This document shows positions 1 through 64,000 of a stretch of 64,000 nucleotides of DNA, in pieces. Position 1 is the first letter of the stretch, and every line of letters starts with the position of its first letter. This stretch comes from a virus. The DNA lies in the IMG/VR virus record IMGVR_UViG_3300036851_000225, positions 6,018 through 70,017 of that record; one strand, given 5' to 3'. Made by a program: the position numbers and the translations under genes. The notes under the pieces were generated by a model that made no database searches, was not told where the DNA came from, and worked only from the letters and a program-made list of their open reading frames with translations.

Positions 1-60
1 ATCCTGCTCTACAAGTGTAGTAAGCCCGCTTAATAACTGATCTCGTGAGAGATACGTCAT
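1..60 (-). CDS. Partial gene, probable tail assembly chaperone (runs off the left edge)
   Basis: ATG at 60 after AGGGGCGGC; MTYLSRDQLLSG start resembles siphovirus TACs; lies downstream of the tail tube gene. Confidence 0.5.
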   Translation of the reverse strand, partial: MTYLSRDQLLSGLTTLVEQD

Positions 61-72
61 TGCCGCCCCTTT

Positions 73-369
73 CTAAGGTGCATTCAACTGTTTTACGCCG
101 ATCATCCTAATCGTTGTCGGCGTCAATTCGGTGATCGTGCCCTGGAGGACAAAAAAGTCGGGAAGGTTTGGGCCTGAAGCGCTGGAAAGCGGGGCGGCTT
201 GCACCAGCGCCTCAGTTGCCCCGGCAGATACCCAGTAGGACGCAAAGGAGCCTGTAGCCTCAAAGATGACAGTTCGCAGGGCCATATCGGCGTGTGATTG
301 CCACTCGTCAATTTGCCCTGCGACACATCCCCAAATCTCAAGCGTGCCGCCCTTACCCTTGAGTGCCAT
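73..369 (-). CDS. Hypothetical tail-region protein
   Basis: 98-aa ORF tightly packed in the tail operon. Confidence 0.6.
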   Translation of the reverse strand: MALKGKGGTLEIWGCVAGQIDEWQSHADMALRTVIFEATGSFASYWVSAGATEALVQAAPLSSASGPNLPDFFVLQGTITELTPTTIRMIGVKQLNAP

Positions 370-375
370 TTATTC

Positions 376-774
376 CTACGGGTGGATAAAGCCAGGCGTA
401 CCAGCGTTGACCAGGCTCCACGACTCGGTGTTCATCGCGCCCACGTCGCTTGTGATGCTGTCGAGTGACACGTAGGTTGCCGTGTCATACCAATACACGG
501 TCAACTCATCACGGCTGGGATACCAATACATCTTCAGTACGGTATCATTGATTGCGGCGTCGGTCATCGTGTAGTACGCTCCGTCGTAGAGTTTACTGAT
601 CGACATCTTAAAATCCTTCAAGCCCGGCACATTACGCTTGAAGGTGATCCCCTGCACGCTGGCATCGAGATAATCCGTAGCGAGGTTCAAATCCTCGCTG
701 ATCGTCTCGGCAATCGGGACGGCGGTGACAGCGCCTAGATACAAGACGCCCCTTTTTCCTGCTGATGTTGCCAT
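376..774 (-). CDS. Major tail tube protein
   Basis: 132 aa; ...KRNVPGLKDFKMS... tube-like pattern; synteny. Confidence 0.7.
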   Translation of the reverse strand: MATSAGKRGVLYLGAVTAVPIAETISEDLNLATDYLDASVQGITFKRNVPGLKDFKMSISKLYDGAYYTMTDAAINDTVLKMYWYPSRDELTVYWYDTATYVSLDSITSDVGAMNTESWSLVNAGTPGFIHP

Positions 775-810
775 AGTTGATTGGCTCCTATGCGCCGCCC
801 CGTAACTACA

Positions 811-1869
811 TTATCCCAAGAGAATATCCAGAACTTGCGCCGCTCGTTTGTCCCACGAATGCGGCTGTATGGCTTCGTGCTGCGCTTGTGCGAACTCCTC
901 GCGCCGGCCCTCGTATCTCAGCCAGTCACGAATAGCCACTTCCAGGCTATGACTATTGCCATGCCGATACGTTGCCGCCGCGCTCCCAAACACATCAAAC
1001 AACTCAGCGCGGTTGTCGTCGCAGAGTTGAAACCCACCGCACGCTGCAATCTCGTATGCCCGCGGCCCGAGGCTCTCTGCATCAGCCAATCCGATATGAT
1101 CGCCACTGCCATAGGTTTTGGTAGTCCGGTGATGATTGATGTTGACCTTTGACGAGCGGTACCATCCCACTACTTCCTCATTGCCTGTCACGTTGAGCGG
1201 ATTGATTACATTGGCCTTTTCATCTGTGCCATCCCACAAATAGCCTTTTTTAACGAAAGCAATGTCAGTCCAGTCAACGCCGTCAAAAAGCGCCTTTCGC
1301 TCGTCAAATCCTGTGCCGACGAAAAAAGCGTCACACTGCTTGTCTCTCTCCACCGCGCCGGGATAATGCACTGCCGGATTGTAGGCATGTGGCAGGTAGT
1401 AGACACGCTCGTTGTGTGGAAAGCGTTCCAGTGCTGTTCGTTCATTGGTAAACACCACATCGTACACGCTTGCGAATTTGCTTTCTACGGCGAAGTAGGG
1501 ACTCTCGGTACAGTAGATTGCCATTATCATCGGCTTGCGACGTTGCGCTGCCAGGATACGAAGCTGCATTGCTCGCTGCATGTGAAAGTTCGTACCAGAC
1601 ACCGCGATCACCGCATCAGGCTCCACACTGACCGCTTGTGCTATGGCTTCAGCACCGGCGAGCAAGAACGTGTTGACAGGATTTTGAATAACGTCATTGG
1701 CAATGCCTATATCCACAATGCCGCCGAAAAAGCCGAGTTGCGCGTCAAGACGCATCTCTGACACTTTGACGCCGTTTGCTTCCAGTCCGGCCTTTAACCC
1801 GGTGTACACGTCGTGTGTGCTGAACATGGCGCCGGGATGAATGAGCATGACAACAGGCTGATCGCTCAT
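811..1869 (-). CDS. Glycosyltransferase (GT-B, CgeB-like)
   Basis: ESPY, FTNER, YLPHAY, FVGTGF, RAYEIAACGGFQL motifs. Confidence 0.85.
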   Translation of the reverse strand: MSDQPVVMLIHPGAMFSTHDVYTGLKAGLEANGVKVSEMRLDAQLGFFGGIVDIGIANDVIQNPVNTFLLAGAEAIAQAVSVEPDAVIAVSGTNFHMQRAMQLRILAAQRRKPMIMAIYCTESPYFAVESKFASVYDVVFTNERTALERFPHNERVYYLPHAYNPAVHYPGAVERDKQCDAFFVGTGFDERKALFDGVDWTDIAFVKKGYLWDGTDEKANVINPLNVTGNEEVVGWYRSSKVNINHHRTTKTYGSGDHIGLADAESLGPRAYEIAACGGFQLCDDNRAELFDVFGSAAATYRHGNSHSLEVAIRDWLRYEGRREEFAQAQHEAIQPHSWDKRAAQVLDILLG

Positions 1870-2150
1870 CGCAGTGCCTCTGTCCGCTTGTTTATCTGCG
1901 AGATAATGATTGCTGCTAATTGCTCCGCATCAGCCGATTGGCGTTGCTCTGTCTCGGCTAGTACGCGCCGTACCACGCGCTCTACTATCCGCTCGATTGC
2001 AGCCTCATCTAGCGCTGATGTGACCTGACGAGGACCATCGTAAAACCGTGTAACACCGCTATTACAGGTACACATCGTCGGCGGCGCGGTTGACCCCCAG
2101 TTTGTTACCCATTTATAATTGCCACACACTGGACATCTTTCGTTGCTCAT
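1866..2150 (-). CDS. Hypothetical protein with Cys-rich N-terminus
   Basis: CPVC...CTC; AGGGGCGG upstream; 4-bp overlap with next gene. Confidence 0.6.
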   Translation of the reverse strand: MSNERCPVCGNYKWVTNWGSTAPPTMCTCNSGVTRFYDGPRQVTSALDEAAIERIVERVVRRVLAETEQRQSADAEQLAAIIISQINKRTEALR

Positions 2151-2159
2151 ATCCGCCCC

Positions 2160-2474
2160 TTACACTCCTGCAAACACGTTGACAAGCGCGTTGACCACCG
2201 TTTGAATATCGGCATCTGTCGCAGCCGTGCCACTTGCGAGTGTCGGGTGCGCGATTGCAGCCCACATCATGCGCTCTGCTGCTTGCTCGGTTGCCGTCCT
2301 GTCAATCAGGATCTTCTCTGCCCACTCCTTGCGCCTGCGATGCCCATTGACGCCCTCTGCCTCTCGAAAGACCTCAATTGCCGCCAATGCGACGGCTGCG
2401 GTGATCTTCTGGCGAAATGTTGTTTCATCAGCACCGCCGCCGTAGCGCAGTATGTAGATTGATTGCAGGCTCAC
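2160..2474 (-). CDS. Hypothetical phage protein
   Basis: GTG start overlapping the previous stop (GTGA). Confidence 0.6.
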   Translation of the reverse strand: MSLQSIYILRYGGGADETTFRQKITAAVALAAIEVFREAEGVNGHRRRKEWAEKILIDRTATEQAAERMMWAAIAHPTLASGTAATDADIQTVVNALVNVFAGV

Positions 2475-2962
2475 GGCTTCACCCCTTGCGCGCCACACTG
2501 CCACCAGGCGTTGCGATCAAAGACACGTTCATCGTGTCGCCAGTCATACTCTGGTGCTACGACGAAACCAGCGCGCCGCAGCGCTTCCTCAAGTCGTGTT
2601 TGTGTCCAGATCGTATAGTGCGGCATATCTTCTGCCATGTCCCCCTGGAGAATAAGATCATAGGCGCGAAGGCCGAGCCGTGCTGATAGCGCCGATACCC
2701 TGGCCTTATGCGCATCAGGCACAACCAATGTCAGTGTACCGCCTGGCTGCAACACTCGCTTGCATTCGAGGAGAAAGTTGAATACCTCCCACGGCGGTAG
2801 GTGCTCAAGAAAGTGTCCAGCGTAGATGTGCGCCACGCCGTCAGCTTCGTATGGTATCGGTGGCACCCGGCAGATAACATCAACGCCCTTCTTTGGCTGG
2901 CTGTCGAGAGAGACATACCCCTCAACCGGCATATCCCCACTGCCAATGTTCAAGCATCGCAT
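2471..2962 (-). CDS. Class I SAM-dependent methyltransferase (type 11-like)
   Basis: LNIGSG motif I, HFLEHL, RVLQPGG, VPD. Confidence 0.85.
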   Translation of the reverse strand: MRCLNIGSGDMPVEGYVSLDSQPKKGVDVICRVPPIPYEADGVAHIYAGHFLEHLPPWEVFNFLLECKRVLQPGGTLTLVVPDAHKARVSALSARLGLRAYDLILQGDMAEDMPHYTIWTQTRLEEALRRAGFVVAPEYDWRHDERVFDRNAWWQCGAQGVKP

Positions 2963-2970
2963 AGCCGCCC

Positions 2971-3225
2971 CTACTCCGCTTTCTGTTCGGACGTATCGGT
3001 GGTGATCTCGCTAGCCAAAAACTCAATAATGACCAGTGATGATGTGCCGAACTCGGTTTCGATCCGCACTGCGCGAGTAGCAGGCAATACCTCACCATTC
3101 ATTCTGACGTAGCCCTGTCCATATGAGCCGAAGTGAACTTCAAAACGTGCAGGTGTAGCGATCTTTTGTCGTTCCTCTGATGTTAACGCCTTGAGTATAT
3201 CCTGCCCGCTGATAAGCTTTGCCAT
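2971..3225 (-). CDS. Hypothetical protein
   Basis: ORF preceded by AGGGGCGGCT. Confidence 0.55.
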   Translation of the reverse strand: MAKLISGQDILKALTSEERQKIATPARFEVHFGSYGQGYVRMNGEVLPATRAVRIETEFGTSSLVIIEFLASEITTDTSEQKAE

Positions 3226-3243
3226 AGCCGCCCCTATCCTTCC

Positions 3244-3528
3244 TTATCTGTCGAATTGTTTCTTGTCGAACAGTTTTGCCCTGACACCCAGCGCCTCACC
3301 GTCTGGAAGCGCCTGCTTGCCGTCCCTTAGTCGTTCATAGTTGACACAGGCGATCCAAAAGTTGCTTCCGATCAGTGTCAACAATCGCTCGCTGTCAATC
3401 GGCCATGCATATGAGCGCTGTTCATGCACGTCTCTGAGGTAGTTTGTGACACTCTCATAGACCTTATCCTTGCCGTCTGTATGCGTCACTGGCTGATCCT
3501 CTTTGCGCTCTGTCTTCGGTTCTGTCAT
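3244..3528 (-). CDS. Hypothetical protein
   Basis: ATGA overlap with upstream gene. Confidence 0.55.
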   Translation of the reverse strand: MTEPKTERKEDQPVTHTDGKDKVYESVTNYLRDVHEQRSYAWPIDSERLLTLIGSNFWIACVNYERLRDGKQALPDGEALGVRAKLFDKKQFDR

Positions 3529-4007
3529 CGTGGATACTCCACTAATATCTCGTCACTCTCACAATAAACCCGTATCACAATCGTTTGAAAGATGTGCGGT
3601 GATTTCTTCCGTATGTCCACATCGGACACGCCGACGATATTGGTATTCCGCACGCCACTCGTATTGTTCAGGCGCGGGTATCCGCGCAAGTAGGCTCTGA
3701 GTGCATCGGTCAGCGTCGTGAGCGCAACATAGGCGACGCTATCCCCGCCTAGTCCCTGACTGCGCTTATGGAACACGTCAATCGCTATTTCATGCCGCTC
3801 TTGGATTTTGCCCTGCTTGCCATAATCCTCGATTATCTCACTCTCCAGTGTCGGCGCGTTCATCGCCAGGACGCAGGCGAGATCAGTTCCTGTTGCGTCA
3901 ACCACACTCCAATCACCCCGGCTGCTGTTTGCTGCCGTGAACGTTGCGCCGGCGTTATAGGCTCTGATCAACGTCAAGAGTGCAGCTTCCGAAGTCGAGT
4001 AGGTCAT
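3525..4007 (-). CDS. Probable tail terminator/completion protein
   Basis: 160 aa; position between neck and tail tube genes. Confidence 0.55.
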   Translation of the reverse strand: MTYSTSEAALLTLIRAYNAGATFTAANSSRGDWSVVDATGTDLACVLAMNAPTLESEIIEDYGKQGKIQERHEIAIDVFHKRSQGLGGDSVAYVALTTLTDALRAYLRGYPRLNNTSGVRNTNIVGVSDVDIRKKSPHIFQTIVIRVYCESDEILVEYPR

Positions 4008-4010
4008 CTG

Positions 4011-4175
4011 CTATCCTGCCGGCCAGAGCGCAGGCCCTAGCGTATACGCCACCAGTATCACCAGCACAGCGAGAAAAAAAGCGAACTCGCTTGCCCTGCT
4101 GCGAGAAACGAGCGCGTAGACAAGCGCGCCTAAGAAAGCAGCGACGATGCAGACAGCAGCCATGATAAGTGTCAT
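4011..4175 (-). CDS. Small two-TM membrane protein (54 aa, not in the ORF track)
   Basis: MTLIMAAVCIVAAFLGALVYALVSRSRASEFAFFLAVLVILVAYTLGPALWPGR; GGGGGA RBS. Confidence 0.6.
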   Translation of the reverse strand: MTLIMAAVCIVAAFLGALVYALVSRSRASEFAFFLAVLVILVAYTLGPALWPAG

Positions 4176-4184
4176 ATATTCCCC

Positions 4185-4961
4185 CTACGGGTATCCGAAC
4201 ACAGCTTTGATTGCATCCCACCAGAGACTAGCAGCGCTAGCAAGTTTGGCATCGGTGATCAAGTGATACAAATCATCTGGTGCGGTGCTCAGTCCTGAGA
4301 GATCAGGACCAATTAACACGTTTGGATTGTCTGCCCATGCCTCTGCGATTGCCGCATTAACTGTTGTTACGTCTGCGCCACTACACGTCTGTAGCTTTGC
4401 CGCCATAAGCTTGCAGCCGAGATCAGATGCTATCGCATTGGTGAGTGTATCAAGATGTGCGTTATACGTTGCCTGGCTCATCCCGGCTATTGCATCGCTC
4501 TCGCCTTGCCACCAAAGTACCGCTTTGATTGATGTGCCAGTAAGCAGCATCACTTGTGTCGCACGGTAGATCATTGATCCATAGAGTGTGGTACGATCTT
4601 GGCGATCGGCACCGGGAAGCCAGGCCGTTATTGATGTTGCGCCTTTCGCACATGGAACGAAACCACATCGAGCATTGGTACTGGCAAGTAGCGACGTAGC
4701 AACTAACGGCCATACGCTGCCTGCCGCTTCACTACTATCATTGCTTACTGCGTCAACCTGTCCTATTGCACTATCAGTCGGATCAGCCAAGATACGAAAG
4801 GTATAGGCATTGTCAAAGAGCCAGGGTGTCAGCGTGGCATGGCTCCACGATTGGCTATTCGTACCGCGCCCCGATGCATTCGACTGGCCCGCGATAAGAA
4901 AGACATTGCCCCATTGCGCCGTTGTCGCCTCAAAAGGGATAACTGAGGCCGGCACCTCCAT
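4185..4961 (-). CDS. SGNH-family sialate O-acetylesterase (SASA/DUF303-like) domain
   Basis: AGQSN, KGAT, WWQGESD, DLYH catalytic blocks; start uncertain (possible frameshift fusion). Confidence 0.85.
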   Translation of the reverse strand: MEVPASVIPFEATTAQWGNVFLIAGQSNASGRGTNSQSWSHATLTPWLFDNAYTFRILADPTDSAIGQVDAVSNDSSEAAGSVWPLVATSLLASTNARCGFVPCAKGATSITAWLPGADRQDRTTLYGSMIYRATQVMLLTGTSIKAVLWWQGESDAIAGMSQATYNAHLDTLTNAIASDLGCKLMAAKLQTCSGADVTTVNAAIAEAWADNPNVLIGPDLSGLSTAPDDLYHLITDAKLASAASLWWDAIKAVFGYP

Positions 4962-5628
4962 TGTACCGGCTTGCTTTTTCAACGGCAGAGAGCAACCTTT
5001 TCCAAACGCCGCACTCATCAATGCGGCCATTGAAGTGCTGGATATTCTGGCTATTTGCGCCAATGCGAAAGGTGCTATCACTGTCAAGAACGCCCGTCGT
5101 CCATGCTGTCTCATTCGGCGTTCCATTGTTTACACTGATACGAATTTTGTCTAAAGCAGCATCATGTTCAGCATGAATGTAGTACCACGTATTGAGCGAT
5201 GGCGAGCCAAGATTGTCTGCTGTCGCCACTCCTTGTGCTGTGCCGTCATTCGAGACAGAAAAAATAAACCGATCAGTCGAGTTGTTATACCAGAGTAGAT
5301 ATTCCCGGTGATTGGCTGAGTTATTCCACTTTGCCAGGACCGCGCGGATTGCCGTTTTATCAGTCAGATAGACCCAGGCATCAACCGTGAAGTCTATATC
5401 CCCCATGCTCAAGGCAGCATTATCAAGGATTGACAGGCTTTCACTATTCGCTGCTGTAAACTCTGCTGCATTGCTGATAATGCCCGCCGCCTGTGTTACC
5501 GTTGCATTATCAGTCAGATGATTGCTGCCCGCGCTATCAAATCGTGTCCCTGATGCCTCATCAAGCTTCCAGTAAGCGACAAGACCGGTAAGCAATGATG
5601 AGCGCTTTGTAAGCAATGCACGCTTCAC
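4930..5628 (-). CDS. LamG/concanavalin-like jelly-roll virion protein
   Basis: LVAYWKLDEASG, WYYI, FNGRIDECGVWKRLLS. Confidence 0.85.
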   Translation of the reverse strand: MKRALLTKRSSLLTGLVAYWKLDEASGTRFDSAGSNHLTDNATVTQAAGIISNAAEFTAANSESLSILDNAALSMGDIDFTVDAWVYLTDKTAIRAVLAKWNNSANHREYLLWYNNSTDRFIFSVSNDGTAQGVATADNLGSPSLNTWYYIHAEHDAALDKIRISVNNGTPNETAWTTGVLDSDSTFRIGANSQNIQHFNGRIDECGVWKRLLSAVEKASRYNGGAGLSYPF

Positions 5629-5630
5629 GG

Positions 5631-6095
5631 CTAATCCTGCAACAAGCCAAGGCGCACAGTGAGATCGCTGGTAGCGGTATACGTCGGTGTGCCAGTCGTG
5701 AACAAGACGCCGTAAAGCGATGTACCACTGGCAAGTTTACAGGCAAGGCCGGCAGACGCCGCTACGCCGACACTGTTGTCTGCAAAACTGGTATAACTCG
5801 TCACATCTACCACACCGATGACCTTGATAAGATCAGCATCAACAATAGTAATAGCGGCGTTATCGGTAAAAGTGCTCCCGCTTGGATTGCTGTCGAAGAG
5901 GATGAGCTTCAGCGCAGCGTTCTGTTTGCCCTTATCGGTAATGACGACGGAATGCACCACAAAGCCACGCCCTGTAGACTTCGCAGCCAGCGCAAATGTC
6001 ATCAGTCCACCTACGCAGTCATTGGCCGCGTAGGCTGGCGTAGTGCTGACGACGGGCGTAGCAGACAAAACAGTGGTGCGATCTTCAGTCGGCAT
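5631..6095 (-). CDS. Virion structural protein (beta-rich)
   Basis: Ala/Thr/Val-rich ORF in the morphogenesis operon. Confidence 0.55.
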   Translation of the reverse strand: MPTEDRTTVLSATPVVSTTPAYAANDCVGGLMTFALAAKSTGRGFVVHSVVITDKGKQNAALKLILFDSNPSGSTFTDNAAITIVDADLIKVIGVVDVTSYTSFADNSVGVAASAGLACKLASGTSLYGVLFTTGTPTYTATSDLTVRLGLLQD

Positions 6096-6390
6096 TGGCC
6101 TGTCTCCCCGTCTCATAGTGCATTCGCACAACATCATACTGACTGCGTTGTGGATGCTCAATTATCTCGAATGCTACCCGCTTTTGCGGTATCTCTTCGC
6201 CTTCGGAAACAAGCGCAAAACTCGAATGCTCAAAGATTGCGACAATCTCACGCCGCGCCCAATCGTTATGTGCGCCACAAAATGAGGCGTCAGCAGGTAT
6301 GCCACCCATACAGCGCATTGTTGCGCCTTCACGCAGCAGCACTGAAAGCATCTCCTCTGTCAGCGCAGCAGCGATTAACCGTCGCTTCAT
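6085..6390 (-). CDS. Hypothetical protein
   Basis: GAGGGGCG upstream of ATG. Confidence 0.5.
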   Translation of the reverse strand: MKRRLIAAALTEEMLSVLLREGATMRCMGGIPADASFCGAHNDWARREIVAIFEHSSFALVSEGEEIPQKRVAFEIIEHPQRSQYDVVRMHYETGRQANAD

Positions 6391-6397
6391 TCGCCCC

Positions 6398-6862
6398 TCA
6401 TCTCCCGTAGTTGCGCACAATCCGCGCTGCTATCCGCTCGGCTAACCCTTGCGCCTGCGAACGCATCTGTCCTCTCACCCGCTCGTCAAACGGATTGGCT
6501 CGTGCTGCCTTTACCCGCTTACGGAAAAATACCTGCCCGTCAATCACAAAACGCAGCGCCCGGCCCGTTGCTACCACCGGCCCCCTACCTTCCGTGATGT
6601 ACTTGATTGCAACGGCGTCGTTCGTAATGTTGTACTCGGCCTGAGTAGCGCTGTAGGACTGATCATCGTTCTGGTAGGCATCGCGTGTCTTACCAGGATC
6701 TTCACCGCGTCCTACCGGCGTTGCATCGCGCAGTGTCTCAAGGTAGCTGTCCCCGAACGCCTCTACCTCTTCACGCTGTTCAGCAGTGGCATCGGCCATG
6801 CGGTGGAACGCCGCTAGTTGCTCGTCAACGCCCTCAATTGTGATAGTGATGAACTGCGTCAC
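6398..6862 (-). CDS. HK97 gp10-like neck/tail completion protein
   Basis: TPVGRG...TR, YITEGRGP, ALRFVIDGQVFFRKRVK...NPF. Confidence 0.65.
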   Translation of the reverse strand: MTQFITITIEGVDEQLAAFHRMADATAEQREEVEAFGDSYLETLRDATPVGRGEDPGKTRDAYQNDDQSYSATQAEYNITNDAVAIKYITEGRGPVVATGRALRFVIDGQVFFRKRVKAARANPFDERVRGQMRSQAQGLAERIAARIVRNYGR

Positions 6863-7389
6863 TCTTCCACCCAATCCGGCTCTTTAGGGCCAGCCTCCTC
6901 TGTAGGGGATTGTCCACCCCAAGTACGGGTAAAGATTGGCCGTAGTCGCTGCCCGCTGCTGGTTGCACCACCACTCCACAATCCCGCGATAGGACTGGAC
7001 GCTGCTGACGTGGCAGCGCCGAGTTCAGAGAGCGCGCCAGAGAAGATGAAGTCTTTCGCGGCCATAAACTCTTTTAAGAACTCGGTTTCGCGCTCATTCT
7101 CCTCGTCACCATAGCCTGCGTTGCGCTGTGTCAACTCTGCCAATCCCGCTGCTCCAAGATTGGCATAGAGATCAAGGATCAGTTTGGCGCTGGCCTGCGT
7201 GACGGGAATGCTGTAGCCACTCTGCACCAGCCAGGCATTGAGTTTGGCCGACTGCTGATCGATGAAGCCCTCGACTTCGATCAACGTCGGCTTTGTGCCA
7301 GTGTCGAATGTGCCTGACGAGTTGCAAAGTCGCTTGACGTAGGAGGCGACGCCGGCAACCGACCCGTAGCTATTGGCACTGATTGCCAC
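6859..7389 (-). CDS. Head-tail adaptor protein
   Basis: NSYGSVAGV...GYSIPV pattern; synteny after capsid genes. Confidence 0.6.
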   Translation of the reverse strand: MAISANSYGSVAGVASYVKRLCNSSGTFDTGTKPTLIEVEGFIDQQSAKLNAWLVQSGYSIPVTQASAKLILDLYANLGAAGLAELTQRNAGYGDEENERETEFLKEFMAAKDFIFSGALSELGAATSAASSPIAGLWSGGATSSGQRLRPIFTRTWGGQSPTEEAGPKEPDWVEE

Positions 7390-7391
7390 GT

Positions 7392-7643
7392 CTAGCCCCT
7401 GCCCCGCCGTCGTATTGGCGCTGCGATAGGCGTTGTCTTTTCGTCAACCGTCGACTCAACTTCAAACACTTCTGCCGTGTCAGTCGGTACTGAAGTCTCA
7501 GCAGGCATTGCCTCATCCACCTCAATAACGATGCGAGCGCTGATGATCGCCTTGTCATTGCGATGGCCCCCTGGCGTCCAGGGATCGCCGCGCTTGTACT
7601 GTTTGCCAGCGTAGGTAAACGGCTCTTTGATAACGCGATACAT
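7392..7643 (-). CDS. Small post-capsid protein
   Basis: MYRVIKEPFTYAGKQYKRGD pattern common after capsid genes. Confidence 0.55.
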   Translation of the reverse strand: MYRVIKEPFTYAGKQYKRGDPWTPGGHRNDKAIISARIVIEVDEAMPAETSVPTDTAEVFEVESTVDEKTTPIAAPIRRRGRG

Positions 7644-7647
7644 TGGC

Positions 7648-8349
7648 TTACGTTCCTATCGCTATCCAGCGTACAGACGGCGTGCCAGTACCAGCAATCG
7701 GTGTTACATCGGCTGCGCCTGTCGGCTTCCACGTCTTAAGGATAATGTTGCCGGGCGTGCCGCTATCGGCAACACTGGCCCACATCGCAGTGCCGAGCGC
7801 CGGATCTGTTTCCAGTGTAGCAGTGGCTTGGAGCACCGTTGCTAGTCCAGTTGCAATGTCCGCCGTGCCCGTGACCGCCGTTTCCCCGCGTGCGACCTTG
7901 TAGCCAGCGGCAACACCTTGGACAAGTCCGTTCAACTCGGCAGCCGTCCGATCTACAGCCGTACCAGCGCCAGCGCCAATCTTCAAGCCACTCACCGGCA
8001 ACGCGAGTACATCAGTCTCTTTGTTTGCGCCCAGCGCCAGCGCCTTGCTCGCCACCGACGTGCCCGCAAGCGAGCCGTCGATCAGGTTCAACTCGGCAGC
8101 AGTCGCTGTTACAGCAGTGCCAGCGCCAGCGCCCAGCTTCAATCCGCCATCGGCAATGACGAGTGTATCCAGATTTTTGTTTGCGCCCAAGACAGCAGCC
8201 TTGTTCGCAGACGAGGTGCCAGCCACAACGCCGTCAACGGCAGCGAGTTCTGTGCCGGTGAGCGTATTGCTGCCGATCTTAAGTGTGGTAGTGCGAACTT
8301 CCTTAGCCCGCACCACCCCTTTTGTAAGCTGATTTTCAGCCATTGTCAT
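7648..8349 (-). CDS. Head fibre/decoration protein with ~51-aa tandem repeat
   Basis: Two copies of AGTS..SK...LGANK..D.L.....GLK.GAGAGTAV..TAAELN. Confidence 0.6.
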   Translation of the reverse strand: MTMAENQLTKGVVRAKEVRTTTLKIGSNTLTGTELAAVDGVVAGTSSANKAAVLGANKNLDTLVIADGGLKLGAGAGTAVTATAAELNLIDGSLAGTSVASKALALGANKETDVLALPVSGLKIGAGAGTAVDRTAAELNGLVQGVAAGYKVARGETAVTGTADIATGLATVLQATATLETDPALGTAMWASVADSGTPGNIILKTWKPTGAADVTPIAGTGTPSVRWIAIGT

Positions 8350-8379
8350 ACTCCTTTTGTCGCATCACAATGCGGTAAA

Positions 8380-9339
8380 TCAGTCACAGCAATCGCTGAA
8401 AAATACACCCAGGGCCGAAGCGACAACCTTCTGATCATAGTCGCACAGGCCGCGCACAATATCGCGCCTTTTGAGTTCGTCGCGGATCGTCTCGATGTAC
8501 ACGTCACTACCGCCGTCAAGTTCATCCCACACGAAGGTGTAGCCCGCCGCTGGAATGTTCTTGCCCGGCGCTGCCGGCACAGCCAGCAGGAGAAAGTCAT
8601 CGTCAAAGACGGGAGCGAAGGTATCAGTTTGCGCCTCATTCGAGGTGGTATACTCCCGATCTCCTACCACGAGCATATCAATGCCAAGCCAGGCTGCGAG
8701 GATCTGGCGCACCGCGTCAACGGTAGCGGCTTGCGTGTACTTAATCCGATCAATGGCATCAGGGTGATCGGAAAGCCGTTGCTCTACGATTGTCCCCATA
8801 AGACCGATGATCTTCATGCGTCCGGCCTGTGCGCCGCCAATGGCACGGCGCAGGGCACGGCGCGCGGTGAGCACATCGCCAGCAGGGTTGGACGTAGCAT
8901 CATCCCACTTCACGGCGACGGTGGTATCTGTGCCCCACACGCCGGTCTTCATAAAGTCAGTGGCAAACGTGAGATCCTTTTCGAGCGCCAGGGTATCCAT
9001 GATGTGCTCAGTGCCAGTGCGCTCCAGGTCAACCGCCGGATCTTGGTTGCGCCGGTGCTCGTCAGGAATGGGGTAGCTTGTAGCGTACTGTTCAGCCGAG
9101 TAGCTATCGGTGGAGAGGCGCAGGGCAAGCTCTGGGAAGTCAGTGCCAGGGGCACGCTTCCTGGCATTGCGCCGCCAAAGATCTCCCTTGTCCCACACGA
9201 AATATTTGTCACTTTGCTTCGTGACGGTGACGCGGGGGAACATCACATCGGAGATGGGCGGATTGTCCTGTCGGTACGCGACGCTCAAATCAGTCAGCGC
9301 TGCGTTGACATGGATATCTGTCAATTTAGGCAGTGGCAT
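8380..9339 (-). CDS. Major capsid protein (lambda gpE-like family)
   Basis: 319 aa; LTDLSVAY, FPRVTV, KWDDATSNPAGD; follows protease and cement genes. Confidence 0.85.
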   Translation of the reverse strand: MPLPKLTDIHVNAALTDLSVAYRQDNPPISDVMFPRVTVTKQSDKYFVWDKGDLWRRNARKRAPGTDFPELALRLSTDSYSAEQYATSYPIPDEHRRNQDPAVDLERTGTEHIMDTLALEKDLTFATDFMKTGVWGTDTTVAVKWDDATSNPAGDVLTARRALRRAIGGAQAGRMKIIGLMGTIVEQRLSDHPDAIDRIKYTQAATVDAVRQILAAWLGIDMLVVGDREYTTSNEAQTDTFAPVFDDDFLLLAVPAAPGKNIPAAGYTFVWDELDGGSDVYIETIRDELKRRDIVRGLCDYDQKVVASALGVFFSDCCD

Positions 9340-9393
9340 AGCTTGTTATCCTTATTGATGCAAGCGCCCGCCCCTGCGCCGGCAATCTAATCA

Positions 9394-9780
9394 TCAGTAG
9401 CGCTGAAGTGACTTAACGAGCACGGCGATCACGTCGTTTGCCGCGGTTGACGGTTGAAGCGCAACAGCGACGATCTCATCATTGTCGCTTGTCGTCTTGA
9501 GGCCCAGGCCGGCAGCACTTGGTGCAATCGCGTCCATTGCAGCAATGGCACCGGCGTTGCCATCGACAACCATGCGGCTGATACCGACCAGGCGCACGTG
9601 CGCTGCTTCTCCTGCAACTGGCGCGTTCTGGAGAATACCGACGCAACGCACGGTAGCATCAGCTATATCAATCGTCTCAGAGGTAGTGAGTTGCACGGCA
9701 TGGAACTGCTTGGCAGAGAGATCGGCGGCAGCAGGCCATGTGAAATCGTGAATGCTAACTTCGTAGGCGCTAGGTGCCAT
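9394..9780 (-). CDS. Capsid cement/decoration protein (DUF2190-like)
   Basis: AAADLSAKQFHAV, VGILQNAP, VALQPSTAANDVIAV. Confidence 0.75.
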   Translation of the reverse strand: MAPSAYEVSIHDFTWPAAADLSAKQFHAVQLTTSETIDIADATVRCVGILQNAPVAGEAAHVRLVGISRMVVDGNAGAIAAMDAIAPSAAGLGLKTTSDNDEIVAVALQPSTAANDVIAVLVKSLQRY

Positions 9781-11330
9781 TACCGGCCTCCCTTCTTGCT
9801 GCCAGCTTTGGCGGCGTTGTACTCCTCGACAAGATCCGGCTTGTCAGCACGAATAGCAGAGATCGCTGCGTAGCGCGTCATGCCGCCCGCAACCTTGGCG
9901 TTGACCGCCTCTTCGTAGCGCTCGATAGCAGAGCGCTCAATCTCTGCCTCTGCACTGCTGCCGATCTCCTCAAAATTGATCAGTCCAGCAGTGAGGATAT
10001 GATCGAAGAGCGCCTGGGCCTCTGTGCGCTGGCTGGCATTGAGGCTGGTGAGATGCTTGACCAATCGCTCTGTGTCAAGCGGCAACGCATAGGAACGATG
10101 CAACGTCGCGGTTGTCACGTCCTGCGCATAGCGGGTAATGGCTTGCTGTGCGCGCTCCTCTGCGATCTCTATTGCGATCTCACGTCGCACCTGCTCCTGC
10201 GCCTCTGCCAGCAGGCGCTTGCGCTCCTCGCTAAACTGCGTTCGCATCTCAGCGGCATAGGCCCTGAGTTGTGCCTGCGCCTCTGTGCTGTCGGTGAGGG
10301 ACAGGGGAGGGAACGGCGACAAGGCAGCGCCTCCATTGGTTGCGCCGTTTGTATGCTCTTCCGGCGCGGTGTTCAGTTCGTCGGACATAATTCTTTCCTT
10401 TGCTTTTTGCGCCGGATTAGGCGCTCCTACCATTGCCGCCCCACTCGATACCAGTTCTCTGTTCGAGGCATGCTCGCCGATGACAAGATTTGTACTACCT
10501 CGTGTGGTGAAATAGCGCGGCTGCGTCCTATCACTCAACTCTGCCAGCACTTGCTCATATGAGCCGAGCCGATCAGCAAGGCCAGCGTCAACCGCCTTCT
10601 GGCCGATCAGGATGCCACCCTGCCCAAAATCAGAGAGCACTGTTTCACGTGAAACACTTCGATTACGGGCGACAGTGGAGACAAACACATCGGCCAGGCT
10701 GTCAACGATGCTCTGTATCTGGCTGCGCCCACTCTCTGTCGCAGGGTTGGGGTTCTTATTGGGGGATTGACTGCTGACAAACTCAATATCCCTGGCGCTC
10801 GTCTTCGACGGATCGCGCATCGTCATAATGACGCCAATTGAGCCAAGCGCGGCGGTTGCATCGGCTACTACTTCATCAGCAGCACTCGCTATCCAGTAGG
10901 CGGCGCTGGCCCCCACTCCCTCGACGTAGGCGGTGATCGGCTTGCGACCACGTGCTGCATAGAGCATGTCGGCCAGCTCGTTGATGCCATTCACTTCACC
11001 GCCAGGGCTGTCGATGACGAGCATCACGGCTCTGACCGATTGATCATCAAGCGCCTTGTTCAAATCGCGGGCGATGATCTCGACAGATGCGCCGCCGCTG
11101 ATTTCGGTGAAGAGATTGGCACGTCTGAAGATCGGCCCCTCGATTGGAATGCTCGCCACGCCATTCCTGACGCTGACAGTGCGCGTATTGTCGAGAGGAC
11201 GGCCTAGTTGCGCTTCAACGGCTTCTGGATCGTCATTCTCCCGATTGGCGATTGTAAGCACGGTGCGTAGGGCCAGTTCCGTTATAGCCCAAGGGACCGA
11301 ACAAGCAGCTTCAAACGCACTACGTGGCAT
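9780..11330 (-). CDS. S49 prohead protease with C-terminal scaffold-like region
   Basis: IDSPGGEV, ASAAYWIASAA, GSIGV; coiled-coil C-terminus. Confidence 0.9.
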   Translation of the reverse strand: MPRSAFEAACSVPWAITELALRTVLTIANRENDDPEAVEAQLGRPLDNTRTVSVRNGVASIPIEGPIFRRANLFTEISGGASVEIIARDLNKALDDQSVRAVMLVIDSPGGEVNGINELADMLYAARGRKPITAYVEGVGASAAYWIASAADEVVADATAALGSIGVIMTMRDPSKTSARDIEFVSSQSPNKNPNPATESGRSQIQSIVDSLADVFVSTVARNRSVSRETVLSDFGQGGILIGQKAVDAGLADRLGSYEQVLAELSDRTQPRYFTTRGSTNLVIGEHASNRELVSSGAAMVGAPNPAQKAKERIMSDELNTAPEEHTNGATNGGAALSPFPPLSLTDSTEAQAQLRAYAAEMRTQFSEERKRLLAEAQEQVRREIAIEIAEERAQQAITRYAQDVTTATLHRSYALPLDTERLVKHLTSLNASQRTEAQALFDHILTAGLINFEEIGSSAEAEIERSAIERYEEAVNAKVAGGMTRYAAISAIRADKPDLVEEYNAAKAGSKKGGR

Positions 11331-11349
11331 TGAGATGCCTTTCGCACAC

Positions 11350-11417
11350 AAAAAAAGACGCACTGAGACTTACTTCTATCTATCTATATCTATGAGATAG
11401 AAGTAGTTCAGTGCGTC
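11350..11417 (-). terminator. Long hairpin with U-tract just upstream of the protease gene
   Basis: GACGCACTGA..TACTTCTATCT / AGATAGAAGTA..TCAGTGCGTC followed by T7 on the minus strand. Confidence 0.7.
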
Positions 11418-11568
11418 AGCACTGGCAAATGAATTCAGTTGTCTGCCGGGGTTTCTGTTCCACCCCGGCGAAGTCACCGATACGTCAGTCCTCGGCACAT
11501 CTCGGCCTTACCCGGTGGTAGCGGTTATGCTCGTAAGCGCCCCGCAAATAATGCGTTTATTGCATTAT

Positions 11569-11614
11569 TGGTAGCGGCGATCAGAGTTGCACTGATCCTG
11601 GTACTGTTGCCGCT
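11569..11614 (-). ncRNA. Minimal tRNA-like element (acceptor stem, T-arm, ACCA)
   Basis: AGCGGC..ATCAG-TGCAACT-CTGAT-CGCCGCT-ACCA; no D or anticodon arm. Confidence 0.45.
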
Positions 11615-11616
11615 TC

Positions 11617-11638
11617 AATCAGTTCGATCAATCGAACA
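11617..11638 (-). repeat. 22-bp dispersed motif TGTTCGATTGATCGAACTGATT
   Basis: Exact consensus copy. Confidence 0.9.
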
Positions 11639-11643
11639 GCCTA

Positions 11644-11673
11644 ACTATAGCACAGCCATGCCTATTGCGTCAA
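11644..11673 (-). promoter_or_regulatory. Sigma70-type promoter
   Basis: TTGACG-18-TATAGT with TG extension. Confidence 0.6.
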
Positions 11674-11677
11674 GCGT

Positions 11678-11869
11678 CTATCCCACTGGCTCCCCTACGT
11701 GCTTGCGACAGCCACGGCAGCGGTACACCGTCGTGTAGTGTCCTATGGCGCTCATCGGATAACTCAGCCGCTCACTCACCTTGATCGCATGGCCGCAATG
11801 CGGACACGTCGCAACTACCGTTACCGGCTGCGATGCGAGTGCGATACGCGGTGGGGCGGTGGATTTCAT
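11678..11869 (-). CDS. Small Zn-ribbon protein
   Basis: CPHC...CRGC. Confidence 0.55.
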   Translation of the reverse strand: MKSTAPPRIALASQPVTVVATCPHCGHAIKVSERLSYPMSAIGHYTTVYRCRGCRKHVGEPVG

Positions 11870-12061
11870 CTACGCTTCGTCCTCAATATCCGGTTCAATG
11901 CGCCATGCCGCAAGCCGAGTGATCTTTGCCCCCTCGTGCTCCCACGGGATAAACGTCGGCTTCCAATCCGCTGTTGCCTGTATAATCGCTTCGATCTCTT
12001 CTGGCGTCAACGCTCTATCGGTGAACCATACGCCAGGATCAAAAAATGACTTGTCTTTCAT
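11870..12061 (-). CDS. Hypothetical protein
   Basis: GAGGT RBS and ATGA coupling. Confidence 0.5.
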   Translation of the reverse strand: MKDKSFFDPGVWFTDRALTPEEIEAIIQATADWKPTFIPWEHEGAKITRLAAWRIEPDIEDEA

Positions 12062-12258
12062 ACCTCTACTAACTCCTCTTCACCCTCTGATACTATCTTT
12101 GTCGCAATAGGTACAAACTCTGTCTTATACGTCACGTTGCGCTCAATGATCACCACGTCGTACTTGACACCGCAGTAGCAGCAGTATACCGCGTCAAGAC
12201 GGCGTTCGTGATAGTCGCAACGCTTGCACTGCTTTGTCTCAACTGGAAGTTTGATCAT
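12058..12258 (-). CDS. Small Cys-rich protein ending in EGEEELVEV
   Basis: CKRC...CCYC; GAGGGGCGGC upstream. Confidence 0.55.
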   Translation of the reverse strand: MIKLPVETKQCKRCDYHERRLDAVYCCYCGVKYDVVIIERNVTYKTEFVPIATKIVSEGEEELVEV

Positions 12259-12499
12259 TGTAGCTGCCGCCCCTCTTTGCATTATCAATCAATCGCACGG
12301 CCTTGACAAGGCAATCGCGGCAAATAGTGAATGGACTGCAATCATCAATCGGATCGTCACCTAGCACCACGAGGGGCGCAACGCTTCTCTTGCACTCGCC
12401 GCACGAACGATAGTCATAATATGCTAGTTCATCAGTGCTAAGATACATCGGATATGCGCCATCGGGAAGCGGTGGAGCGCCTGGCTTGCGCGTTATCAT
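12239..12499 (-). CDS. Small Zn-finger protein
   Basis: CGEC...CRDC. Confidence 0.55.
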   Translation of the reverse strand: MITRKPGAPPLPDGAYPMYLSTDELAYYDYRSCGECKRSVAPLVVLGDDPIDDCSPFTICRDCLVKAVRLIDNAKRGGSYNDQTSS

Positions 12500-13866
12500 A
12501 CCTCTACTAACTCCTCTTCACCCTCTTCTGTCTCCTCTTCGATCATATCCTCATCATCGCCGCTATCTGTCCCTTCCATGTCCACGTCTTGTCCCTCATC
12601 TGTCTCCTCTTCGTCCGGCTCTAACACCGGCTTGCTTTGGAACAGTTCTTCAATCGTCGCCATGTCGAGATCGGGCAAGTCAGACACCTTGCGAAAGAAC
12701 GCCTCATCGTCGGGCGTCGGGTGGAATGCGCCGATGACGTGGAGGAACTTGGCGAACGCGCCGAGCGCCTGGAGATCGTACCGTTTCACCGCTGGCAGTG
12801 TCAAGCGTGGTAAGTCCGTGAGCTTGCCGAAGTCGTTAAAGCGAAACAGTCGTGCTACTGCCTGTTGATTGAGCGCTGAGAGGAGCCTGTCTTGATAGCC
12901 GTTGAGCGACAGCAGAAATAACTCTGTCTTGTCTTTGCCAAGCGCATACGAGCCGCTGTCTGTGCCAAGGCTGATGAAGTCCGCAAGCATCGTACTGAGC
13001 ATCACAATGCGCAGATACTTGATCACGTTGAGATAGTCCTCAGTGCTTAGGCCGGGAGAGGGCACAAACTTGAAGCTGACGCCAGCGGGGAGCAAGCCGC
13101 CCGCCTCCTCATTCTGGCGTATGTTTTTCAGGAAGTCCTGGATCAGCGTTATATCGTCATCAGAGAGCCGCCCCTGGAGTGTCGCATCAACTTCGACAAT
13201 GGGAAAGCCGGTACCAAAGCGCTCCAAGGCGATGCCCATGAGCACTTCAAGATTGCGCACGATTTGCCACAGCCGGTACATACCGCGCTCTACGCTCTTA
13301 CCCTCTGGACTGCCCTCGCTATCGTCGCTGACGAGATGGACACACTTGCTGATCGGGATAGAGCGCAGCGTGTAGTCAGGGGCCGGGCGCTGTACAAACT
13401 CCTTTACTTCGCCCGTCTTTGCATCCGTCCCCCATTTGTACAACGTTTCCTGCCGTCGTAGTCCCCAATGCGCCCAGCCGACAGCACCATCGCTGTACTT
13501 CGATCCGATGCCGCCGCGCCGCTTATACACGATTTCGTGAATGTCCCACCCCGCCCAGAGCATGCCGTACATCTGGCGTAGATACGTTTCTTTCGCCTGC
13601 CGAAAATCGTCCAGGCACGTCTCAAGATGCTCGCCGGCGCGCTTATCATTGTCGGTACTGCCCCCTGGCTCAACGGCCAAGTCAGTACGCAGGAGATTGC
13701 TAGCAGCAGTCAACACTGCCGTGCAGGCTGGCTCATCATAGGCCATGCTGCGATAGATCTTCGCTGCTTCAGCGCCGCGTAGCCGCTTGTTCGGGTCCAG
13801 CGACAGAAAGCCACTGAACAGCGGCAATCCAATCGCGCCTATTTCGCTGCGTCGTGTGGGAGGCAT
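12496..13866 (-). CDS. Portal protein (DUF935/Mu gp29-like)
   Basis: 456 aa; EIVYKRR, SPEGKS, IALERFGTGFP, GSYALG; downstream of terminase. Confidence 0.85.
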   Translation of the reverse strand: MPPTRRSEIGAIGLPLFSGFLSLDPNKRLRGAEAAKIYRSMAYDEPACTAVLTAASNLLRTDLAVEPGGSTDNDKRAGEHLETCLDDFRQAKETYLRQMYGMLWAGWDIHEIVYKRRGGIGSKYSDGAVGWAHWGLRRQETLYKWGTDAKTGEVKEFVQRPAPDYTLRSIPISKCVHLVSDDSEGSPEGKSVERGMYRLWQIVRNLEVLMGIALERFGTGFPIVEVDATLQGRLSDDDITLIQDFLKNIRQNEEAGGLLPAGVSFKFVPSPGLSTEDYLNVIKYLRIVMLSTMLADFISLGTDSGSYALGKDKTELFLLSLNGYQDRLLSALNQQAVARLFRFNDFGKLTDLPRLTLPAVKRYDLQALGAFAKFLHVIGAFHPTPDDEAFFRKVSDLPDLDMATIEELFQSKPVLEPDEEETDEGQDVDMEGTDSGDDEDMIEEETEEGEEELVEV

Positions 13867-14300
13867 TAGTCTATCCCCAAAACAATATAGAGCGTGCCAT
13901 TGTACACAACACCCCTGCCTAGTCGCTGCTTGCCCGTATCGTTGATGTATGCCATTGGACGAGTAAGCAGTTCCGGGCCGTCTGGAACAGCGATGTAGTA
14001 CGCATCGTCAACGATACGGTAAGCATCAGTATCAAGGACACAGGCGGATTGATAGATCGGTACTTCGGTAGCGCGTGCTACCAATATATCAACGTCCTTG
14101 TACCACTCCCACTCGTCAAAGAAGATGTGATAGCGCTCCCAATGACGCTCTTTGATAGCCTGCTTTATATCCCGTTCGAGATCGCGCCGCGCTACTGCGT
14201 ATATATCCATTCGTGCCTGCCCCTGAATATAGCGCGAAACAGACACATGTTGCTCCAGGCAAATATCAATGTATCCCGCCCGTATTCCATCACTCATCAC
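13866..14300 (-). CDS. Hypothetical protein
   Basis: ORF coupled to the portal start. Confidence 0.5.
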   Translation of the reverse strand: MMSDGIRAGYIDICLEQHVSVSRYIQGQARMDIYAVARRDLERDIKQAIKERHWERYHIFFDEWEWYKDVDILVARATEVPIYQSACVLDTDAYRIVDDAYYIAVPDGPELLTRPMAYINDTGKQRLGRGVVYNGTLYIVLGID

Positions 14301-14439
14301 AAGTACCTGTCTCGATAGTCATCGCGCTTCCGCTTTGCATTGCGACGATCAAGATGCTGGCGTGCCATGTCGAGTAGCCAGCCACAGATAAAGGCCAGCA
14401 GTATCCAAAGCAAAATGAAGACGACTGTACTACCACTCA

Positions 14440-14703
14440 TCATTTTGCCTTCAACCGATAGGTGGTACACATATGCTCATTATCACGCTCTGCTATCAGT
14501 TCATAGAGTGGCAAACGAGTGAGAAAATCGTCAGTCAACTTCACTTCGCTGCCCATAAGATGTAATAGCGCAATAGCAAGCAAATGATACTCGCCATTCT
14601 GTACCTGGAGTTGCGCTATCCGCGTTGTCAACTCCTCAAGAGATAGCGACTTGAAGATCGGCTCCCTTAACCATCGCTCGTTAATCATTCTAGCTCTCTC
14701 CAC
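14440..14703 (-). CDS. Hypothetical protein
   Basis: ORF following terminase. Confidence 0.5.
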   Translation of the reverse strand: MERARMINERWLREPIFKSLSLEELTTRIAQLQVQNGEYHLLAIALLHLMGSEVKLTDDFLTRLPLYELIAERDNEHMCTTYRLKAK

Positions 14704-16106
14704 ATATTCACTTTCTTCTCACGTGCTACTGGCTTGCTGCTGCGTCGCGCCGCCATAAGGCCATAGCGCCCGTCGTCGTATGGATCGTCGCCGCCGTTAC
14801 CCGCCTCGTCAATGTCCACCTTGAGTACATCTTCTGGTCTATTCGGATCGTGTTCAAGCATTGGCAGGCATTCGATCAGCCGGGTACATCGCTCGCTAAT
14901 CTGGACAGTCGGCGCTATCTTTGCCTCAACGCTGCCTAATCGCTTTAGCCACTCGGCAGCGCCGGTGATCCTGTCCATTTGCGCCGGTGAGAGTTTGATA
15001 CCACAGTCGAAGTACTGATCCGCTATCGTTTTGATACTGCCGCGCTGTGCAAACACATCAGCACCAGCGACGAAAGCAAAGAGCCGATCAAGGCGCACAT
15101 CGTTACGACCGAGCATCGCCTTAATCCCGTCTGCATGTTGCTCTGGAAGCCAGCGCGATTGATAATGCTCGTCAACAAAGTAGATCATGCCGTCGCCGTC
15201 CTGGGTGATCAGGTGTACTGATGTGGGATGAACAAAACCGTAATCGAGTGAGCACCATACCGGCCAGGAGGGGAGTATCTTGATTGGCTTGCAAACGTGA
15301 AGATCGTAGCTCCAATTCGTAAAGAACTGCCCCGCGGCTATATCCCAATCACCGTAGCGGTAGGCTCGTTTTTCCCAGCCGATCAGCCTGTCGAGCATAG
15401 CACGGTACCCTGGGTTGACGTGTACATTATCGTCAACCGTGGCAAAGATAAAGCGCGTATCGGTTTCCTGTCGTTTCTTCCATGGCACAATGAAGCGCGA
15501 TTTGTACCAGGCATGACCGATGCCGCCAGGGTTCGTACTGTTGTAGATCCTTGGACGCCAGCCCGATTTACTGGTGCGATTGCAGAGTGTAATGGCCTGG
15601 TACTTTTTGAGTGAGAGGCCAGTTGTCTCTTCGACTGCAATCGTATCGTATTCAAGTCCAAGATACTTATCAATGTCGCGTTCGTTCTGGAAGTGCCCGA
15701 TCAGAATGCGACTGCCGTTCGGGAACTTAAGTATCGAACGACTTGGCACATAGTAGCGCAGCCAGGGTGGGAATGCCCGCGTAAGCAAATCCTCAAAGCC
15801 TTCTTTCGCACTGCTGCCGACTTTACGCAAAAGCAAGCACTTCAGCCCTGGCACCCGCTGGCAGTCATCAGCGCCGAGTTGTGCTAAGACAGCATGCGAC
15901 TTGCCCGGCCCTCTTGCCCCTCCTATGCCGACTTCTACCGGCCTCCCTGGACTATCGCAGGCTCTCGCTGCTGCGTGAAAGGCTAGCTGCTTTGGCTGTG
16001 GCGCATAGCCGACAGCACGAAAGTTGCGCAGTTGATCAGGAGGACAGCCGGCTGCTTTGGCGGCGTGTAAGAACCGATCAAGCGGCGTTGTCATCTGAAG
16101 CGTCAT
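14685..16106 (-). CDS. terL: Terminase large subunit
   Basis: GGARGPGKS Walker A, IAVEE Walker B, STNPGG, LDYGFVHP, DDPYDDGRY nuclease motifs. Confidence 0.95.
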   Translation of the reverse strand: MTLQMTTPLDRFLHAAKAAGCPPDQLRNFRAVGYAPQPKQLAFHAAARACDSPGRPVEVGIGGARGPGKSHAVLAQLGADDCQRVPGLKCLLLRKVGSSAKEGFEDLLTRAFPPWLRYYVPSRSILKFPNGSRILIGHFQNERDIDKYLGLEYDTIAVEETTGLSLKKYQAITLCNRTSKSGWRPRIYNSTNPGGIGHAWYKSRFIVPWKKRQETDTRFIFATVDDNVHVNPGYRAMLDRLIGWEKRAYRYGDWDIAAGQFFTNWSYDLHVCKPIKILPSWPVWCSLDYGFVHPTSVHLITQDGDGMIYFVDEHYQSRWLPEQHADGIKAMLGRNDVRLDRLFAFVAGADVFAQRGSIKTIADQYFDCGIKLSPAQMDRITGAAEWLKRLGSVEAKIAPTVQISERCTRLIECLPMLEHDPNRPEDVLKVDIDEAGNGGDDPYDDGRYGLMAARRSSKPVAREKKVNMWRELE

Positions 16107-16611
16107 AAGCTTTATCGAGTGCTATATCGAAATCAGGGAAGGTGATCCGCTGTTCTATCTCTTGCCGATCAACGAATAGGCCGTGATGCTTGCCAAGCAA
16201 GGCCAATGCCGCCTGAGCATCGTACATTTCAATCTCTGGCCCATGTAATCCACTCTTGATCTTCTTAATAAGATGAATAGCGCCTGTCTTTTGCGCCTTG
16301 ACAAGATCAATAGCCCAATCGTCAATGACTTTCTTTTTCTCAGTTACCTCTTGTAGATCGGGCAATCGTGTTACATCAGCGATAGAACCTCGTGCCATTG
16401 CCGCAAGTCGCAACAACACCTCGTCGGCACTCATTGCCTTTTCGCTAATGCGGCGTTGTATCTCTGCCTGAATACCCGGTTTTACCAAGTTCTCAGGGCC
16501 TTGCTTATTAGGATGGGCATACTCAGCTCGCCTTGCCGCTTCTGTCGCATTCCAGCAGGTAAGGTACTCTTCGATGAATACACGCTGCTTATCGGTAAAG
16601 CCTTCACTCAC
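16078..16611 (-). CDS. terS: Terminase small subunit
   Basis: FTDKQRVFIEEYL..WNATEAARRAEY HTH; ALALLGKHHGLF. Confidence 0.9.
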   Translation of the reverse strand: MSEGFTDKQRVFIEEYLTCWNATEAARRAEYAHPNKQGPENLVKPGIQAEIQRRISEKAMSADEVLLRLAAMARGSIADVTRLPDLQEVTEKKKVIDDWAIDLVKAQKTGAIHLIKKIKSGLHGPEIEMYDAQAALALLGKHHGLFVDRQEIEQRITFPDFDIALDKAYDASDDNAA

Positions 16612-16754
16612 TTACGCCGCCGTCGCTTTCTCGACTTACCTGCTACAGAATAGGCGATTGCTACTGCCTGCTTACGTGGCTTGCGCTCACGTTTGATCAG
16701 CATCTTGATATTGCCTGCAATCGTCTTTTTACTTTTGCCTCTACGTAGTGGCAT
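16608..16754 (-). CDS. Small basic phage protein (48 aa, not in the ORF track)
   Basis: [40 protein letters not shown]; overlaps both neighbours. Confidence 0.65.
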   Translation of the reverse strand: MPLRRGKSKKTIAGNIKMLIKRERKPRKQAVAIAYSVAGKSRKRRRRK

Positions 16755-17083
16755 CAGGCTAAATCCGCTATCACCGCAACGGTGCTATTCGTGCCATTGG
16801 GACAGGTCAACTTCTTTGTTGACGCCGTATACGTAATCTCCCACTCTGCGATGTAGTTGCCCGCCGTATCTGTATCCACGGCGGCCCAGGCATATTCGAC
16901 GGTGCCAGCTACGGCAGACACAATCGTCGCTGCTGCGTTGACCTTGACGGCTAACGTTGTCGCATCGGCCATATTGAACTTGACGGTAGCGCCCGTCAGA
17001 TCGATGGCTGTTGCATTGGCATCTTTCAACGTCGCTGCAATGACCGGGAGGCGATCTCCCTTCTTTATGGTGAAGTCTGCGAT
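16754..17083 (-). CDS. BppU-like baseplate upper protein; apparent ATC start
   Basis: [45 protein letters not shown]. Confidence 0.7.
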
Positions 17084-17098
17084 CTTAGTGCCTCTTCC

Positions 17099-17395
17099 TC
17101 AACTCGTTATCGTCACACTGGTAGCACCGCTGTTCGCAAGTGTCGCCGTTGTCGTCCCACTATTCGCAAGTGGCGCTGTCTGTACCCCGCCGCTCGCTAT
17201 CGGAGCCGTGTGCAGCCCTGTGCTGCTGATTGCCGCTGTCTGTAGCCCGGTACTGCCGAGTGCAGTCTGAACACCTGTGCTACTTACGATTGCCTGTGTC
17301 GGCTGCTTGATGACAGGATCGGCAAGCGTCAGTCCAGCATTCGGCCAATAGCGCGGCGCGAAATAGCGATTAGGATAGTACCGGGCGGCGTACAT
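17099..17395 (-). CDS. Virion-associated protein with ~10-aa S/T-rich repeats
   Basis: MYAARYYPNRYFAPRYWP followed by repeats of (S)STG.QTA. Confidence 0.6.
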   Translation of the reverse strand: MYAARYYPNRYFAPRYWPNAGLTLADPVIKQPTQAIVSSTGVQTALGSTGLQTAAISSTGLHTAPIASGGVQTAPLANSGTTTATLANSGATSVTITS

Positions 17396-17397
17396 CG

Positions 17398-17748
17398 CTA
17401 GACTTCAACCCCTAGGACCTTGAGCGCTGCCAGACAAATAGCCTCAGATGCATACCTTGATCCACGTTCATGATCTGAAGTGAATGCAAGGCTTTCATCG
17501 TTTTTATGTTTGAAGGCGACGTAAACGTAATTATGCCATCCGCCTTCTATGTAATAAGAGTAGCCAAACTGTTCCATGCACTCTATCACTTGCATTGCTG
17601 TCGTCATGTCAGTGCTGTACTTTGGAGCAAACTTGAGACGACCTTCGGCATACTCGAAAACCGGCTCGGTATAGTCAGTGCCGTCTATTCGTCGCCACTG
17701 CATTACTTTCTCGGCTATCAGAATGTCTAACTCTCTCCCAGCCTCCAT
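17398..17748 (-). CDS. Phage ABA-sandwich domain protein
   Basis: MEAGRELD..IAEKVM, YSTDM..AMQVIE, AICLAALK; paralog of 54300..54704. Confidence 0.7.
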   Translation of the reverse strand: MEAGRELDILIAEKVMQWRRIDGTDYTEPVFEYAEGRLKFAPKYSTDMTTAMQVIECMEQFGYSYYIEGGWHNYVYVAFKHKNDESLAFTSDHERGSRYASEAICLAALKVLGVEV

Positions 17749-17757
17749 AGCCGCCCC

Positions 17758-20110
17758 TTACGTCGCGTCAGTATTGACAACCGATCTGTTACCATTTGCA
17801 TCGACCGTCGCCGTTATTCTGTCCTTGCTATCCCCCACATTCCTGATCACAACGGTAGTCGTAGCCGCCCCACTGAGTTTGCCCGCCAGGGCCGAGAGCA
17901 TCAGCCGTAGCGCGCCGCGTGGCGTGATGCTCGTCTCAACGCCATTGGTGCGATCAAGCAAGGCATCGGCGTTCTGATCGGCAGTCGGCGGCGTGGTGTA
18001 GCTTGCGCTTGCCAATCGGCTCGAAACAGTCGCATTGAGATTGTCAACGAACAGCTTGCCAATGCTTCCCGCCGTTGTCAAGGCGCTTGTCAATGCGTCC
18101 CATATCGCCTGAACGCCTCCAGCCGAAAGCGCGTAGCCGGTCTTATCGCTGTTTGTGCCCACTGTGACCGAGCCGGTTACTGATCCTACCGAGCCGGTGA
18201 CATTGCCTTGCACTGAGGCTGCACCTTGTCCAAAGCTGCCCGCCCCGACGTGATCGGCCCGCGCTTCGTCCCACACGCTGTCTGCGACTGTAGCCGCTGA
18301 AGGGGGAGCCGTATAGCTTGCGCTGGCGAGCCGGCTACTCACCGTTGCGTCCAGGTTGTCGGCTATCCGCTTGCCGACACTGCCGACAGTAGTAAGCGCC
18401 GATGTAAGCGCATCCCACACGGCCTGCACGCCAGCGGCAGAAAGCGTGTAGCCTGTTTTATCATTGTTCGTGGTGACAGTGACGCCATTTGTCACGGTCG
18501 TCGTCGTCGGGATCGTATTACCTGTTCCAGCATACCCTGTGCCGTCGAAAAAGCTCTCCGCATTGTCGGCTGCCGTTGCATCGCCGCTTAGCTGCGTTGC
18601 ATTGACTGGCATGGGGGTGGTGCCGTCTGTGTAGCTTTCGAGATTGTCAGCAGCCACGCTGTCGCCACTGATTTGCGTCACATTGGCAGTGACGATGTTC
18701 GTTACCGTCGTTGCCGTGCCAATGGTGCTATTGCTGGCTGCAAAGCCGGTATTGTCAAAAAACAACTCTGCATTGTCGGCAGCCACACTGTCACCGCTGA
18801 TCTGTGTTGTATTGGCGGTCACAATATTGGTAACAGTGGTCGCTGTACCAATCGTACTGTTCGCCGCCGCATAGCCGGTACCATCGTAGAACAGTTCAAG
18901 ATTGTCTGCTGCTACACTGTCGCCGCTGATCTGGGTTGTATTTGCTGTGACGATATTCGTCACGTCAGTGACAGTGGGGATGACGGCGCTGGTATGCGTA
19001 ATGCCAGCTAGTTGAGCCTGACTATTTTGCAATATCTCGTAGGTCTGCGTAGCAACGGCCTGTGTCGTGGCTGGTGTGAAGGTGATCGTGTCCGAGGCCG
19101 GTGATCAGCCGCGCCTGGCCTGAGATTGTACCGCTGGTGAAAAGGATAATGCACCCCTTCCAGTAGTCGGTGTCGGCTTCCGCCCGGGCGGCGTCAACCA
19201 TCGTTGTTGTGCTGCCACTGTCTGAGGTACCGCTGACCAGTGACCTGATCTCAGTCACGGCATCGGAGGCAAGCGCATCAGCATCTATCGCGCCTGTCGC
19301 TATAGCAGCAGCCGTCACGACGCCAGCGGCAAGGCCGTTGACCGTGGTAACAGCAGCGACCGTGCCTACAGCGCTGTTAGCAGCATTGTAGCCTGTGCCG
19401 TCGAAGAAAAGCTCGGCGTTATCGGCGGCAGTAGCATCGCCGCTGATCCGCAATGCATCAGCCAGGACGTACTCGCCAAATGTGCCGCCCGTCGTATGGC
19501 CCGATCTGGCTTCGTCCCATACCGCGTCGGCTATTTCAGCTCCGGCGTCAGCGGCCATTGACGCCGCCGTAATCACATTAGCAGCAAGGCCGTTGACTGT
19601 GGTAACGTTCGTTGCAGTGGTCGTGGTCGTGACAGTCGGGATTGTCGCGCCTGTGTGCGTAACGCCGGCCAGTGTGACGAGGCCACTCGATAGACTGATC
19701 TGACCCGCCCCGGTACCCGATGTGACGGTCACTTTAGGACTGCCAGCAGTGTCAGGTGTTGTTACCGCCGTGCCGTTCCAGTAGGTCACGTTGACCTGGA
19801 GGTCGCCGGCTTCCTGGGGGAGAAGGACGATTGGTGTCGTCTTTGCGCCGGCAGACGTTGTTTTGACGATGATCGCTACGGTGTCAGCAGTCATCTCGGT
19901 ACTGGTCAAATCGAGAAAGTAGACTCCGCTGGCAGTGGCTATTTCTGTCGCCTCGTTTGTGCAGTCAACGAAGGTTCCGCCATCCTTGCTGATCTCGCTG
20001 TCGAGGCCGGTAGCGCCAGTCACAAGATCGCCGTCCGCGTCCATTATTGCGAATGTCACACGGTAGGCAGTAGCACGTATGGGAATTGGCTTGGCATCCG
20101 TCGAAGCCAT
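17758..20110 (-). pseudogene. Large repetitive virion/fibre protein split by a frameshift near 19095
   Basis: Both halves share ISGDxxAADNxELFFDGTGY and VWDEAR repeats; coding sense continues in the +1 frame (SDTITFTPATTQAVATQTYEILQNSQ). Confidence 0.7.
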
Positions 20111-20144
20111 TGACCTAAAGCCTTCCCTGTGTTATACTAGGGAT

Positions 20145-20645
20145 ATGCCAAAACAGAAAACATACTGCACGATAGAAGGCTGTGATAAGCCTTGTATAGG
20201 ACGTGGCTATTGCCGCACACATTACAAGCGATGGTATAAATACGGCGATCCGCTTGTTATGAAAAAGGTCTATCGCAGCGAACCGATATGCACTGTCGAT
20301 GGCTGCGAACTACTGACGCTTGCTAAAGGCTTCTGTCAAAAACACTATGCGCTATTTAAGCGTCATGGTGAGCCAGTGCGTAAAAAGGTATTCCGATATA
20401 CCTACATCAAGGACGGCTATCGTTATGTGTACATCGGCAATCGTCGTTATGAGCCTGAGCATCGCATTGTTATGGAACGTTTTCTAGGGAGAAAACTAAA
20501 ATCCGAAGAGCACATACACCACATTGACGGCGATACGTTGAATAATTCTCCAAGTAATCTCCAGATCGTAACCTCTTCAGAGCATCTTAAAATTCATATC
20601 AAAAGCAGACTGCGCGGCAAACATGGGCGTCTCATAAAGTCCTGA
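20145..20645 (+). CDS. HNH homing endonuclease with two Zn-finger repeats
   Basis: Two C-X4-C...C..HY repeats; EHRIVME, HHIDGDTLNNSPSNL. Confidence 0.9.
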   Translation: MPKQKTYCTIEGCDKPCIGRGYCRTHYKRWYKYGDPLVMKKVYRSEPICTVDGCELLTLAKGFCQKHYALFKRHGEPVRKKVFRYTYIKDGYRYVYIGNRRYEPEHRIVMERFLGRKLKSEEHIHHIDGDTLNNSPSNLQIVTSSEHLKIHIKSRLRGKHGRLIKS

Positions 20646-20653
20646 CTAGCCAC

Positions 20654-21364
20654 TTACCACCCCCTGCCAATACGCTGTGCGCCTGTCGGCTCGGTCGATC
20701 CACGTCGCCGGGCGGCCATGGGATGACCAATAGCGCTTGTCAACGCCAGCAGTGTACCAAGGTTCTCACGGCTTGTCCCTTGCGTCGCCGTGCGCGTGCC
20801 GGTCGCTCCTGATGCGGCGCGTGCCTCTTCGGCCAGCATCACACGGCAGTTGCTACCGGCAGTTGCAAATGTGCTGCCGTCCTCTGCTCGCTCGGTCATG
20901 CCCGTAGTCATCGTCGTATTTGTGGTTGTGCTGAACAGTCCAATCAGCATCGTGTCAGTCACGCTTGTTGTGATCGATGGCGCGGTAATCGTCGTGCTGG
21001 CTGCATTCGCCTGTGCGCCACTTGTATCCACTGGCGCTGCCTCGTCAACGCCGCTATAGACGGCGCAGACAATCCCGCATCGCTGCGAATTCGAAAGCGT
21101 CCAGGTAAAGGCAGTACTCGCATCGCCGCTTTGTGCAGTCCGGCGATACACCGCGGTCAAAACCGACGGCGTGGAGCGGTCATCGCTACGAACAAGCGTC
21201 CATCCGCTTGGCTCGGTTACAGTCGTAGATGCGAGATTTGAGCGCACACATACGGCGACAATGATCTGATCGCCAATCTCTGTAGCAGAAGGGACTGTCA
21301 CGGCAATCGTCGTAACGCCGTCCGGTCCCCCGTTGTTGCTTGCGCTGCCACGAAACGCGATCAT
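20654..21364 (-). CDS. S/T-rich virion (fibre-like) protein
   Basis: Beta-rich composition with PSGWTL and TITAPSIT. Confidence 0.6.
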   Translation of the reverse strand: MIAFRGSASNNGGPDGVTTIAVTVPSATEIGDQIIVAVCVRSNLASTTVTEPSGWTLVRSDDRSTPSVLTAVYRRTAQSGDASTAFTWTLSNSQRCGIVCAVYSGVDEAAPVDTSGAQANAASTTITAPSITTSVTDTMLIGLFSTTTNTTMTTGMTERAEDGSTFATAGSNCRVMLAEEARAASGATGTRTATQGTSRENLGTLLALTSAIGHPMAARRRGSTEPTGAQRIGRGW

Positions 21365-21684
21365 GCCTCGCTGCTCACCTCACACGTCACAGTGCCTACA
21401 ATTTCAACACGCTGCCGAACGTGCGTGTACCCGGCAAGATCGATCACGCTGCCGATCTCACGTAAGTCCCCGATTGTCACCGCAACCTCTCGCCAGTTTG
21501 ACCCATCCTCACTCGCCTCGACAGTCAGGCGAAAGACCCCGCCGCTTGCCCCGATCTCGTCATCGGGGACCAATGGGTATGCACGTGCCAGGACCCGGCA
21601 GCCCGCTCTATTGAGCCGTTGCGCCGTATCGCTGTACGTGCCAACTCGCGCCGCTTTGGGGAGGAATGATCGACGTGTTGCCAT
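21361..21684 (-). CDS. Hypothetical structural protein
   Basis: VEASEDGSNW motif; first gene of the leftward operon. Confidence 0.5.
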   Translation of the reverse strand: MATRRSFLPKAARVGTYSDTAQRLNRAGCRVLARAYPLVPDDEIGASGGVFRLTVEASEDGSNWREVAVTIGDLREIGSVIDLAGYTHVRQRVEIVGTVTCEVSSEA

Positions 21685-21715
21685 AGGATAGAGTGTCCTT
21701 GTCTTATGTGACATG

Positions 21716-21784
21716 ATTATAGCATGGATTGTCAATCAGTTCGATCAATCGAACATTGACAAATAGCTACCGCTCTGCTATACT
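21716..21784. promoter_or_regulatory. Divergent promoters flanking a 22-bp motif (21734-21755)
   Basis: Rightward TTGACA-17-TATACT (21756-21784); leftward TGCTATAAT 12 nt from the motif. Confidence 0.75.
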
Positions 21785-21790
21785 TCTGAT

Positions 21791-22084
21791 ATGGATACAC
21801 TTACTACCACACAAGCTGCTGAACTGCTCAAAAAGCATAATATTAACGTAACGGCACAAACTGTTAAAAAGTGGTGCCAAAACAAGTATATACCGGGCGC
21901 ATACCGCCTTGGCAGCAAATACGGCGGGCTATGGGTTATCCCCCTCGATAGTCTCATCGGCGCATTAGAGACTGGCACAATACCACCTCGTGGCAAGCGA
22001 GGTCGCAAGCCAGATGAGAACCCCTCTCCGCTAACACTGGCAAAGCGCCGAAGTCGTGAGCGTTCTAATCGAATAGAACAGTAG
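21791..22084 (+). CDS. HTH DNA-binding protein (MerR/excisionase-like), probably leaderless
   Basis: LTTTQAAELL..TAQTVKKWC..IPGAYRLG..WVIP; ATG 7 nt after the -10. Confidence 0.75.
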   Translation: MDTLTTTQAAELLKKHNINVTAQTVKKWCQNKYIPGAYRLGSKYGGLWVIPLDSLIGALETGTIPPRGKRGRKPDENPSPLTLAKRRSRERSNRIEQ

Positions 22085-22126
22085 ATTAGAGATTATCCCA
22101 ATAGTTCAAACTCCCCTCTAAACCCC

Positions 22127-22155
22127 TTGACAAATTCGTATCGGTCTGGTATACT
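22127..22155 (+). promoter_or_regulatory. Sigma70-type promoter followed by a degenerate 22-bp motif (22165-22186)
   Basis: TTGACA-17-TATACT. Confidence 0.75.
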
Positions 22156-22201
22156 AACATCAGTTGATCGATTGAACGAACTGAACGAGGGAGACAAGGC
22201 A

Positions 22202-22405
22202 ATGGAAAAGCAGGACGAGATGACTATAGATGAAGTGTACGAAGTACTGGTCAACGCAGGATTTATCATTCACATCGTCGGAATGAGTTTTATCGTCAGT
22301 CTCAAAAATCGCAACGTTCGGCCTATGGAAGTCCAGATTGCACTCGATTGGCCGACGAATGTTCAATACGCGGTCAGCGGCGACGCAACAGTAGTGACGC
22401 TGTAA
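22202..22405 (+). CDS. Hypothetical early protein
   Basis: GGAGACAAGGCAATG start context. Confidence 0.55.
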   Translation: MEKQDEMTIDEVYEVLVNAGFIIHIVGMSFIVSLKNRNVRPMEVQIALDWPTNVQYAVSGDATVVTL

Positions 22406-22431
22406 CTACCTATCGAAGAGGAGACAAGGCA

Positions 22432-22629
22432 ATGACAGGAACACTTACACAGACAAGAGCCGTGCGTAATGCGATCAGGGCACTCCAATACGAACTACGC
22501 AGCAATCAGGACGACGCCGAAGTAGCGGAGCAGATCAAGGGTGATATAACGGCGCTCGAAAATGTTATCGTCACCCTGAAGCAATATGACACACTGCGGC
22601 AAGCCCTGAAGGCGACACTCGCAGACTAG
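22432..22629 (+). CDS. Hypothetical coiled-coil protein
   Basis: Same GGAGACAAGGCAATG start context. Confidence 0.55.
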   Translation: MTGTLTQTRAVRNAIRALQYELRSNQDDAEVAEQIKGDITALENVIVTLKQYDTLRQALKATLAD

Positions 22630-22653
22630 AAGATAGAGAGAAGAGGTGATCTG

Positions 22654-23025
22654 ATGCAAACACTCACAATCGCAAGCCTGATGAACTTCTTGCCTGATGC
22701 CACTGACGAGGCTCGTGTCAAAGTAGCCAATGATGCAAAGTGGATTGAGCGGATTGATGATGCTTTCTCGTGGCTACTGGAACAGGATACGGTACAGCTT
22801 GACGGCTACGTCGTCCTGATCGAAAGTGAGACAAGCGGCTTGACGTATCGTGTCAATGGCTCATGCTCGTGTCTCGCGGCACAGAGCAACGTGATGTGCA
22901 AACATAGAGTCAGAGCGCGCTTGATCAAGCTGGCACTCGAAAAGCAGAAGGCAGACGCGGCCCAGCGCATCGCTAAAGCGCGCTCAGAGCGCTGGCAGCA
23001 GGAGATTGACGAGCTTTTTATTTGA
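22654..23025 (+). CDS. SWIM zinc-finger protein
   Basis: YRV..CSC-X8-CKH. Confidence 0.7.
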   Translation: MQTLTIASLMNFLPDATDEARVKVANDAKWIERIDDAFSWLLEQDTVQLDGYVVLIESETSGLTYRVNGSCSCLAAQSNVMCKHRVRARLIKLALEKQKADAAQRIAKARSERWQQEIDELFI

Positions 23026-23094
23026 TCGGGTGTTCGATTGACTGTACTGATTGAGGGGTGGCAATCGCGCCACCCCTCTGAGGAGAAGAGAACA

Positions 23095-23481
23095 ATGAAA
23101 CCCATTTTCGAGGAGAGCACAAAGGCTGGCGATATGCCTATGGCACGAGTTGTCAAGAACGCGCCTCAGTGGAATGATCGCCTTGGCAGGCATGACTACG
23201 CTGATACAATCGAGCGCTGGGCAGATAGCATATTTGTTTCTACTAAGGCATATTGGGATAAGGATCTCGATGTGATTGTGGTGGATCAGGGGCTTGACGA
23301 TTACACTGATCTGCCTGACAGCCGCCGTATCCTTGAGACAATCTACGGCAAGGCCAAGGCGCTACGCCGTGCTATCGAACTGGCAGATGAGTGGATAGCG
23401 CTTGTGCGGTCCGCTATTCCACAGCCATTGACCGACGATGAGGTGTTAGCGCGCCACAAGGCGCAAGAGGAGATACGATGA
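23095..23481 (+). CDS. Hypothetical protein
   Basis: GAGGAG RBS. Confidence 0.55.
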   Translation: MKPIFEESTKAGDMPMARVVKNAPQWNDRLGRHDYADTIERWADSIFVSTKAYWDKDLDVIVVDQGLDDYTDLPDSRRILETIYGKAKALRRAIELADEWIALVRSAIPQPLTDDEVLARHKAQEEIR

Positions 23482-23825
23482 TAACTTGTCCAGTATGCAA
23501 TAATGCCGCAGCCGTGTATGTTGCAACAGCGCCTAATGGCAAGGCAATGCCACTGTGTGGCGCATGCCGCTACGGCGGAGCAATCATACCAGATGACACA
23601 ACGTACTCGTATCAAGAGAAAAGAGGAGACACGATGATGCCGACACCTGACTATGATGAAGAATTTCACAACGAATGGAGCGCGCTGGCTTACGAGCTGA
23701 TAGACACTGGCACAAGCCGAGACAACGCGCTTGACGCGGCGTATGATATGATAGTGCCACTGCTGAACTTTGCAGCGGAGTGGGATAAGGCAGTGGGGCA
23801 AGCAAGAGAGGAGCGAGCACAATGA
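23478..23825 (+). CDS. Hypothetical protein with Zn-finger N-terminus
   Basis: CPVC..CGAC; internal RBS and ATG at ~23635. Confidence 0.5.
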   Translation: MITCPVCNNAAAVYVATAPNGKAMPLCGACRYGGAIIPDDTTYSYQEKRGDTMMPTPDYDEEFHNEWSALAYELIDTGTSRDNALDAAYDMIVPLLNFAAEWDKAVGQAREERAQ

Positions 23826-24046
23826 GTCCTGAAACAATGATCTATGCAGCCGTGAAAATGACAGCAGAGGTCTTGACCGACATGGAACTAGCGAGCCTCA
23901 ACCTTGTTGCGGCTTGGGGGACTGACCCCCGCAACCAGGCGTGGTACCCAAAGGTAAAAACCCTTTTTGACCTGGAGAACGGCACGAAGATGCATCAGAC
24001 GACACAAGATGCCCTGGCGCGTGTCGTCAATGAGCGGCTGAAGTAG
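23822..24046 (+). CDS. Hypothetical protein
   Basis: ATGA coupling. Confidence 0.5.
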   Translation: MSPETMIYAAVKMTAEVLTDMELASLNLVAAWGTDPRNQAWYPKVKTLFDLENGTKMHQTTQDALARVVNERLK

Positions 24047-24407
24047 CAAGAGGCAGCCAGTAGCGACGCGGGAGCACCACTGGCCCAATAGTTCGCATAC
24101 CACTGCTGTGCAGGCTAACTGAATATTCGCCACCCGGCCATGGGGAGGGGTCCACAGCAATGTGTGGCCCCTCTTTTGCGTGTATTTCCCAGGCGACAAG
24201 CGCGCATTCATTCGGCCTGCACTTCGTGATGATCGCCGTCGCCTCACCGTCCTGATGCCAGGACACAAGCGCCTCACTCCCACTCCATTCGACGGCCATG
24301 CCCTCCTTTGCGCCGAGTGTTGCGGGCAAGTAGAACAGCACTGCGATAGCAATAGCGATGAGCACCACAGCAAGAATGATGTTCTCTGCTGTCTGTCGTT
24401 TCATCAC
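24027..24407 (-). CDS. Membrane-anchored protein at the end of the lysis operon
   Basis: N-terminal hydrophobic helix; coupled to the HD-GYP gene. Confidence 0.55.
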   Translation of the reverse strand: MMKRQTAENIILAVVLIAIAIAVLFYLPATLGAKEGMAVEWSGSEALVSWHQDGEATAIITKCRPNECALVAWEIHAKEGPHIAVDPSPWPGGEYSVSLHSSGMRTIGPVVLPRRYWLPLATSAAH

Positions 24408-25381
24408 TCCTCACAATCGAGCATATCCAAAAATGCCGTGACGACCTGGGGATCGAACTGACTGCCGCTACCGTTGCGGATATTGTCACAGACGATCTCG
24501 ACAGGCCAGCCTTTGCGATACGGACGGTCGGAAGTCATCGCATCAAAAGCGTCTACCACAGAAAAAACACGTGCTGAAAGTGGGATAGCCTCTCCTGCGA
24601 GGCCATACGGATAGCCGCCGCCGCCCCATTTTTCGTGGTGGTAATGGGGGATGTCCAGGGCCAGACGCAGATACTCAATTGGCGCAAGAAGTTCGTAGGC
24701 ATAGACAGGATGCATTTTCATAATCACCCACTCCTCATCGGTCAACGGCCCTGGCTTGAGGAGGATATGATCGGGTACACCCATCTTGCCAATATCGTGC
24801 AGCAGTGCGCCGCGCCGGATATGGATCAACTCGTCAGCGCCAATGCCAAGCTTCGGAGCAAGGCGCATGGTCATCTCAGTGACGCGCTGCGTATGGCCCT
24901 CGGTTTCCTTATCGCGCAAGTCAAGCGCTCGTGACCAGCCTTCGATGGTCCGATCATAGGCATCAACGAGTGACCGTTCCGCCTTGACCAGGTTGCGGCG
25001 GTTCGCAGCATCACGCAACTCCCGTGCAATGGCCGGGATCAGCCTGACAAGATTATCCTTGAAAACAATATCGCGTGCGCCAAATTCAATTAGACGCAAT
25101 ATGGCCGTGTCCTGATCCTCATGAATGTAGCCCGATACCACGATGACCGGCATCTCACGATCATGAATGCTCAGAATGAGGAGCGCGTCATGCACGTCGA
25201 GGCCTGGTATATTGTAGTCGATCAGGACGACATCCCACCCTGACTGGAGTGTTGCGATAAGCTGTGGAGCTGAAGAGACAATCTTGCAATCGTCAAAATG
25301 AAAATAGGTACGCAGACGCCGCGCCAGCAGTACCGCATCATCTTCGTTATCTTCGACAAATAAGACCCGGATTGACTGCAT
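24404..25381 (-). CDS. Response regulator receiver + HD-GYP cyclic dinucleotide phosphodiesterase (RpfG-like)
   Basis: REC: VEDNEDD, DVVLIDYNIPG, VVSG, FK; HD-GYP: GHTQRV, LLHDIGK, HHEKWGGGGYPYGL, DAFDAMTSDRPYR. Confidence 0.95.
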   Translation of the reverse strand: MQSIRVLFVEDNEDDAVLLARRLRTYFHFDDCKIVSSAPQLIATLQSGWDVVLIDYNIPGLDVHDALLILSIHDREMPVIVVSGYIHEDQDTAILRLIEFGARDIVFKDNLVRLIPAIARELRDAANRRNLVKAERSLVDAYDRTIEGWSRALDLRDKETEGHTQRVTEMTMRLAPKLGIGADELIHIRRGALLHDIGKMGVPDHILLKPGPLTDEEWVIMKMHPVYAYELLAPIEYLRLALDIPHYHHEKWGGGGYPYGLAGEAIPLSARVFSVVDAFDAMTSDRPYRKGWPVEIVCDNIRNGSGSQFDPQVVTAFLDMLDCEE

Positions 25382-25425
25382 TGCGGCGTTCGTCCTGCTT
25401 CCCAGCGCCCATTGTGAGGAGTGTG

Positions 25426-25698
25426 CTACCCTCTTGTTGTAGCTGTAGCTGTAGAGCTTGCCGTGGCTGTTGCTTGCTCGGCTTCCATCGTTTGCCCATA
25501 CGCCTCATCGAGCATATCAGCCAGCTTTGCAATCAGCAGGAGTTGCTTGTGGCTTGCAACACCAGAGCCAAAACGCTTAGCATATATCTGTGCCATAGCG
25601 ATCTCGCTGTGCGCGTCTGCGTCAAGCGTGTCTAGCCAATGCGCTATTCGAGCACGCTGTTCCTGTTGCTCCTGCTGTTCTTTTTTTGCTTCGGCCAT
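25426..25698 (-). CDS. Hypothetical protein
   Basis: AGGGGA RBS; in the lysis operon. Confidence 0.55.
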   Translation of the reverse strand: MAEAKKEQQEQQEQRARIAHWLDTLDADAHSEIAMAQIYAKRFGSGVASHKQLLLIAKLADMLDEAYGQTMEAEQATATASSTATATTRG

Positions 25699-25715
25699 GA
25701 TCCCCTATCCTTAGT

Positions 25716-26051
25716 CTATACATTCCTGATGACAGTAAGACCGGCTAAGACAACGAGCGCCAGTACGAGTATGATGATTGCGATAACAAGCCATGGTGCG
25801 GCGTGTCGCAGCCAGGTCGCAAGCGTATGCTCAATTGTTTCTAGACGATGCTCCCAGGCAGCGAAGTTCTGATCAAGCGTTTTTTGACGCTCTTTGCGCT
25901 CTGCTTTATCTTCATACTGGCGCGCATCAAGTTGCATCAAGGCGCTTGTGACGGTGCGCCGATACTCCCTCAAGTCGTTTGACAGCGCCTCTAACTTTTC
26001 GAGCGCCATTTTCCAGCGAGTATCGTCTGCCGTCTCAGGTGGCATGATCAT
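25716..26051 (-). CDS. Coiled-coil protein with C-terminal TM helix (holin-like)
   Basis: WLVIAIIILVLALVVLAGLTVI; downstream of the endolysin. Confidence 0.55.
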   Translation of the reverse strand: MIMPPETADDTRWKMALEKLEALSNDLREYRRTVTSALMQLDARQYEDKAERKERQKTLDQNFAAWEHRLETIEHTLATWLRHAAPWLVIAIIILVLALVVLAGLTVIRNV

Positions 26052-26370
26052 CTCTTTGCAGCACATTGATCGTAATCTTTACCACGTCCCGGCCCGCCAC
26101 ATCGCCCGTTGTCACATCGCCAAATTGATTACTTTCGCCAAAGGTTAACAGCGCCTCTCGTAACACTGGCTGTGTAACGATTTGCACTGCTGCGACTTCC
26201 GGCGCAATCTCACCTGTCGCCGTTTGTGCCAGGAGTTGCGTGAGTGGGTGTGCCTTTGGGTAATGCGCCAAGGCTTCGGCCACAATATCACGGCACAAAA
26301 GCAAGGTGAGATCCGGCCCCTCTATCGCTATCTGCAAGTCGAGCACGTCAAGCTCATGCTGCAAACTCAC
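26035..26370 (-). CDS. Hypothetical protein
   Basis: Coupled to the endolysin; C-terminal GDVTTGDVAGRDVVK. Confidence 0.55.
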   Translation of the reverse strand: MSLQHELDVLDLQIAIEGPDLTLLLCRDIVAEALAHYPKAHPLTQLLAQTATGEIAPEVAAVQIVTQPVLREALLTFGESNQFGDVTTGDVAGRDVVKITINVLQRDDHAT

Positions 26371-27638
26371 GGCTGCGCCTGCTGGATAGCATTGGCGATT
26401 GTCGCAAGGCTCTCACCATACTTGTCTCCCGGCCATGCCCATCCTGCTATCCATTGCTCACGCGGCTTTCCTGCATTGGTCGGATTGTGAATGGCACCTA
26501 GCGGCTTCAGCGTTAACGCTGTACCTCGTGCCAGGGGGTGGAGTGGTCGCAGGGCAAGAGCATAGTCAATCAACACCTGCTGTTCTGGAGTAGTCTCGTG
26601 TGGCTGAAGTGCATAGGCCAGCCAGCGCCCCGTCTGCGCACGAACGTGATGCTCCCAGGTAGGAAAGCTGATCCCTTCAAGCCACTTCGTACCCTTTTGC
26701 GCCCATGTCGCGTAGACAACCCCGTCAACGGTGACAGAGGTAAAGCGCGGCTTTGCAACGCTTCCAGCTCCCGTTACCCCATAGCCCGATCCATTGCGGC
26801 GCGGACGCTCGCTCCACCATGAGCACATGGGTTTATAGCTGTCATTGCGAGTGGGATAGCGCTCACTTGTTTCGTGGATTGCCTGGGCAATCAACAGCAG
26901 CGGATCAATGCCGACAGAGGGAGCAATGCGCCAATAGTGACTGACGATCTCCCGAATGCTCACAGGCTGATAGTAGCCTTGTCCTCGATTGAAAATGTAG
27001 TTGATCGCCTGTTGCGCTGTAGCGCGTGGAGAAGCGATCAGCGTGCTATTGACCGTGATAGAGGGCATAGGCATTATAGGTGCTTTATTCGCAAGCCAGT
27101 TCTCGACTTCTTTCCATACCCAATCCTTTGTCACTTTCCAGCCGGGACAACTCTTCTCATTGGTATAATCGCGGTGGAATGAGATCAGTTGACGAGGCGG
27201 AATGTTGAGACGCCTGGACAATGCGCCCATGACGGCCTTTGCCTCACTCCAAACTATCCCACTCGGCAGCTTTGTGTCAAAAAAGCCTACCATTTCAAGG
27301 CCGATACTGTACCCCCATTTGCCGTTCCAGGTGCCTGAATTGCCTGTACCCGCGTGTATGCCCACGTCGGCCATGGGAGTAAAGAGCCATATTCCATCTG
27401 GCGCTACGTAGATATGCGGCGCGGCGCTCCACCCTTTGCCGCGATAGAACGTCTGCATGCCACGCATCGAAGTCAAGCCGCGCCAATCAGCCTCGTCAGG
27501 CTTATAGGTGTGGTGCAGCACGACTCTCGACGGCGGAATAGAGCCGAAGTCGTAATGCTGCACGTAATCAAGCCACTCAGCGATTGTGAGTTTACGGCCA
27601 ATCATCGGAGGCATGCCAGTTGTCGTGTCAATCTGCAT
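26367..27638 (-). CDS. Endolysin: Zn amidase (Amidase_2) plus lysozyme/glucosaminidase-like domain
   Basis: VVLHHT, PHIYV, GIHAG, SIGLEMVG, HRDY..KSCPG; C-terminal IAQAIHETS. Confidence 0.85.
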   Translation of the reverse strand: MQIDTTTGMPPMIGRKLTIAEWLDYVQHYDFGSIPPSRVVLHHTYKPDEADWRGLTSMRGMQTFYRGKGWSAAPHIYVAPDGIWLFTPMADVGIHAGTGNSGTWNGKWGYSIGLEMVGFFDTKLPSGIVWSEAKAVMGALSRRLNIPPRQLISFHRDYTNEKSCPGWKVTKDWVWKEVENWLANKAPIMPMPSITVNSTLIASPRATAQQAINYIFNRGQGYYQPVSIREIVSHYWRIAPSVGIDPLLLIAQAIHETSERYPTRNDSYKPMCSWWSERPRRNGSGYGVTGAGSVAKPRFTSVTVDGVVYATWAQKGTKWLEGISFPTWEHHVRAQTGRWLAYALQPHETTPEQQVLIDYALALRPLHPLARGTALTLKPLGAIHNPTNAGKPREQWIAGWAWPGDKYGESLATIANAIQQAQP

Positions 27639-27726
27639 AAAAGTCCCCCTGGCTACACGCAATGGGGAGTGTGTAGCCAGGTCCGAAGAGGAGAGAAAGC
27701 AATGGAGGCAAAGCCATTGCACTTGT

Positions 27727-27767
27727 AATTATAGCATAATCGTCAAATCAGTACGATTGATCGAACA
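27727..27767 (-). promoter_or_regulatory. Lysis operon promoter overlapped by a 22-bp motif (27746-27767)
   Basis: Motif, 12 nt, then TATAAT with TG extension. Confidence 0.65.
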
Positions 27768-27769
27768 GC

Positions 27770-27811
27770 GAGCCGATTAGGCGCGAGAGTGAGCCGATTA
27801 GTGAGCCGATT
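27770..27811 (+). repeat. Three GAGCCGATT direct repeats
   Basis: Copies at 27770, 27791, 27803. Confidence 0.75.
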
Positions 27812-27883
27812 GCGCGTGACCTTTCGTGCTATCTATGCTATCATTGATATATGGAAGTAGAGATAGCACGAAAGGTCACGACA

Positions 27884-28174
27884 ATGGCACAGTTCCCCCA
27901 AACATTCCAAGAGCTACGAACGGAATTTGATCTGATCGCACAGATGAACGATGACCAGGTACGCGCACGTCACGCCGAATGGGTGGCAGAAAAAATCGCT
28001 GCCGATGCCGAACCGGAAGGTAGCGAGCGCTACTATCTCGCCTGGAAGGCGGGCTGGCGCTACAGCGATGAACTACGCGCTATCCGTGTTGACGAACTCC
28101 GTGCGAAAGGCGACAGCGCCGGAGAGTTCGCCCTGGCAATGGGCATTGGGCTGACGACGCAGGAGGATCTGTGA
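27884..28174 (+). CDS. Hypothetical protein
   Basis: GAAAGGT RBS. Confidence 0.55.
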   Translation: MAQFPQTFQELRTEFDLIAQMNDDQVRARHAEWVAEKIAADAEPEGSERYYLAWKAGWRYSDELRAIRVDELRAKGDSAGEFALAMGIGLTTQEDL

Positions 28175-28536
28175 TGCCACAATTCCTTATCCGCGACGTG
28201 TCCGCCGAAGCGGCGGCAGCAATCAAGGCCCAGGCCGCCGCTGCTGGAAAGTCGGTTGAACCGTTCCTCCGTGACTGGATAGAGAGCCACATCGACAAGC
28301 CGGTTATCAGTGAGCGCTACGGCTATCGTGCCGCAGGGCCGGGCAAAGCCGTGATAAAGCGCCACAGCAGCCACCCGAACGGGACGGCTGCAACGGGCGA
28401 GGGATGGAGCCAGGAGCAAGCCGACGCAGTGGAGCGCGCCAAACTACTTATGCAGCGCAACGGACCGGGTGATAGGGAGCAAGCGGTGGCGCTGCTCCAG
28501 ACGCACTTCGAGATCGTCGTGGAGGTCGCACCGTAG
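28171..28536 (+). CDS. Ribbon-helix-helix (FitA/Arc-like) protein
   Basis: MPQFLIRDVS....AIKAQAAAAGKSVEPFLRDWI. Confidence 0.7.
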   Translation: MMPQFLIRDVSAEAAAAIKAQAAAAGKSVEPFLRDWIESHIDKPVISERYGYRAAGPGKAVIKRHSSHPNGTAATGEGWSQEQADAVERAKLLMQRNGPGDREQAVALLQTHFEIVVEVAP

Positions 28537-29037
28537 ATGCCATACAGCACTGAAGCGCTAGATCGCCTCATACGCCTACTGGCAGCGCTCACTGCTGACT
28601 GGCAAGATCGGGATGTCTTGATAGAGATCGTCGGTCTCTATCCTGAAACCCCCGGCGCGGCGATGCGTATGCTGCCACGAGACATCAAAGCGCTCCGGTC
28701 GCTCGGCTTCATTATCGAGCGTGCGCCGGAGCACCATAATCCTATCTTCCGACTTGTCGGTCACGAGCGCTTCGGCGCGGAAATCAGGGTCAAATACTGC
28801 AAGCGGTGTGACCAGTGGCGACCGCTGGCGGACTTTTTCAAAGACCATACCCGCCCATCAGAGAAAAGTATCTACTGCCGCTTTTGTAACGCGGCGGCGG
28901 GCACGGCGTGGTACAAAACGCCTGTGGGCCTGGAATACGCCCGTAGGCAAAACAAAGCCTACCGTACAAAGCACCGCGAGCGCATCAACGCCCGTTGGCG
29001 TATGCGGTACCATCGGCGCAAGAAGAGCGTTGTTTGA
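28537..29037 (+). CDS. wHTH (PafB/WYL N-terminal-like) fused to a Cys4 Zn-finger
   Basis: RLIRLLAAL..RMLPRDIKALRSLGFII; CKRC...CRFC; basic tail. Confidence 0.6.
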   Translation: MPYSTEALDRLIRLLAALTADWQDRDVLIEIVGLYPETPGAAMRMLPRDIKALRSLGFIIERAPEHHNPIFRLVGHERFGAEIRVKYCKRCDQWRPLADFFKDHTRPSEKSIYCRFCNAAAGTAWYKTPVGLEYARRQNKAYRTKHRERINARWRMRYHRRKKSVV

Positions 29038-29119
29038 AGCGCTGGCTCAAGCGCTGCTGGCGATTGACTGACCACCCGCCATTGTGGCCGGGTGGAGCGT
29101 TGAAACAGAGGAGACTGAG

Positions 29120-29434
29120 ATGCGAACAATGATACAGGTGCCCCAGCAGGAGATCGTGGCAAGAGCCGTCTCGCAGAATATTCCACTAGCAAACATACTG
29201 CCGTTTCCGGTAGATGCGATCCAGCATCCAGAAATCGGCTGGGTACTGGATGAGCAGGAAGGGGCGCAATCCCCCGGCTCTGCCTATGATCAGGGACAGG
29301 GGCCAGACGGCCTTTTTAAGCTCCTGCTTAAGGTGCAAGTGGAGATGAACGAGCCGATCCTTGACGCCGTACTTGCGAGCGACGGCTGGTGGTGGAGAAT
29401 TTGCCATCCGTGGAAATATGGATTAGTGGATTAG
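29120..29434 (+). CDS. Hypothetical protein
   Basis: GAGGAG RBS. Confidence 0.5.
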   Translation: MRTMIQVPQQEIVARAVSQNIPLANILPFPVDAIQHPEIGWVLDEQEGAQSPGSAYDQGQGPDGLFKLLLKVQVEMNEPILDAVLASDGWWWRICHPWKYGLVD

Positions 29435-29468
29435 CGCCGTCTGAGCGCGGCGACGAAAGGACAAGGAA

Positions 29469-29684
29469 ATGTATCGCTGTATTCACTGTGGCTCGCCCAC
29501 AGGCGAGACGATGCAGGAGGCGCAGGAATGCGCACGGAAAGAGCACGGCATAGGAGTATGCGTCTCCGACTGCCGCTACTGTAATGAGCACGTCCGGCAC
29601 GCGGCGCATACGTGCGCCAATGTGCGGGCGGGCGAGCCTCTGCCGCAGTACGTTGCAGAGTTCAATGCGTACTGGAGGCGCTAG
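29469..29684 (+). CDS. Small Cys/His-rich protein
   Basis: CIHC, CRYC, HTC. Confidence 0.5.
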   Translation: MYRCIHCGSPTGETMQEAQECARKEHGIGVCVSDCRYCNEHVRHAAHTCANVRAGEPLPQYVAEFNAYWRR

Positions 29685-30069
29685 CGCTGCCAGAGCGCGG
29701 CTGAAAGGACAAGGATAGTGGAATACACAACGATACGAAGCCACAACAACCCCGATCCGTCGTGGTTCGCACTCAAGGAGTTTTGGAAATGATGATCCGA
29801 TTCACGGGAACGCTGGAGGATGCGCCTCGATGCATCCAGGATAGAATCAGGAAACAGACTGGCGCTCATATCCCGATCCAGCCGGGAGACATCCACAGTG
29901 GGGTCATCCACGTCGAAGGTCCCTTTGACGAGGGGGCTACGTGCTACTGGACGTATGACGCCACGTGGCCGCAAATGAATCGGCCATACAAGATATATCT
30001 ACCGGCGGAAACGCCGGAAAACGCCACAGACCTTGCGGAGTGGCGAGTACGCCAGGCATGGAGAAGACT

Positions 30070-30414
30070 ATGAGCACAACATATCTGTTCTGTCCAGGCG
30101 ACGAAACCTGGACAGGGGACCATTGGCGGACGACAAGCGGCAGCATTGGCCGTGTGCAGCACGACGGGGTGTTCAAGGGCGCGCCGGTCAGCCTCTCCCT
30201 GGAAACGGGCTTGCAAGAGGCGCGACAGGCCGGGCAGCCGGTCAAGTTCGACTTTGGAAAAGGCTTCGGCCTCCAGGTCGTTCCTGGTCAGACGCCGGAA
30301 GAAATGCTAGCGGCGTATAACGCCAAGCGGCAAGAGATTGCCGCTGTGGAGCAGGGCGTTGCCACAAGCCAGGCCGAAAACTATCGGCGCTGGCTGGAGA
30401 GTGGGAAGCGATGA
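30070..30414 (+). CDS. Hypothetical protein
   Basis: GGAGA RBS. Confidence 0.5.
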   Translation: MSTTYLFCPGDETWTGDHWRTTSGSIGRVQHDGVFKGAPVSLSLETGLQEARQAGQPVKFDFGKGFGLQVVPGQTPEEMLAAYNAKRQEIAAVEQGVATSQAENYRRWLESGKR

Positions 30415-30481
30415 TGATCATTGCTGAAACATATCGTGGGTCCGGGCGGCTCACATGGGTAACGCCCAACTGATCGACCCA

Positions 30482-30631
30482 TTGCACTGATCGCCAAGCG
30501 GATGTATACTGACTACTGCTTAGGCCGTAGTTGACGTTCGCTCAACTGTACTGTAGACTAATCATAGCCTGTTCCTGGCAGCTACGGCCTAAGCAACCTA
30601 GTAGCAAATGCCAGGGACGGGCTAACTTTTT
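30482..30631 (+). promoter_or_regulatory. Promoter and attenuator-like leader
   Basis: TTGCAC-17-TATACT; terminator stem 30565-30624 with T-tract; loop complementary to 30517-30533. Confidence 0.65.
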
Positions 30632-30643
30632 GTTAGGAGGAAA

Positions 30644-30880
30644 GTGATGGAATGGACGGACGTAAGGGGTGCGTACACCTACGCCTACGTCGGTTTATTG
30701 TTTCGATTGTGGGTTTTTACCATGTCCGATCAGAAATATAAAGTGGAGATTGATAGCCCGATAGGAGGCAGTGTCATTTTTAGATTGCACGGTATTGCCA
30801 CACTTGACGAGGCGAAAGCCGCCGCTGTAGCGCGTGCCAGGGAGTTGTTGCAAGAGGCGCTGAAAGAACTGGAGGACTAA
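30644..30880 (+). CDS. Hypothetical protein
   Basis: AGGAGG RBS. Confidence 0.55.
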   Translation: MMEWTDVRGAYTYAYVGLLFRLWVFTMSDQKYKVEIDSPIGGSVIFRLHGIATLDEAKAAAVARARELLQEALKELED

Positions 30881-30883
30881 GCC

Positions 30884-31252
30884 ATGAAGTTCGACATGAC
30901 ACAGCCTTGCGCTGATTGTCCATTCCGCTACGATATTCAAGGTTATCTACGCGAAGAACGCGCCGCAGAAATTGCCGAAGCACTCTTGAATGACGCCTCA
31001 TTTACCTGCCACAAGACGAACAGCTTTATCGAAGATGACGACGGCAATAGCGAAACAGTGGAAACGGACGATAGTCAACATTGCGCTGATGCGCTGATCT
31101 TTTTGGAGCGTCAAGATCGGCCTAATCAGATCATGCGCTGGATGGAGCGGATCAGGTTGTATGATCGGCGCAAATTGAACATGGAAGCGCCAGTATTTGA
31201 CGAAGCCGAGACGTTCATCGAGCATCACGCCTTCGCGACAGAAAGATCGTAA
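30884..31252 (+). CDS. Conserved Cys-rich phage protein
   Basis: PCADCPFR..FTCHKT..QHC. Confidence 0.65.
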   Translation: MKFDMTQPCADCPFRYDIQGYLREERAAEIAEALLNDASFTCHKTNSFIEDDDGNSETVETDDSQHCADALIFLERQDRPNQIMRWMERIRLYDRRKLNMEAPVFDEAETFIEHHAFATERS

Positions 31253-31461
31253 TGGCACCACGATCACAGCTTGCCGACTGTGCAGCCGATGTGCGAACGC
31301 TGCACAGCCAGGGCAAATCACAGTGGGAGATTGCAGAGTTGCTCGGCGTAAGCCAGACGACGATCTATCGCTGGCTGCCGCAACTGGGGTTGACGCCTCG
31401 GACAAAAGCCGATCCGAGGCCGAAGATGAAGGGGAAGCATTGGACATGGGATAGGAAGTGA
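31252..31461 (+). CDS. HTH protein
   Basis: GKSQWEIAELLGVSQTTIYRWL. Confidence 0.75.
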   Translation: MAPRSQLADCAADVRTLHSQGKSQWEIAELLGVSQTTIYRWLPQLGLTPRTKADPRPKMKGKHWTWDRK

Positions 31462-31560
31462 GGAGCGTTATGGCACTATGGGAGATGATTGAAATAGTGC
31501 TAATCGTCGCTATCGTCGGTGGAGTGATATGGACGTTCATTCGACACGAAAGGAAAGACG

Positions 31561-32004
31561 ATGAGTGAGGTAACGAGTAGACCGATCAATGGTAGGCGCA
31601 CATCGCACATTACGACCGCCGAGCAAATGAGCCGAGCCGAGCCGGGATTATATCGCATCATTGCGGTGTTATTTTGGCTTTTTTCGTTCAGCGGCAATAT
31701 GCTGATGTTCGGAGGGGGATGGCAACAACTTGGCTTGAATGAGCATACCGCTACAGCATTTGGCATATCGCTCGCCTGGCAAGTAATTTGCACTGCATTG
31801 CAGTTTGTTTGCTGTAAGCACTGGTACAATCCGGTGTACCTTATAGCGCTTGTGGCAAGCGTTGTGCCTGCGTTCATCGGCTACTACCCAGTTGTTGTTA
31901 TCCCGCTTGCCCAGCGCTTGACACACCCGCTATCATGGGTAATAGTAGCAGTGGTACTCATTGCCACTGACATTATTCCAGAGCGAGTATTCATTAAGCA
32001 CTGA
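31561..32004 (+). CDS. Multi-pass membrane protein
   Basis: About four hydrophobic segments. Confidence 0.6.
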   Translation: MSEVTSRPINGRRTSHITTAEQMSRAEPGLYRIIAVLFWLFSFSGNMLMFGGGWQQLGLNEHTATAFGISLAWQVICTALQFVCCKHWYNPVYLIALVASVVPAFIGYYPVVVIPLAQRLTHPLSWVIVAVVLIATDIIPERVFIKH

Positions 32005-32023
32005 GGGGGAGAGGGGTAAGCCA

Positions 32024-32536
32024 ATGGACCCACTGCTATTCACTTTTGTCATGCTCTTTGGACTGCTTATACTTTACGGTATACTGAAGATGGCAGGGCG
32101 CTTTACCCACCCAGCCTCACCACCTACCGCTGTGCTTACGTCAAGTACCACGGCTGCCGAAGAGCCAATGATGCCTGGTGCGCAGCCCCGTGCGGAGAAC
32201 GCACCGATAGCCGCAACGCCAATTGCAACGCCACGCAACGAGATCACGGACCCCGTGATCGTTGCGGAAAACGCAACGATCAAAGCACTTGCCATTATGA
32301 TCACCGAGAGCCGCAAGAAGTCATTGCACGAGGGGAGAGTACCAGAGGCAAAGGGACTTGAATGGCTCTTTAATGTAAAGCGTTCCGGTGATCCAAAATC
32401 GGAATACCAGCGCTTACGAGTACTGTTGCAGAAAGAATTAGATCAGTTAAAGCCTCCTGATCCAAAGCCGCAATACCCCCCACTTACTCCTGAGCAGCAA
32501 AAGTTAAGAGAGCAATTAGAACTAGAAAAGGGATAG
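32024..32536 (+). CDS. Membrane-anchored protein
   Basis: N-terminal TM followed by a Pro/Ala/Thr linker. Confidence 0.55.
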   Translation: MDPLLFTFVMLFGLLILYGILKMAGRFTHPASPPTAVLTSSTTAAEEPMMPGAQPRAENAPIAATPIATPRNEITDPVIVAENATIKALAIMITESRKKSLHEGRVPEAKGLEWLFNVKRSGDPKSEYQRLRVLLQKELDQLKPPDPKPQYPPLTPEQQKLREQLELEKG

Positions 32537-32565
32537 CCCACCTCGCTACCCCTCCCACCTTGTTA

Positions 32566-32639
32566 TGGCTCCGGCTGGATTTGCACCAGCGCCCTCCGGC
32601 CTCTCAAGCCGATGCACTCACTAACCGTGCTGCGGAGCC
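32566..32639 (-). tRNA. Atypical tRNA, anticodon GAG (Leu), short variable loop, CCA not encoded
   Basis: GGCTCCG/CGGAGCC acceptor; GCAC/GTGC D-stem; TCGGC-TTGAGAG-GCCGG; GCTGG-TGCAAAT-CCAGC. Confidence 0.8.
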
Positions 32640-32663
32640 ATATTCAGTGCAATCGATCGAACA

Positions 32664-33074
32664 TCAGGGCAAATTTTTGAGTGTCGAGGTGAACGCTTGA
32701 ACTGCCCTTTTGTGCTCTGACCGCAAATTGATAAGCATCTCAACAAAATCAAAATGTTCGTCGGGTAGACTTTCGAGCATCGCTGCAACGCGCTCTCTGC
32801 GTTCGTAGTTTGCCCCAATGCCTCTCAGCCGATAGCCCGCAGCCTCGATAAAACGATCAAGCGGCTCGTCAAGCGCCAGTGCGATCAGCGCCAAATTGTG
32901 TAGATTTGGCTCTACATCTGGATTGGTCATCATATTGCTCAATGTACTGATTGTCACACCCTTTCCCTTAAATCCCGACTTCTCAGCGGCGATCTCTGTT
33001 TCCCGCCCCACCTCCCTTAAACTCCATCCTTTTGCCTCTCTCAATTGCTCAATAAGCGATGCCAATGCACTCAT
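32664..33074 (-). CDS. XRE-family HTH regulator
   Basis: LREAKGWSLREV...TISTLSNM..PNLHNLALIALAL. Confidence 0.8.
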   Translation of the reverse strand: MSALASLIEQLREAKGWSLREVGRETEIAAEKSGFKGKGVTISTLSNMMTNPDVEPNLHNLALIALALDEPLDRFIEAAGYRLRGIGANYERRERVAAMLESLPDEHFDFVEMLINLRSEHKRAVQAFTSTLKNLP

Positions 33075-33086
33075 AATCCGCCCCTT

Positions 33087-33458
33087 CTATGCTGACCCAC
33101 TACAACTTGCTATCCCATATGCGCTTGTTGATGTTCCCTCTTGTACCACTCTGCCATTCGCCGTAATCTTACACGAGACAGAGCCACGCTCCCCCTTCTT
33201 TTGTGCCGATAGATACAAAAACTGTCCCGGCTTCGCTTCAAACTTCAGGCTCCATGCCGCTATCACATCGATTTGCTCAGTTGCGCCACTCGCATTGCGA
33301 TACGTCAAACTGACCTCGAAAGCCGTTCCGCTAATCGAGTAGACGACGGGTACCGGCTGCACAACGATTGGAGTTGCACGAGGGGTTTGCCGTAGCGGAG
33401 AAGGACCGCAAGCAGAGAGAATTGACAGCAGGAGTATCATTAAAAAATCGTAGCGCAT
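33087..33458 (-). CDS. Lipoprotein (MmpS-like beta domain), candidate superinfection exclusion
   Basis: LLLSILSAC lipobox; VVYSISG..VSCKITANG..ASC. Confidence 0.65.
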   Translation of the reverse strand: MRYDFLMILLLSILSACGPSPLRQTPRATPIVVQPVPVVYSISGTAFEVSLTYRNASGATEQIDVIAAWSLKFEAKPGQFLYLSAQKKGERGSVSCKITANGRVVQEGTSTSAYGIASCSGSA

Positions 33459-33846
33459 GATTACGTTTTTCTCATCGAAATACGGATTGACACGATGCAA
33501 TGTAGAATGTTATGCTTGCTTTTTATTGTGCAGAATGTGAATCAAGTTCACTTACGACCCACTCTTCGTTCCACTCCTACCCGCTGCAACTGACCCTGCA
33601 ATCCACGCCGATTGCGTCTTTGCGTTCAATCAGCACCATGCCCGTGCTCTTCTCACATATACAGCATTCTTTTTTGTATCAAGGGCCTGGGTATGATCAC
33701 TCCTCTGTCCATTCGTTGCATTGCAACCATTTGTCTTTTGCTGCTACCGGCAACAAGCGTATACCTCAATTCGATGACAATAGCCGAGTTAAGCGGTATA
33801 GCCGGATTGCTCATTCTCAAAATAGCGTTGAGGATCAGCTACCAGA

Positions 33847-34278
33847 CTACCGTAGCTCAGAGCTTACGATACGCAAGGCTTCAGGTAGCGCAATGCCCCG
33901 ATCAGCAAGATCAGCCAGCCGATCAAGAATATCTGCTGCCTGTAACCGCCGATTAGGTGCAAGTCTTTGCAACTCGGCTATCTCTTGCTGAATTTCAGCG
34001 CCTTGCCCTCTTAGCCAGCGCTCAGCCAATTCTCTGCCCTCGGCAGCAGAGGCATATGAAAGTCCCCTTAAATCAGATGGCCCCTGTAGATAAGCAACGG
34101 CTCGAAGAAATAGATTTGCATCTATCTTCTCTGTCTCCCCTGCCTCCCACCCCTGAAAAGCACGAAGAGACAACCCTAAGTGATCGGCCAGTTCTCGTTG
34201 CGAAATGTCACGACCTAAACGCAGCGCCCTAATAAAAGCTCGCAACGCCGCGCTATCGTTCACCAGTATGGCTGTCAT
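33847..34278 (-). CDS. CI-like XRE repressor
   Basis: IRALRLGRDISQRELADHLGLSLRAFQGWEAG; AAGGAGG RBS; divergent from a cro-like gene. Confidence 0.8.
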   Translation of the reverse strand: MTAILVNDSAALRAFIRALRLGRDISQRELADHLGLSLRAFQGWEAGETEKIDANLFLRAVAYLQGPSDLRGLSYASAAEGRELAERWLRGQGAEIQQEIAELQRLAPNRRLQAADILDRLADLADRGIALPEALRIVSSELR

Positions 34279-34318
34279 TGCTTCCTCCTTTTTCCCCTTC
34301 TCTGACATTGTACTCGCT

Positions 34319-34405
34319 GCGCATATTTTTGCATAGCGCAAGATGTTGCGTATTTTCGTCTTGACAGCGCAAGTTTTTGCGTGTATAATGCGCAGTATAT
34401 TTCGC
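34319..34405. promoter_or_regulatory. Genetic switch: four GCGCA-N6-TGCGY-like operators and a consensus rightward promoter
   Basis: Operators at 34319, 34336, 34367, 34390; TTGACA-17-TATAAT at 34361-34389. Confidence 0.8.
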
Positions 34406-34429
34406 ACTTCTTCTCTAGGAGTAAAGTTG

Positions 34430-34654
34430 ATGAGCAATCCCACACGCTTTCCACGGCTTGTTGCTGCCATTATTGCGCTTGGCTCTACCGATGATGAGCG
34501 AGCGCAAAAATTAAATGTTTCCCGGCGCACGATTACCAATATTAAGAGAGGCATCATCCCCAAACAACTTGATCGTATCGCTATGCATCGTGACTTAGCC
34601 GAAGCCTACTGCCAGGACGCAGCGGCATTGCATATCGTTGAGGTTGAGGCATGA
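34430..34654 (+). CDS. Cro-like HTH protein
   Basis: AQKLNVSRRTITNIKRG. Confidence 0.7.
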   Translation: MSNPTRFPRLVAAIIALGSTDDERAQKLNVSRRTITNIKRGIIPKQLDRIAMHRDLAEAYCQDAAALHIVEVEA

Positions 34655-35118
34655 AAGAAATACCCCTCACTAAAGGCAAAGTTGCGCTAGTAGATGATAG
34701 CGATTTTGAATGGCTAATGCAGTGGAAATGGTATTACCTGGACGATAGAAACGGATATGCACTGCGAAGTTTTAAGAGATCATTGGTATGGATGCATCGT
34801 GTCATTATGAACGCTCCAAAGGACATGCAAGTTGATCACATCAATTGCAACAGTATAGACAATCGGCGCTGTAATCTTCGTCTTTGCAGTCAGAGTGAGA
34901 ACCAAAGAAACCGAGGCGCAACTAAAAAATCGGTAAATGGTTACAAGGGCCTACATTGGCATCGTGGTAAATGGCAAGTTCAAATTACGGTCAATGGACA
35001 AAGCACACATCTTGGCACATTCACCGATGAGATCGAAGCCGCAAAAGCCTATGACAAAGCAGCGCGAGAGCTTCACGGCGAGTTTGCTCGCCTGAATTTT
35101 CCAGCAGAAAGGAGTTGA
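34651..35118 (+). CDS. HNH-AP2 homing endonuclease
   Basis: ALVDDSDFE, MHRVIM, VDHINCNSIDNRRCNLR, AAKAYDKAARELHGEFARLNF. Confidence 0.9.
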   Translation: MKEIPLTKGKVALVDDSDFEWLMQWKWYYLDDRNGYALRSFKRSLVWMHRVIMNAPKDMQVDHINCNSIDNRRCNLRLCSQSENQRNRGATKKSVNGYKGLHWHRGKWQVQITVNGQSTHLGTFTDEIEAAKAYDKAARELHGEFARLNFPAERS

Positions 35119-35127
35119 CATGCAACG

Positions 35128-35352
35128 ATGATACACCTCAGCCAGCCGAATAATGAAGTAGCAATACCTTCCCCTGCCGAAGTCCATGCACTTTGGCAGG
35201 AGGATAGCTATCAATTGGCACTCTTGCTCAGCAAGCTCTCGATTGTCCAACGGCGCGCATTGGCCGTCGAGTACCACGCCTGGCTTAATCGAGACGATCT
35301 CAGTTTCACCGATGTGATTGACGGCCTTCAATGTCTTATGTGTCAAATTTAG
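35128..35352 (+). CDS. Hypothetical protein
   Basis: ORF in the early operon. Confidence 0.45.
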   Translation: MIHLSQPNNEVAIPSPAEVHALWQEDSYQLALLLSKLSIVQRRALAVEYHAWLNRDDLSFTDVIDGLQCLMCQI

Positions 35353-35372
35353 TCGTAAAGGACAAACCCCCG

Positions 35373-35591
35373 ATGACTACGAAACTCCACTCCGACCCGA
35401 TGACTGGCGAGTTTGCCTACGCCTCGCTTGCCGAGAGCGGTATCGAACTTGCCACCGATCAACCCGGCACCTATACCCTTTTCGTCGGCCCCTCGCACGA
35501 CGGCTTGACGCTGAACAGCCACCAGCTCACTGCGCTGCGCGCCTTTCTCAACAATGAGCAAGTTATCAGCCTCATCGCGTCCGGCTACTGA
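35373..35591 (+). CDS. Hypothetical protein
   Basis: AAAGGA RBS. Confidence 0.5.
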   Translation: MTTKLHSDPMTGEFAYASLAESGIELATDQPGTYTLFVGPSHDGLTLNSHQLTALRAFLNNEQVISLIASGY

Positions 35592-35717
35592 GCAACAAAA
35601 ACGTCTGATGCTGCTCAGGGGGTGCAACGCCGCAAGGCAGCATCAGACGTTAGGAGAGTATATATCATACTCCCTATCTTACATATAGTCAATTCGAGAT
35701 GTACTTACGGCGTTGCA
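35592..35717 (-). ncRNA. Putative ~120-nt small RNA
   Basis: Leftward TTGACA-17-TATACT (35751-35723); perfect 15-bp terminator stem 35600-35651 with T-tract; no ORF. Confidence 0.55.
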
Positions 35718-35783
35718 TCTTGAGTATACTACACGGTATAACTAATGTCAATCAGTTTAGTTGATCGAACAGGAGAAGATCGA

Positions 35784-36710
35784 ATGTTTACCGAACTAAC
35801 AACGTACAACGCCAGTATCAATGGCAGCAGTGAGCTCGATGTAATGGCGCTCGGCAAAGTGCTATCCCAAAGTGGCTACTTTCAGGACGCAAAAGAGGCA
35901 GCGCAAGCCGCCGTAAAAGTTCTGGCAGGCCGGGAACTGGGCATTGGGGCAATCGCGGCGATGACAGGAATATTTATCGTCAAAGGCCGAGTGACACTCA
36001 GCGCCAATCTCATCGCCGCGATCATTATGCGCAGTCTCAAATACCGCTATCGCGTCACACGGCTCGATGATACCGGCTGTGAGATTGCATTCTATGAGGG
36101 CAATCAGGAGATTGGGAGAAGTGTGTTCAACGAGGGCGATGCCAAAGCTGCCGGCCTGGCAGGTGGCGACAATTGGCGCAAGTTCCCACGCAATATGTAC
36201 TTTGCCCGCGCTATGAGCAATGGCGCGAAGTGGTACTGTCCTGACGTGTTTGCTGGCCCCGTGTACACTCCCGATGAGCTTGACGACGTTCCATCGCTCC
36301 CTCCTGCTCCACTTGCTGACGTGCTAACGGGAGAAGTTGTCGAGGCCCCGGCACAGCCAGCGCCAAAGCCAAACGGCAACACAAAAGCACTCTACATCAG
36401 CAAGATCAACGCCTTGATCGCCTGTGCTCGGGCTATCGGCATTGAGATCACCGATGCTGATGGCTTGGAGAGTAAAACGCTTGACGAATTGAAGAACGCC
36501 GGCCAGAAGTTGCGCAATGCGATTGCAGAGCACATCGGCCTGCTGCGTGATGAGTGTGTGCGACTGGTAGGCGCTCCGCTGCCAGAAGAGGAGTTGATGA
36601 TCGATCCATTCAAGGCTGATCCGGCTGTAATCCAGCAGCACGGCGAAATGCTCAATGCGCGCATCGTGGCGCTGCAAACATCAGCGCCAGCCGAAGAGGT
36701 GACAGCATGA
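35784..36710 (+). CDS. RecT/Beta-like single-strand annealing recombinase
   Basis: KVLAGRELGIGAIAAMTGIFIVKGR, AKAAGL..NWRKFPRNMYFARA. Confidence 0.75.
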   Translation: MFTELTTYNASINGSSELDVMALGKVLSQSGYFQDAKEAAQAAVKVLAGRELGIGAIAAMTGIFIVKGRVTLSANLIAAIIMRSLKYRYRVTRLDDTGCEIAFYEGNQEIGRSVFNEGDAKAAGLAGGDNWRKFPRNMYFARAMSNGAKWYCPDVFAGPVYTPDELDDVPSLPPAPLADVLTGEVVEAPAQPAPKPNGNTKALYISKINALIACARAIGIEITDADGLESKTLDELKNAGQKLRNAIAEHIGLLRDECVRLVGAPLPEEELMIDPFKADPAVIQQHGEMLNARIVALQTSAPAEEVTA

Positions 36711-37129
36711 CAGAGCAAGAGGCAAAGCCGATCTACACACCCACAGAAGACGAACAGCGCTACGCTGGCCGGAAGTTTGGCAAGCTGACGATCAACGAGA
36801 CAGGCAGCGCTCGTATCAGTGAGCTGGTACGCCAGGGGCTAGGCGAGCAAGAGGCAGTCCAGCAGGTAATGGCGAAAGACGTTATTGCTCTTGGCCTTAG
36901 CTCCCTACCCAAGAATGTAGCGCTGCTATTCGATCTTTTAGTGCATCTCCAGCGCTATTGCGATGATAGTACGCCTATCATAGCCTATCGGGAAGGCTTC
37001 CAGGTCGGATCGGCCTGGGTATGGACGGACGTGGCGAAACTCCTGCCGTCGGCACAGTTTACGCTATTGCCCCATGCGCCACCCGACGCAGTGGCTAATG
37101 TGACTATGAACGTAGGAGGGATGGCATGA
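36707..37129 (+). CDS. Hypothetical protein
   Basis: ATGA coupling. Confidence 0.55.
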   Translation: MTEQEAKPIYTPTEDEQRYAGRKFGKLTINETGSARISELVRQGLGEQEAVQQVMAKDVIALGLSSLPKNVALLFDLLVHLQRYCDDSTPIIAYREGFQVGSAWVWTDVAKLLPSAQFTLLPHAPPDAVANVTMNVGGMA

Positions 37130-37587
37130 CAATGCTTAATTTACGGCTGAAAATAGCTGATCTTCACTCGTTGCTTCGTGAGACAAAGCAAGCGATGGAT
37201 CTGGCCGAAGCGCGAATTACCGGCACTATCACCGGCAAGAACGCCGAAGAGCGCAAGGCCAATCTGACGATAGCGCTTGCTACTGATCAGGAGCATCGAA
37301 CGCTCTGCTATAACTACGAGCAGACTACTACTCGCCTTGAAAGGTGCGAAGCTGAACTTGAGGGCCTGAAAGACGAGCGGCGCGAGCGGGAATGGACGAT
37401 CCGCGCTCGCCTGGCTGATGCGCTGATCAGTCGAGGTGTGCAGAGTGACAGCGACGATCCGACTGGGGATGGTGCGTTCGATGACGTAGGCGATCAGGTG
37501 TCCTATGACGTTGTTTTTAAGAGGCCAAAGCCGAGGACAATGCGGATCAACGGCATTGTCACTGAGAATGTCGAGATCCCCTTCTGA
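37126..37587 (+). CDS. Coiled-coil protein ending in an SSB-like EIPF tail
   Basis: Acidic region and C-terminal IPF. Confidence 0.55.
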   Translation: MTMLNLRLKIADLHSLLRETKQAMDLAEARITGTITGKNAEERKANLTIALATDQEHRTLCYNYEQTTTRLERCEAELEGLKDERREREWTIRARLADALISRGVQSDSDDPTGDGAFDDVGDQVSYDVVFKRPKPRTMRINGIVTENVEIPF

Positions 37588-37592
37588 TCGCC

Positions 37593-37795
37593 TGTTCGAT
37601 TGATTGTACTGATTGGCTAGTTATGATACAATACAGGCAGACAAGCGCGGCGGTACGGGGTGGAAGCCGGAACACCGCTTTTATACTCCTACCGTTGCGC
37701 TAGACTATACCCGCTCGTTTGGAGCTTGCACCTTCCACCTCTGCAAGTTCTAGGCGAGCTTTTCTTTTCTCCCTGTTCGATTGATCGAACTGATT
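37593..37795 (+). promoter_or_regulatory. Replication operon leader bracketed by two 22-bp motifs, containing a terminator
   Basis: Motifs 37593-37614 and 37774-37795; TGATACAAT; stem 37713-37759 with T-tract. Confidence 0.65.
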
Positions 37796-37812
37796 GCGTA
37801 GATGAGGTATTT

Positions 37813-38469
37813 ATGGCGCGTCAACCCCTGACTATAGCCGATCACTACTTCAACTCGAAGATTGCTCTTGAGACGTATACGCGATCAATCCTCCACAGCT
37901 ACAGAGCGCCAGCAAGATTAAAGCCCGAAGATGAGCGCTTTATAAGTGAATTACTACAGCGCCATGAGCATGCCGATGAAAAGATAGGGACAGGGATAAA
38001 AGAGATATGGGTGAAGTGTTTAGCTTTTAATAGTAATGGCTTTGTTGTCAAGCGCACTGACAGTACAGAGATAGATTTTAGCTATAAATCCTGTCTGCGG
38101 CCCTCCACCTATGCCAGTAAGGTTAAATTTGCCTTGCGCCGTGCTGTTGATGAGCAAATACTTGCTATTAAGCGCTGTACATTCCCTGAGCGAACATCAA
38201 CTATTGTTTGCCCCATAACAGGACAGGTAATCACTGCTAATAAAGCGCATGTTGACCATATACCACCTGCAACATTCAAAAATTTAGTCGAAACATACCT
38301 GGAACTTCGACACATCACAGTTGATGATATACCCCTTCTTCCCACTCCTGACGGCATAGGAGATATGCTCCCTGATGACTGGTCAACTGACTGGTCCTTA
38401 TGGCATCAGTCTCATGCTCAGTTGCGAGTTATTAGTGAATACGCCAATCTCCATATCGTAAAAGGCTAA
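37813..38469 (+). CDS. DUF3223 (DCL-like) protein with HNH-like C-terminus
   Basis: LLQRHEHADEKIGTGI, GFVVKRTDSTEIDFSYKSC; CPITG..HVDH. Confidence 0.75.
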   Translation: MARQPLTIADHYFNSKIALETYTRSILHSYRAPARLKPEDERFISELLQRHEHADEKIGTGIKEIWVKCLAFNSNGFVVKRTDSTEIDFSYKSCLRPSTYASKVKFALRRAVDEQILAIKRCTFPERTSTIVCPITGQVITANKAHVDHIPPATFKNLVETYLELRHITVDDIPLLPTPDGIGDMLPDDWSTDWSLWHQSHAQLRVISEYANLHIVKG

Positions 38470-38473
38470 TCCT

Positions 38474-40939
38474 ATGCCCTCACTCCACGATACCGCCATT
38501 AGCTATGCTCGTGCTGATCGTCGTATTATCCCGCTTCACGATACCGTATCCGGCCAATGTTCATGCAACGATCCAGATTGTGGCAGTCCTGGCAAACACC
38601 CTCGAACAAAAAATGGATTGATAGATGCTATTACTGACACGAACATTATAGATAAATGGTGGCAGCAATGGCCTGATGCTAATATTGGTATAGTGGGCGA
38701 TGAGGGAATAGATATTGATAACAAAGGCAATCCTGATGCCAATGAGTTGTATGAGGAATGGGCAGCGCTCGTTGAAACCCTAGATCCCGGACTTGTTGAT
38801 CGCTTGCTCTGTGAGGGCACACCTAGCGGCGGCTATCATCTCGCCTGGGATTGTGAAACGATAGAGGGCAGTCAGAAGTTAGCACAACGAATGCCGACAA
38901 AGAGTGAGCTGCGTAAAGAGCCAAAGCTGAAAGCTATTACCTTGATAGAGACACGGGGCAGTGGCGGCTACTTCGCAGTTACCCCCTCGCAAGGCTATAC
39001 CCTGTATCGCGGTGACTGGTGTAATTTGCCAGCCATCACCGAAGGGGAGCGGCTTATCTTGCTCGATTGTGCCAGGGCGATGAATAAGCTTACGAGTGGC
39101 AAGCTTATCACCGGCTACACCTCACGACAGGGAGAGAATGGATTAAAGCCAGGTGTGGATTATAGCGAGCGGGTGACAAATGATGAAATTGCAGCATTGC
39201 TCAAAAAGCACGGCTGGAAACATACCCGCAGCAGAAGCGATAACGAGTATTTTTGCAGGCCGGGAAAAAAGGGAGGTATCAGCGCGTCGTGGAGTGATAA
39301 AGAGCGTGTCTTTTATGTATTCAGCAGCAACGCAGCGCCGTTCGATCAGGATCATGGCTATGGCGCTTTCGCCGTCTATGCTCACTTAGAGCACAACGGC
39401 GATTTTAGTGCAGCGGCGCGGGCATTGGTCAAAGAGGGGTATGGCGATCAAGTTCTCGATAGTCCGCTACTTAATAACGGCAAATGTCCAAAATGCGGTA
39501 AGGCACCACGCAAGAGTAAGTACAACGATGAATGGTACTGCAACTGCCAAAGTCCCGCACTGAAATGGCCTGCCGATCCAATAGCTACTGAGCAAGCCGA
39601 TCCTGTCAGGCCAGTGTCTCATTCTCAGCGCAAGATCGAATATGTGACCGACTGGCGACAATCTGGCGTTACGCTAGCTGAACTTCAGTATAAACAATTC
39701 GAGCCTGAGCGGTGGATAATTGAAAACATTTTACCAGAAGGTGCATGCCTGCTTGCTGCTAAATACAAGAGCAAAAAATCATGGCTATCGCTTGCTCTTA
39801 GCTTGGCTGTTTCTATGGGGGGCAAGGCGCTAGGCAGACTAGCAGTATCATCAGGCAGAGTGCTCTATCTTGACCTTGAGGGTAAGCAGCAGCGCATTCA
39901 GAAGCGTACACGCGCTATTTTAGGTGTGCGCAATATTTTATGGCCTGATAACTTTCACATTTTTACCCAATGGCCGCAAGGCGATGAAGGATTAGATCGG
40001 CTGGAACAGTGGCTTAAAGCCTATAGCGATACTGCTCTAGCTATCATAGACGTACTGGCTGATTTTCGCCGGCCTATCGAAAAACATGAACAGCCGTATC
40101 AATATGATCGCGCCACAGTACAGCCTATCAATAGCCTATTCGAGCATTATCACGCTACGGCTATCCTCGTGCATCACTTCAATAAGGCCAAGAATGATGA
40201 CATTATGGATAGTATCAGCGGGACAACTGGCCTGCCTTCAGCAGTCAATACGATGTGGGGATTGTCCAGAGATGTAAACGATAGTAGCATTACTGTTCTC
40301 AGTTTGCGCGGGCGCGACCTGGAGAATGAGGAGCCGATAGCACTTCGCTGGGATAGCTATCTCAACAGCCATATCATCGAAGGACCGGCGCATGAAGTTG
40401 CCATATCTACAGAGCGCAAGGCCGTTCTTGCTTTATTGAGCGATGACATGCCGCGCACGCCAAAAGAGATTGCTGCTGAACTAGGAAAAACAGCAGAGTC
40501 AGTCAAGCAGCTTTTGCGCAAACTTTTGAGTGATGAATCGGTAGACAAAGCCGGATATGGTAAATACGCGATACTGCGCAAAGTCGATCACTCCGATCAC
40601 TCCGATCACTCTGGTACTTGTGATCACTCTGATCACTCTTTGGATGGTTCCAAGAGTGATCGATCCATAGCAAGAGTGATCCCCCCCGATCACTCTGTTT
40701 TGGAGCATCAGGAAGGCTCAAATGGCAAGAGTGATCAGAGTGATCGAGATCAGCATATGGATGAAAAAATGATCGATGATACGACACTCACCGATAGTGA
40801 TCATAGCCGACTAGCTGTCCTTGCAGCGCAGTCAGGGCAAAGCAACACATCGTATCAGCATATCAATCGCATTCGAGATATGGCAACACGGCGCTATGCA
40901 ATGCAGGAGATTGAACGAATAGAGGGAGAGAAAAAATGA
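38474..40939 (+). CDS. Bifunctional primase-polymerase fused to an AAA_25/RepA-type helicase
   Basis: CSC..C..PGKHP, WPDANIGI, IDID, TPSGGYH; AAKYKSKKSW, VLYLDLEG, IIDVL, LVHH. Confidence 0.9.
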   Translation: MPSLHDTAISYARADRRIIPLHDTVSGQCSCNDPDCGSPGKHPRTKNGLIDAITDTNIIDKWWQQWPDANIGIVGDEGIDIDNKGNPDANELYEEWAALVETLDPGLVDRLLCEGTPSGGYHLAWDCETIEGSQKLAQRMPTKSELRKEPKLKAITLIETRGSGGYFAVTPSQGYTLYRGDWCNLPAITEGERLILLDCARAMNKLTSGKLITGYTSRQGENGLKPGVDYSERVTNDEIAALLKKHGWKHTRSRSDNEYFCRPGKKGGISASWSDKERVFYVFSSNAAPFDQDHGYGAFAVYAHLEHNGDFSAAARALVKEGYGDQVLDSPLLNNGKCPKCGKAPRKSKYNDEWYCNCQSPALKWPADPIATEQADPVRPVSHSQRKIEYVTDWRQSGVTLAELQYKQFEPERWIIENILPEGACLLAAKYKSKKSWLSLALSLAVSMGGKALGRLAVSSGRVLYLDLEGKQQRIQKRTRAILGVRNILWPDNFHIFTQWPQGDEGLDRLEQWLKAYSDTALAIIDVLADFRRPIEKHEQPYQYDRATVQPINSLFEHYHATAILVHHFNKAKNDDIMDSISGTTGLPSAVNTMWGLSRDVNDSSITVLSLRGRDLENEEPIALRWDSYLNSHIIEGPAHEVAISTERKAVLALLSDDMPRTPKEIAAELGKTAESVKQLLRKLLSDESVDKAGYGKYAILRKVDHSDHSDHSGTCDHSDHSLDGSKSDRSIARVIPPDHSVLEHQEGSNGKSDQSDRDQHMDEKMIDDTTLTDSDHSRLAVLAAQSGQSNTSYQHINRIRDMATRRYAMQEIERIEGEKK
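40585..40805. repeat. Direct and inverted GATCACTC/GAGTGATC repeats (candidate origin iterons)
   Basis: About ten copies, several with 9-bp period, inside the 3' end of the rep gene. Confidence 0.7.
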
Positions 40940-41208
40940 CACTCAGTATCTTTGACGATCTGATCTTTCCCGCCATGCCGCCGCGCCAGCCGTCAATCAC
41001 CCGCGCTTGTGCCGTGTGCGACATGCCGACTTCGTTGCAGCCAAGCCAGCCGCGCTTGTGTGGCTTATGCCGAGCCGATGTGCCAAAGATACGCGCTCAT
41101 CTTGCCCATTTACGAACGGCGTATGAGCAACAGTTGAGTGATGATGCGCAGTCGGTAGCGCTGGCGAGAGTGACGAGTGCCGAGAGGGAGGTAAGCAGAT
41201 GCAACTAG
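40936..41208 (+). CDS. Zn-finger protein
   Basis: CAVC..CGLC. Confidence 0.5.
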   Translation: MTLSIFDDLIFPAMPPRQPSITRACAVCDMPTSLQPSQPRLCGLCRADVPKIRAHLAHLRTAYEQQLSDDAQSVALARVTSAEREVSRCN

Positions 41209-41603
41209 CAGATTGGCAACTGGCCTATATCAAGCATCGTAAGATCGTCGTACAGCCAGGACAGGATCTTGTTGCTCAATTCCCGTGGCTGTTTCGCAAC
41301 ACACATGCGATGCTGTTCCAGGCCGGCTATGCCGCTGGCATGGCGGCGCAGGAGGCAGAGATCGTCAGCCTTGCCAAAATCCAGCAACGCACAGAGGAGA
41401 ACTTTATGCGTACAGCAAAGGCGTGGGAGGAAGCAAAAAATCAAGCTGAAATTGCCGTGCGTCGTGAGCAAGAGTTGCAACGTGCCTATGACAATGTAGT
41501 GATAGTCTGCCAGGCCGAGATCGATGTGTTGCGCCGCTTGCTGAGTGAGGCAGAGGCCGAAGTACATCGGCTTAAGCAGTGTTCGATTGAACGCACTGAT
41601 TAG
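41199..41603 (+). CDS. Coiled-coil protein
   Basis: GGAGGT RBS. Confidence 0.55.
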   Translation: MQLADWQLAYIKHRKIVVQPGQDLVAQFPWLFRNTHAMLFQAGYAAGMAAQEAEIVSLAKIQQRTEENFMRTAKAWEEAKNQAEIAVRREQELQRAYDNVVIVCQAEIDVLRRLLSEAEAEVHRLKQCSIERTD

Positions 41604-41820
41604 AAGGTATGCCAGGCTTCACGAGCAAGGCAGCAAGGCCGATGAGTTGCCGATCTGGTGTATCGCTCCGACGCATAAAACGTAGTGCGGCACAAATAGC
41701 ACTGCAATGCGGTATCTGTAATCGGCGCTATAGGGCGTTAGGGATTTACAGCGTGTCAGCTCATTAGGACGATATACAACAGGTACAAAGTAGACAATAT
41801 ATTTTACAATGGAGAAAAAC

Positions 41821-42126
41821 ATGTGCTTTGAACATTTGAACGAAGCAAATAAGCGCAATGAACTGCTCTTGCTTGACGGCGGCATGTGTCGTTTTCATCT
41901 GCGCAAAGACGGCCAATTGACGATCCACGAGATCATCAGTCAGCAGCCAGGGACAGGCCAAAAGATGCTCGGCGAACTGAAAACGAAAGGCGCAACGTCA
42001 CTCTTTGCGAAGTGTTCTGTTGCATATCAATCGAACGAATGGTACAGACGGCGTGGCTTTATCCTCGAAAAAGTTGAGACGTTGAAATCTGGCACGCAGA
42101 TCAATCATTGGCGGCTATGGAACTGA
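41821..42126 (+). CDS. GNAT-like N-acetyltransferase
   Basis: LTIHEII..QPGTGQKML (motif A), SNEWYRRRGF (motif B). Confidence 0.75.
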   Translation: MCFEHLNEANKRNELLLLDGGMCRFHLRKDGQLTIHEIISQQPGTGQKMLGELKTKGATSLFAKCSVAYQSNEWYRRRGFILEKVETLKSGTQINHWRLWN

Positions 42127-42797
42127 TCTATTGCGCTGGCAAAAATCGCCACTTTGAAGCCATAGCATTAGGAGCAGGCTTCAATCTAGGCGTTCAATTA
42201 CCGAATGTAATCTATCATCTGCCGCTCTACTTTGCCGATCAGGATTGGAAAAGGCCGAATAGAGAACGGTACATGGCGGCATTGGCTGAACATCGCCCGG
42301 TAGTGGCAACAGTACTGGACTGGGAGCAAGAGGAGCAACTTGACGAGGTGTTAGATTGGGCTGAAGAAACAACACAATACGTTGACCGTGTACTCATTGT
42401 GCCAAAAGTATCGGACGGCATTGATCGTTTGCCGCGCGTGATTGGCGGTAAACCGGTTATGCTGGCGTTTAGCGTGCCTACGCGGTTTGGAGGTACGCAA
42501 TTACCAATCTGGGAATTTGCAGGCTGGCCTGTCCACTTACTCGGCGGCTCGCCGCATAGCCAGATGCATTATTGGTATCACTTATCAGCAATAGCCGATG
42601 TAGTGAGCACAGACGGCAATATGGCACAACAGCAAGCACACAAGTGCCGCTTTTGGAATAAGAATAAGGGTAGCAAGGGGCACTGGATACAACTTAGCGA
42701 GGTCGGAGCAGGCGACTTCGGCAAGGATAGCAATCAAGAGGCGTTCCGGCGTTCGTGCCAGAACATCATGGAGGCGTGGCAATGCCTGATGAAATGA
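42117..42797 (+). CDS. Divergent TGT/DpdA-like TIM-barrel protein (DUF6610-like), copy 1
   Basis: FADQDW, TVLDW, IVPK, SVPT, VHLLGGSP, VVSTDGN. Confidence 0.6.
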   Translation: MELIYCAGKNRHFEAIALGAGFNLGVQLPNVIYHLPLYFADQDWKRPNRERYMAALAEHRPVVATVLDWEQEEQLDEVLDWAEETTQYVDRVLIVPKVSDGIDRLPRVIGGKPVMLAFSVPTRFGGTQLPIWEFAGWPVHLLGGSPHSQMHYWYHLSAIADVVSTDGNMAQQQAHKCRFWNKNKGSKGHWIQLSEVGAGDFGKDSNQEAFRRSCQNIMEAWQCLMK

Positions 42798-42977
42798 CAA
42801 TCATCACAGGACAAAACGGCTTTTACGCCGTCGTCGGCAATCGGCGCACGCGGCTCTATATCAGTGTAGCGGCTGCACAGCGAGCGGCGGCAAGAGGCGA
42901 ATTGTACACGGCGCACGAGTATGCCGTACTGACTGGACAGGACGCCGCGCAGCCTGAAGCCAAATCGCCGCTATCGC

Positions 42978-43170
42978 TGTTCGATTGATCGTACTGATTG
43001 ACAAATAGGGGCAGCGGATGTATACTTGTCTCGATACCTTCAGTCAGGAAAGCGATGCAGGCGTTGTGCTAGGCGCTGCATCGGCAGCACAATTGCATAC
43101 GCATCGCTACGAAAGGCCATTTGATCGACTGTCTAGCACCAGTCAATCAGGTGGCTTTCTCGTTTCCAAG
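42978..43170 (+). promoter_or_regulatory. 22-bp motif, promoter and structured leader
   Basis: Motif 42978-42999; TTGACA-17-TATACT 42998-43026; hairpin 43111-43159. Confidence 0.7.
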
Positions 43171-43180
43171 AGGAGAGAAG

Positions 43181-43453
43181 ATGAGTTTTACACCAGGGCC
43201 ATGGCGTGCTGAGCGAACGTTAGGCGAGTGGGCTATTACTGGACCACCGAACTATGACGAGGATAGTATCGTTGTGTGGGCTGATGCTGGCGTGAACGGT
43301 AAGGCCAATGCGCGATTGATCGCCGCCGCCCCTGACATGCACGCCGCCCTCACCCAGGTATCGACTATCCTTCACCGTCGCAATCAGCCAGGCTGGGAAG
43401 AGGAGTTATTGGCAGTCGTTGACGCTGCTCTGAGCAAGGCGGAAGTGCAATGA
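43181..43453 (+). CDS. Conserved phage protein
   Basis: FTPGPW...ANARLIAAAPDM. Confidence 0.7.
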   Translation: MSFTPGPWRAERTLGEWAITGPPNYDEDSIVVWADAGVNGKANARLIAAAPDMHAALTQVSTILHRRNQPGWEEELLAVVDAALSKAEVQ

Positions 43454-43806
43454 AGTGGGCAACAAACTACAAACGTACAGCCTACTATCGATCCTTTGCA
43501 GCGGAGCGATTACGCAAAGAGCGACGACTGTACGCCACAATCGCGCTTCTGTCCTGTATCTATTCAGTGACGCTTGCTATCCTTGAACGGCGACTGCCGA
43601 TCATACCTGACTACACGATAGTCGAGGTAATGGTCGGCGTGTTGATCGTCCTGGTGCCTGCTGCACTGATAGCACGGCGGCTTGACGATGATGCATTCCC
43701 GCTGACATGGCGACGGTACGAGCGGCTGATCGTCGGCGGCTTTGTAAGCAGTGGCATCCCTATCGCAGTGTGGCAAGCCGTTGAATACATATTGAGGCGA
43801 GCATGA
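43450..43806 (+). CDS. Membrane protein
   Basis: Three hydrophobic segments. Confidence 0.55.
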   Translation: MKWATNYKRTAYYRSFAAERLRKERRLYATIALLSCIYSVTLAILERRLPIIPDYTIVEVMVGVLIVLVPAALIARRLDDDAFPLTWRRYERLIVGGFVSSGIPIAVWQAVEYILRRA

Positions 43807-44093
43807 CACCTGACGAGTTTTACAGGCAATACACAGCGTTGCTCCACGCCTTACAAACTGGCGTGATGTATCGGCAACAGCTTGATCCAAGAGACGGCAC
43901 ACCTAAGCATCTACGGGTCGGTATTAACGCCAGCAAGGTCGATCATGCTGCGCTGGTGCGATTGCTCATTGATCGTGGTATCTTCACAGAAGCAGAGTAT
44001 TTTGTTGCTCTGCTGGAAGAAATGAAAGTCGAAGTACAGCGTTATGAAGCGGAACTGTCACAGCACTACGGTGTAAAGGTAACGCTAGGATAA
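43803..44093 (+). CDS. Conserved phage protein
   Basis: HALQTGV..PKHLRVGIN..LLIDRGIFTEAEY. Confidence 0.6.
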   Translation: MTPDEFYRQYTALLHALQTGVMYRQQLDPRDGTPKHLRVGINASKVDHAALVRLLIDRGIFTEAEYFVALLEEMKVEVQRYEAELSQHYGVKVTLG

Positions 44094-44097
44094 CACA

Positions 44098-44313
44098 ATG
44101 AAACTCTCCTCTCTCCTCTCAGCACACTATCGCATCTTCCGCTACATCGGCGCTCCGAAGTGGTACGCTGCCCGCCGTGCCATAGTCGAGATGATCAAGG
44201 TGTATCCGGTGCAAGATTGGCGCTTTGTGGCGTGGCTGCTGTTCCTGGCATTGAACGTCAGCCTTGTGCTCAATATTGCACTCATCGTGCTGATCATCAT
44301 TGCGACGGCATAG
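44098..44313 (+). CDS. Small membrane protein
   Basis: C-terminal hydrophobic stretch. Confidence 0.5.
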   Translation: MKLSSLLSAHYRIFRYIGAPKWYAARRAIVEMIKVYPVQDWRFVAWLLFLALNVSLVLNIALIVLIIIATA

Positions 44314-44526
44314 GCTCTTGCTGGCTGTGCTGACTGCCGTGATAGAGAGCCTGTCATAGGCATTGAGTACAGCCAAGAGGAGCCTATACGACAAAAGGGG
44401 GTGATCAGCGGGCGACATCGCACCGTCCAGGGTTGATTGCACAATCGGGGCAGCGTCGCTGTGAGGAGCGCTGCCCCACTTATCAGCACCAGTGTTCGAT
44501 CAATCGAACTGATTAGAGGAGAGGCA

Positions 44527-44904
44527 ATGACAACACTGCATCAGCAGATACACGCCGCTGTGGAGCAACGCATAACACGCGGCGCACTGACAAACGCGGA
44601 TATTCTCAGGCTGAAACTCGTCAAACTCATCGAAGAGGCATGCGAGTTGAGTGAGTATATCCATACGCCGATCCGCTATGCCACGGCGCAAACACAAGCG
44701 CTTGCTCGCGCTAGCTTCACGCATCGGTCTTGGCTACGAGATGATCGTCACTTCGATTTTGAGAAGATCAAGCAAGAGATTGCTGATTGCTACGTCGTCC
44801 TGGCGACAATGGAGCAAGAGATCATCGCACTGACTGGCGCTGAATGGGATATGCAACAGGCAGCATTGGAGAAGGCTACAGCGGACAGGGAGCGAACGAC
44901 ATGA
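44527..44904 (+). CDS. MazG-like NTP pyrophosphohydrolase
   Basis: KLIEEACEL...EIADCYVVL. Confidence 0.6.
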   Translation: MTTLHQQIHAAVEQRITRGALTNADILRLKLVKLIEEACELSEYIHTPIRYATAQTQALARASFTHRSWLRDDRHFDFEKIKQEIADCYVVLATMEQEIIALTGAEWDMQQAALEKATADRERTT

Positions 44905-45305
44905 GCATGTTTGTAAAAGGTGACAAGGTGAGAGTAAAGGCCGACAGCAGAAATGGCATTGTGCTGCGTGTCAGCCCCCGTCTGCAATCGAGTGTGCTGA
45001 TCCAGCCGAACGGCGGCGGCGAGCCTGTAGCCTTTCGACCAGACGAGTTGACAAAGATTGTCACTAGCTTTTATCCGGTAGCGCCTGCGGTGAAGCCATG
45101 AGAGGGACACCAAAAACCGATCACCCGACGCCTGGATATTGGGGAACGTACAAAAAAGCTGTGGTCTTGATTGATGATGATCACTCATTTGACGCCTGGA
45201 ACCGCTATGACATGCACCGTCATCGCCGGCATAGTTTAGATAAAGTGCGCGCCATACAATTCGGATGGCGCGCATTCCGAAAAGCATTAAAGAGAGTAAA
45301 ACATA

Positions 45306-46712
45306 ATGACTAACTATGCTGCTTTCCTTGACAGCAAGCGCATCGTTGCACAGCCAAGCGGGTTTGACGTTGACGAGCTGGCGCCAATGCTCTTTGACTA
45401 TCAATCAGCGGTCTGTAAATGGGCGTTGCGCAAGGGTAAGGGTGGGCTATTCTTAGACACAGGGCTTGGTAAGACGAGCATCTTTTTAGAGTGGGCACGG
45501 CACATCGTCAATCGTGAGGGCGGCAATGTGCTCATTCTTGCGCCTCTCGCTGTGTCCTACCAAATCGCCAGGGAGGGAAAGAAGTTCGGCATTGAAGTAA
45601 AAGTATGCTCGTCACAAGCCGATGTAGTACCGGGTATCAATGTGACGAACTACGAACGGCTGCACCTCTTCGAGCCGTCGAAGTTCATTGCCATTATCCT
45701 CGATGAAGGCAGCATTCTGAAGTCTCACGACGGCAAGACGCGCAACTACATTCTTGAGTGCTTTGCCCGCACACCATACAAGCTTGTGGCAACGGCTACC
45801 CCCAGCCCAAACGATCAAATGGAACTGGGCACCTATGCTGAGTTTTTAGGCATCATGTCCTACACCGAAATGCTCGCCACGTTCTTCTGTCACGACGGCG
45901 GCGACACAAGCAAGTGGCGATTGAAAGGCCATGCCGAAAAGGAATTTTACAAGTGGCTGGCGTCGTGGGCCATAGCCATGCGTAATCCTGCCGATCTTGG
46001 TTTCGACGGCTCACGGCATGTGCTACCGCCAAAGACGCGCCATGAGATCGTCGTCGCTGCCGATATTGAGACGGCACACGAGCAAGGTATGTTGTTTCCA
46101 ATGGAAGCATTGACGATGATTGAGCGCCGCGCCGCTCGCAAGGCCAGCATCACAGATCGTGTCAAGGCCGCTGCCGATATTGTAAACAGTCTGCCGGCAG
46201 ATGAGAAAGTTGTCTGCTGGTGCAATCTGAATGCCGAAGGCGATGCGCTCACAGCGGCAATCAACGGCGCTATCCAGGTAGCGGGCGCTGATCCGACCAT
46301 TACGAAAGAAAAGCGCCTGCTGGACTTTGCCCACGGCAATCTCAACCGGCTGGTGACAAAGCCAGAGATTGCAGGATGGGGTCTATGCTTAGAAGCCTGT
46401 CGCTATGCGTTCTTTATTGGCTTGTCTGATAGTTTCGAGAGCCTATACCAGGCAGAGCGGCGTATCTGGCGCTTCGGGCAGGAGAGAGAATGCCACATCT
46501 GGATTATCACTTCAGAGACAGAAGGCGCTGTTGTCAGGAATATCGAGCGCAAGGAGGCGCAGCACCATGCGATGATGGACGGCCTCGTGGCACATATGCG
46601 TGATGAGATGCGGCGGGAACTGCAATCAACAACGCGCATGACAGACGAGTACAGCGCCAATCAGCCGATGATACTACCGGAATGGATTAGAGAGGAGAGG
46701 ATAGCGGCATGA
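45306..46712 (+). CDS. SF2 (SNF2-like) helicase
   Basis: DTGLGKT, ILDEGS, TATPSPND, YQAERRIWRFGQ. Confidence 0.9.
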   Translation: MTNYAAFLDSKRIVAQPSGFDVDELAPMLFDYQSAVCKWALRKGKGGLFLDTGLGKTSIFLEWARHIVNREGGNVLILAPLAVSYQIAREGKKFGIEVKVCSSQADVVPGINVTNYERLHLFEPSKFIAIILDEGSILKSHDGKTRNYILECFARTPYKLVATATPSPNDQMELGTYAEFLGIMSYTEMLATFFCHDGGDTSKWRLKGHAEKEFYKWLASWAIAMRNPADLGFDGSRHVLPPKTRHEIVVAADIETAHEQGMLFPMEALTMIERRAARKASITDRVKAAADIVNSLPADEKVVCWCNLNAEGDALTAAINGAIQVAGADPTITKEKRLLDFAHGNLNRLVTKPEIAGWGLCLEACRYAFFIGLSDSFESLYQAERRIWRFGQERECHIWIITSETEGAVVRNIERKEAQHHAMMDGLVAHMRDEMRRELQSTTRMTDEYSANQPMILPEWIREERIAA

Positions 46713-47080
46713 AGTTCAATGCACTTGGACAGAACGCAACGCCATCGCGCAATCTAGAGACATTCGCAACGCCGGAATGCATCACGCTTATCACTTTGGA
46801 CTATGACGAAATGACGAGTGTATGCCCGGTGACAGGCCAGCCCGATCTGTCAATGGTCAAGATCGAATATGCGCCTGGCGATACCTGTATCGAAAGTAAA
46901 TCGTTAAAACTTTACTTTCAGACATTCCGCAATGAAGGCGTTTTCTGCGAGGCGCTGTCAGCACAGATAGCACAGGACATTATGAGCGCTTGTAATCCTA
47001 TCTGGTGCGAGGTGACAGTGACGCAAAAGCGACGCGGTGGTATCCAAATTGCCGCAACAGCAAGAGGAGAGAGAATATGA
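46709..47080 (+). CDS. queF: 7-cyano-7-deazaguanine (preQ0) reductase
   Basis: CPVTGQPD catalytic Cys/Asp; ESKSLKLYF QueF motif; RGGI. Confidence 0.9.
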   Translation: MKFNALGQNATPSRNLETFATPECITLITLDYDEMTSVCPVTGQPDLSMVKIEYAPGDTCIESKSLKLYFQTFRNEGVFCEALSAQIAQDIMSACNPIWCEVTVTQKRRGGIQIAATARGERI

Positions 47081-47613
47081 AGTACGCCTATATCCTGGCA
47101 TACATCGCCGTCGTGGTCGCGGCAAACTTCACCGCTATGACATTTATCCCGCTGCCACTCTTTGGACTGGTGGCAGTCGGCACCCTGTTTTTTGGCGCAA
47201 CGTTCACCTTACGAGATCGTGTACATCGCTATGGACGGCGTACTACCTACACGATGATCGCCGCCGCCGCCGTTATCGGCGTGATCCAATCACTCTTCAT
47301 CGCTGTGCCCTGGCGCATTATCGCTGCCAGCTTTACGGCGATCCTGATCAACGAGGCAGCGGATACCGAGATTTATGAGGCGTTGAAACAGCGCCACCCG
47401 CTTGTGCGCATCTTCGGTAGCAACGCAGTATCCATTCCACTCGATACGATCCTCTTTACACTACTGGCTTTTGCTGGTGAGCCTGCTTTCCCTATGTCTG
47501 TCCTGATCGCTATTATCTATGGCGACATTCTCGCGAAGTTCGCTGTGGCTTCACTCATTGCGCCATTCATTGCCGGGAACACCTATGCGCGTCATCTATT
47601 GCGATACGAATAA
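47077..47613 (+). CDS. VUT/YhhQ-family queuosine precursor transporter
   Basis: VAAN, GATFTLRD, ASF..E..DTEIY, SNAVSIPLDTILF..LAF. Confidence 0.85.
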   Translation: MKYAYILAYIAVVVAANFTAMTFIPLPLFGLVAVGTLFFGATFTLRDRVHRYGRRTTYTMIAAAAVIGVIQSLFIAVPWRIIAASFTAILINEAADTEIYEALKQRHPLVRIFGSNAVSIPLDTILFTLLAFAGEPAFPMSVLIAIIYGDILAKFAVASLIAPFIAGNTYARHLLRYE

Positions 47614-49318
47614 CAAGCGCTGTGCTGAGATCGCCGTCAAGGCCGGCTTGCTTTACGGCGCGCAACTGCCGGCTAGTCAGGTATTCTTTGATCCGTTCTT
47701 TACCGATCAAAACTGGAAAAAACCGCAATTTGATCAGTACGTTGCCGCCGTCCAGCAATACAAACCGCACTACGCAACAGTCATAGATTGGGAGCGCAAG
47801 GGGCAAGAGACAGAAGTGATGCAGTGGGCCGAAGCAATCGCGCCTTACACGCAGCATATCATCATTATCCCAAAAACGCCAGGCGTTATTGATCGGATAC
47901 CACACACGATCAATGGTACATCTGTCGTTCTTGGCTACAGTGTTCCTACCACCTACGGCGGTACAGCAATCCCGCCGACTGATTTTGCAGGCTGGCAGGT
48001 TCACCTGCTTGGCGGCTCGCCAAAAGCGCAACAGCGCGCCTATCGCAAGATGCAAGCGGCTAAAGCCGAAGTGGTAAGCGTTGACGGGAATATCATCTCA
48101 AAAATGGCGATCAAGAAGTGTCACTATTGGGCTAGCGGGCAGTGGAATGCAATGGACGGGCAAGATCCCAGGGCGTTTGCTGATGAGCAATACGACAAGC
48201 GCTATATGATATTCGAGGTTTCCTGCCAGTCCATTATGCGAGAATGGCACAAGCTCACGAGTGACAAGCCGGATCGATCAATTTTTATCATGCCAGGAGG
48301 GGAGCATATGACAAACGTTATCAATCAGGCGCAAGGTGAGAATTGGATTACATATCACGGCGATTGCGTCGAGACGATGAAAGGCATACCGGATAACAGT
48401 ATTGATTATTCTGTGTTCAGTCCTCCATTTGCATCGTTATATACGTATTCCGCATCAGAGCGGGATATGGGCAATTGCCGTGATCACAATGACTTCGCAG
48501 TGCATTACCGCTATCTGGTCACAGAGCAATATCGCACACTGAAGCCTGGACGCTTGCTCTCATTCCACTGCATGCAGCTACCAGCCACAAAGCAGTACCA
48601 CGGCTACATCGGCCTGATTGACTTTCGCGGCGAGTTGATCCGTATGTACCAGGACGCCGGATTTATCTATCACTCTGAAGTGGTAATCTGGAAGGACCCC
48701 GTAACAGCGATGCAGCGTACCAAAGCGCTCGGCTTGCTCTATAAGCAACTGAAAAAAGACAGCGCCATGAGCCGCCAGGGTGTACCGGATTATCTTGTTA
48801 CGATGCGAAAGCCAGGCATCAATGAAGAGCCGATCACGAAAGAGCCGCTTGATTATCCCGTCGATTTGTGGCAAGAGGTAGCTAGTCCTATCTGGAACTA
48901 TGGCGAAAACGATCCGCCATTTCGCCAGCTTGTTGATTGGCTGATGCAGTTCTTCGGGCGTTCTGATACTCTGCCCGTATGGCAGCGCTACACAGATGCA
49001 GTATGGATGGATATTAACCCCTCTGACACACTTCAGTATCGCAGCGCCAGAGAGCATCAGGATGAGCGCCACATCTGCCCACTGCAACTGGAGGTAATAC
49101 GGCGTGCTATCCGGCTCTGGACTAACCCAGGTGATACTGTCCTTGATCCTTTTGGGGGGATTGGAAGTACGCCATACTGCGCGATTGAACTAGGCCGGCG
49201 CGGCGTAGGCATCGAACTGAAGCGCTCCTATTTTGAGCAGATGTGTCGCAACTTAGCTGCTGCCGAAAAAATGGCACACCGGTCATCCTTCTTTGATTTG
49301 ATCGAAGAAGCTGCATAA
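47585..49318 (+). CDS. Fusion of TGT/DpdA-like domain (copy 2) and beta-class N4C/N6A DNA methyltransferase
   Basis: N-terminal FTDQNW, VIDW, VHLLGGSP, VVSVDGN; C-terminal GDCVE, FSPPF, HICPLQ, LDPFGGIGST; internal RBS and ATG at 48308. Confidence 0.85.
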   Translation: MRVIYCDTNNKRCAEIAVKAGLLYGAQLPASQVFFDPFFTDQNWKKPQFDQYVAAVQQYKPHYATVIDWERKGQETEVMQWAEAIAPYTQHIIIIPKTPGVIDRIPHTINGTSVVLGYSVPTTYGGTAIPPTDFAGWQVHLLGGSPKAQQRAYRKMQAAKAEVVSVDGNIISKMAIKKCHYWASGQWNAMDGQDPRAFADEQYDKRYMIFEVSCQSIMREWHKLTSDKPDRSIFIMPGGEHMTNVINQAQGENWITYHGDCVETMKGIPDNSIDYSVFSPPFASLYTYSASERDMGNCRDHNDFAVHYRYLVTEQYRTLKPGRLLSFHCMQLPATKQYHGYIGLIDFRGELIRMYQDAGFIYHSEVVIWKDPVTAMQRTKALGLLYKQLKKDSAMSRQGVPDYLVTMRKPGINEEPITKEPLDYPVDLWQEVASPIWNYGENDPPFRQLVDWLMQFFGRSDTLPVWQRYTDAVWMDINPSDTLQYRSAREHQDERHICPLQLEVIRRAIRLWTNPGDTVLDPFGGIGSTPYCAIELGRRGVGIELKRSYFEQMCRNLAAAEKMAHRSSFFDLIEEAA

Positions 49319-49357
49319 TTTTTGCGCCACTGTTCGATTGATTGCACTGATACGATT

Positions 49358-49840
49358 ATGATAGCACTAACGCCACAAACACTCTTTACCACTGAGGAGA
49401 TTGGCGGATACTGGCTGCCGATCAAGGATGGCGATCCGCGTGGTAAGTGGCTTTTTAATCGGCACTATTCGCATTATGAGTACAAGGACGGTCGCAAGCC
49501 AAAGCTTTTTGTAGGACCAGGCGAAAAACTTGTGCTGATAACATCACTCTGTGATGCTCTATTTGTATGGCGCAAATTTGTCAGTGGCGACGATCAGCAA
49601 GGCGTCAACTGCGCAGTGTTCAGGAATGAAGGCGCAATACGATCAAGCGTGCTTATTCTAGAAGCTGAACAAATCGCATGGAACCGATGGCCTCATGAAC
49701 GACTGTATACCTACGTCAATCCACGAGTTATCAAAAGCGCCAATCCTGGCTATTGTTTCAAAATGGCTGGCTGGCGTATATGCGGCGTAACAAAGGTGAA
49801 CAGATTGTTAATCTTGGAGAAACTACATGAGCAAGTTTAA
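49358..49840 (+). CDS. Mom-like (GNAT-fold) DNA modification protein
   Basis: NRHYS, VGPGEKLVL, CAVFRNEG, YTYV..NPGYCFKMAGW. Confidence 0.65.
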   Translation: MIALTPQTLFTTEEIGGYWLPIKDGDPRGKWLFNRHYSHYEYKDGRKPKLFVGPGEKLVLITSLCDALFVWRKFVSGDDQQGVNCAVFRNEGAIRSSVLILEAEQIAWNRWPHERLYTYVNPRVIKSANPGYCFKMAGWRICGVTKVNRLLILEKLHEQV

Positions 49841-50096
49841 CATTCCGCTATCTGTCTACCTATCCGACGTGCAACCGACTGATCACTGGTCCGTGCGCTG
49901 GAAGTTGTTCTATGGCGTCAAGGCAAAGCGACAGGCGATGGGACGACGCAACGAGCCGCTAAAGAAGTTTGACGAGGCGGAGATTGTGCAAATGCACAAA
50001 AGTGGTATGACAAATCAAGAGATAGTTGATCACCTTGGTTGCTCAGTCGAGACGGTGCGGCGTGCGATTAGACTGGACAGGCTCAAGAACAGATGA
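49827..50096 (+). CDS. HTH protein
   Basis: GMTNQEIVDHLGCSVETVRR. Confidence 0.65.
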   Translation: MSKFNIPLSVYLSDVQPTDHWSVRWKLFYGVKAKRQAMGRRNEPLKKFDEAEIVQMHKSGMTNQEIVDHLGCSVETVRRAIRLDRLKNR

Positions 50097-50341
50097 GCAC
50101 TGTTCACACGATCCGCATCATCGCCACTGATCCGCCTGTGACGTTGCAGCGCTATCAGCAATCCCGCTGCCCGCGCTGTGGAGCACCACATGCACCAGGG
50201 CGTGTAATGTGCGAAGAGTGCTATCCCGATCATCGCTTTTGTCCTGGCTGCAACCGTGTATTGCCATTTGAGGCGTTCAGGAAGCGGGCGGGCAGTGCGT
50301 ACCAGGGAACGTGTAATCAGTGCAGGCTGAAGGGGGAGTGA
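50093..50341 (+). CDS. Cys-rich Zn-finger protein
   Basis: Four CxxC pairs. Confidence 0.55.
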   Translation: MSTVHTIRIIATDPPVTLQRYQQSRCPRCGAPHAPGRVMCEECYPDHRFCPGCNRVLPFEAFRKRAGSAYQGTCNQCRLKGE

Positions 50342-50754
50342 TGAAGCCAGGACGCCCGCGCAACACTGACCGCGACACGCTTGATGAAGCAACAGTGCTT
50401 ATGATCAAACTCCGCAAGAAGGGATTTTCTTTTAAGAGAATAGGACGGGCGTTCAAGCGTTCGCCGAATAGTATTCGAGATCGAATACTACACTACAAAA
50501 AGAGGCAAGAAATGGGAACATCCCGTTTTCCATGGCACACGGCAAAAAAGCCGAAGGGCGGCAAAAAGACACCTGACTATCCACAATGCATAGCCTGTAC
50601 CCGCCGCGCTATCTATCCGATCAAGACGAGCGACGGCGAAACGGTGGAGTTGTGCGGCCATTGTCGCAAGCGTGTAGAGGGGGTTTTAGGCTATAACATC
50701 TTTGCCCGCACCCATACCCGCGACATGCTGCTGTGGCTTGCCGGACAGGAGTGA
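50341..50754 (+). CDS. HTH plus Zn-ribbon protein
   Basis: GFSFKRIGRAFKRSPNSIR; CIAC..CGHC. Confidence 0.55.
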   Translation: MKPGRPRNTDRDTLDEATVLMIKLRKKGFSFKRIGRAFKRSPNSIRDRILHYKKRQEMGTSRFPWHTAKKPKGGKKTPDYPQCIACTRRAIYPIKTSDGETVELCGHCRKRVEGVLGYNIFARTHTRDMLLWLAGQE

Positions 50755-50957
50755 TCGTAATGCAATCACCTGAGCCTACCGAGTGCCCGCGTTGCAAGTC
50801 TGTGTACTTCATCAGCGTGGACGTTTGGCTGGATGCGTATCGTTGCACATGCCTCGGCTGTGGGCACAGGTGGATCGTTGAAGCAAGAAAAGACAGCGAT
50901 GCTGACACTCACAATCCACCGTGTGGGAGCACATCAATCGCTATCAGGAGAAGATGA

Positions 50958-51236
50958 ATGCCGCGCTACGCTGCCAAAGTTGATGCCAATCAGCGCCAGA
51001 TCGTTGACACACTGCGTTCTGTCGGTGCTACGGTGCAGAGCCTTGCCACTATGGGCCATGGCATGCCGGATTTAGCGGTGGGGTTCCAGGGCCGCAACTA
51101 TTTCGTTGAAGTCAAGCACGGCAAGGGCAAGTTGACGAGTGAGGAGCAGGAGTGGCATAACATCTGGCGCGGTCAAGTCGCCATTGTGCGCAGTCCTGAT
51201 GAGGCGCTGAAGCTGATAGGAGCAATCGAACAATGA
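50958..51236 (+). CDS. VRR-NUC (PD-(D/E)xK) nuclease, probable Holliday junction resolvase
   Basis: KVDANQ, GMPDLAVG, VEVK, LTSEEQEW. Confidence 0.85.
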   Translation: MPRYAAKVDANQRQIVDTLRSVGATVQSLATMGHGMPDLAVGFQGRNYFVEVKHGKGKLTSEEQEWHNIWRGQVAIVRSPDEALKLIGAIEQ

Positions 51237-51664
51237 CAACGATCATAATCCACGTTAAGCGTGACTTGACGGCAGCGCAACAGAGTGCGATAGCCGCCCG
51301 GCTCGGGGCAATGGCAGATCGCCTTGCTGATGCCGTGGCGATTGACGACAAACGCCGTAAACGCTATCAGCGTGGCAGAGTGATACGCCTTCTTCGTCGG
51401 ATCTTCTCACTCGGCTACTGGACATGACAGGACCATTCCATATGCGCTGTACCAGTTGTGCCTACGAAGAGCCGCGTTACCGTGCGATCAAACGCTGTCC
51501 TAGATGCCAAGGCGAACTCAAGCGCATTGACGAGATGACGACGATCACGATCAGGATAGCGTGCGACATGACACCAGAGCAAGAACAAGCCATAGCGACA
51601 CACCTCCAGGCATACGCTGCTACGCTCATTGCAGGCGTGGTGCTCGACGGGAAAGGAAAAGACA

Positions 51665-51922
51665 ATGGATAGACGACGACAAGCTGCCTTTGACGCCATC
51701 GTTCGTGAGCGTAGATACCAAGAGGCCAAATGGGGGAACTTGGAAGAGCATCCGCATGAAGTCGGTGCATGGCTGACAATACTTCGCAAAGAGTTACGAG
51801 AGGCTGAAAATGCATGGTGTAATAATCGCGGTGATAAAGAGTCGCTAAAAGAGATTTTGCAAATTGCCTCTGTTGCCGTTGCTTGTCTGGAACAGCACGG
51901 CGTCTTTGAAAGGGATGTATAA
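51665..51922 (+). CDS. All-alpha NTP-PPase (MazG-like) protein
   Basis: ERRYQEAKWG..ELREA..KEILQIASVAVACLE. Confidence 0.55.
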   Translation: MDRRRQAAFDAIVRERRYQEAKWGNLEEHPHEVGAWLTILRKELREAENAWCNNRGDKESLKEILQIASVAVACLEQHGVFERDV

Positions 51923-52245
51923 TGACTGATGATCCCCTCTTCATCACTGTCTCTGAAGCATGCAGGGTATTGGGAGGCGACAGGCCATTTAGTAAAACGA
52001 CGATCTACCGCATGATCAATGCTGGTGTTCTTGAGACGCGCGGTACAGGAGTGCTGAAGCGGGTAACAATGGCGTCGATCCGGGCATACGAGAGGGGAGA
52101 ACGGACATGGGGCGGCAGCGGCGAAAGCGCGGATCAGGCTCGGTCCTCAAAGATCGTCAAACCGGCCAGTACATTGCACGGACGGCAGACAGAACCCGGT
52201 CAGCTCGTTTTGCTACCCGGCAAGAGGCCGAAAAAGCACTCCTAG
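51922..52245 (+). CDS. Excisionase-like HTH protein
   Basis: ITVSEACRVLG..SKTTIYRMINAG; overlaps int. Confidence 0.7.
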   Translation: MTDDPLFITVSEACRVLGGDRPFSKTTIYRMINAGVLETRGTGVLKRVTMASIRAYERGERTWGGSGESADQARSSKIVKPASTLHGRQTEPGQLVLLPGKRPKKHS

Positions 52246-53276
52246 AGTGGAACCAATTAGCAGCAGACGGCTTTAACCTGACTGATATGCGCCAATCGGT
52301 ACAGGTCTTTCTTACCCGCTGGCTGGAACATAAGCGAGTGGGAAAGAAAGTTAAGTCGTCAACCCTCACCTCGTATACCCGCTCTTGCAACTATATGATC
52401 CCATATATCGGCAAGATTGCCATTTGCGACCTGAACGCTTTGCACATTCAGCAGATGCTCGATGCGCTCCAGAGTGAACTGGCACCTCGCAGCGTGCATC
52501 ACGTTCGCTCTGTCCTTCGCAACGCGCTGAACACGGCGCGCAAATGGAAGTTGCTACGCGACAATCCAGCTATGGATGTCGAAGTGCAAAAGGTAGAGCG
52601 CCAAAAAGACAAGGCGCTTGATCCTGTCGAGATCGTAGCGTTGTTAAACGCCACGGCGGGCCATAGGCTTGACGCGCTGTATCATCTGACACTTGCACTC
52701 GGACTACGCCGGGGCGAGATCTTGGGCCTACGCTGGATAGATGTAGATTGGGAGGCCGGCACACTCGAAATAGCACAACAGGTATCGCCTGGCGAGCATG
52801 GCCGGGCAGAGATTGTACCGTATCTCAAAAACGACAGCAGCCGCCGCACGCTGCCATTGACTGACGATCTGGTTGCTCGATTACAGGCGCATTGGAGCAA
52901 TCAGCAAGAGGAGCGCATGACAGCACGGCGCAGGGAGGATAACGAGGAGAAAACTACCGGCCAGCGCCCTATCCACTGGCAAGAATATGGTCTGATCTTC
53001 CCCTCGGAGCGTGGCACACCACTCTACCCCTGTGCCTTCAGCAGCACGCATTTCAAACGCATGCTGCGCAAAGCCGGACTGTCAGACGAAATATGCTTTC
53101 ACGACTTGCGACACACGGCGCTGACTGATCTGGCAGCGGTCGCAGAGGCGAAAGCAGTGCAGAGCATCGCAGGCCATTCAGATATTCAAACGACGATGAA
53201 CCTCTATGCCGGTAGGCGCATTGACGCAATGCGTAAAGCGGTGGAGCAAATGGAAGAGAAGAGGAGAACAGGATAA
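52107..53276 (+). CDS. int: Tyrosine integrase
   Basis: GLRRGEILGLRW, FHDLRHT, GHSDIQTTMNLY. Confidence 0.95.
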   Translation: MGRQRRKRGSGSVLKDRQTGQYIARTADRTRSARFATRQEAEKALLEWNQLAADGFNLTDMRQSVQVFLTRWLEHKRVGKKVKSSTLTSYTRSCNYMIPYIGKIAICDLNALHIQQMLDALQSELAPRSVHHVRSVLRNALNTARKWKLLRDNPAMDVEVQKVERQKDKALDPVEIVALLNATAGHRLDALYHLTLALGLRRGEILGLRWIDVDWEAGTLEIAQQVSPGEHGRAEIVPYLKNDSSRRTLPLTDDLVARLQAHWSNQQEERMTARRREDNEEKTTGQRPIHWQEYGLIFPSERGTPLYPCAFSSTHFKRMLRKAGLSDEICFHDLRHTALTDLAAVAEAKAVQSIAGHSDIQTTMNLYAGRRIDAMRKAVEQMEEKRRTG

Positions 53277-53563
53277 TGAGCGCTAATCAACCCAGCAAGT
53301 TTGATATGCCGGAAGAGTATGAAAGATTAACGAGTGAAGAACGCGGCATTTTGCTTGATTGGATAGATCAGAAAATTACTCCTGCCAAGTCAGTTTACAA
53401 ATGGGCGACTAGCTACGGATTAAAGCATCAGTTTGAAGTCTCTTCAGAAGGGTTTTACATCACAAATGGGCAATTCAAAGGCGCAATGCTTGCAGCAGGG
53501 TATCAGCCTAGTAGTCCATATAAAAACAATTGGCACTTCCGTATTAGACTCCGCAAGAGATAA
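53276..53563 (+). CDS. Conserved phage protein
   Basis: TSYGLKH..YITNGQFKGAM. Confidence 0.6.
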   Translation: MSANQPSKFDMPEEYERLTSEERGILLDWIDQKITPAKSVYKWATSYGLKHQFEVSSEGFYITNGQFKGAMLAAGYQPSSPYKNNWHFRIRLRKR

Positions 53564-53798
53564 GGCAACAGATAAGGTAGTTTTCCAGATTTACAACGAT
53601 GCTCATTGAAAATACACCGCATCAGAGAGCCATAGAGAAGATAGAAAAGGGAGTATGTTATCAGGTCTGTGTAACCCGATAATGGCTTTTTCTGGGTGTA
53701 CACCGTTGTATCATATGGCATCAGGACGCGATATGATAGCAGAGATTGCGTTGCGCCACGACACACTGTAACGCGAGATAAGGTCACAGATAAGGTAG
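53557..53798. other. Probable attP with integrase arm-type repeats
   Basis: GAGATAAGG(CA/TC)ACAGATAAGGTAG at 53557-53580 and 53775-53798 flanking ~195 bp of non-coding DNA near int. Confidence 0.65.
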
Positions 53799-53821
53799 CA
53801 AGTATTGATGAGGAGGGCGGC

Positions 53822-54277
53822 ATGTCATTGGATGTTTATCTTACATTGCCGGGCGTGCAGTCGCGTACTGGCAGTGCCATCTTTATTCGTGAAGATGGGC
53901 AGAACAAAGAGATCACCCGCGCAGAATGGGATGCGCGTTTTCCTGGCCGGGAGCCGGTCATTGTATCGTTCGATGACGATAGCGACAGTGGCGAGGTGTA
54001 CTCGGCAAACATCACCCACAATCTGGGCAAAATGGCAAGAGAGGCAGGTATCTATGAGGCGCTATGGAGACCAGAGGAGATCGGTATCACGCACACAGCG
54101 CAGTTGATTGCCCCTCTGAACGAAGGACTAGCGCTCCTCAAGAGTAATCCTGAGCGCTTTACGCGGCTCAATCCTGAGAACGGATGGGGCACCTATGAAG
54201 GGCTTGTTCGTTTTGTCGCAGACTATCTTGCAGCTTGTGAGGCTTATCCTGCATCTGAAGTGTCTGTGTGGAGATAG
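53822..54277 (+). CDS. Conserved phage protein
   Basis: MSLDVYL..ANITHNLGKMA..NPENGWGTY. Confidence 0.7.
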   Translation: MSLDVYLTLPGVQSRTGSAIFIREDGQNKEITRAEWDARFPGREPVIVSFDDDSDSGEVYSANITHNLGKMAREAGIYEALWRPEEIGITHTAQLIAPLNEGLALLKSNPERFTRLNPENGWGTYEGLVRFVADYLAACEAYPASEVSVWR

Positions 54278-54299
54278 GAATAATGAGGAGGGCGGCATA

Positions 54300-54704
54300 A
54301 TGGAAGCAGGCAGAGAACTAGACACGATTGTGGCTGAGAGGGTCATGGGGTGGATTAATTGCGGTCAACTAGGAAATGAATGGGGAGGGCAGTGGGGCGG
54401 CTGTCCGCCTTATTGGTCGCAGTATGGTGATCGGTGTCTTCTCATCCCCTCCTACAGCACCGATATTGCGGCGGCATGGCTAGTGGTAGAAAAATTGCGC
54501 ACTGAAGGATTGCATCTGCAAATGAATGACACACTATCTGCCTATCGAGCACGATTTTTTACAGTTGCGAGCACTGTCAAATGGGATCAGGAGAGTGCAG
54601 ATGGAGCATACTATCAATTCGCCTCAACGCCTGCACACGCTATCTGCCTCGCTGCACTCAAGGCGCTAGGGGTAGAGATTGAGCAATCAGAAGGGGCGGC
54701 ATAA
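54300..54704 (+). CDS. Phage ABA-sandwich domain protein
   Basis: MEAGRELD..VAERVMGW, YSTDIAAAWLVVEKL, AICLAALKA. Confidence 0.75.
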   Translation: MEAGRELDTIVAERVMGWINCGQLGNEWGGQWGGCPPYWSQYGDRCLLIPSYSTDIAAAWLVVEKLRTEGLHLQMNDTLSAYRARFFTVASTVKWDQESADGAYYQFASTPAHAICLAALKALGVEIEQSEGAA

Positions 54705-55042
54705 TGAATAAGTACCAAGAGGTATACGCGCTCGCTGTTAGTCTCTATGATAGTGGCGATCTGTCACATGATCAGGTAAATCCGATCCTGGAAGCATTGG
54801 GCGAAGCGAAGGCGATGAGTGATAGCTTTTACCTTATTCAGAACCTTAATACTCATATTACCTTGCGCGGTCCTTATGCGACAGACAAAGAACGCGAAAG
54901 CGAGTTAGAGATGTGCCTGATCGATCCTGGCACTGGGTATATCATCTTGCTCGATATACAAAACGGCAGGCTGCATGCCTGGTTGCCGAGTTATCAGTAC
55001 AAGCAAGAGTTGATAGATCGTATCAATAATTTGCCTGATTAG
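54704..55042 (+). CDS. Hypothetical protein
   Basis: AGGGGCGGC start context. Confidence 0.55.
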   Translation: MNKYQEVYALAVSLYDSGDLSHDQVNPILEALGEAKAMSDSFYLIQNLNTHITLRGPYATDKERESELEMCLIDPGTGYIILLDIQNGRLHAWLPSYQYKQELIDRINNLPD

Positions 55043-55073
55043 CTGTGAACGGTGTAGCACCCGGGAGGGGATT

Positions 55074-55322
55074 ATGGAACTGACACTCGATCTACTTAAG
55101 GGGACATTTGATATACTCCTCAATACTGTCTGCCCCGTCCTGTGGTATGGCACAAGTGAGGGTGTGCCTCGCGACACTATCCTCTATGCCCCTGCAACAA
55201 AGTGGAACCCTGAATACATCGCCGTTCACCCCGACGACTTAGACAGTGTTCGGGAGGGGCTGCAATCGCATAGACAACTAAAACATTTGCGAGAATGGAA
55301 GCCGCAATTCAATGTTGACTGA
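55074..55322 (+). CDS. Hypothetical protein
   Basis: GGAGGGG RBS. Confidence 0.55.
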   Translation: MELTLDLLKGTFDILLNTVCPVLWYGTSEGVPRDTILYAPATKWNPEYIAVHPDDLDSVREGLQSHRQLKHLREWKPQFNVD

Positions 55323-55487
55323 AGCCGACAAAGCCATATCTGGACTTGCATCAGGGAGGGGATATGCGTGAATGGCAAGAAGTGTTGAGAGATGTATTGG
55401 AGGCCATTGCCTTGATCGGTGCTATATGGTTCTTGGCATTTCTGTTTTCTCTTGCTTTTATAGTGCCATAGCGATTGGAGAGGGGAC

Positions 55488-55829
55488 ATGGATACAATCA
55501 CAGTGTCGGAATTGCAAGATGCGAACGATGCAGGCGGATGTAATGCCTGCACTCGTGAGGTCAATCAGGTGTACGTTGTCAGGCTCCAAAGAACTGAGTA
55601 CGCTGCTCAGGCTATCACCCTATGCGACGATTGCCGACGATTACTCATTCGAGGACTTTCGCAAGTGGCGCAAGTAGAAACAACATTGAGCGATGCTGGC
55701 TTAGGCTCTGTGTCTAGCAGTATTGCTGCTATGATCATAAAGAAAAGGTTAGAAGCAGGCGGAACGGTTGAAATACCAAGCTTAAACATTACGCTTACAA
55801 AAGACGACTTGCGACAATCAAATGACTGA
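55488..55829 (+). CDS. Zn-finger protein, paralog of 56325..56522
   Basis: AGGCNACT..QVYVV..LCDDCRRLLI. Confidence 0.6.
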   Translation: MDTITVSELQDANDAGGCNACTREVNQVYVVRLQRTEYAAQAITLCDDCRRLLIRGLSQVAQVETTLSDAGLGSVSSSIAAMIIKKRLEAGGTVEIPSLNITLTKDDLRQSND

Positions 55830-55871
55830 AGCCGACAAAGTTGTGCCTGGAATTACACCAGGGAGGGAATT

Positions 55872-56123
55872 ATGGATCTTTGTAATCACAACAATCCTGC
55901 TTGCTCGAATATAGGCGAGTACATTAAGGGCACATTTGTTTGCCGAAATCACAAACAGGCATGGATAGATGCAAACATACGACGCCAGGCAGAGTGTGCT
56001 GATAAGCTCGATTGCTCAGTGGCATTAATTATGTACATCGAAGAACTTGAGCAACGCATCACTGAACTTGAGCAACGCGTAAGAATGCTTGAGTGGCACT
56101 CAAACCCGACGATTGGTATTTAG
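55872..56123 (+). CDS. Hypothetical protein
   Basis: GGAGGG RBS. Confidence 0.55.
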   Translation: MDLCNHNNPACSNIGEYIKGTFVCRNHKQAWIDANIRRQAECADKLDCSVALIMYIEELEQRITELEQRVRMLEWHSNPTIGI

Positions 56124-56324
56124 ACTTGGGCAAATGCTGACTGAAGCCGACAAGATCAAGTTGCAAATACTCTTCTGTCGCACGCCAATGCTAGAGTATA
56201 TGCAGTGGCATTACGATGCAGACAGACGCCACAAGAAAGGCCAGCGACAGGCATATTGTGCGACGTGTGAACGGTGGAGATGGCCGGATCAGGTATGCGA
56301 GATAGCCGAGATGAGGAGGAGGCC

Positions 56325-56522
56325 ATGAGCACAATCGAGGTTGCAATACAAGACAGGGTTGAGGCAGGAGGCTGCAACGCCTGCACTGATCGGGTCGATC
56401 AGGTGTATGTTGTCACGTTCCAGCGGACTAAGATCGCTGGTCAATCGTTTCGATTGTGTGAAACGTGTCGGCGGCTACTCATCCAGGTGCTTTTGCAAGC
56501 AGAGATGAGGAGGAGGCCATGA
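56325..56522 (+). CDS. Zn-finger protein
   Basis: AGGCNACT..QVYVV..LCETCRRLLI. Confidence 0.6.
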   Translation: MSTIEVAIQDRVEAGGCNACTDRVDQVYVVTFQRTKIAGQSFRLCETCRRLLIQVLLQAEMRRRP

Positions 56523-56845
56523 AGTACATACTCGTTTTGAAACAGGAGGCGGAAGGTTGCGACTACTCTATTGAGTGTGGCACGAAGGTAGTAGAGCTAA
56601 AGGCTACAACGTTTGACGGTGTGCATCAAGAGGCCAAGAACTGTATCCTGAGTGATGATGAGGGGTATCTTGCTGAGGACTTCCGGCTTAAATCTGCAAT
56701 GCTTTGCGAGGTAGTAGCAGAGGAGGCACTACCTGTTAAAGAATGGTATGCAGAGTATGAAGCAGCGCAACACAAACAAGAACGGCAAGCGCAACTTGAA
56801 AAAGAGCGCCGTGAATACGAGAGGCTGAAAGCGAAGTTTGAATGA
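56519..56845 (+). CDS. Conserved phage protein
   Basis: EGCDYSIECG; ERREYERLKAKF. Confidence 0.6.
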   Translation: MKYILVLKQEAEGCDYSIECGTKVVELKATTFDGVHQEAKNCILSDDEGYLAEDFRLKSAMLCEVVAEEALPVKEWYAEYEAAQHKQERQAQLEKERREYERLKAKFE

Positions 56846-57240
56846 CAAATGAACTATTGATCTGGTGGACAACACAAGCTGACTGTGAGGCGATAGGCGA
56901 ACCGCACGATCCCGCTGACTGGAAGGCCGACGAGTGGGAGAAAGTGCTAGCGAGTTTTCGGTGGCAAGGCTCGCGTCTCTATCGACTTGATCAGTCGCTG
57001 TTACCTGGCTACATCAAAAAGCAGTACGTCAGTCGCTACGGGCGTTCTGGTCGTGGCAGGTTATGGGTGTCAGATGAGTTTGAGCTTGACGGTATCACTT
57101 GGGACGACAGTAAGCCAGCAGCACAATATGCTAGTGATGCAGCGGGCATTGTCATTCGCGCTAGCGACTTGCCGTTGCTTAACGGGCTGGCGGGGTTTGT
57201 GACCGATACGTATCTAAACATTGTGAGGGAGAGGCCATGA
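56842..57240 (+). CDS. Hypothetical protein
   Basis: ATGA coupling. Confidence 0.55.
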   Translation: MTNELLIWWTTQADCEAIGEPHDPADWKADEWEKVLASFRWQGSRLYRLDQSLLPGYIKKQYVSRYGRSGRGRLWVSDEFELDGITWDDSKPAAQYASDAAGIVIRASDLPLLNGLAGFVTDTYLNIVRERP

Positions 57241-57515
57241 GTGAAAATCGCCATAGCGCATGGCAATGGCTGAAGGCCGAAGTTGATCAGCGATTCGGCG
57301 CTGATGAGGCAGAGGCGCTGTGGGAAGAGTATAGCCGACGATTGCGCGCTGACTATCGCTACAATGAGGCCGTGCGCCGTCGCAAAATGCTAAAGCGTAA
57401 TCGTAAAACGCTGGCAGAGTTGCAGGCATCAGGAGCAAGTGCAATGCTTACTGAGCGTAACATTAAGAAGGATCTGGCATGGCTGGAACGGTATGGCTTT
57501 AGCGAAGAGGAATAA
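57237..57515 (+). CDS. Hypothetical protein
   Basis: ATGA coupling; last gene of the rightward operon. Confidence 0.55.
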   Translation: MSENRHSAWQWLKAEVDQRFGADEAEALWEEYSRRLRADYRYNEAVRRRKMLKRNRKTLAELQASGASAMLTERNIKKDLAWLERYGFSEEE

Positions 57516-57526
57516 GATTTGGCATC

Positions 57527-58003
57527 TCACGCCTGGTAGATCGCCGTAAAGATCAAGTCGGTATTCGCATTCGTGAAAATTGCCGCTGGATAAGCCCCGA
57601 TGGCGGCGTTATCAAACACCTCATGCATGTCAATCGTCGTACCGCTGTTTGCGACATATCCAGCAAGCTGTATAGCATTGGCACTAAAATCAAGATTACT
57701 TACATAGCTAAAGACGACGCTCCATAGTTGTGCCGCTGCCGATGTAACGGGCAGTCCGGTGATCCGCATATTACCAGTCGGCGCTACACTAATTGCGCTA
57801 ATAGCAATACGGCCATGTGCGATAACAATCTCTCCAGTGCGTACATAACCACCCGATCTTGCGCCTGTGTAGGTGAATGTGCCAGCCGTGCCAGTGCCAC
57901 TAAAGGCAGGCGTCCATGTGCCTGTCTCATAAAAAGAGCGCAATAGGTACGGCATCAGGTATGGCGCTAAGTCAGCGGCAAGCTTTTGTAACTGTTCGTT
58001 CAT
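57527..58003 (-). CDS. Tail fibre/receptor-binding-type protein
   Basis: YETGTWTP..GGYVRTGEIV..ITGLP. Confidence 0.7.
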   Translation of the reverse strand: MNEQLQKLAADLAPYLMPYLLRSFYETGTWTPAFSGTGTAGTFTYTGARSGGYVRTGEIVIAHGRIAISAISVAPTGNMRITGLPVTSAAAQLWSVVFSYVSNLDFSANAIQLAGYVANSGTTIDMHEVFDNAAIGAYPAAIFTNANTDLIFTAIYQA

Positions 58004-59193
58004 TAGCCGAGCCTTGCAAGCATCGCATCGAAGCTGTCACTCGCTTGCGGTTCTAAGGCCACGTTCGTGCCTTCCGGCGTAATGCTGCATACAACTCGTT
58101 CCACATAGAGGCGCGCTGCGGCATCTGCTGCTGTCGTCACTGGCCCTATATCAAGTAAGTCGCGCACCTCATATATCGCATCAGGGCGTACATTCCACGG
58201 CTCCACCAGTCCATAAGTCGCATCGTACACGTTCGGATCGCCTAAGTCCCGACGATAGGTGACAGTGTTCGGCGTAGCGCCCGCCCACTGCCTGACTGTC
58301 AGCTTGCGATCCTCAAGTACCATGTAGGCTAGCCGCTCCCCTGCCGAGTTGCCCTGCCCCAATAGTGCCTCTATCTTTTGCCGATAGGTGGTATCCGCCT
58401 CGATTTTGCGCGTGTCGCTAATCCCACTGGCAACGATCAGCGTGGTGCTGGTGCTCAGAAAGGCGTTCGTTGCTCCAATACCCGGCGCGGATGTGCCTAT
58501 GAGCGCCCCCACCTGCGTCGTCGTCGCCTCGGTACTCGTATCCGTGCGACTTGTCAGCACCCACCCAAGCGTGGTGTACCACCCGGCCCAGGTGAGTGAT
58601 ATACGCGCCGTCCCTGGCGCAACAGGCGCATTATCCTCTTTGCTGCGTTGTATCTGCGTCGAGGGGATCATACGCGGGTTCTTGCGCCGTGCTAATTCTT
58701 TCGCTCGAAAGTTCAACGCCGCTGTTGCAGTTGATGTGCCTGGTAGGCTCAGTACCGCATCTTTGACACCGTAGAGCGCCTGACTTGCGGTATCGCTTGC
58801 TGTGCCAGTACTACCGGGAGTACCGAGCACAGTCGTATAGCGCACATTGATCCTATTTGCCATAGCGTCAAGGCCAATGCTGCGTGTCTCCCCTTGCCCA
58901 AAATCGGCGTCAATCTGTGTGAGAAAGCCTTCCCACACTGTCTCGGCATCAGGGCCGGTGACGACAGTGGAACGCCCCAGCCAGCGAGAGAGCATGTCCA
59001 CTGCCTCGTCAACATCTACCTTGGCAAACTCTTCTGTTGTCAGATTGCAGCGCATACTCTCAAAGCCGATAGTGGCCGCTATCGTGTGCTCATAACTCTC
59101 GATGCGACCTGTGAGATCATCGGCAAGCGTCGTCGTGGGTATGCCCGATGCACCGCGCTCGAAAACAGGGATATTGAGAGGAATAGCGAGCAT
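58003..59193 (-). CDS. Minor tail (hub/Tal-like) protein
   Basis: VWEGF, ANRINVRY, SQALYGVK; synteny. Confidence 0.65.
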   Translation of the reverse strand: MLAIPLNIPVFERGASGIPTTTLADDLTGRIESYEHTIAATIGFESMRCNLTTEEFAKVDVDEAVDMLSRWLGRSTVVTGPDAETVWEGFLTQIDADFGQGETRSIGLDAMANRINVRYTTVLGTPGSTGTASDTASQALYGVKDAVLSLPGTSTATAALNFRAKELARRKNPRMIPSTQIQRSKEDNAPVAPGTARISLTWAGWYTTLGWVLTSRTDTSTEATTTQVGALIGTSAPGIGATNAFLSTSTTLIVASGISDTRKIEADTTYRQKIEALLGQGNSAGERLAYMVLEDRKLTVRQWAGATPNTVTYRRDLGDPNVYDATYGLVEPWNVRPDAIYEVRDLLDIGPVTTAADAAARLYVERVVCSITPEGTNVALEPQASDSFDAMLARLG

Positions 59194-59196
59194 GGG

Positions 59197-60546
59197 CTAG
59201 TCCGAGCCTCTAAACGTGTGCCACTGAGGGGAGTTGTACGCCGTCACTGTTGCCGTGCGTGTCGTGGTATGGGTCAACGTCGTCTCATCATGCCAGGAGA
59301 GATACAGCGAACAGCCCGTATGGACTTTGGGAAGCATGCCGCGAACAGTAAGGATCTCACGGAATGTACCCGCAAGTGTGTTCGTTGTGGCAAAAGCGCG
59401 AGGTGTGCGAAATGGCACGGCGGGAACATTGAGTGAATCGGAGAATTGGCGTATTTGTAATGCCTCAACGGTACTGTTGAAAATAGAGCCATCCAATCGG
59501 CAAAATTCGTAATAGAACAATGTCTCAACGTAATCGAGTGTGCCACTGGTAGCACTGCCATTGGTTGATCGGATAGAGAGTGAGAGATAGATCGTGGGAT
59601 TTGTGCGATATGCGAGGCGAAAAATACCAATCGGAATACGGCCATAGTCAAAAAGCGTGCTCGTGGTAGGATCAACACTAATCCAGGGCGATTGGTAGAT
59701 GATAGTCGATCCGCTCTCTGTCTGTACTACCATTGCCGTTTCGAGGTTGCTCGATGGCGAGGTAATGCGGCCCAAAATGCGTGCATTCACCCCCTGGCTT
59801 GTCATCAGCGTACTGCAATCAACTGTGGTCAGTGCAACAGATACACCAGTTGTTGACGAGGTGACAAGCGAGTCGGCGCGCTCCATGTATTGGCGATCTT
59901 TGGCCGTAGCAAGATAGACTTTATCTGCACTGGCGCTAAAGGTCGCATACAAATTCAGCGGTTGCCCTTCTCTAGTCGAGAGAAGATCACCGCTACCCGC
60001 GCTATATGCCTCCATATCATCTGGCGCGCCGGTGCCTTTGTTGCCCATGCTGACTGCATTAATCACCGTCTCGCCGTTCGTATTGACACGGATCGTGCTG
60101 CGTGCTGACACCTTCAGCGTTACGATGGCACGCAACAGGTTATTGCCTTGCTCATCATTGATAAAGCCGGGCGTCTCCTGGATCAATCCGCCGTATACCG
60201 CATAGTAGGCGACGTTCGTGCTGCCGTCCGGCTGCACTGCGAACGAAAGCGGCTGCGTAAAGTCTGCCGTATTCAGCAAGCGCGCAAGTGTTTGCTTGAG
60301 AATAACGGCATTGTCGTGACTATTGCCTTGCATCTGGAGAGGCAACGCAAGCGTGCCATAGTAAGCATCGAGCGGCTGCACCTGCGGTGTCCAGCGCTGC
60401 CCCGTTACCTCGTTCATCCCCAGGCTATATGGCGTCGTTGTTTGCGCCGTCCAGGGCGTACCCGATCCGGTGTACGCCGCGTTCGTCGTCCCACTCAAAT
60501 AGTAGTTTGTGCCACCTGGATCGATGAAATAGTAGCTATTCGCCAT
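59197..60546 (-). CDS. Minor tail (distal tail-like) protein
   Basis: Directly downstream of the tape measure gene. Confidence 0.6.
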   Translation of the reverse strand: MANSYYFIDPGGTNYYLSGTTNAAYTGSGTPWTAQTTTPYSLGMNEVTGQRWTPQVQPLDAYYGTLALPLQMQGNSHDNAVILKQTLARLLNTADFTQPLSFAVQPDGSTNVAYYAVYGGLIQETPGFINDEQGNNLLRAIVTLKVSARSTIRVNTNGETVINAVSMGNKGTGAPDDMEAYSAGSGDLLSTREGQPLNLYATFSASADKVYLATAKDRQYMERADSLVTSSTTGVSVALTTVDCSTLMTSQGVNARILGRITSPSSNLETAMVVQTESGSTIIYQSPWISVDPTTSTLFDYGRIPIGIFRLAYRTNPTIYLSLSIRSTNGSATSGTLDYVETLFYYEFCRLDGSIFNSTVEALQIRQFSDSLNVPAVPFRTPRAFATTNTLAGTFREILTVRGMLPKVHTGCSLYLSWHDETTLTHTTTRTATVTAYNSPQWHTFRGSD

Positions 60547-60639
60547 GCTCTTGCTTTATGCCGTTGTAACGCCAAAAAAGCAACGTCACAGGACGGCTCC
60601 TAAGCGACGATAGCGAGGTAGGCTGTACCTTTCTACCCC

Positions 60640-63600
60640 TCAACGCCGCGATTGAATGAGTTGATTGGCGCGCTGAATGACCTGTTGCGCGATCTGCTCT
60701 GTGTTTACCCCCGCCGCAGCGTTGATCACAATGCTGCCCGGCCCAAAGGTGACACCCCCGCCGCCGGCCAGTGCTCCCCCATGTGCCGCCAGGCCAGCGC
60801 TTGCCGCCCCAATGTCGCCAAAGGGCACCGCACTCAGCCGTATCAACGCTTCAGCTTGTGCTGAGAGTGCTGCCGTGGTGGATTGGAGCGCGGCAATGTC
60901 ACCTGCGGGTATCGTTGCCGCTACTGCGCCCAGCCGCTTTGCCGTGTCCAGTGTCGAAAGGGTCGCGGCCTCGAATTTTGCCAGATTGGCCGGGTCAAGT
61001 TCAAAGTCGCCCGACTTGAGCGCATCAAAGAACAGCAAGCCATCTTTGAATGCGGCAAACGTGCCACCGACAGCATCAGCAAAAGCCTTTCCCGCCGCAA
61101 GGCCGTCAGTGTCATACGTCTTTGCCGCTGCCATTATCCGATCTGCTATCCGCCTGGCATCATTGGCGATCATATCCAGTTGCGCATCGGACGGCGAAAC
61201 ATAGTCGGCAAATAGCGCACCAGATAGACCTATGGCACTTTGGATTACTCCCACCGCGCTTTGCGTCGCAGCGGCATAGGCTTGTAGCGCCTTCCCTTCC
61301 TCCTCGGTCACTGGCACCAGGCTGGCACTAACAATGCGCTCCACCCGCTGCGCATCAGCGGCAAGACTACGGATCAGCGCCTCGTCAATCGGCGGACTTG
61401 GCTCTGTCACCGCAGCGCGCAACTGCGCAATAGCCGAAAGGATAGACACACCACTCTGTGCAGCGCCGGCATACCGTTGCAAACCGCTGGCTTGCTCCTC
61501 AGTGACGGGTATGAGTGTACCTTGCACGATCTGGGTGACACGCGCTGCCTCGCTTGCAAGCGCTTGCATCAACGCAAGATCGATGACTGGTCCAAGATCG
61601 GCAACGGCGGCATGCAATTGAGCAATGCTCGTGAGTGTGCTCACGGCTGATTGCACTGCGCCGCCAAAGCGTTGCATTTCACTCGCTTGCTCTTCGGTGA
61701 TTGGTACCAGGACTTGTGACACGACCCACAGCGCCCGCTTTGCTGCATTGGCAAGTGGTATCAAGTCCTCTTCACCTAACGGATAGAGGTATGCCTCTTT
61801 TGCAGCGTGCAAGCCCGCAACGCTGGTGAGGGTTGCAACTGCCGCCCCTACTGCCGACTGGTAACGGGTCAACTCGTCAACTGCCTCTGTGGTAGACGGT
61901 ACCAGGATTTGTGAGACAACCCACAACGCACGCTTGCTCGCCGTCGCCAGCGGCATCAAGTCCTCTTCACCGAGAGGACTGTCAAACTCTGCTACCGCCT
62001 TACCCAACGCGCTCACTGCGGTAAGCACACCCACCGCCTGTTTGGTCGCTTCGGCATAAAACTTGAGATTGACAAGTTGATCATCGGCAACAGGTACAAG
62101 CGCTTCTATCGTGAGGGTCAGCGCCTCAGTCGCACCTCGTGCAAGCCGCTGAATAAGTTCAGGGGGTATCGGCGGCGGCGGCTCAACAAGCGTTGCCGCC
62201 AGGCTCGCAACGCCGTCGAGCATATCCATGGCACTCTTCGCAGCGCCGATATAGGTTTTGAGCGCGTCGTTTTGCTCTTCCGTTAGTGGGATGAGGTTGT
62301 CATAGACGGTCTGGACGAAGTTCTTGGCCTCAAGCGCCAGTTTGTTGACCACCGCCATATCGAGCGGCGGCGGCACCTCCTGCTGTGTCTTCTCGGCAAA
62401 CGTGCGCAGCGTGTCGAATACGGCCATCGTGCCGGATATGGCTTTGCCGTAGTTTTCGAGCATAGAACCTGCAAACTGCACCTGCACCGCGTAGGCAATC
62501 GCCAGCTTGATCAGGTTATTCGCCGCGGTGAATACCCCCTCCGCACTCGACAAATCCGCAGCGCCGGTCATCCCTGCGATCGTCGCCGCTTCCGCCGCCG
62601 CTGCTGGCGCAAGCGTGACCATGGGGGTGTCTGGCTTGGCGTCCTTATCGGCGATGAGACTATCGGTACCGCCGCCGAAGCTTGCTGCGTTCGGTCCCAA
62701 GACGGTGTGACCCATGCCACTCAGCGGCGTGACAGTGACGGCCTCAATACCGCCGGGATTGTCACCCACTTTCATCGTCATGGGGCCACTCGTGACGAAC
62801 GCGCTCCCACCGCCGCTTGCCCCCTGCCCGCCGCTATCACCACCGCCGCTACTGTCCGATGATGGCGGCGCGGGAATATCATTGATCGCATCAGCCGCGG
62901 CCTGTGCCGCGTCCTCAACTAATCCCATAGCCACTGCCGTATCATCAGCCCATTTTGCTGCTGCTGCTGCTTGCGCAGCAAATGCGGCGACGACGGCAGC
63001 CTTTTGCGCTTCAGATGCGCCTTTGACGCCGTTTGCCTGCTCTATAGCCTTAGCAATGACGGATTGTTTCTGTTCTTCAGCAGCGGCGATGACGGCGAGT
63101 TTTTCATTCTCGATTGCTTGCTTACGTTCTTCAGCGGCGGCAATTGCCAGTTGTACACGTATCTCTTCGGCAGCAGCAATCGCGTCGCTTGCCTCCTGAT
63201 ACTGCCGTTGCAACTCGGCTTGTGCTGCCGGATCGCCGGCTAGTTCAGCGCGTCGCCGTGCGTACTCTTCATCAAGTGCTTGCTGTTGCGCTATCGCTTT
63301 CTCACGGATGTCGAGTACATCTTGTGCAAGTTCGGCTTCCCCCGCTGCTGCCGTCGCCTGAGCTTCGGCTTGCGCATCGGCCAGTGATGCAAGCGCGGTG
63401 CGTTCTGCCTCTTCGCGTGCCTGGAGGGAGGCCATCTTCTTTTCATCAGCGCCGACAAGCTCAAGATCGTTGCTCTCTTGCTCCGCCACCATATCAGCCA
63501 TGGTGGTCATAATGTCTTCGGCGAGTTTCTTTGCAATCTCGGCGCGTTTCTTTGCCGCTTTCTCGTCAATTGCAATCAGCTTCTCTTGCGTGTCCTCGTC

Positions 63601-64000
63601 AATCTCAACAAGCTTTTGGCCGGCGTCTCTTGCAATACCGGCTAATTTCTCCGCCGCGCTCCCGGCTGCATTGATCCGCTTCTCAGCGCGCCCGGATGGC
63701 TCGCCAGGGATAGCGTTGATTGCATTAGTAGCGGCCTGTGCTGCATCGACAACCCGATCTGATGCTTGCTCAACGCCACTGGCCCAGCTTGTGAAGCTTC
63801 CGAGACCACCTCCCCCTCCCCCGCCTCCTGTACCCCCTTCTGTGCCTCCAGCGAACGAAGCGACATTTGAACCCAGGACGGTATGGCCCATACCTGACAG
63901 TGGTGTCACCGTAACCGCCTCAACGCCGCCAGGATTGTCGCCTATCTTCATCGTCATGGGACCGCTTGTAACAAATGCGCTCCCCCCGCCGCTTGCGCCC
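60640..64000 (-). CDS. Tape measure protein, C-terminal part (5' end beyond the window)
   Basis: More than 1100 aa, Ala-rich helical repeats; frame open to the window edge. Confidence 0.75.
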   Translation of the reverse strand, partial: GASGGGSAFVTSGPMTMKIGDNPGGVEAVTVTPLSGMGHTVLGSNVASFAGGTEGGTGGGGGGGGLGSFTSWASGVEQASDRVVDAAQAATNAINAIPGEPSGRAEKRINAAGSAAEKLAGIARDAGQKLVEIDEDTQEKLIAIDEKAAKKRAEIAKKLAEDIMTTMADMVAEQESNDLELVGADEKKMASLQAREEAERTALASLADAQAEAQATAAAGEAELAQDVLDIREKAIAQQQALDEEYARRRAELAGDPAAQAELQRQYQEASDAIAAAEEIRVQLAIAAAEERKQAIENEKLAVIAAAEEQKQSVIAKAIEQANGVKGASEAQKAAVVAAFAAQAAAAAKWADDTAVAMGLVEDAAQAAADAINDIPAPPSSDSSGGGDSGGQGASGGGSAFVTSGPMTMKVGDNPGGIEAVTVTPLSGMGHTVLGPNAASFGGGTDSLIADKDAKPDTPMVTLAPAAAAEAATIAGMTGAADLSSAEGVFTAANNLIKLAIAYAVQVQFAGSMLENYGKAISGTMAVFDTLRTFAEKTQQEVPPPLDMAVVNKLALEAKNFVQTVYDNLIPLTEEQNDALKTYIGAAKSAMDMLDGVASLAATLVEPPPPIPPELIQRLARGATEALTLTIEALVPVADDQLVNLKFYAEATKQAVGVLTAVSALGKAVAEFDSPLGEEDLMPLATASKRALWVVSQILVPSTTEAVDELTRYQSAVGAAVATLTSVAGLHAAKEAYLYPLGEEDLIPLANAAKRALWVVSQVLVPITEEQASEMQRFGGAVQSAVSTLTSIAQLHAAVADLGPVIDLALMQALASEAARVTQIVQGTLIPVTEEQASGLQRYAGAAQSGVSILSAIAQLRAAVTEPSPPIDEALIRSLAADAQRVERIVSASLVPVTEEEGKALQAYAAATQSAVGVIQSAIGLSGALFADYVSPSDAQLDMIANDARRIADRIMAAAKTYDTDGLAAGKAFADAVGGTFAAFKDGLLFFDALKSGDFELDPANLAKFEAATLSTLDTAKRLGAVAATIPAGDIAALQSTTAALSAQAEALIRLSAVPFGDIGAASAGLAAHGGALAGGGGVTFGPGSIVINAAAGVNTEQIAQQVIQRANQLIQSRR

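What the first reader, a model, noticed from the sequence alone, without database searches (positions are those of the whole stretch)
41821..42797. GNAT coupled to a DpdA-like gene: possible N-acetyl-preQ1 base
Seen: the GNAT stop overlaps the TIM-barrel gene start by 10 nt, forming a two-gene unit. Known: preQ1 has a primary amine, and methylated and formylated dPreQ1 derivatives have been reported in phage DNA. Inference: the GNAT acylates inserted preQ1, giving a base I do not know to have been described.
Basis: inference. Interest (0 to 1): 0.72.

Follow-up and report, generated by a model that had tools for sequence, protein, structure and literature searches.

The report
Acetyltransferase coupled to phage DNA guanine-swapping enzyme
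A complete uncultured phage carries a very small acetyltransferase gene overlapping a gene for a DpdA4-type enzyme thought to swap guanine in DNA for preQ1, and the two travel together or are fused in many other phages, which points to an acylated 7-deazaguanine DNA base that nobody has yet measured.

Summary
ORF 41821-42126 (101 aa) ends 10 nt inside ORF 42117-42797 (226 aa). The first has no Pfam hit of its own. Its model, its family profile and its distant relatives all place it in the GNAT acetyltransferase superfamily. The second is Pfam DUF6610, the 'DpdA4' family of Hutinet et al. 2023.

The pair is not a chance neighbourhood:
- A DUF6610 gene lies beside the GNAT in 31 of 37 loci.
- 44 of 63 non-redundant viral DUF6610 groups have the GNAT.
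- Fusions occur in both domain orders.
- QueF, YhhQ or QueT genes sit between the two genes in some loci.
- The same GNAT family lies inside complete preQ1 operons that use a classical DpdA.

The window is 64 kb of a complete 70-kb phage. It encodes QueF and a YhhQ transporter but no preQ0 pathway.

Best reading (about 0.5): the GNAT N-acylates the aminomethyl group of preQ1 or dPreQ1. No chemistry was tested. Two complete phages carry the GNAT without any detected transglycosylase. This scan reached the same reading on other DNA.

The parts
41821..42126 (+). Mini-GNAT acyltransferase, 101 aa, of a distinct family. The loop PGxG and the motifs AKCP and SNxWY..GF are conserved across the family; this protein reads AKCS at the AKCP motif.
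   Evidence: Sequence and RBS. Family alignments. Fold. Profile against PDB sequences. 408 relatives at E<=1e-3.
42117..42797 (+). DUF6610 / DpdA4-type TIM barrel, paralogue 1 (226 aa). Its start overlaps the GNAT stop by 10 nt.
   Evidence: Pfam PF20314 at E 8e-38. Model pLDDT 94. Tops the structural search on ArcTGT at Z 15.0; DpdA 7ui4 scores Z 12.4. DpdA4 naming from PMC10516641.
46709..47080 (+). QueF, preQ1 synthase (preQ0 to preQ1), 123 aa.
   Evidence: TIGR03139 at 104.4 bits against a cut-off of 86.9. CPVTGQPD and ESKSLKLY are visible. Pfam QueF at 2.3e-22.
47077..47613 (+). YhhQ/Vut_1 queuosine-precursor transporter. Its ATG 47077 overlaps the QueF stop (ATGA).
   Evidence: TIGR00697 at 60.7 bits against a cut-off of 50.95. 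Pfam Vut_1. Start read.
47585..49318 (+). DUF6610 paralogue 2 fused to an N6/N4 DNA methyltransferase. The open frame starts at 47519; the family-consistent ATG is at 47585. It is 42% identical to paralogue 1.
   Evidence: Pfam DUF6610 at 2.2e-38 plus N6_N4_Mtase at 2.9e-20. Identity.
45306..46712 (+). SNF2-type helicase directly upstream of queF. This is context only; relatives sit near the pair in other loci.
   Evidence: Pfam. SNF2/MTase relatives in L014, L027, L029, L056 and L081.

Best explanation
The two overlapping genes form one functional unit of a phage DNA-modification pathway that salvages its base precursor. The phage imports or takes host preQ0/preQ1 through YhhQ and reduces preQ0 to preQ1 with QueF. 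A DUF6610/DpdA4-type transglycosylase then exchanges guanine in phage DNA for the 7-deazaguanine base. The mini-GNAT uses an acyl-CoA, most simply acetyl-CoA, to N-acylate the primary aminomethyl group of preQ1. The product in DNA would be 7-(acylaminomethyl)-7-deazaguanine ('acetyl-dPreQ1', +42 Da on dPreQ1). Shown here: the identities of the parts, their coupling, conservation and fusion, and their link to preQ1 genes. Inferred: base exchange in DNA by this DUF6610, the acceptor atom, the acyl group, and the order of steps. Whether acylation acts on the free base before insertion or on DNA after insertion is open.
For: (1) GNAT identity. Foldseek gives 58 matches at E<=0.001, and the listed rows are all GNAT acetyltransferases. 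The family profile finds 50 PDB sequences at E<=1; all but four of them (8hme_D, 6iuf_A, 6h3t_A, 6h3s_B) are annotated as GNAT-type acetyltransferases or uncharacterised proteins, best E 7.9e-5. Distant family members pass the Pfam GNAT cut-offs. The two glycines of the CoA-pyrophosphate loop (G44, G46) are nearly invariant in 69 sequences. (2) Coupling. DUF6610 lies beside the GNAT in 31 of 37 loci found with the GNAT. The GNAT is present in 50 of 72 loci, or 44 of 63 groups at 90% identity, found with DUF6610. In 38 of those 44 the two domains lie within 100 nt. (3) Fusions. Of the 10 longer hits I chose from the 150 listed, 7 carry DUF6610. Single ORFs occur in L019, L025 and L027 (GNAT then DUF6610) and in L037 (DUF6610 then GNAT). 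(4) Link to preQ1. Genes lying between the two partners are YhhQ (L001, L004, L024), QueT (L003, L048) or QueF (L104). The family also sits in QueD-QueC-FolE-QueF-DpdA-x-GNAT of Dinoroseobacter phage R5C, in QueE-x-GNAT-QueC-FolE-QueF-DpdA of L031, and after QueF in L109. All three loci that carry QueC (a preQ0-pathway gene) with the GNAT also carry QueF. (5) The GNAT is optional. L108 and L109 are syntenic (ParB-DUF6610, ParB-like, YhhQ, QueF) and differ by GNAT-QueC. (6) HVTV-1 DpdA4 has no GNAT domain or gene, and its DNA holds dPreQ1 at about 30% of G. (7) This phage has QueF and YhhQ but no QueC, QueD, FolE, radical-SAM or TGT genes, so it specifically makes preQ1. (8) Chemical precedent: PaMx11 gp48, a GNAT, acetylates 5-aminomethyl-dU in DNA in vitro (PMC8989533, passages read). 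DpdM and DpdN methylate and formylate the same preQ1 amine (PMC10516641, passages read).
Against: No chemistry or expression data exist for any member. The window protein itself has no Pfam GNAT hit at E<=0.1. It also lacks the N-terminal helices that normally shape the acceptor site, since it is only 101 aa. The usual catalytic Tyr position is not conserved family-wide. L033 and L034 are complete 90-kb phages with a 40%-identical GNAT but no DUF6610, Pfam TGT or DpdA-like match. L020 and L030 also lack them, though those records are only 70% and 49% complete. 19 of 63 DUF6610 groups have no GNAT within about 6 kb. These include L108, which has QueF and YhhQ. That DUF6610 is a DNA transglycosylase rests on one virus, on HHpred in PMC10516641, and on my structural match, which is only about 1 Z above unrelated TIM barrels. 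Profile-to-sequence comparisons with a DpdA and with PDB sequences found nothing. Most loci with the pair show no QueF within the fetched flanks, so preQ0 as the inserted base cannot be excluded there.
Confidence: 0.5

Rival explanations
1. The GNAT is an accessory partner of the transglycosylase rather than a base-tailoring enzyme. It might bind DNA or the base, activate or regulate DUF6610 (for example by acetylating it), or stand in for the DpdB-type helper. The DNA would then carry plain dPreQ1 or dPreQ0.
For: The two parts are tightly adjacent and fused in both orders. In other DUF6610 proteins the N-terminal position is held by a ParB-like domain, and DpdB is a ParB-like helper of bacterial DpdA (passage of PMC12839542 read). 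The mini-GNAT lacks the usual acceptor-site helices, and the catalytic Tyr is not conserved.
Against: The family also accompanies classical DpdA enzymes unrelated in sequence to DUF6610. It co-occurs with ParB-DUF6610 in L109, where it sits beside QueF and QueC and not beside the barrel. The CoA-loop glycines are nearly invariant. DUF6610 works without it in HVTV-1.
Confidence: 0.2
2. The GNAT is a tailoring enzyme with different chemistry. It may use another acyl donor (propionyl-, malonyl- or succinyl-CoA, or an aminoacyl donor) or another acceptor than the preQ1 aminomethyl group. The modified base would then be something other than N-acetyl-dPreQ1.
For: The GNAT fold does not fix donor or acceptor. 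The family has its own signature, a nearly invariant Cys-Pro in AKCP and an Asn in SNxWY, that is not part of the standard GNAT motifs (my knowledge). Most loci show no QueF in the fetched flanks.
Against: All three loci where QueC accompanies the GNAT also have QueF (R5C, L031, L109). This phage carries QueF without the preQ0 pathway. The only nucleophile that preQ1 adds over preQ0 is the primary amine (established chemistry).
Confidence: 0.17
3. The pair does not act on DNA. The DUF6610 barrel would attach a 7-deazaguanine to tRNA or to a protein, as the TGT-like Cap10 of CBASS does, and the GNAT would serve that process.
For: Cap10 (9ntn_B) is the third-best structural match, Z 13.8 with 205 residues aligned. 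No DNA activity has been shown for any bacterial-phage DUF6610.
Against: HVTV-1 DNA carries dPreQ1 and DUF6610 is its only transglycosylase candidate. There are fusions of DUF6610 to a DNA methyltransferase and to ParB-like DNA-binding domains. The genes sit in phage replication modules next to SNF2/MTase genes. No CD-NTase or QueC-like Cap9 was seen among the 30 ORFs between 27.8 and 53.3 kb that I scanned with Pfam.
Confidence: 0.08
4. The adjacency is incidental: two unrelated small phage genes happen to overlap.
For: Short overlaps are common in compact phage genomes.
Against: The pair is conserved across MAGs labelled as one archaeal and seven bacterial lineages and across many viral contigs. 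Fusions have arisen repeatedly.
Confidence: 0.01

Closest known systems
DpdA4 (Pfam DUF6610, PF20314) of Halovirus HVTV-1, gp69 (Hutinet et al., NAR 2023, PMC10516641; DNA data in PMC6884629)
   Same: Same Pfam family. tblastn identity to the window protein is 28% over 80% of its length. It also sits among preQ1 genes including QueF, and it is the proposed guanine/preQ1 exchanger in viral DNA.
   Different: HVTV-1 gp69 is 386 aa with an acidic N-terminal extension and no GNAT. That virus encodes the whole preQ0 pathway. The paper's abstract calls DpdA4 specific to archaeal viruses. Here the family lies in a phage with bacterial-type signals, and relatives lie in MAGs labelled as bacterial. It is paired with a GNAT and duplicated, with the second copy fused to a DNA methyltransferase.
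DpdM (dPreQ1 N-methyltransferase, validated in vivo) and DpdN (predicted dPreQ1 N-formyltransferase) (PMC10516641)
   Same: The proposed role is the same: tailoring of the preQ1 aminomethyl nitrogen in phage 7-deazaguanine cassettes that contain QueF and a DpdA.
   Different: The folds are unrelated. By the paper, DpdM is DUF3109/YkgJ-like and DpdN is PurN-like; here the enzyme is a GNAT. The predicted product is an acetyl or other acyl amide, not methyl or formyl. No product has been measured.
PaMx11 gp48, 5-aminomethyl-2'-deoxyuridine N-acetyltransferase (Lee et al., NAR 2021/22, PMC8989533)
   Same: It is a GNAT-fold enzyme that acetylates, with acetyl-CoA, a primary aminomethyl group on a base already in DNA. 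The profile comparison with the family here gives probability 81.9%, E 1.1e-5, over 73 columns.
   Different: The similarity is only at superfamily level (18% identity). The substrate is a pyrimidine C5 side chain, not a 7-deazapurine C7 side chain. gp48 is 140 aa and works in a 5-hmdU pathway with no transglycosylase.
GNAT/TGT modules of 'BRC' BREX-related capture systems (NAR 2026, PMC12839542)
   Same: The paper notes a GNAT with a TGT homologue, 'occasionally fused', and proposes that they mark DNA with acyl and 7-deazaguanine derivatives.
   Different: That is a cellular defence island with PglZ, HerA/FtsK, a STAND NTPase and DUF4007. None of these is among the Pfam-scanned neighbours here. 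The paper does not name DUF6610. Its supplementary accessions were not available to me, so I cannot say whether the families are the same.
Bacterial DpdA/DpdB (preQ0 insertase with a ParB-like ATPase; 7ui4)
   Same: TGT-like barrel, Z 12.4 with 214 residues aligned. Some DUF6610 proteins are fused to ParB-like domains.
   Different: No sequence-level similarity was detected. The window copy has no ParB partner, and the likely base is preQ1 rather than preQ0.

Membership tests
GNAT (GCN5-related N-acetyltransferase) superfamily | Mixed alpha/beta GNAT fold | tested here: met
   The model (pLDDT 81.8) gives 58 Foldseek PDB matches at E<=0.001. The listed rows are all GNAT acetyltransferases, TM (query) 0.45-0.78, most 0.6 or more.
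GNAT (GCN5-related N-acetyltransferase) superfamily | Motif A pyrophosphate-binding loop Q/R-x-x-G-x-G/A after strand 4 | tested here: met
   The window protein reads QQPGTGQ. G44 and G46 are at least 90% conserved in 69 family members, and many members read R/Q-x-x-G-x-G. HMMER aligns this segment to motif A of 1vkc and 2ae6.
GNAT (GCN5-related N-acetyltransferase) superfamily | Passes a curated Pfam GNAT model | tested here: not met
   No family at E<=0.1 for the window protein. Distant family members fused to DUF6610 do pass: P0134, P0152, P0160, P0130 and L037.
GNAT (GCN5-related N-acetyltransferase) superfamily | Acyl-CoA-dependent acyl transfer | not testable with these tools
   Needs an enzyme assay.
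DpdA4 / DUF6610 (PF20314) | Match to PF20314 above the gathering score | tested here: met
   130.5 bits against 27 for paralogue 1 and 132.4 bits for paralogue 2.
DpdA4 / DUF6610 (PF20314) | TGT-superfamily TIM barrel | tested here: inconclusive
   In the VIA-align search of 48,161 chains, ArcTGT 1iq8 ranks first (Z 15.0, 216 aligned). Cap10 scores 13.8, TGT 3unt 13.4, DpdA 7ui4 12.4 and QTRT2 11.6, and these have the longest alignments (205-216). Unrelated TIM barrels reach Z 12-14.4 with about 175-185 aligned. Foldseek ranks generic barrels first. Sequence comparisons found nothing.
DpdA4 / DUF6610 (PF20314) | Genomic association with 7-deazaguanine (preQ1) genes | tested here: met
   QueF and YhhQ lie 4 kb downstream beside paralogue 2. 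YhhQ, QueT or QueF adjoin the family in L001, L003, L004, L024, L048, L055, L104, L105, L108, L109 and L112.
DpdA4 / DUF6610 (PF20314) | Exchange of guanine for a 7-deazaguanine in DNA | not testable with these tools
   It has not been shown directly for any member. The paper reports that tests of DpdA4 in E. coli were unsuccessful.
DpdA4 / DUF6610 (PF20314) | Restriction to archaeal viruses (as stated in the PMC10516641 abstract) | tested here: not met
   Relatives lie in MAGs labelled Nitrospirales, Thermodesulfobacteriota, Methylobacillus, Dehalococcoidia and others, and in Mycobacterium phages. The window phage has a Shine-Dalgarno-type site before the GNAT gene, and its portal protein matches bacterial phages. 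Its host is unknown.
BRC (BREX-related capture) GNAT/TGT module | Neighbouring PglZ, HerA/FtsK, STAND NTPase, DUF4007 and DUF6079 | tested here: not met
   None is among the 30 ORFs between 27.8 and 53.3 kb that I scanned with Pfam. The element is a complete tailed phage.
PaMx11 gp48-type DNA aminomethyl-base N-acetyltransferase | Close sequence relationship to gp48 | tested here: not met
   hhalign gives probability 81.9% and 18% identity over 73 columns, which is superfamily level only.

The most novel reading that the evidence does not exclude
Many phages of bacteria write a DNA base that has not been described: N-acetyl- or other N-acyl-dPreQ1. They make it with a two-part, often fused, GNAT-DpdA4 enzyme using salvaged or phage-made preQ1. 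This phage would go further. Its second DpdA4 copy is fused to an amino-methyltransferase, so one genome might carry two different 7-deazaguanine marks.
Probability: 0.42. Interest if true: 0.82.

Novelty: new variant of a known kind. Interest (0 to 1): 0.66.

Why it matters
Eight 7-deazaguanine DNA bases are described in PMC10516641, and two of them (methyl- and formyl-dPreQ1) are made on the preQ1 amine. An acyl derivative would add a new natural DNA base and a new enzyme class to that pathway.

The DpdA4 family would change from an archaeal-virus curiosity to a widespread module of bacterial phages. It would gain a defined partner, and the natural fusions could be expressed as a single gene.

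Such bases matter for three reasons:
- The phage-host arms race. Restriction enzymes act on guanine-containing sites, and a 2025 preprint (10.1101/2025.10.29.685425, passages read) reports defence glycosylases that target 7-deazaguanine-modified phage DNA.
- Sequencing and restriction artefacts in viromes.
- Enzymatic labelling of DNA.

The claim is directly testable. Dinoroseobacter phage vB_DshS-R5C is cultured and carries the GNAT in a full preQ1/DpdA operon.

Tried and rejected
**Gene neighbourhoods.** I took neighbourhoods from the search for related loci instead.

**Wider GNAT alignments.** A single-protein scan with the R5C GNAT found only R5C itself. As a result, the diverse end of the GNAT family (408 relatives) was sampled for context only through the DUF6610-anchored scan.

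**Complex prediction.** Complex prediction on GNAT plus DUF6610 gave no answer: score 0.00 in both runs, and the controls were not folded. It counts neither way.

**Sequence link from DUF6610 to TGT or DpdA.**
- The A2 profile against PDB sequences gave one unrelated hit at E 0.74.
- hhalign of A2 against R5C DpdA gave probability 0.3%.
- Foldseek ranked generic TIM barrels first.
- Only the full VIA-align search put a TGT on top.

**ORFs after the GNAT in L020 and L030.** They are not DUF6610: hhalign probability is below 1% and Pfam gives nothing.

**Pfam TGT family search.** It missed the classical DpdA of L031. tblastn with R5C DpdA does find that gene. Absence of PF01702 is therefore weak evidence, so I added a protein search with the L031 DpdA.

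It has no similarity to the GNAT family and no Pfam or NCBIfam hit. It matches phrog_24928, of unknown function.

**L099 N-terminus.** A CxxCxxCC hit (PF03692, 20.2 bits, below the cut-off of 23) suggested a DpdM-like domain. tblastn found only ParB-like domains and no DpdM phages, so I dropped the idea.

**Host.** It could not be inferred: the portal protein is at most 34% identical to that of any catalogued phage.

**Literature.** The searches run were:
- 'DUF6610'
- 'DpdA4'
- DpdA / preQ1 / phage / acetyltransferase
- 7-deazaguanine / DNA modification / GNAT
- vB_DshS-R5C / deazaguanine
- dPreQ1 / acetyl
- deazaguanine with acetamidomethyl, acetylaminomethyl or acetyl-preQ1
- DpdA / deazaguanine from 2024

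None returned a paper describing an acetylated preQ1 in DNA. For R5C I saw only the search listing, and I found no DNA composition data. Supplementary Data S1 of PMC10516641 (DpdA4 homologue list) and of PMC12839542 (BRC GNAT/TGT accessions) may bear on how far the pairing is already catalogued.
Full report
**What is there**

The window is bases 6018-70017 of a 70,017-bp IMG/VR virus record. The record has direct terminal repeats and is rated 100% complete. I found a 127-bp repeat at its ends. It is a tailed phage with terminase, portal, head protease and endolysin genes on the minus strand. A plus-strand early and replication block runs from about 27.8 to 57 kb and holds RecT-like, primase-polymerase/AAA, SNF2 helicase and integrase genes. 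The host is unknown: the portal protein is at most 34% identical to that of any catalogued phage.

Inside the early block, ORF A runs from ATG 41821 to the TGA at 42124-42126. ORF B runs from ATG 42117 to 42797. GGAG lies 5 nt before ATG 41821, and all ten close homologues start at that Met. A promoter-like site with 11 of 12 matches follows at 42998-43026, so the pair lies at the end of a transcription unit.

**ORF A is a GNAT**

Pfam, PHROGs and NCBIfam give nothing for the 101-aa protein. Three other lines of evidence place it in the GNAT superfamily.

- **Fold.** An AlphaFold2 model built on 10 homologues (pLDDT 81.8) gives 58 PDB matches at Foldseek E<=0.001. Every listed row is a GNAT-type acetyltransferase, including RimI, Naa50, NatC and spermidine acetyltransferase.
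- **Sequence profile.** A 69-sequence family profile finds GNAT chains, best 1vkc_A at E 7.9e-5. The alignment covers motif A to motif B.
- **Size and conservation of the family.** A profile search of 1.84 billion representatives finds 408 relatives at E<=1e-3. Nearly invariant family-wide are the two glycines of the CoA-pyrophosphate loop, a Cys-Pro (AKCP; this protein reads AKCS), an Asn (SNxWY), GF and a C-terminal Trp. The usual catalytic Tyr position is variable.

**ORF B is DUF6610, also called DpdA4**

ORF B matches PF20314 at E 8e-38. Hutinet et al. 2023 renamed the HVTV-1 member of this family DpdA4, on the basis of HHpred (92.5% to TGT) and gene context. They called the subfamily specific to archaeal viruses (PMC10516641, passages read).

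My model has pLDDT 94. In a full structural search it ranks archaeosine TGT first (Z 15.0, 216 of 226 residues aligned). Cap10, bacterial TGT, DpdA (7ui4, Z 12.4, 214 aligned) and QTRT2 give the next-longest alignments. Unrelated TIM barrels come within about 1 Z. Sequence-level comparisons found nothing. I therefore take the transglycosylase assignment as likely, not shown.

**The pair is a unit**

*Searching with the GNAT.* This gave 9 loci in species genomes and 28 viral contigs. The genome loci are MAGs labelled Altiarchaeales, Nitrospirales, Peribacteria, Ignavibacteria, Dehalococcoidia, Thermodesulfobacteriota, Methylobacillus and Pyrinomonadaceae. DUF6610 lies next to the GNAT in 31 of the 37 loci. 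Some loci are near-duplicates, for example L015/L035 and L016/L018.

*Searching with DUF6610.* This gave 72 viral loci, partly on the same contigs as the first set.
- 50 of the 72 contain the GNAT.
- After grouping the DUF6610 domains at 90% identity, 44 of 63 groups have it.
- In 38 of those 44, the two HMM envelopes lie within 100 nt. In 33 the order is GNAT then DUF6610 with a gap of -16 to +30 nt. In 4 the order is DUF6610 then GNAT.

*Fusions.* Of the 10 longer proteins I picked from the 150 listed hits, 7 carry DUF6610 behind the GNAT. Several of these pass the Pfam GNAT cut-offs. Single fused ORFs occur in L019, L025 and L027. L037 has the reverse order.

**The unit belongs to preQ1 metabolism**

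*Genes lying between the two partners.* Where the two genes are separated, the gene between them is usually a queuosine-precursor gene:
- YhhQ in L001, L004 and L024
- QueT in L003 and L048
- QueF in L104

*Association with other transglycosylases.* The GNAT family also occurs without DUF6610 inside complete preQ1 operons that use a classical DpdA.
- In Dinoroseobacter phage vB_DshS-R5C the order is QueD, QueC, FolE, QueF, DpdA, one ORF, then the GNAT (gp88, 38.8% identical), with QueE nearby.
- In L031 the order is QueE, x, GNAT, QueC, FolE, QueF, DpdA.
- In L109 the GNAT follows QueF and precedes QueC, in a cassette headed by a ParB-DUF6610 fusion. The syntenic L108 lacks the GNAT.

The family therefore accompanies three different transglycosylase architectures and is dispensable. 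That fits a tailoring enzyme better than a structural subunit.

*This phage.* It has a true preQ1 synthase (TIGR03139 above its cut-off, with the CPVTGQPD and ESKSLKLY motifs). It also has a YhhQ transporter (TIGR00697 above its cut-off). It has no QueC, QueD, FolE, radical-SAM or Pfam-TGT gene. It therefore depends on host or imported preQ0 and converts it specifically into the amine-bearing preQ1.

**Comparison with measured DNA**

HVTV-1 is the only DpdA4 virus whose DNA has been analysed. It has no GNAT: the N-terminus of gp69 is an acidic stretch, and no GNAT homologue turned up in 50,697 phage records except R5C. Its DNA holds dPreQ1 at about 30% of G (PMC6884629, passages read). This is what one expects if the GNAT adds something to dPreQ1.

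There are chemical precedents. PaMx11 gp48, a GNAT, acetylates 5-aminomethyl-dU within DNA (PMC8989533) and is related to this family only at superfamily level. DpdM and DpdN modify the same preQ1 nitrogen.

**Evidence against**

- Nothing here is chemistry.
- L033 and L034 are complete 90-kb phages that carry a 40%-identical GNAT but no detected DUF6610, TGT or DpdA. Either the family has other uses or those phages rely on a host enzyme.
- 19 of 63 DUF6610 groups have no GNAT nearby.
- Most pair-bearing loci show no QueF in the fetched flanks. A host can supply preQ1.
- The mini-GNAT lacks the usual acceptor-site helices.
- The structural support for a TGT fold is modest.

**What is already in print**

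DpdA4/DUF6610 is in print. A 2026 paper notes GNAT and TGT homologues, 'occasionally fused', in BRC defence islands and suggests acyl and 7-deazaguanine marks (PMC12839542). That is a different genomic setting, and I could not check whether the families are the same because the supplements are closed. My searches found no paper that describes acetyl-preQ1 in DNA.

Earlier notes of this scan reached the same reading on other genomes. One of them gave me the PaMx11 lead, which I then checked in the paper.

**Verdict**

I rate it a new variant of a known kind of system, namely 7-deazaguanine DNA modification with a new tailoring enzyme. Confidence in the acyl-dPreQ1 reading is about 0.5, and interest is 0.66.

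Noticed in passing
window 47585-49318 (open frame from 47519): A second DUF6610 copy, 42% identical to the first, is fused to an N6/N4 amino-methyltransferase. It sits directly after queF and yhhQ. What two DpdA4 paralogues do in one phage is unexplained, as is whether the methylase acts on adenine/cytosine or on the preQ1 amine.
   Followed up: partly
window 46709-47613: The queF stop and the yhhQ start share ATGA (47077-47080). The phage has these two genes but none of the preQ0 pathway, so it follows a salvage-and-reduce strategy.
   Followed up: yes
L099-L101, L105, L108, L109; Mycobacterium phages Rinkes, Knocker, Funsized gene 1: These DUF6610 proteins carry an N-terminal ParB-like domain (the L105 and L108 extensions carry a DGHLR motif). 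This parallels bacterial DpdA with its ParB-like DpdB helper. L108 and L109 also encode a second ParB-like protein next door.
   Followed up: partly
L099:5149-6732: This 528-aa protein has a sub-threshold CxxCxxCC hit (PF03692, 20.2 bits against a cut-off of 23) ahead of the ParB-like and DUF6610 parts. By the paper's description, DpdM is of a related Cys-rich type. tblastn found no DpdM phage, so the point is unresolved.
   Followed up: partly
L033 and L034 (two complete ~90-kb viral records): A GNAT of the same family (40% identity) occurs with no detectable DUF6610, TGT or DpdA anywhere in the genome. Its role there is unknown.
   Followed up: partly
window 42794-42988: A 64-aa ORF starts with an ATGA overlap on the DUF6610 stop, so three genes are translationally coupled. 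It was not in any cross-locus cluster, and neither Pfam nor PHROGs gives a hit.
   Followed up: partly
structural search of the DUF6610 model: Cap10 of type IV CBASS (9ntn_B) is the third-best match at Z 13.8. It is a TGT-like enzyme that puts a deazaguanine on a protein. This is a reminder that the TGT fold does not by itself fix the acceptor.
   Followed up: no
It has no similarity to the GNAT family and no Pfam or NCBIfam hit. It matches phrog_24928, of unknown function, at E 5.8e-26.
   Followed up: partly
L014, L027, L029, L056, L081: Large SNF2-helicase/DNA-methyltransferase fusion genes lie 1-2 kb upstream of the GNAT-DUF6610 pair. In the window the SNF2 and methylase parts are separate genes flanking queF-yhhQ-DUF6610.
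   Followed up: no
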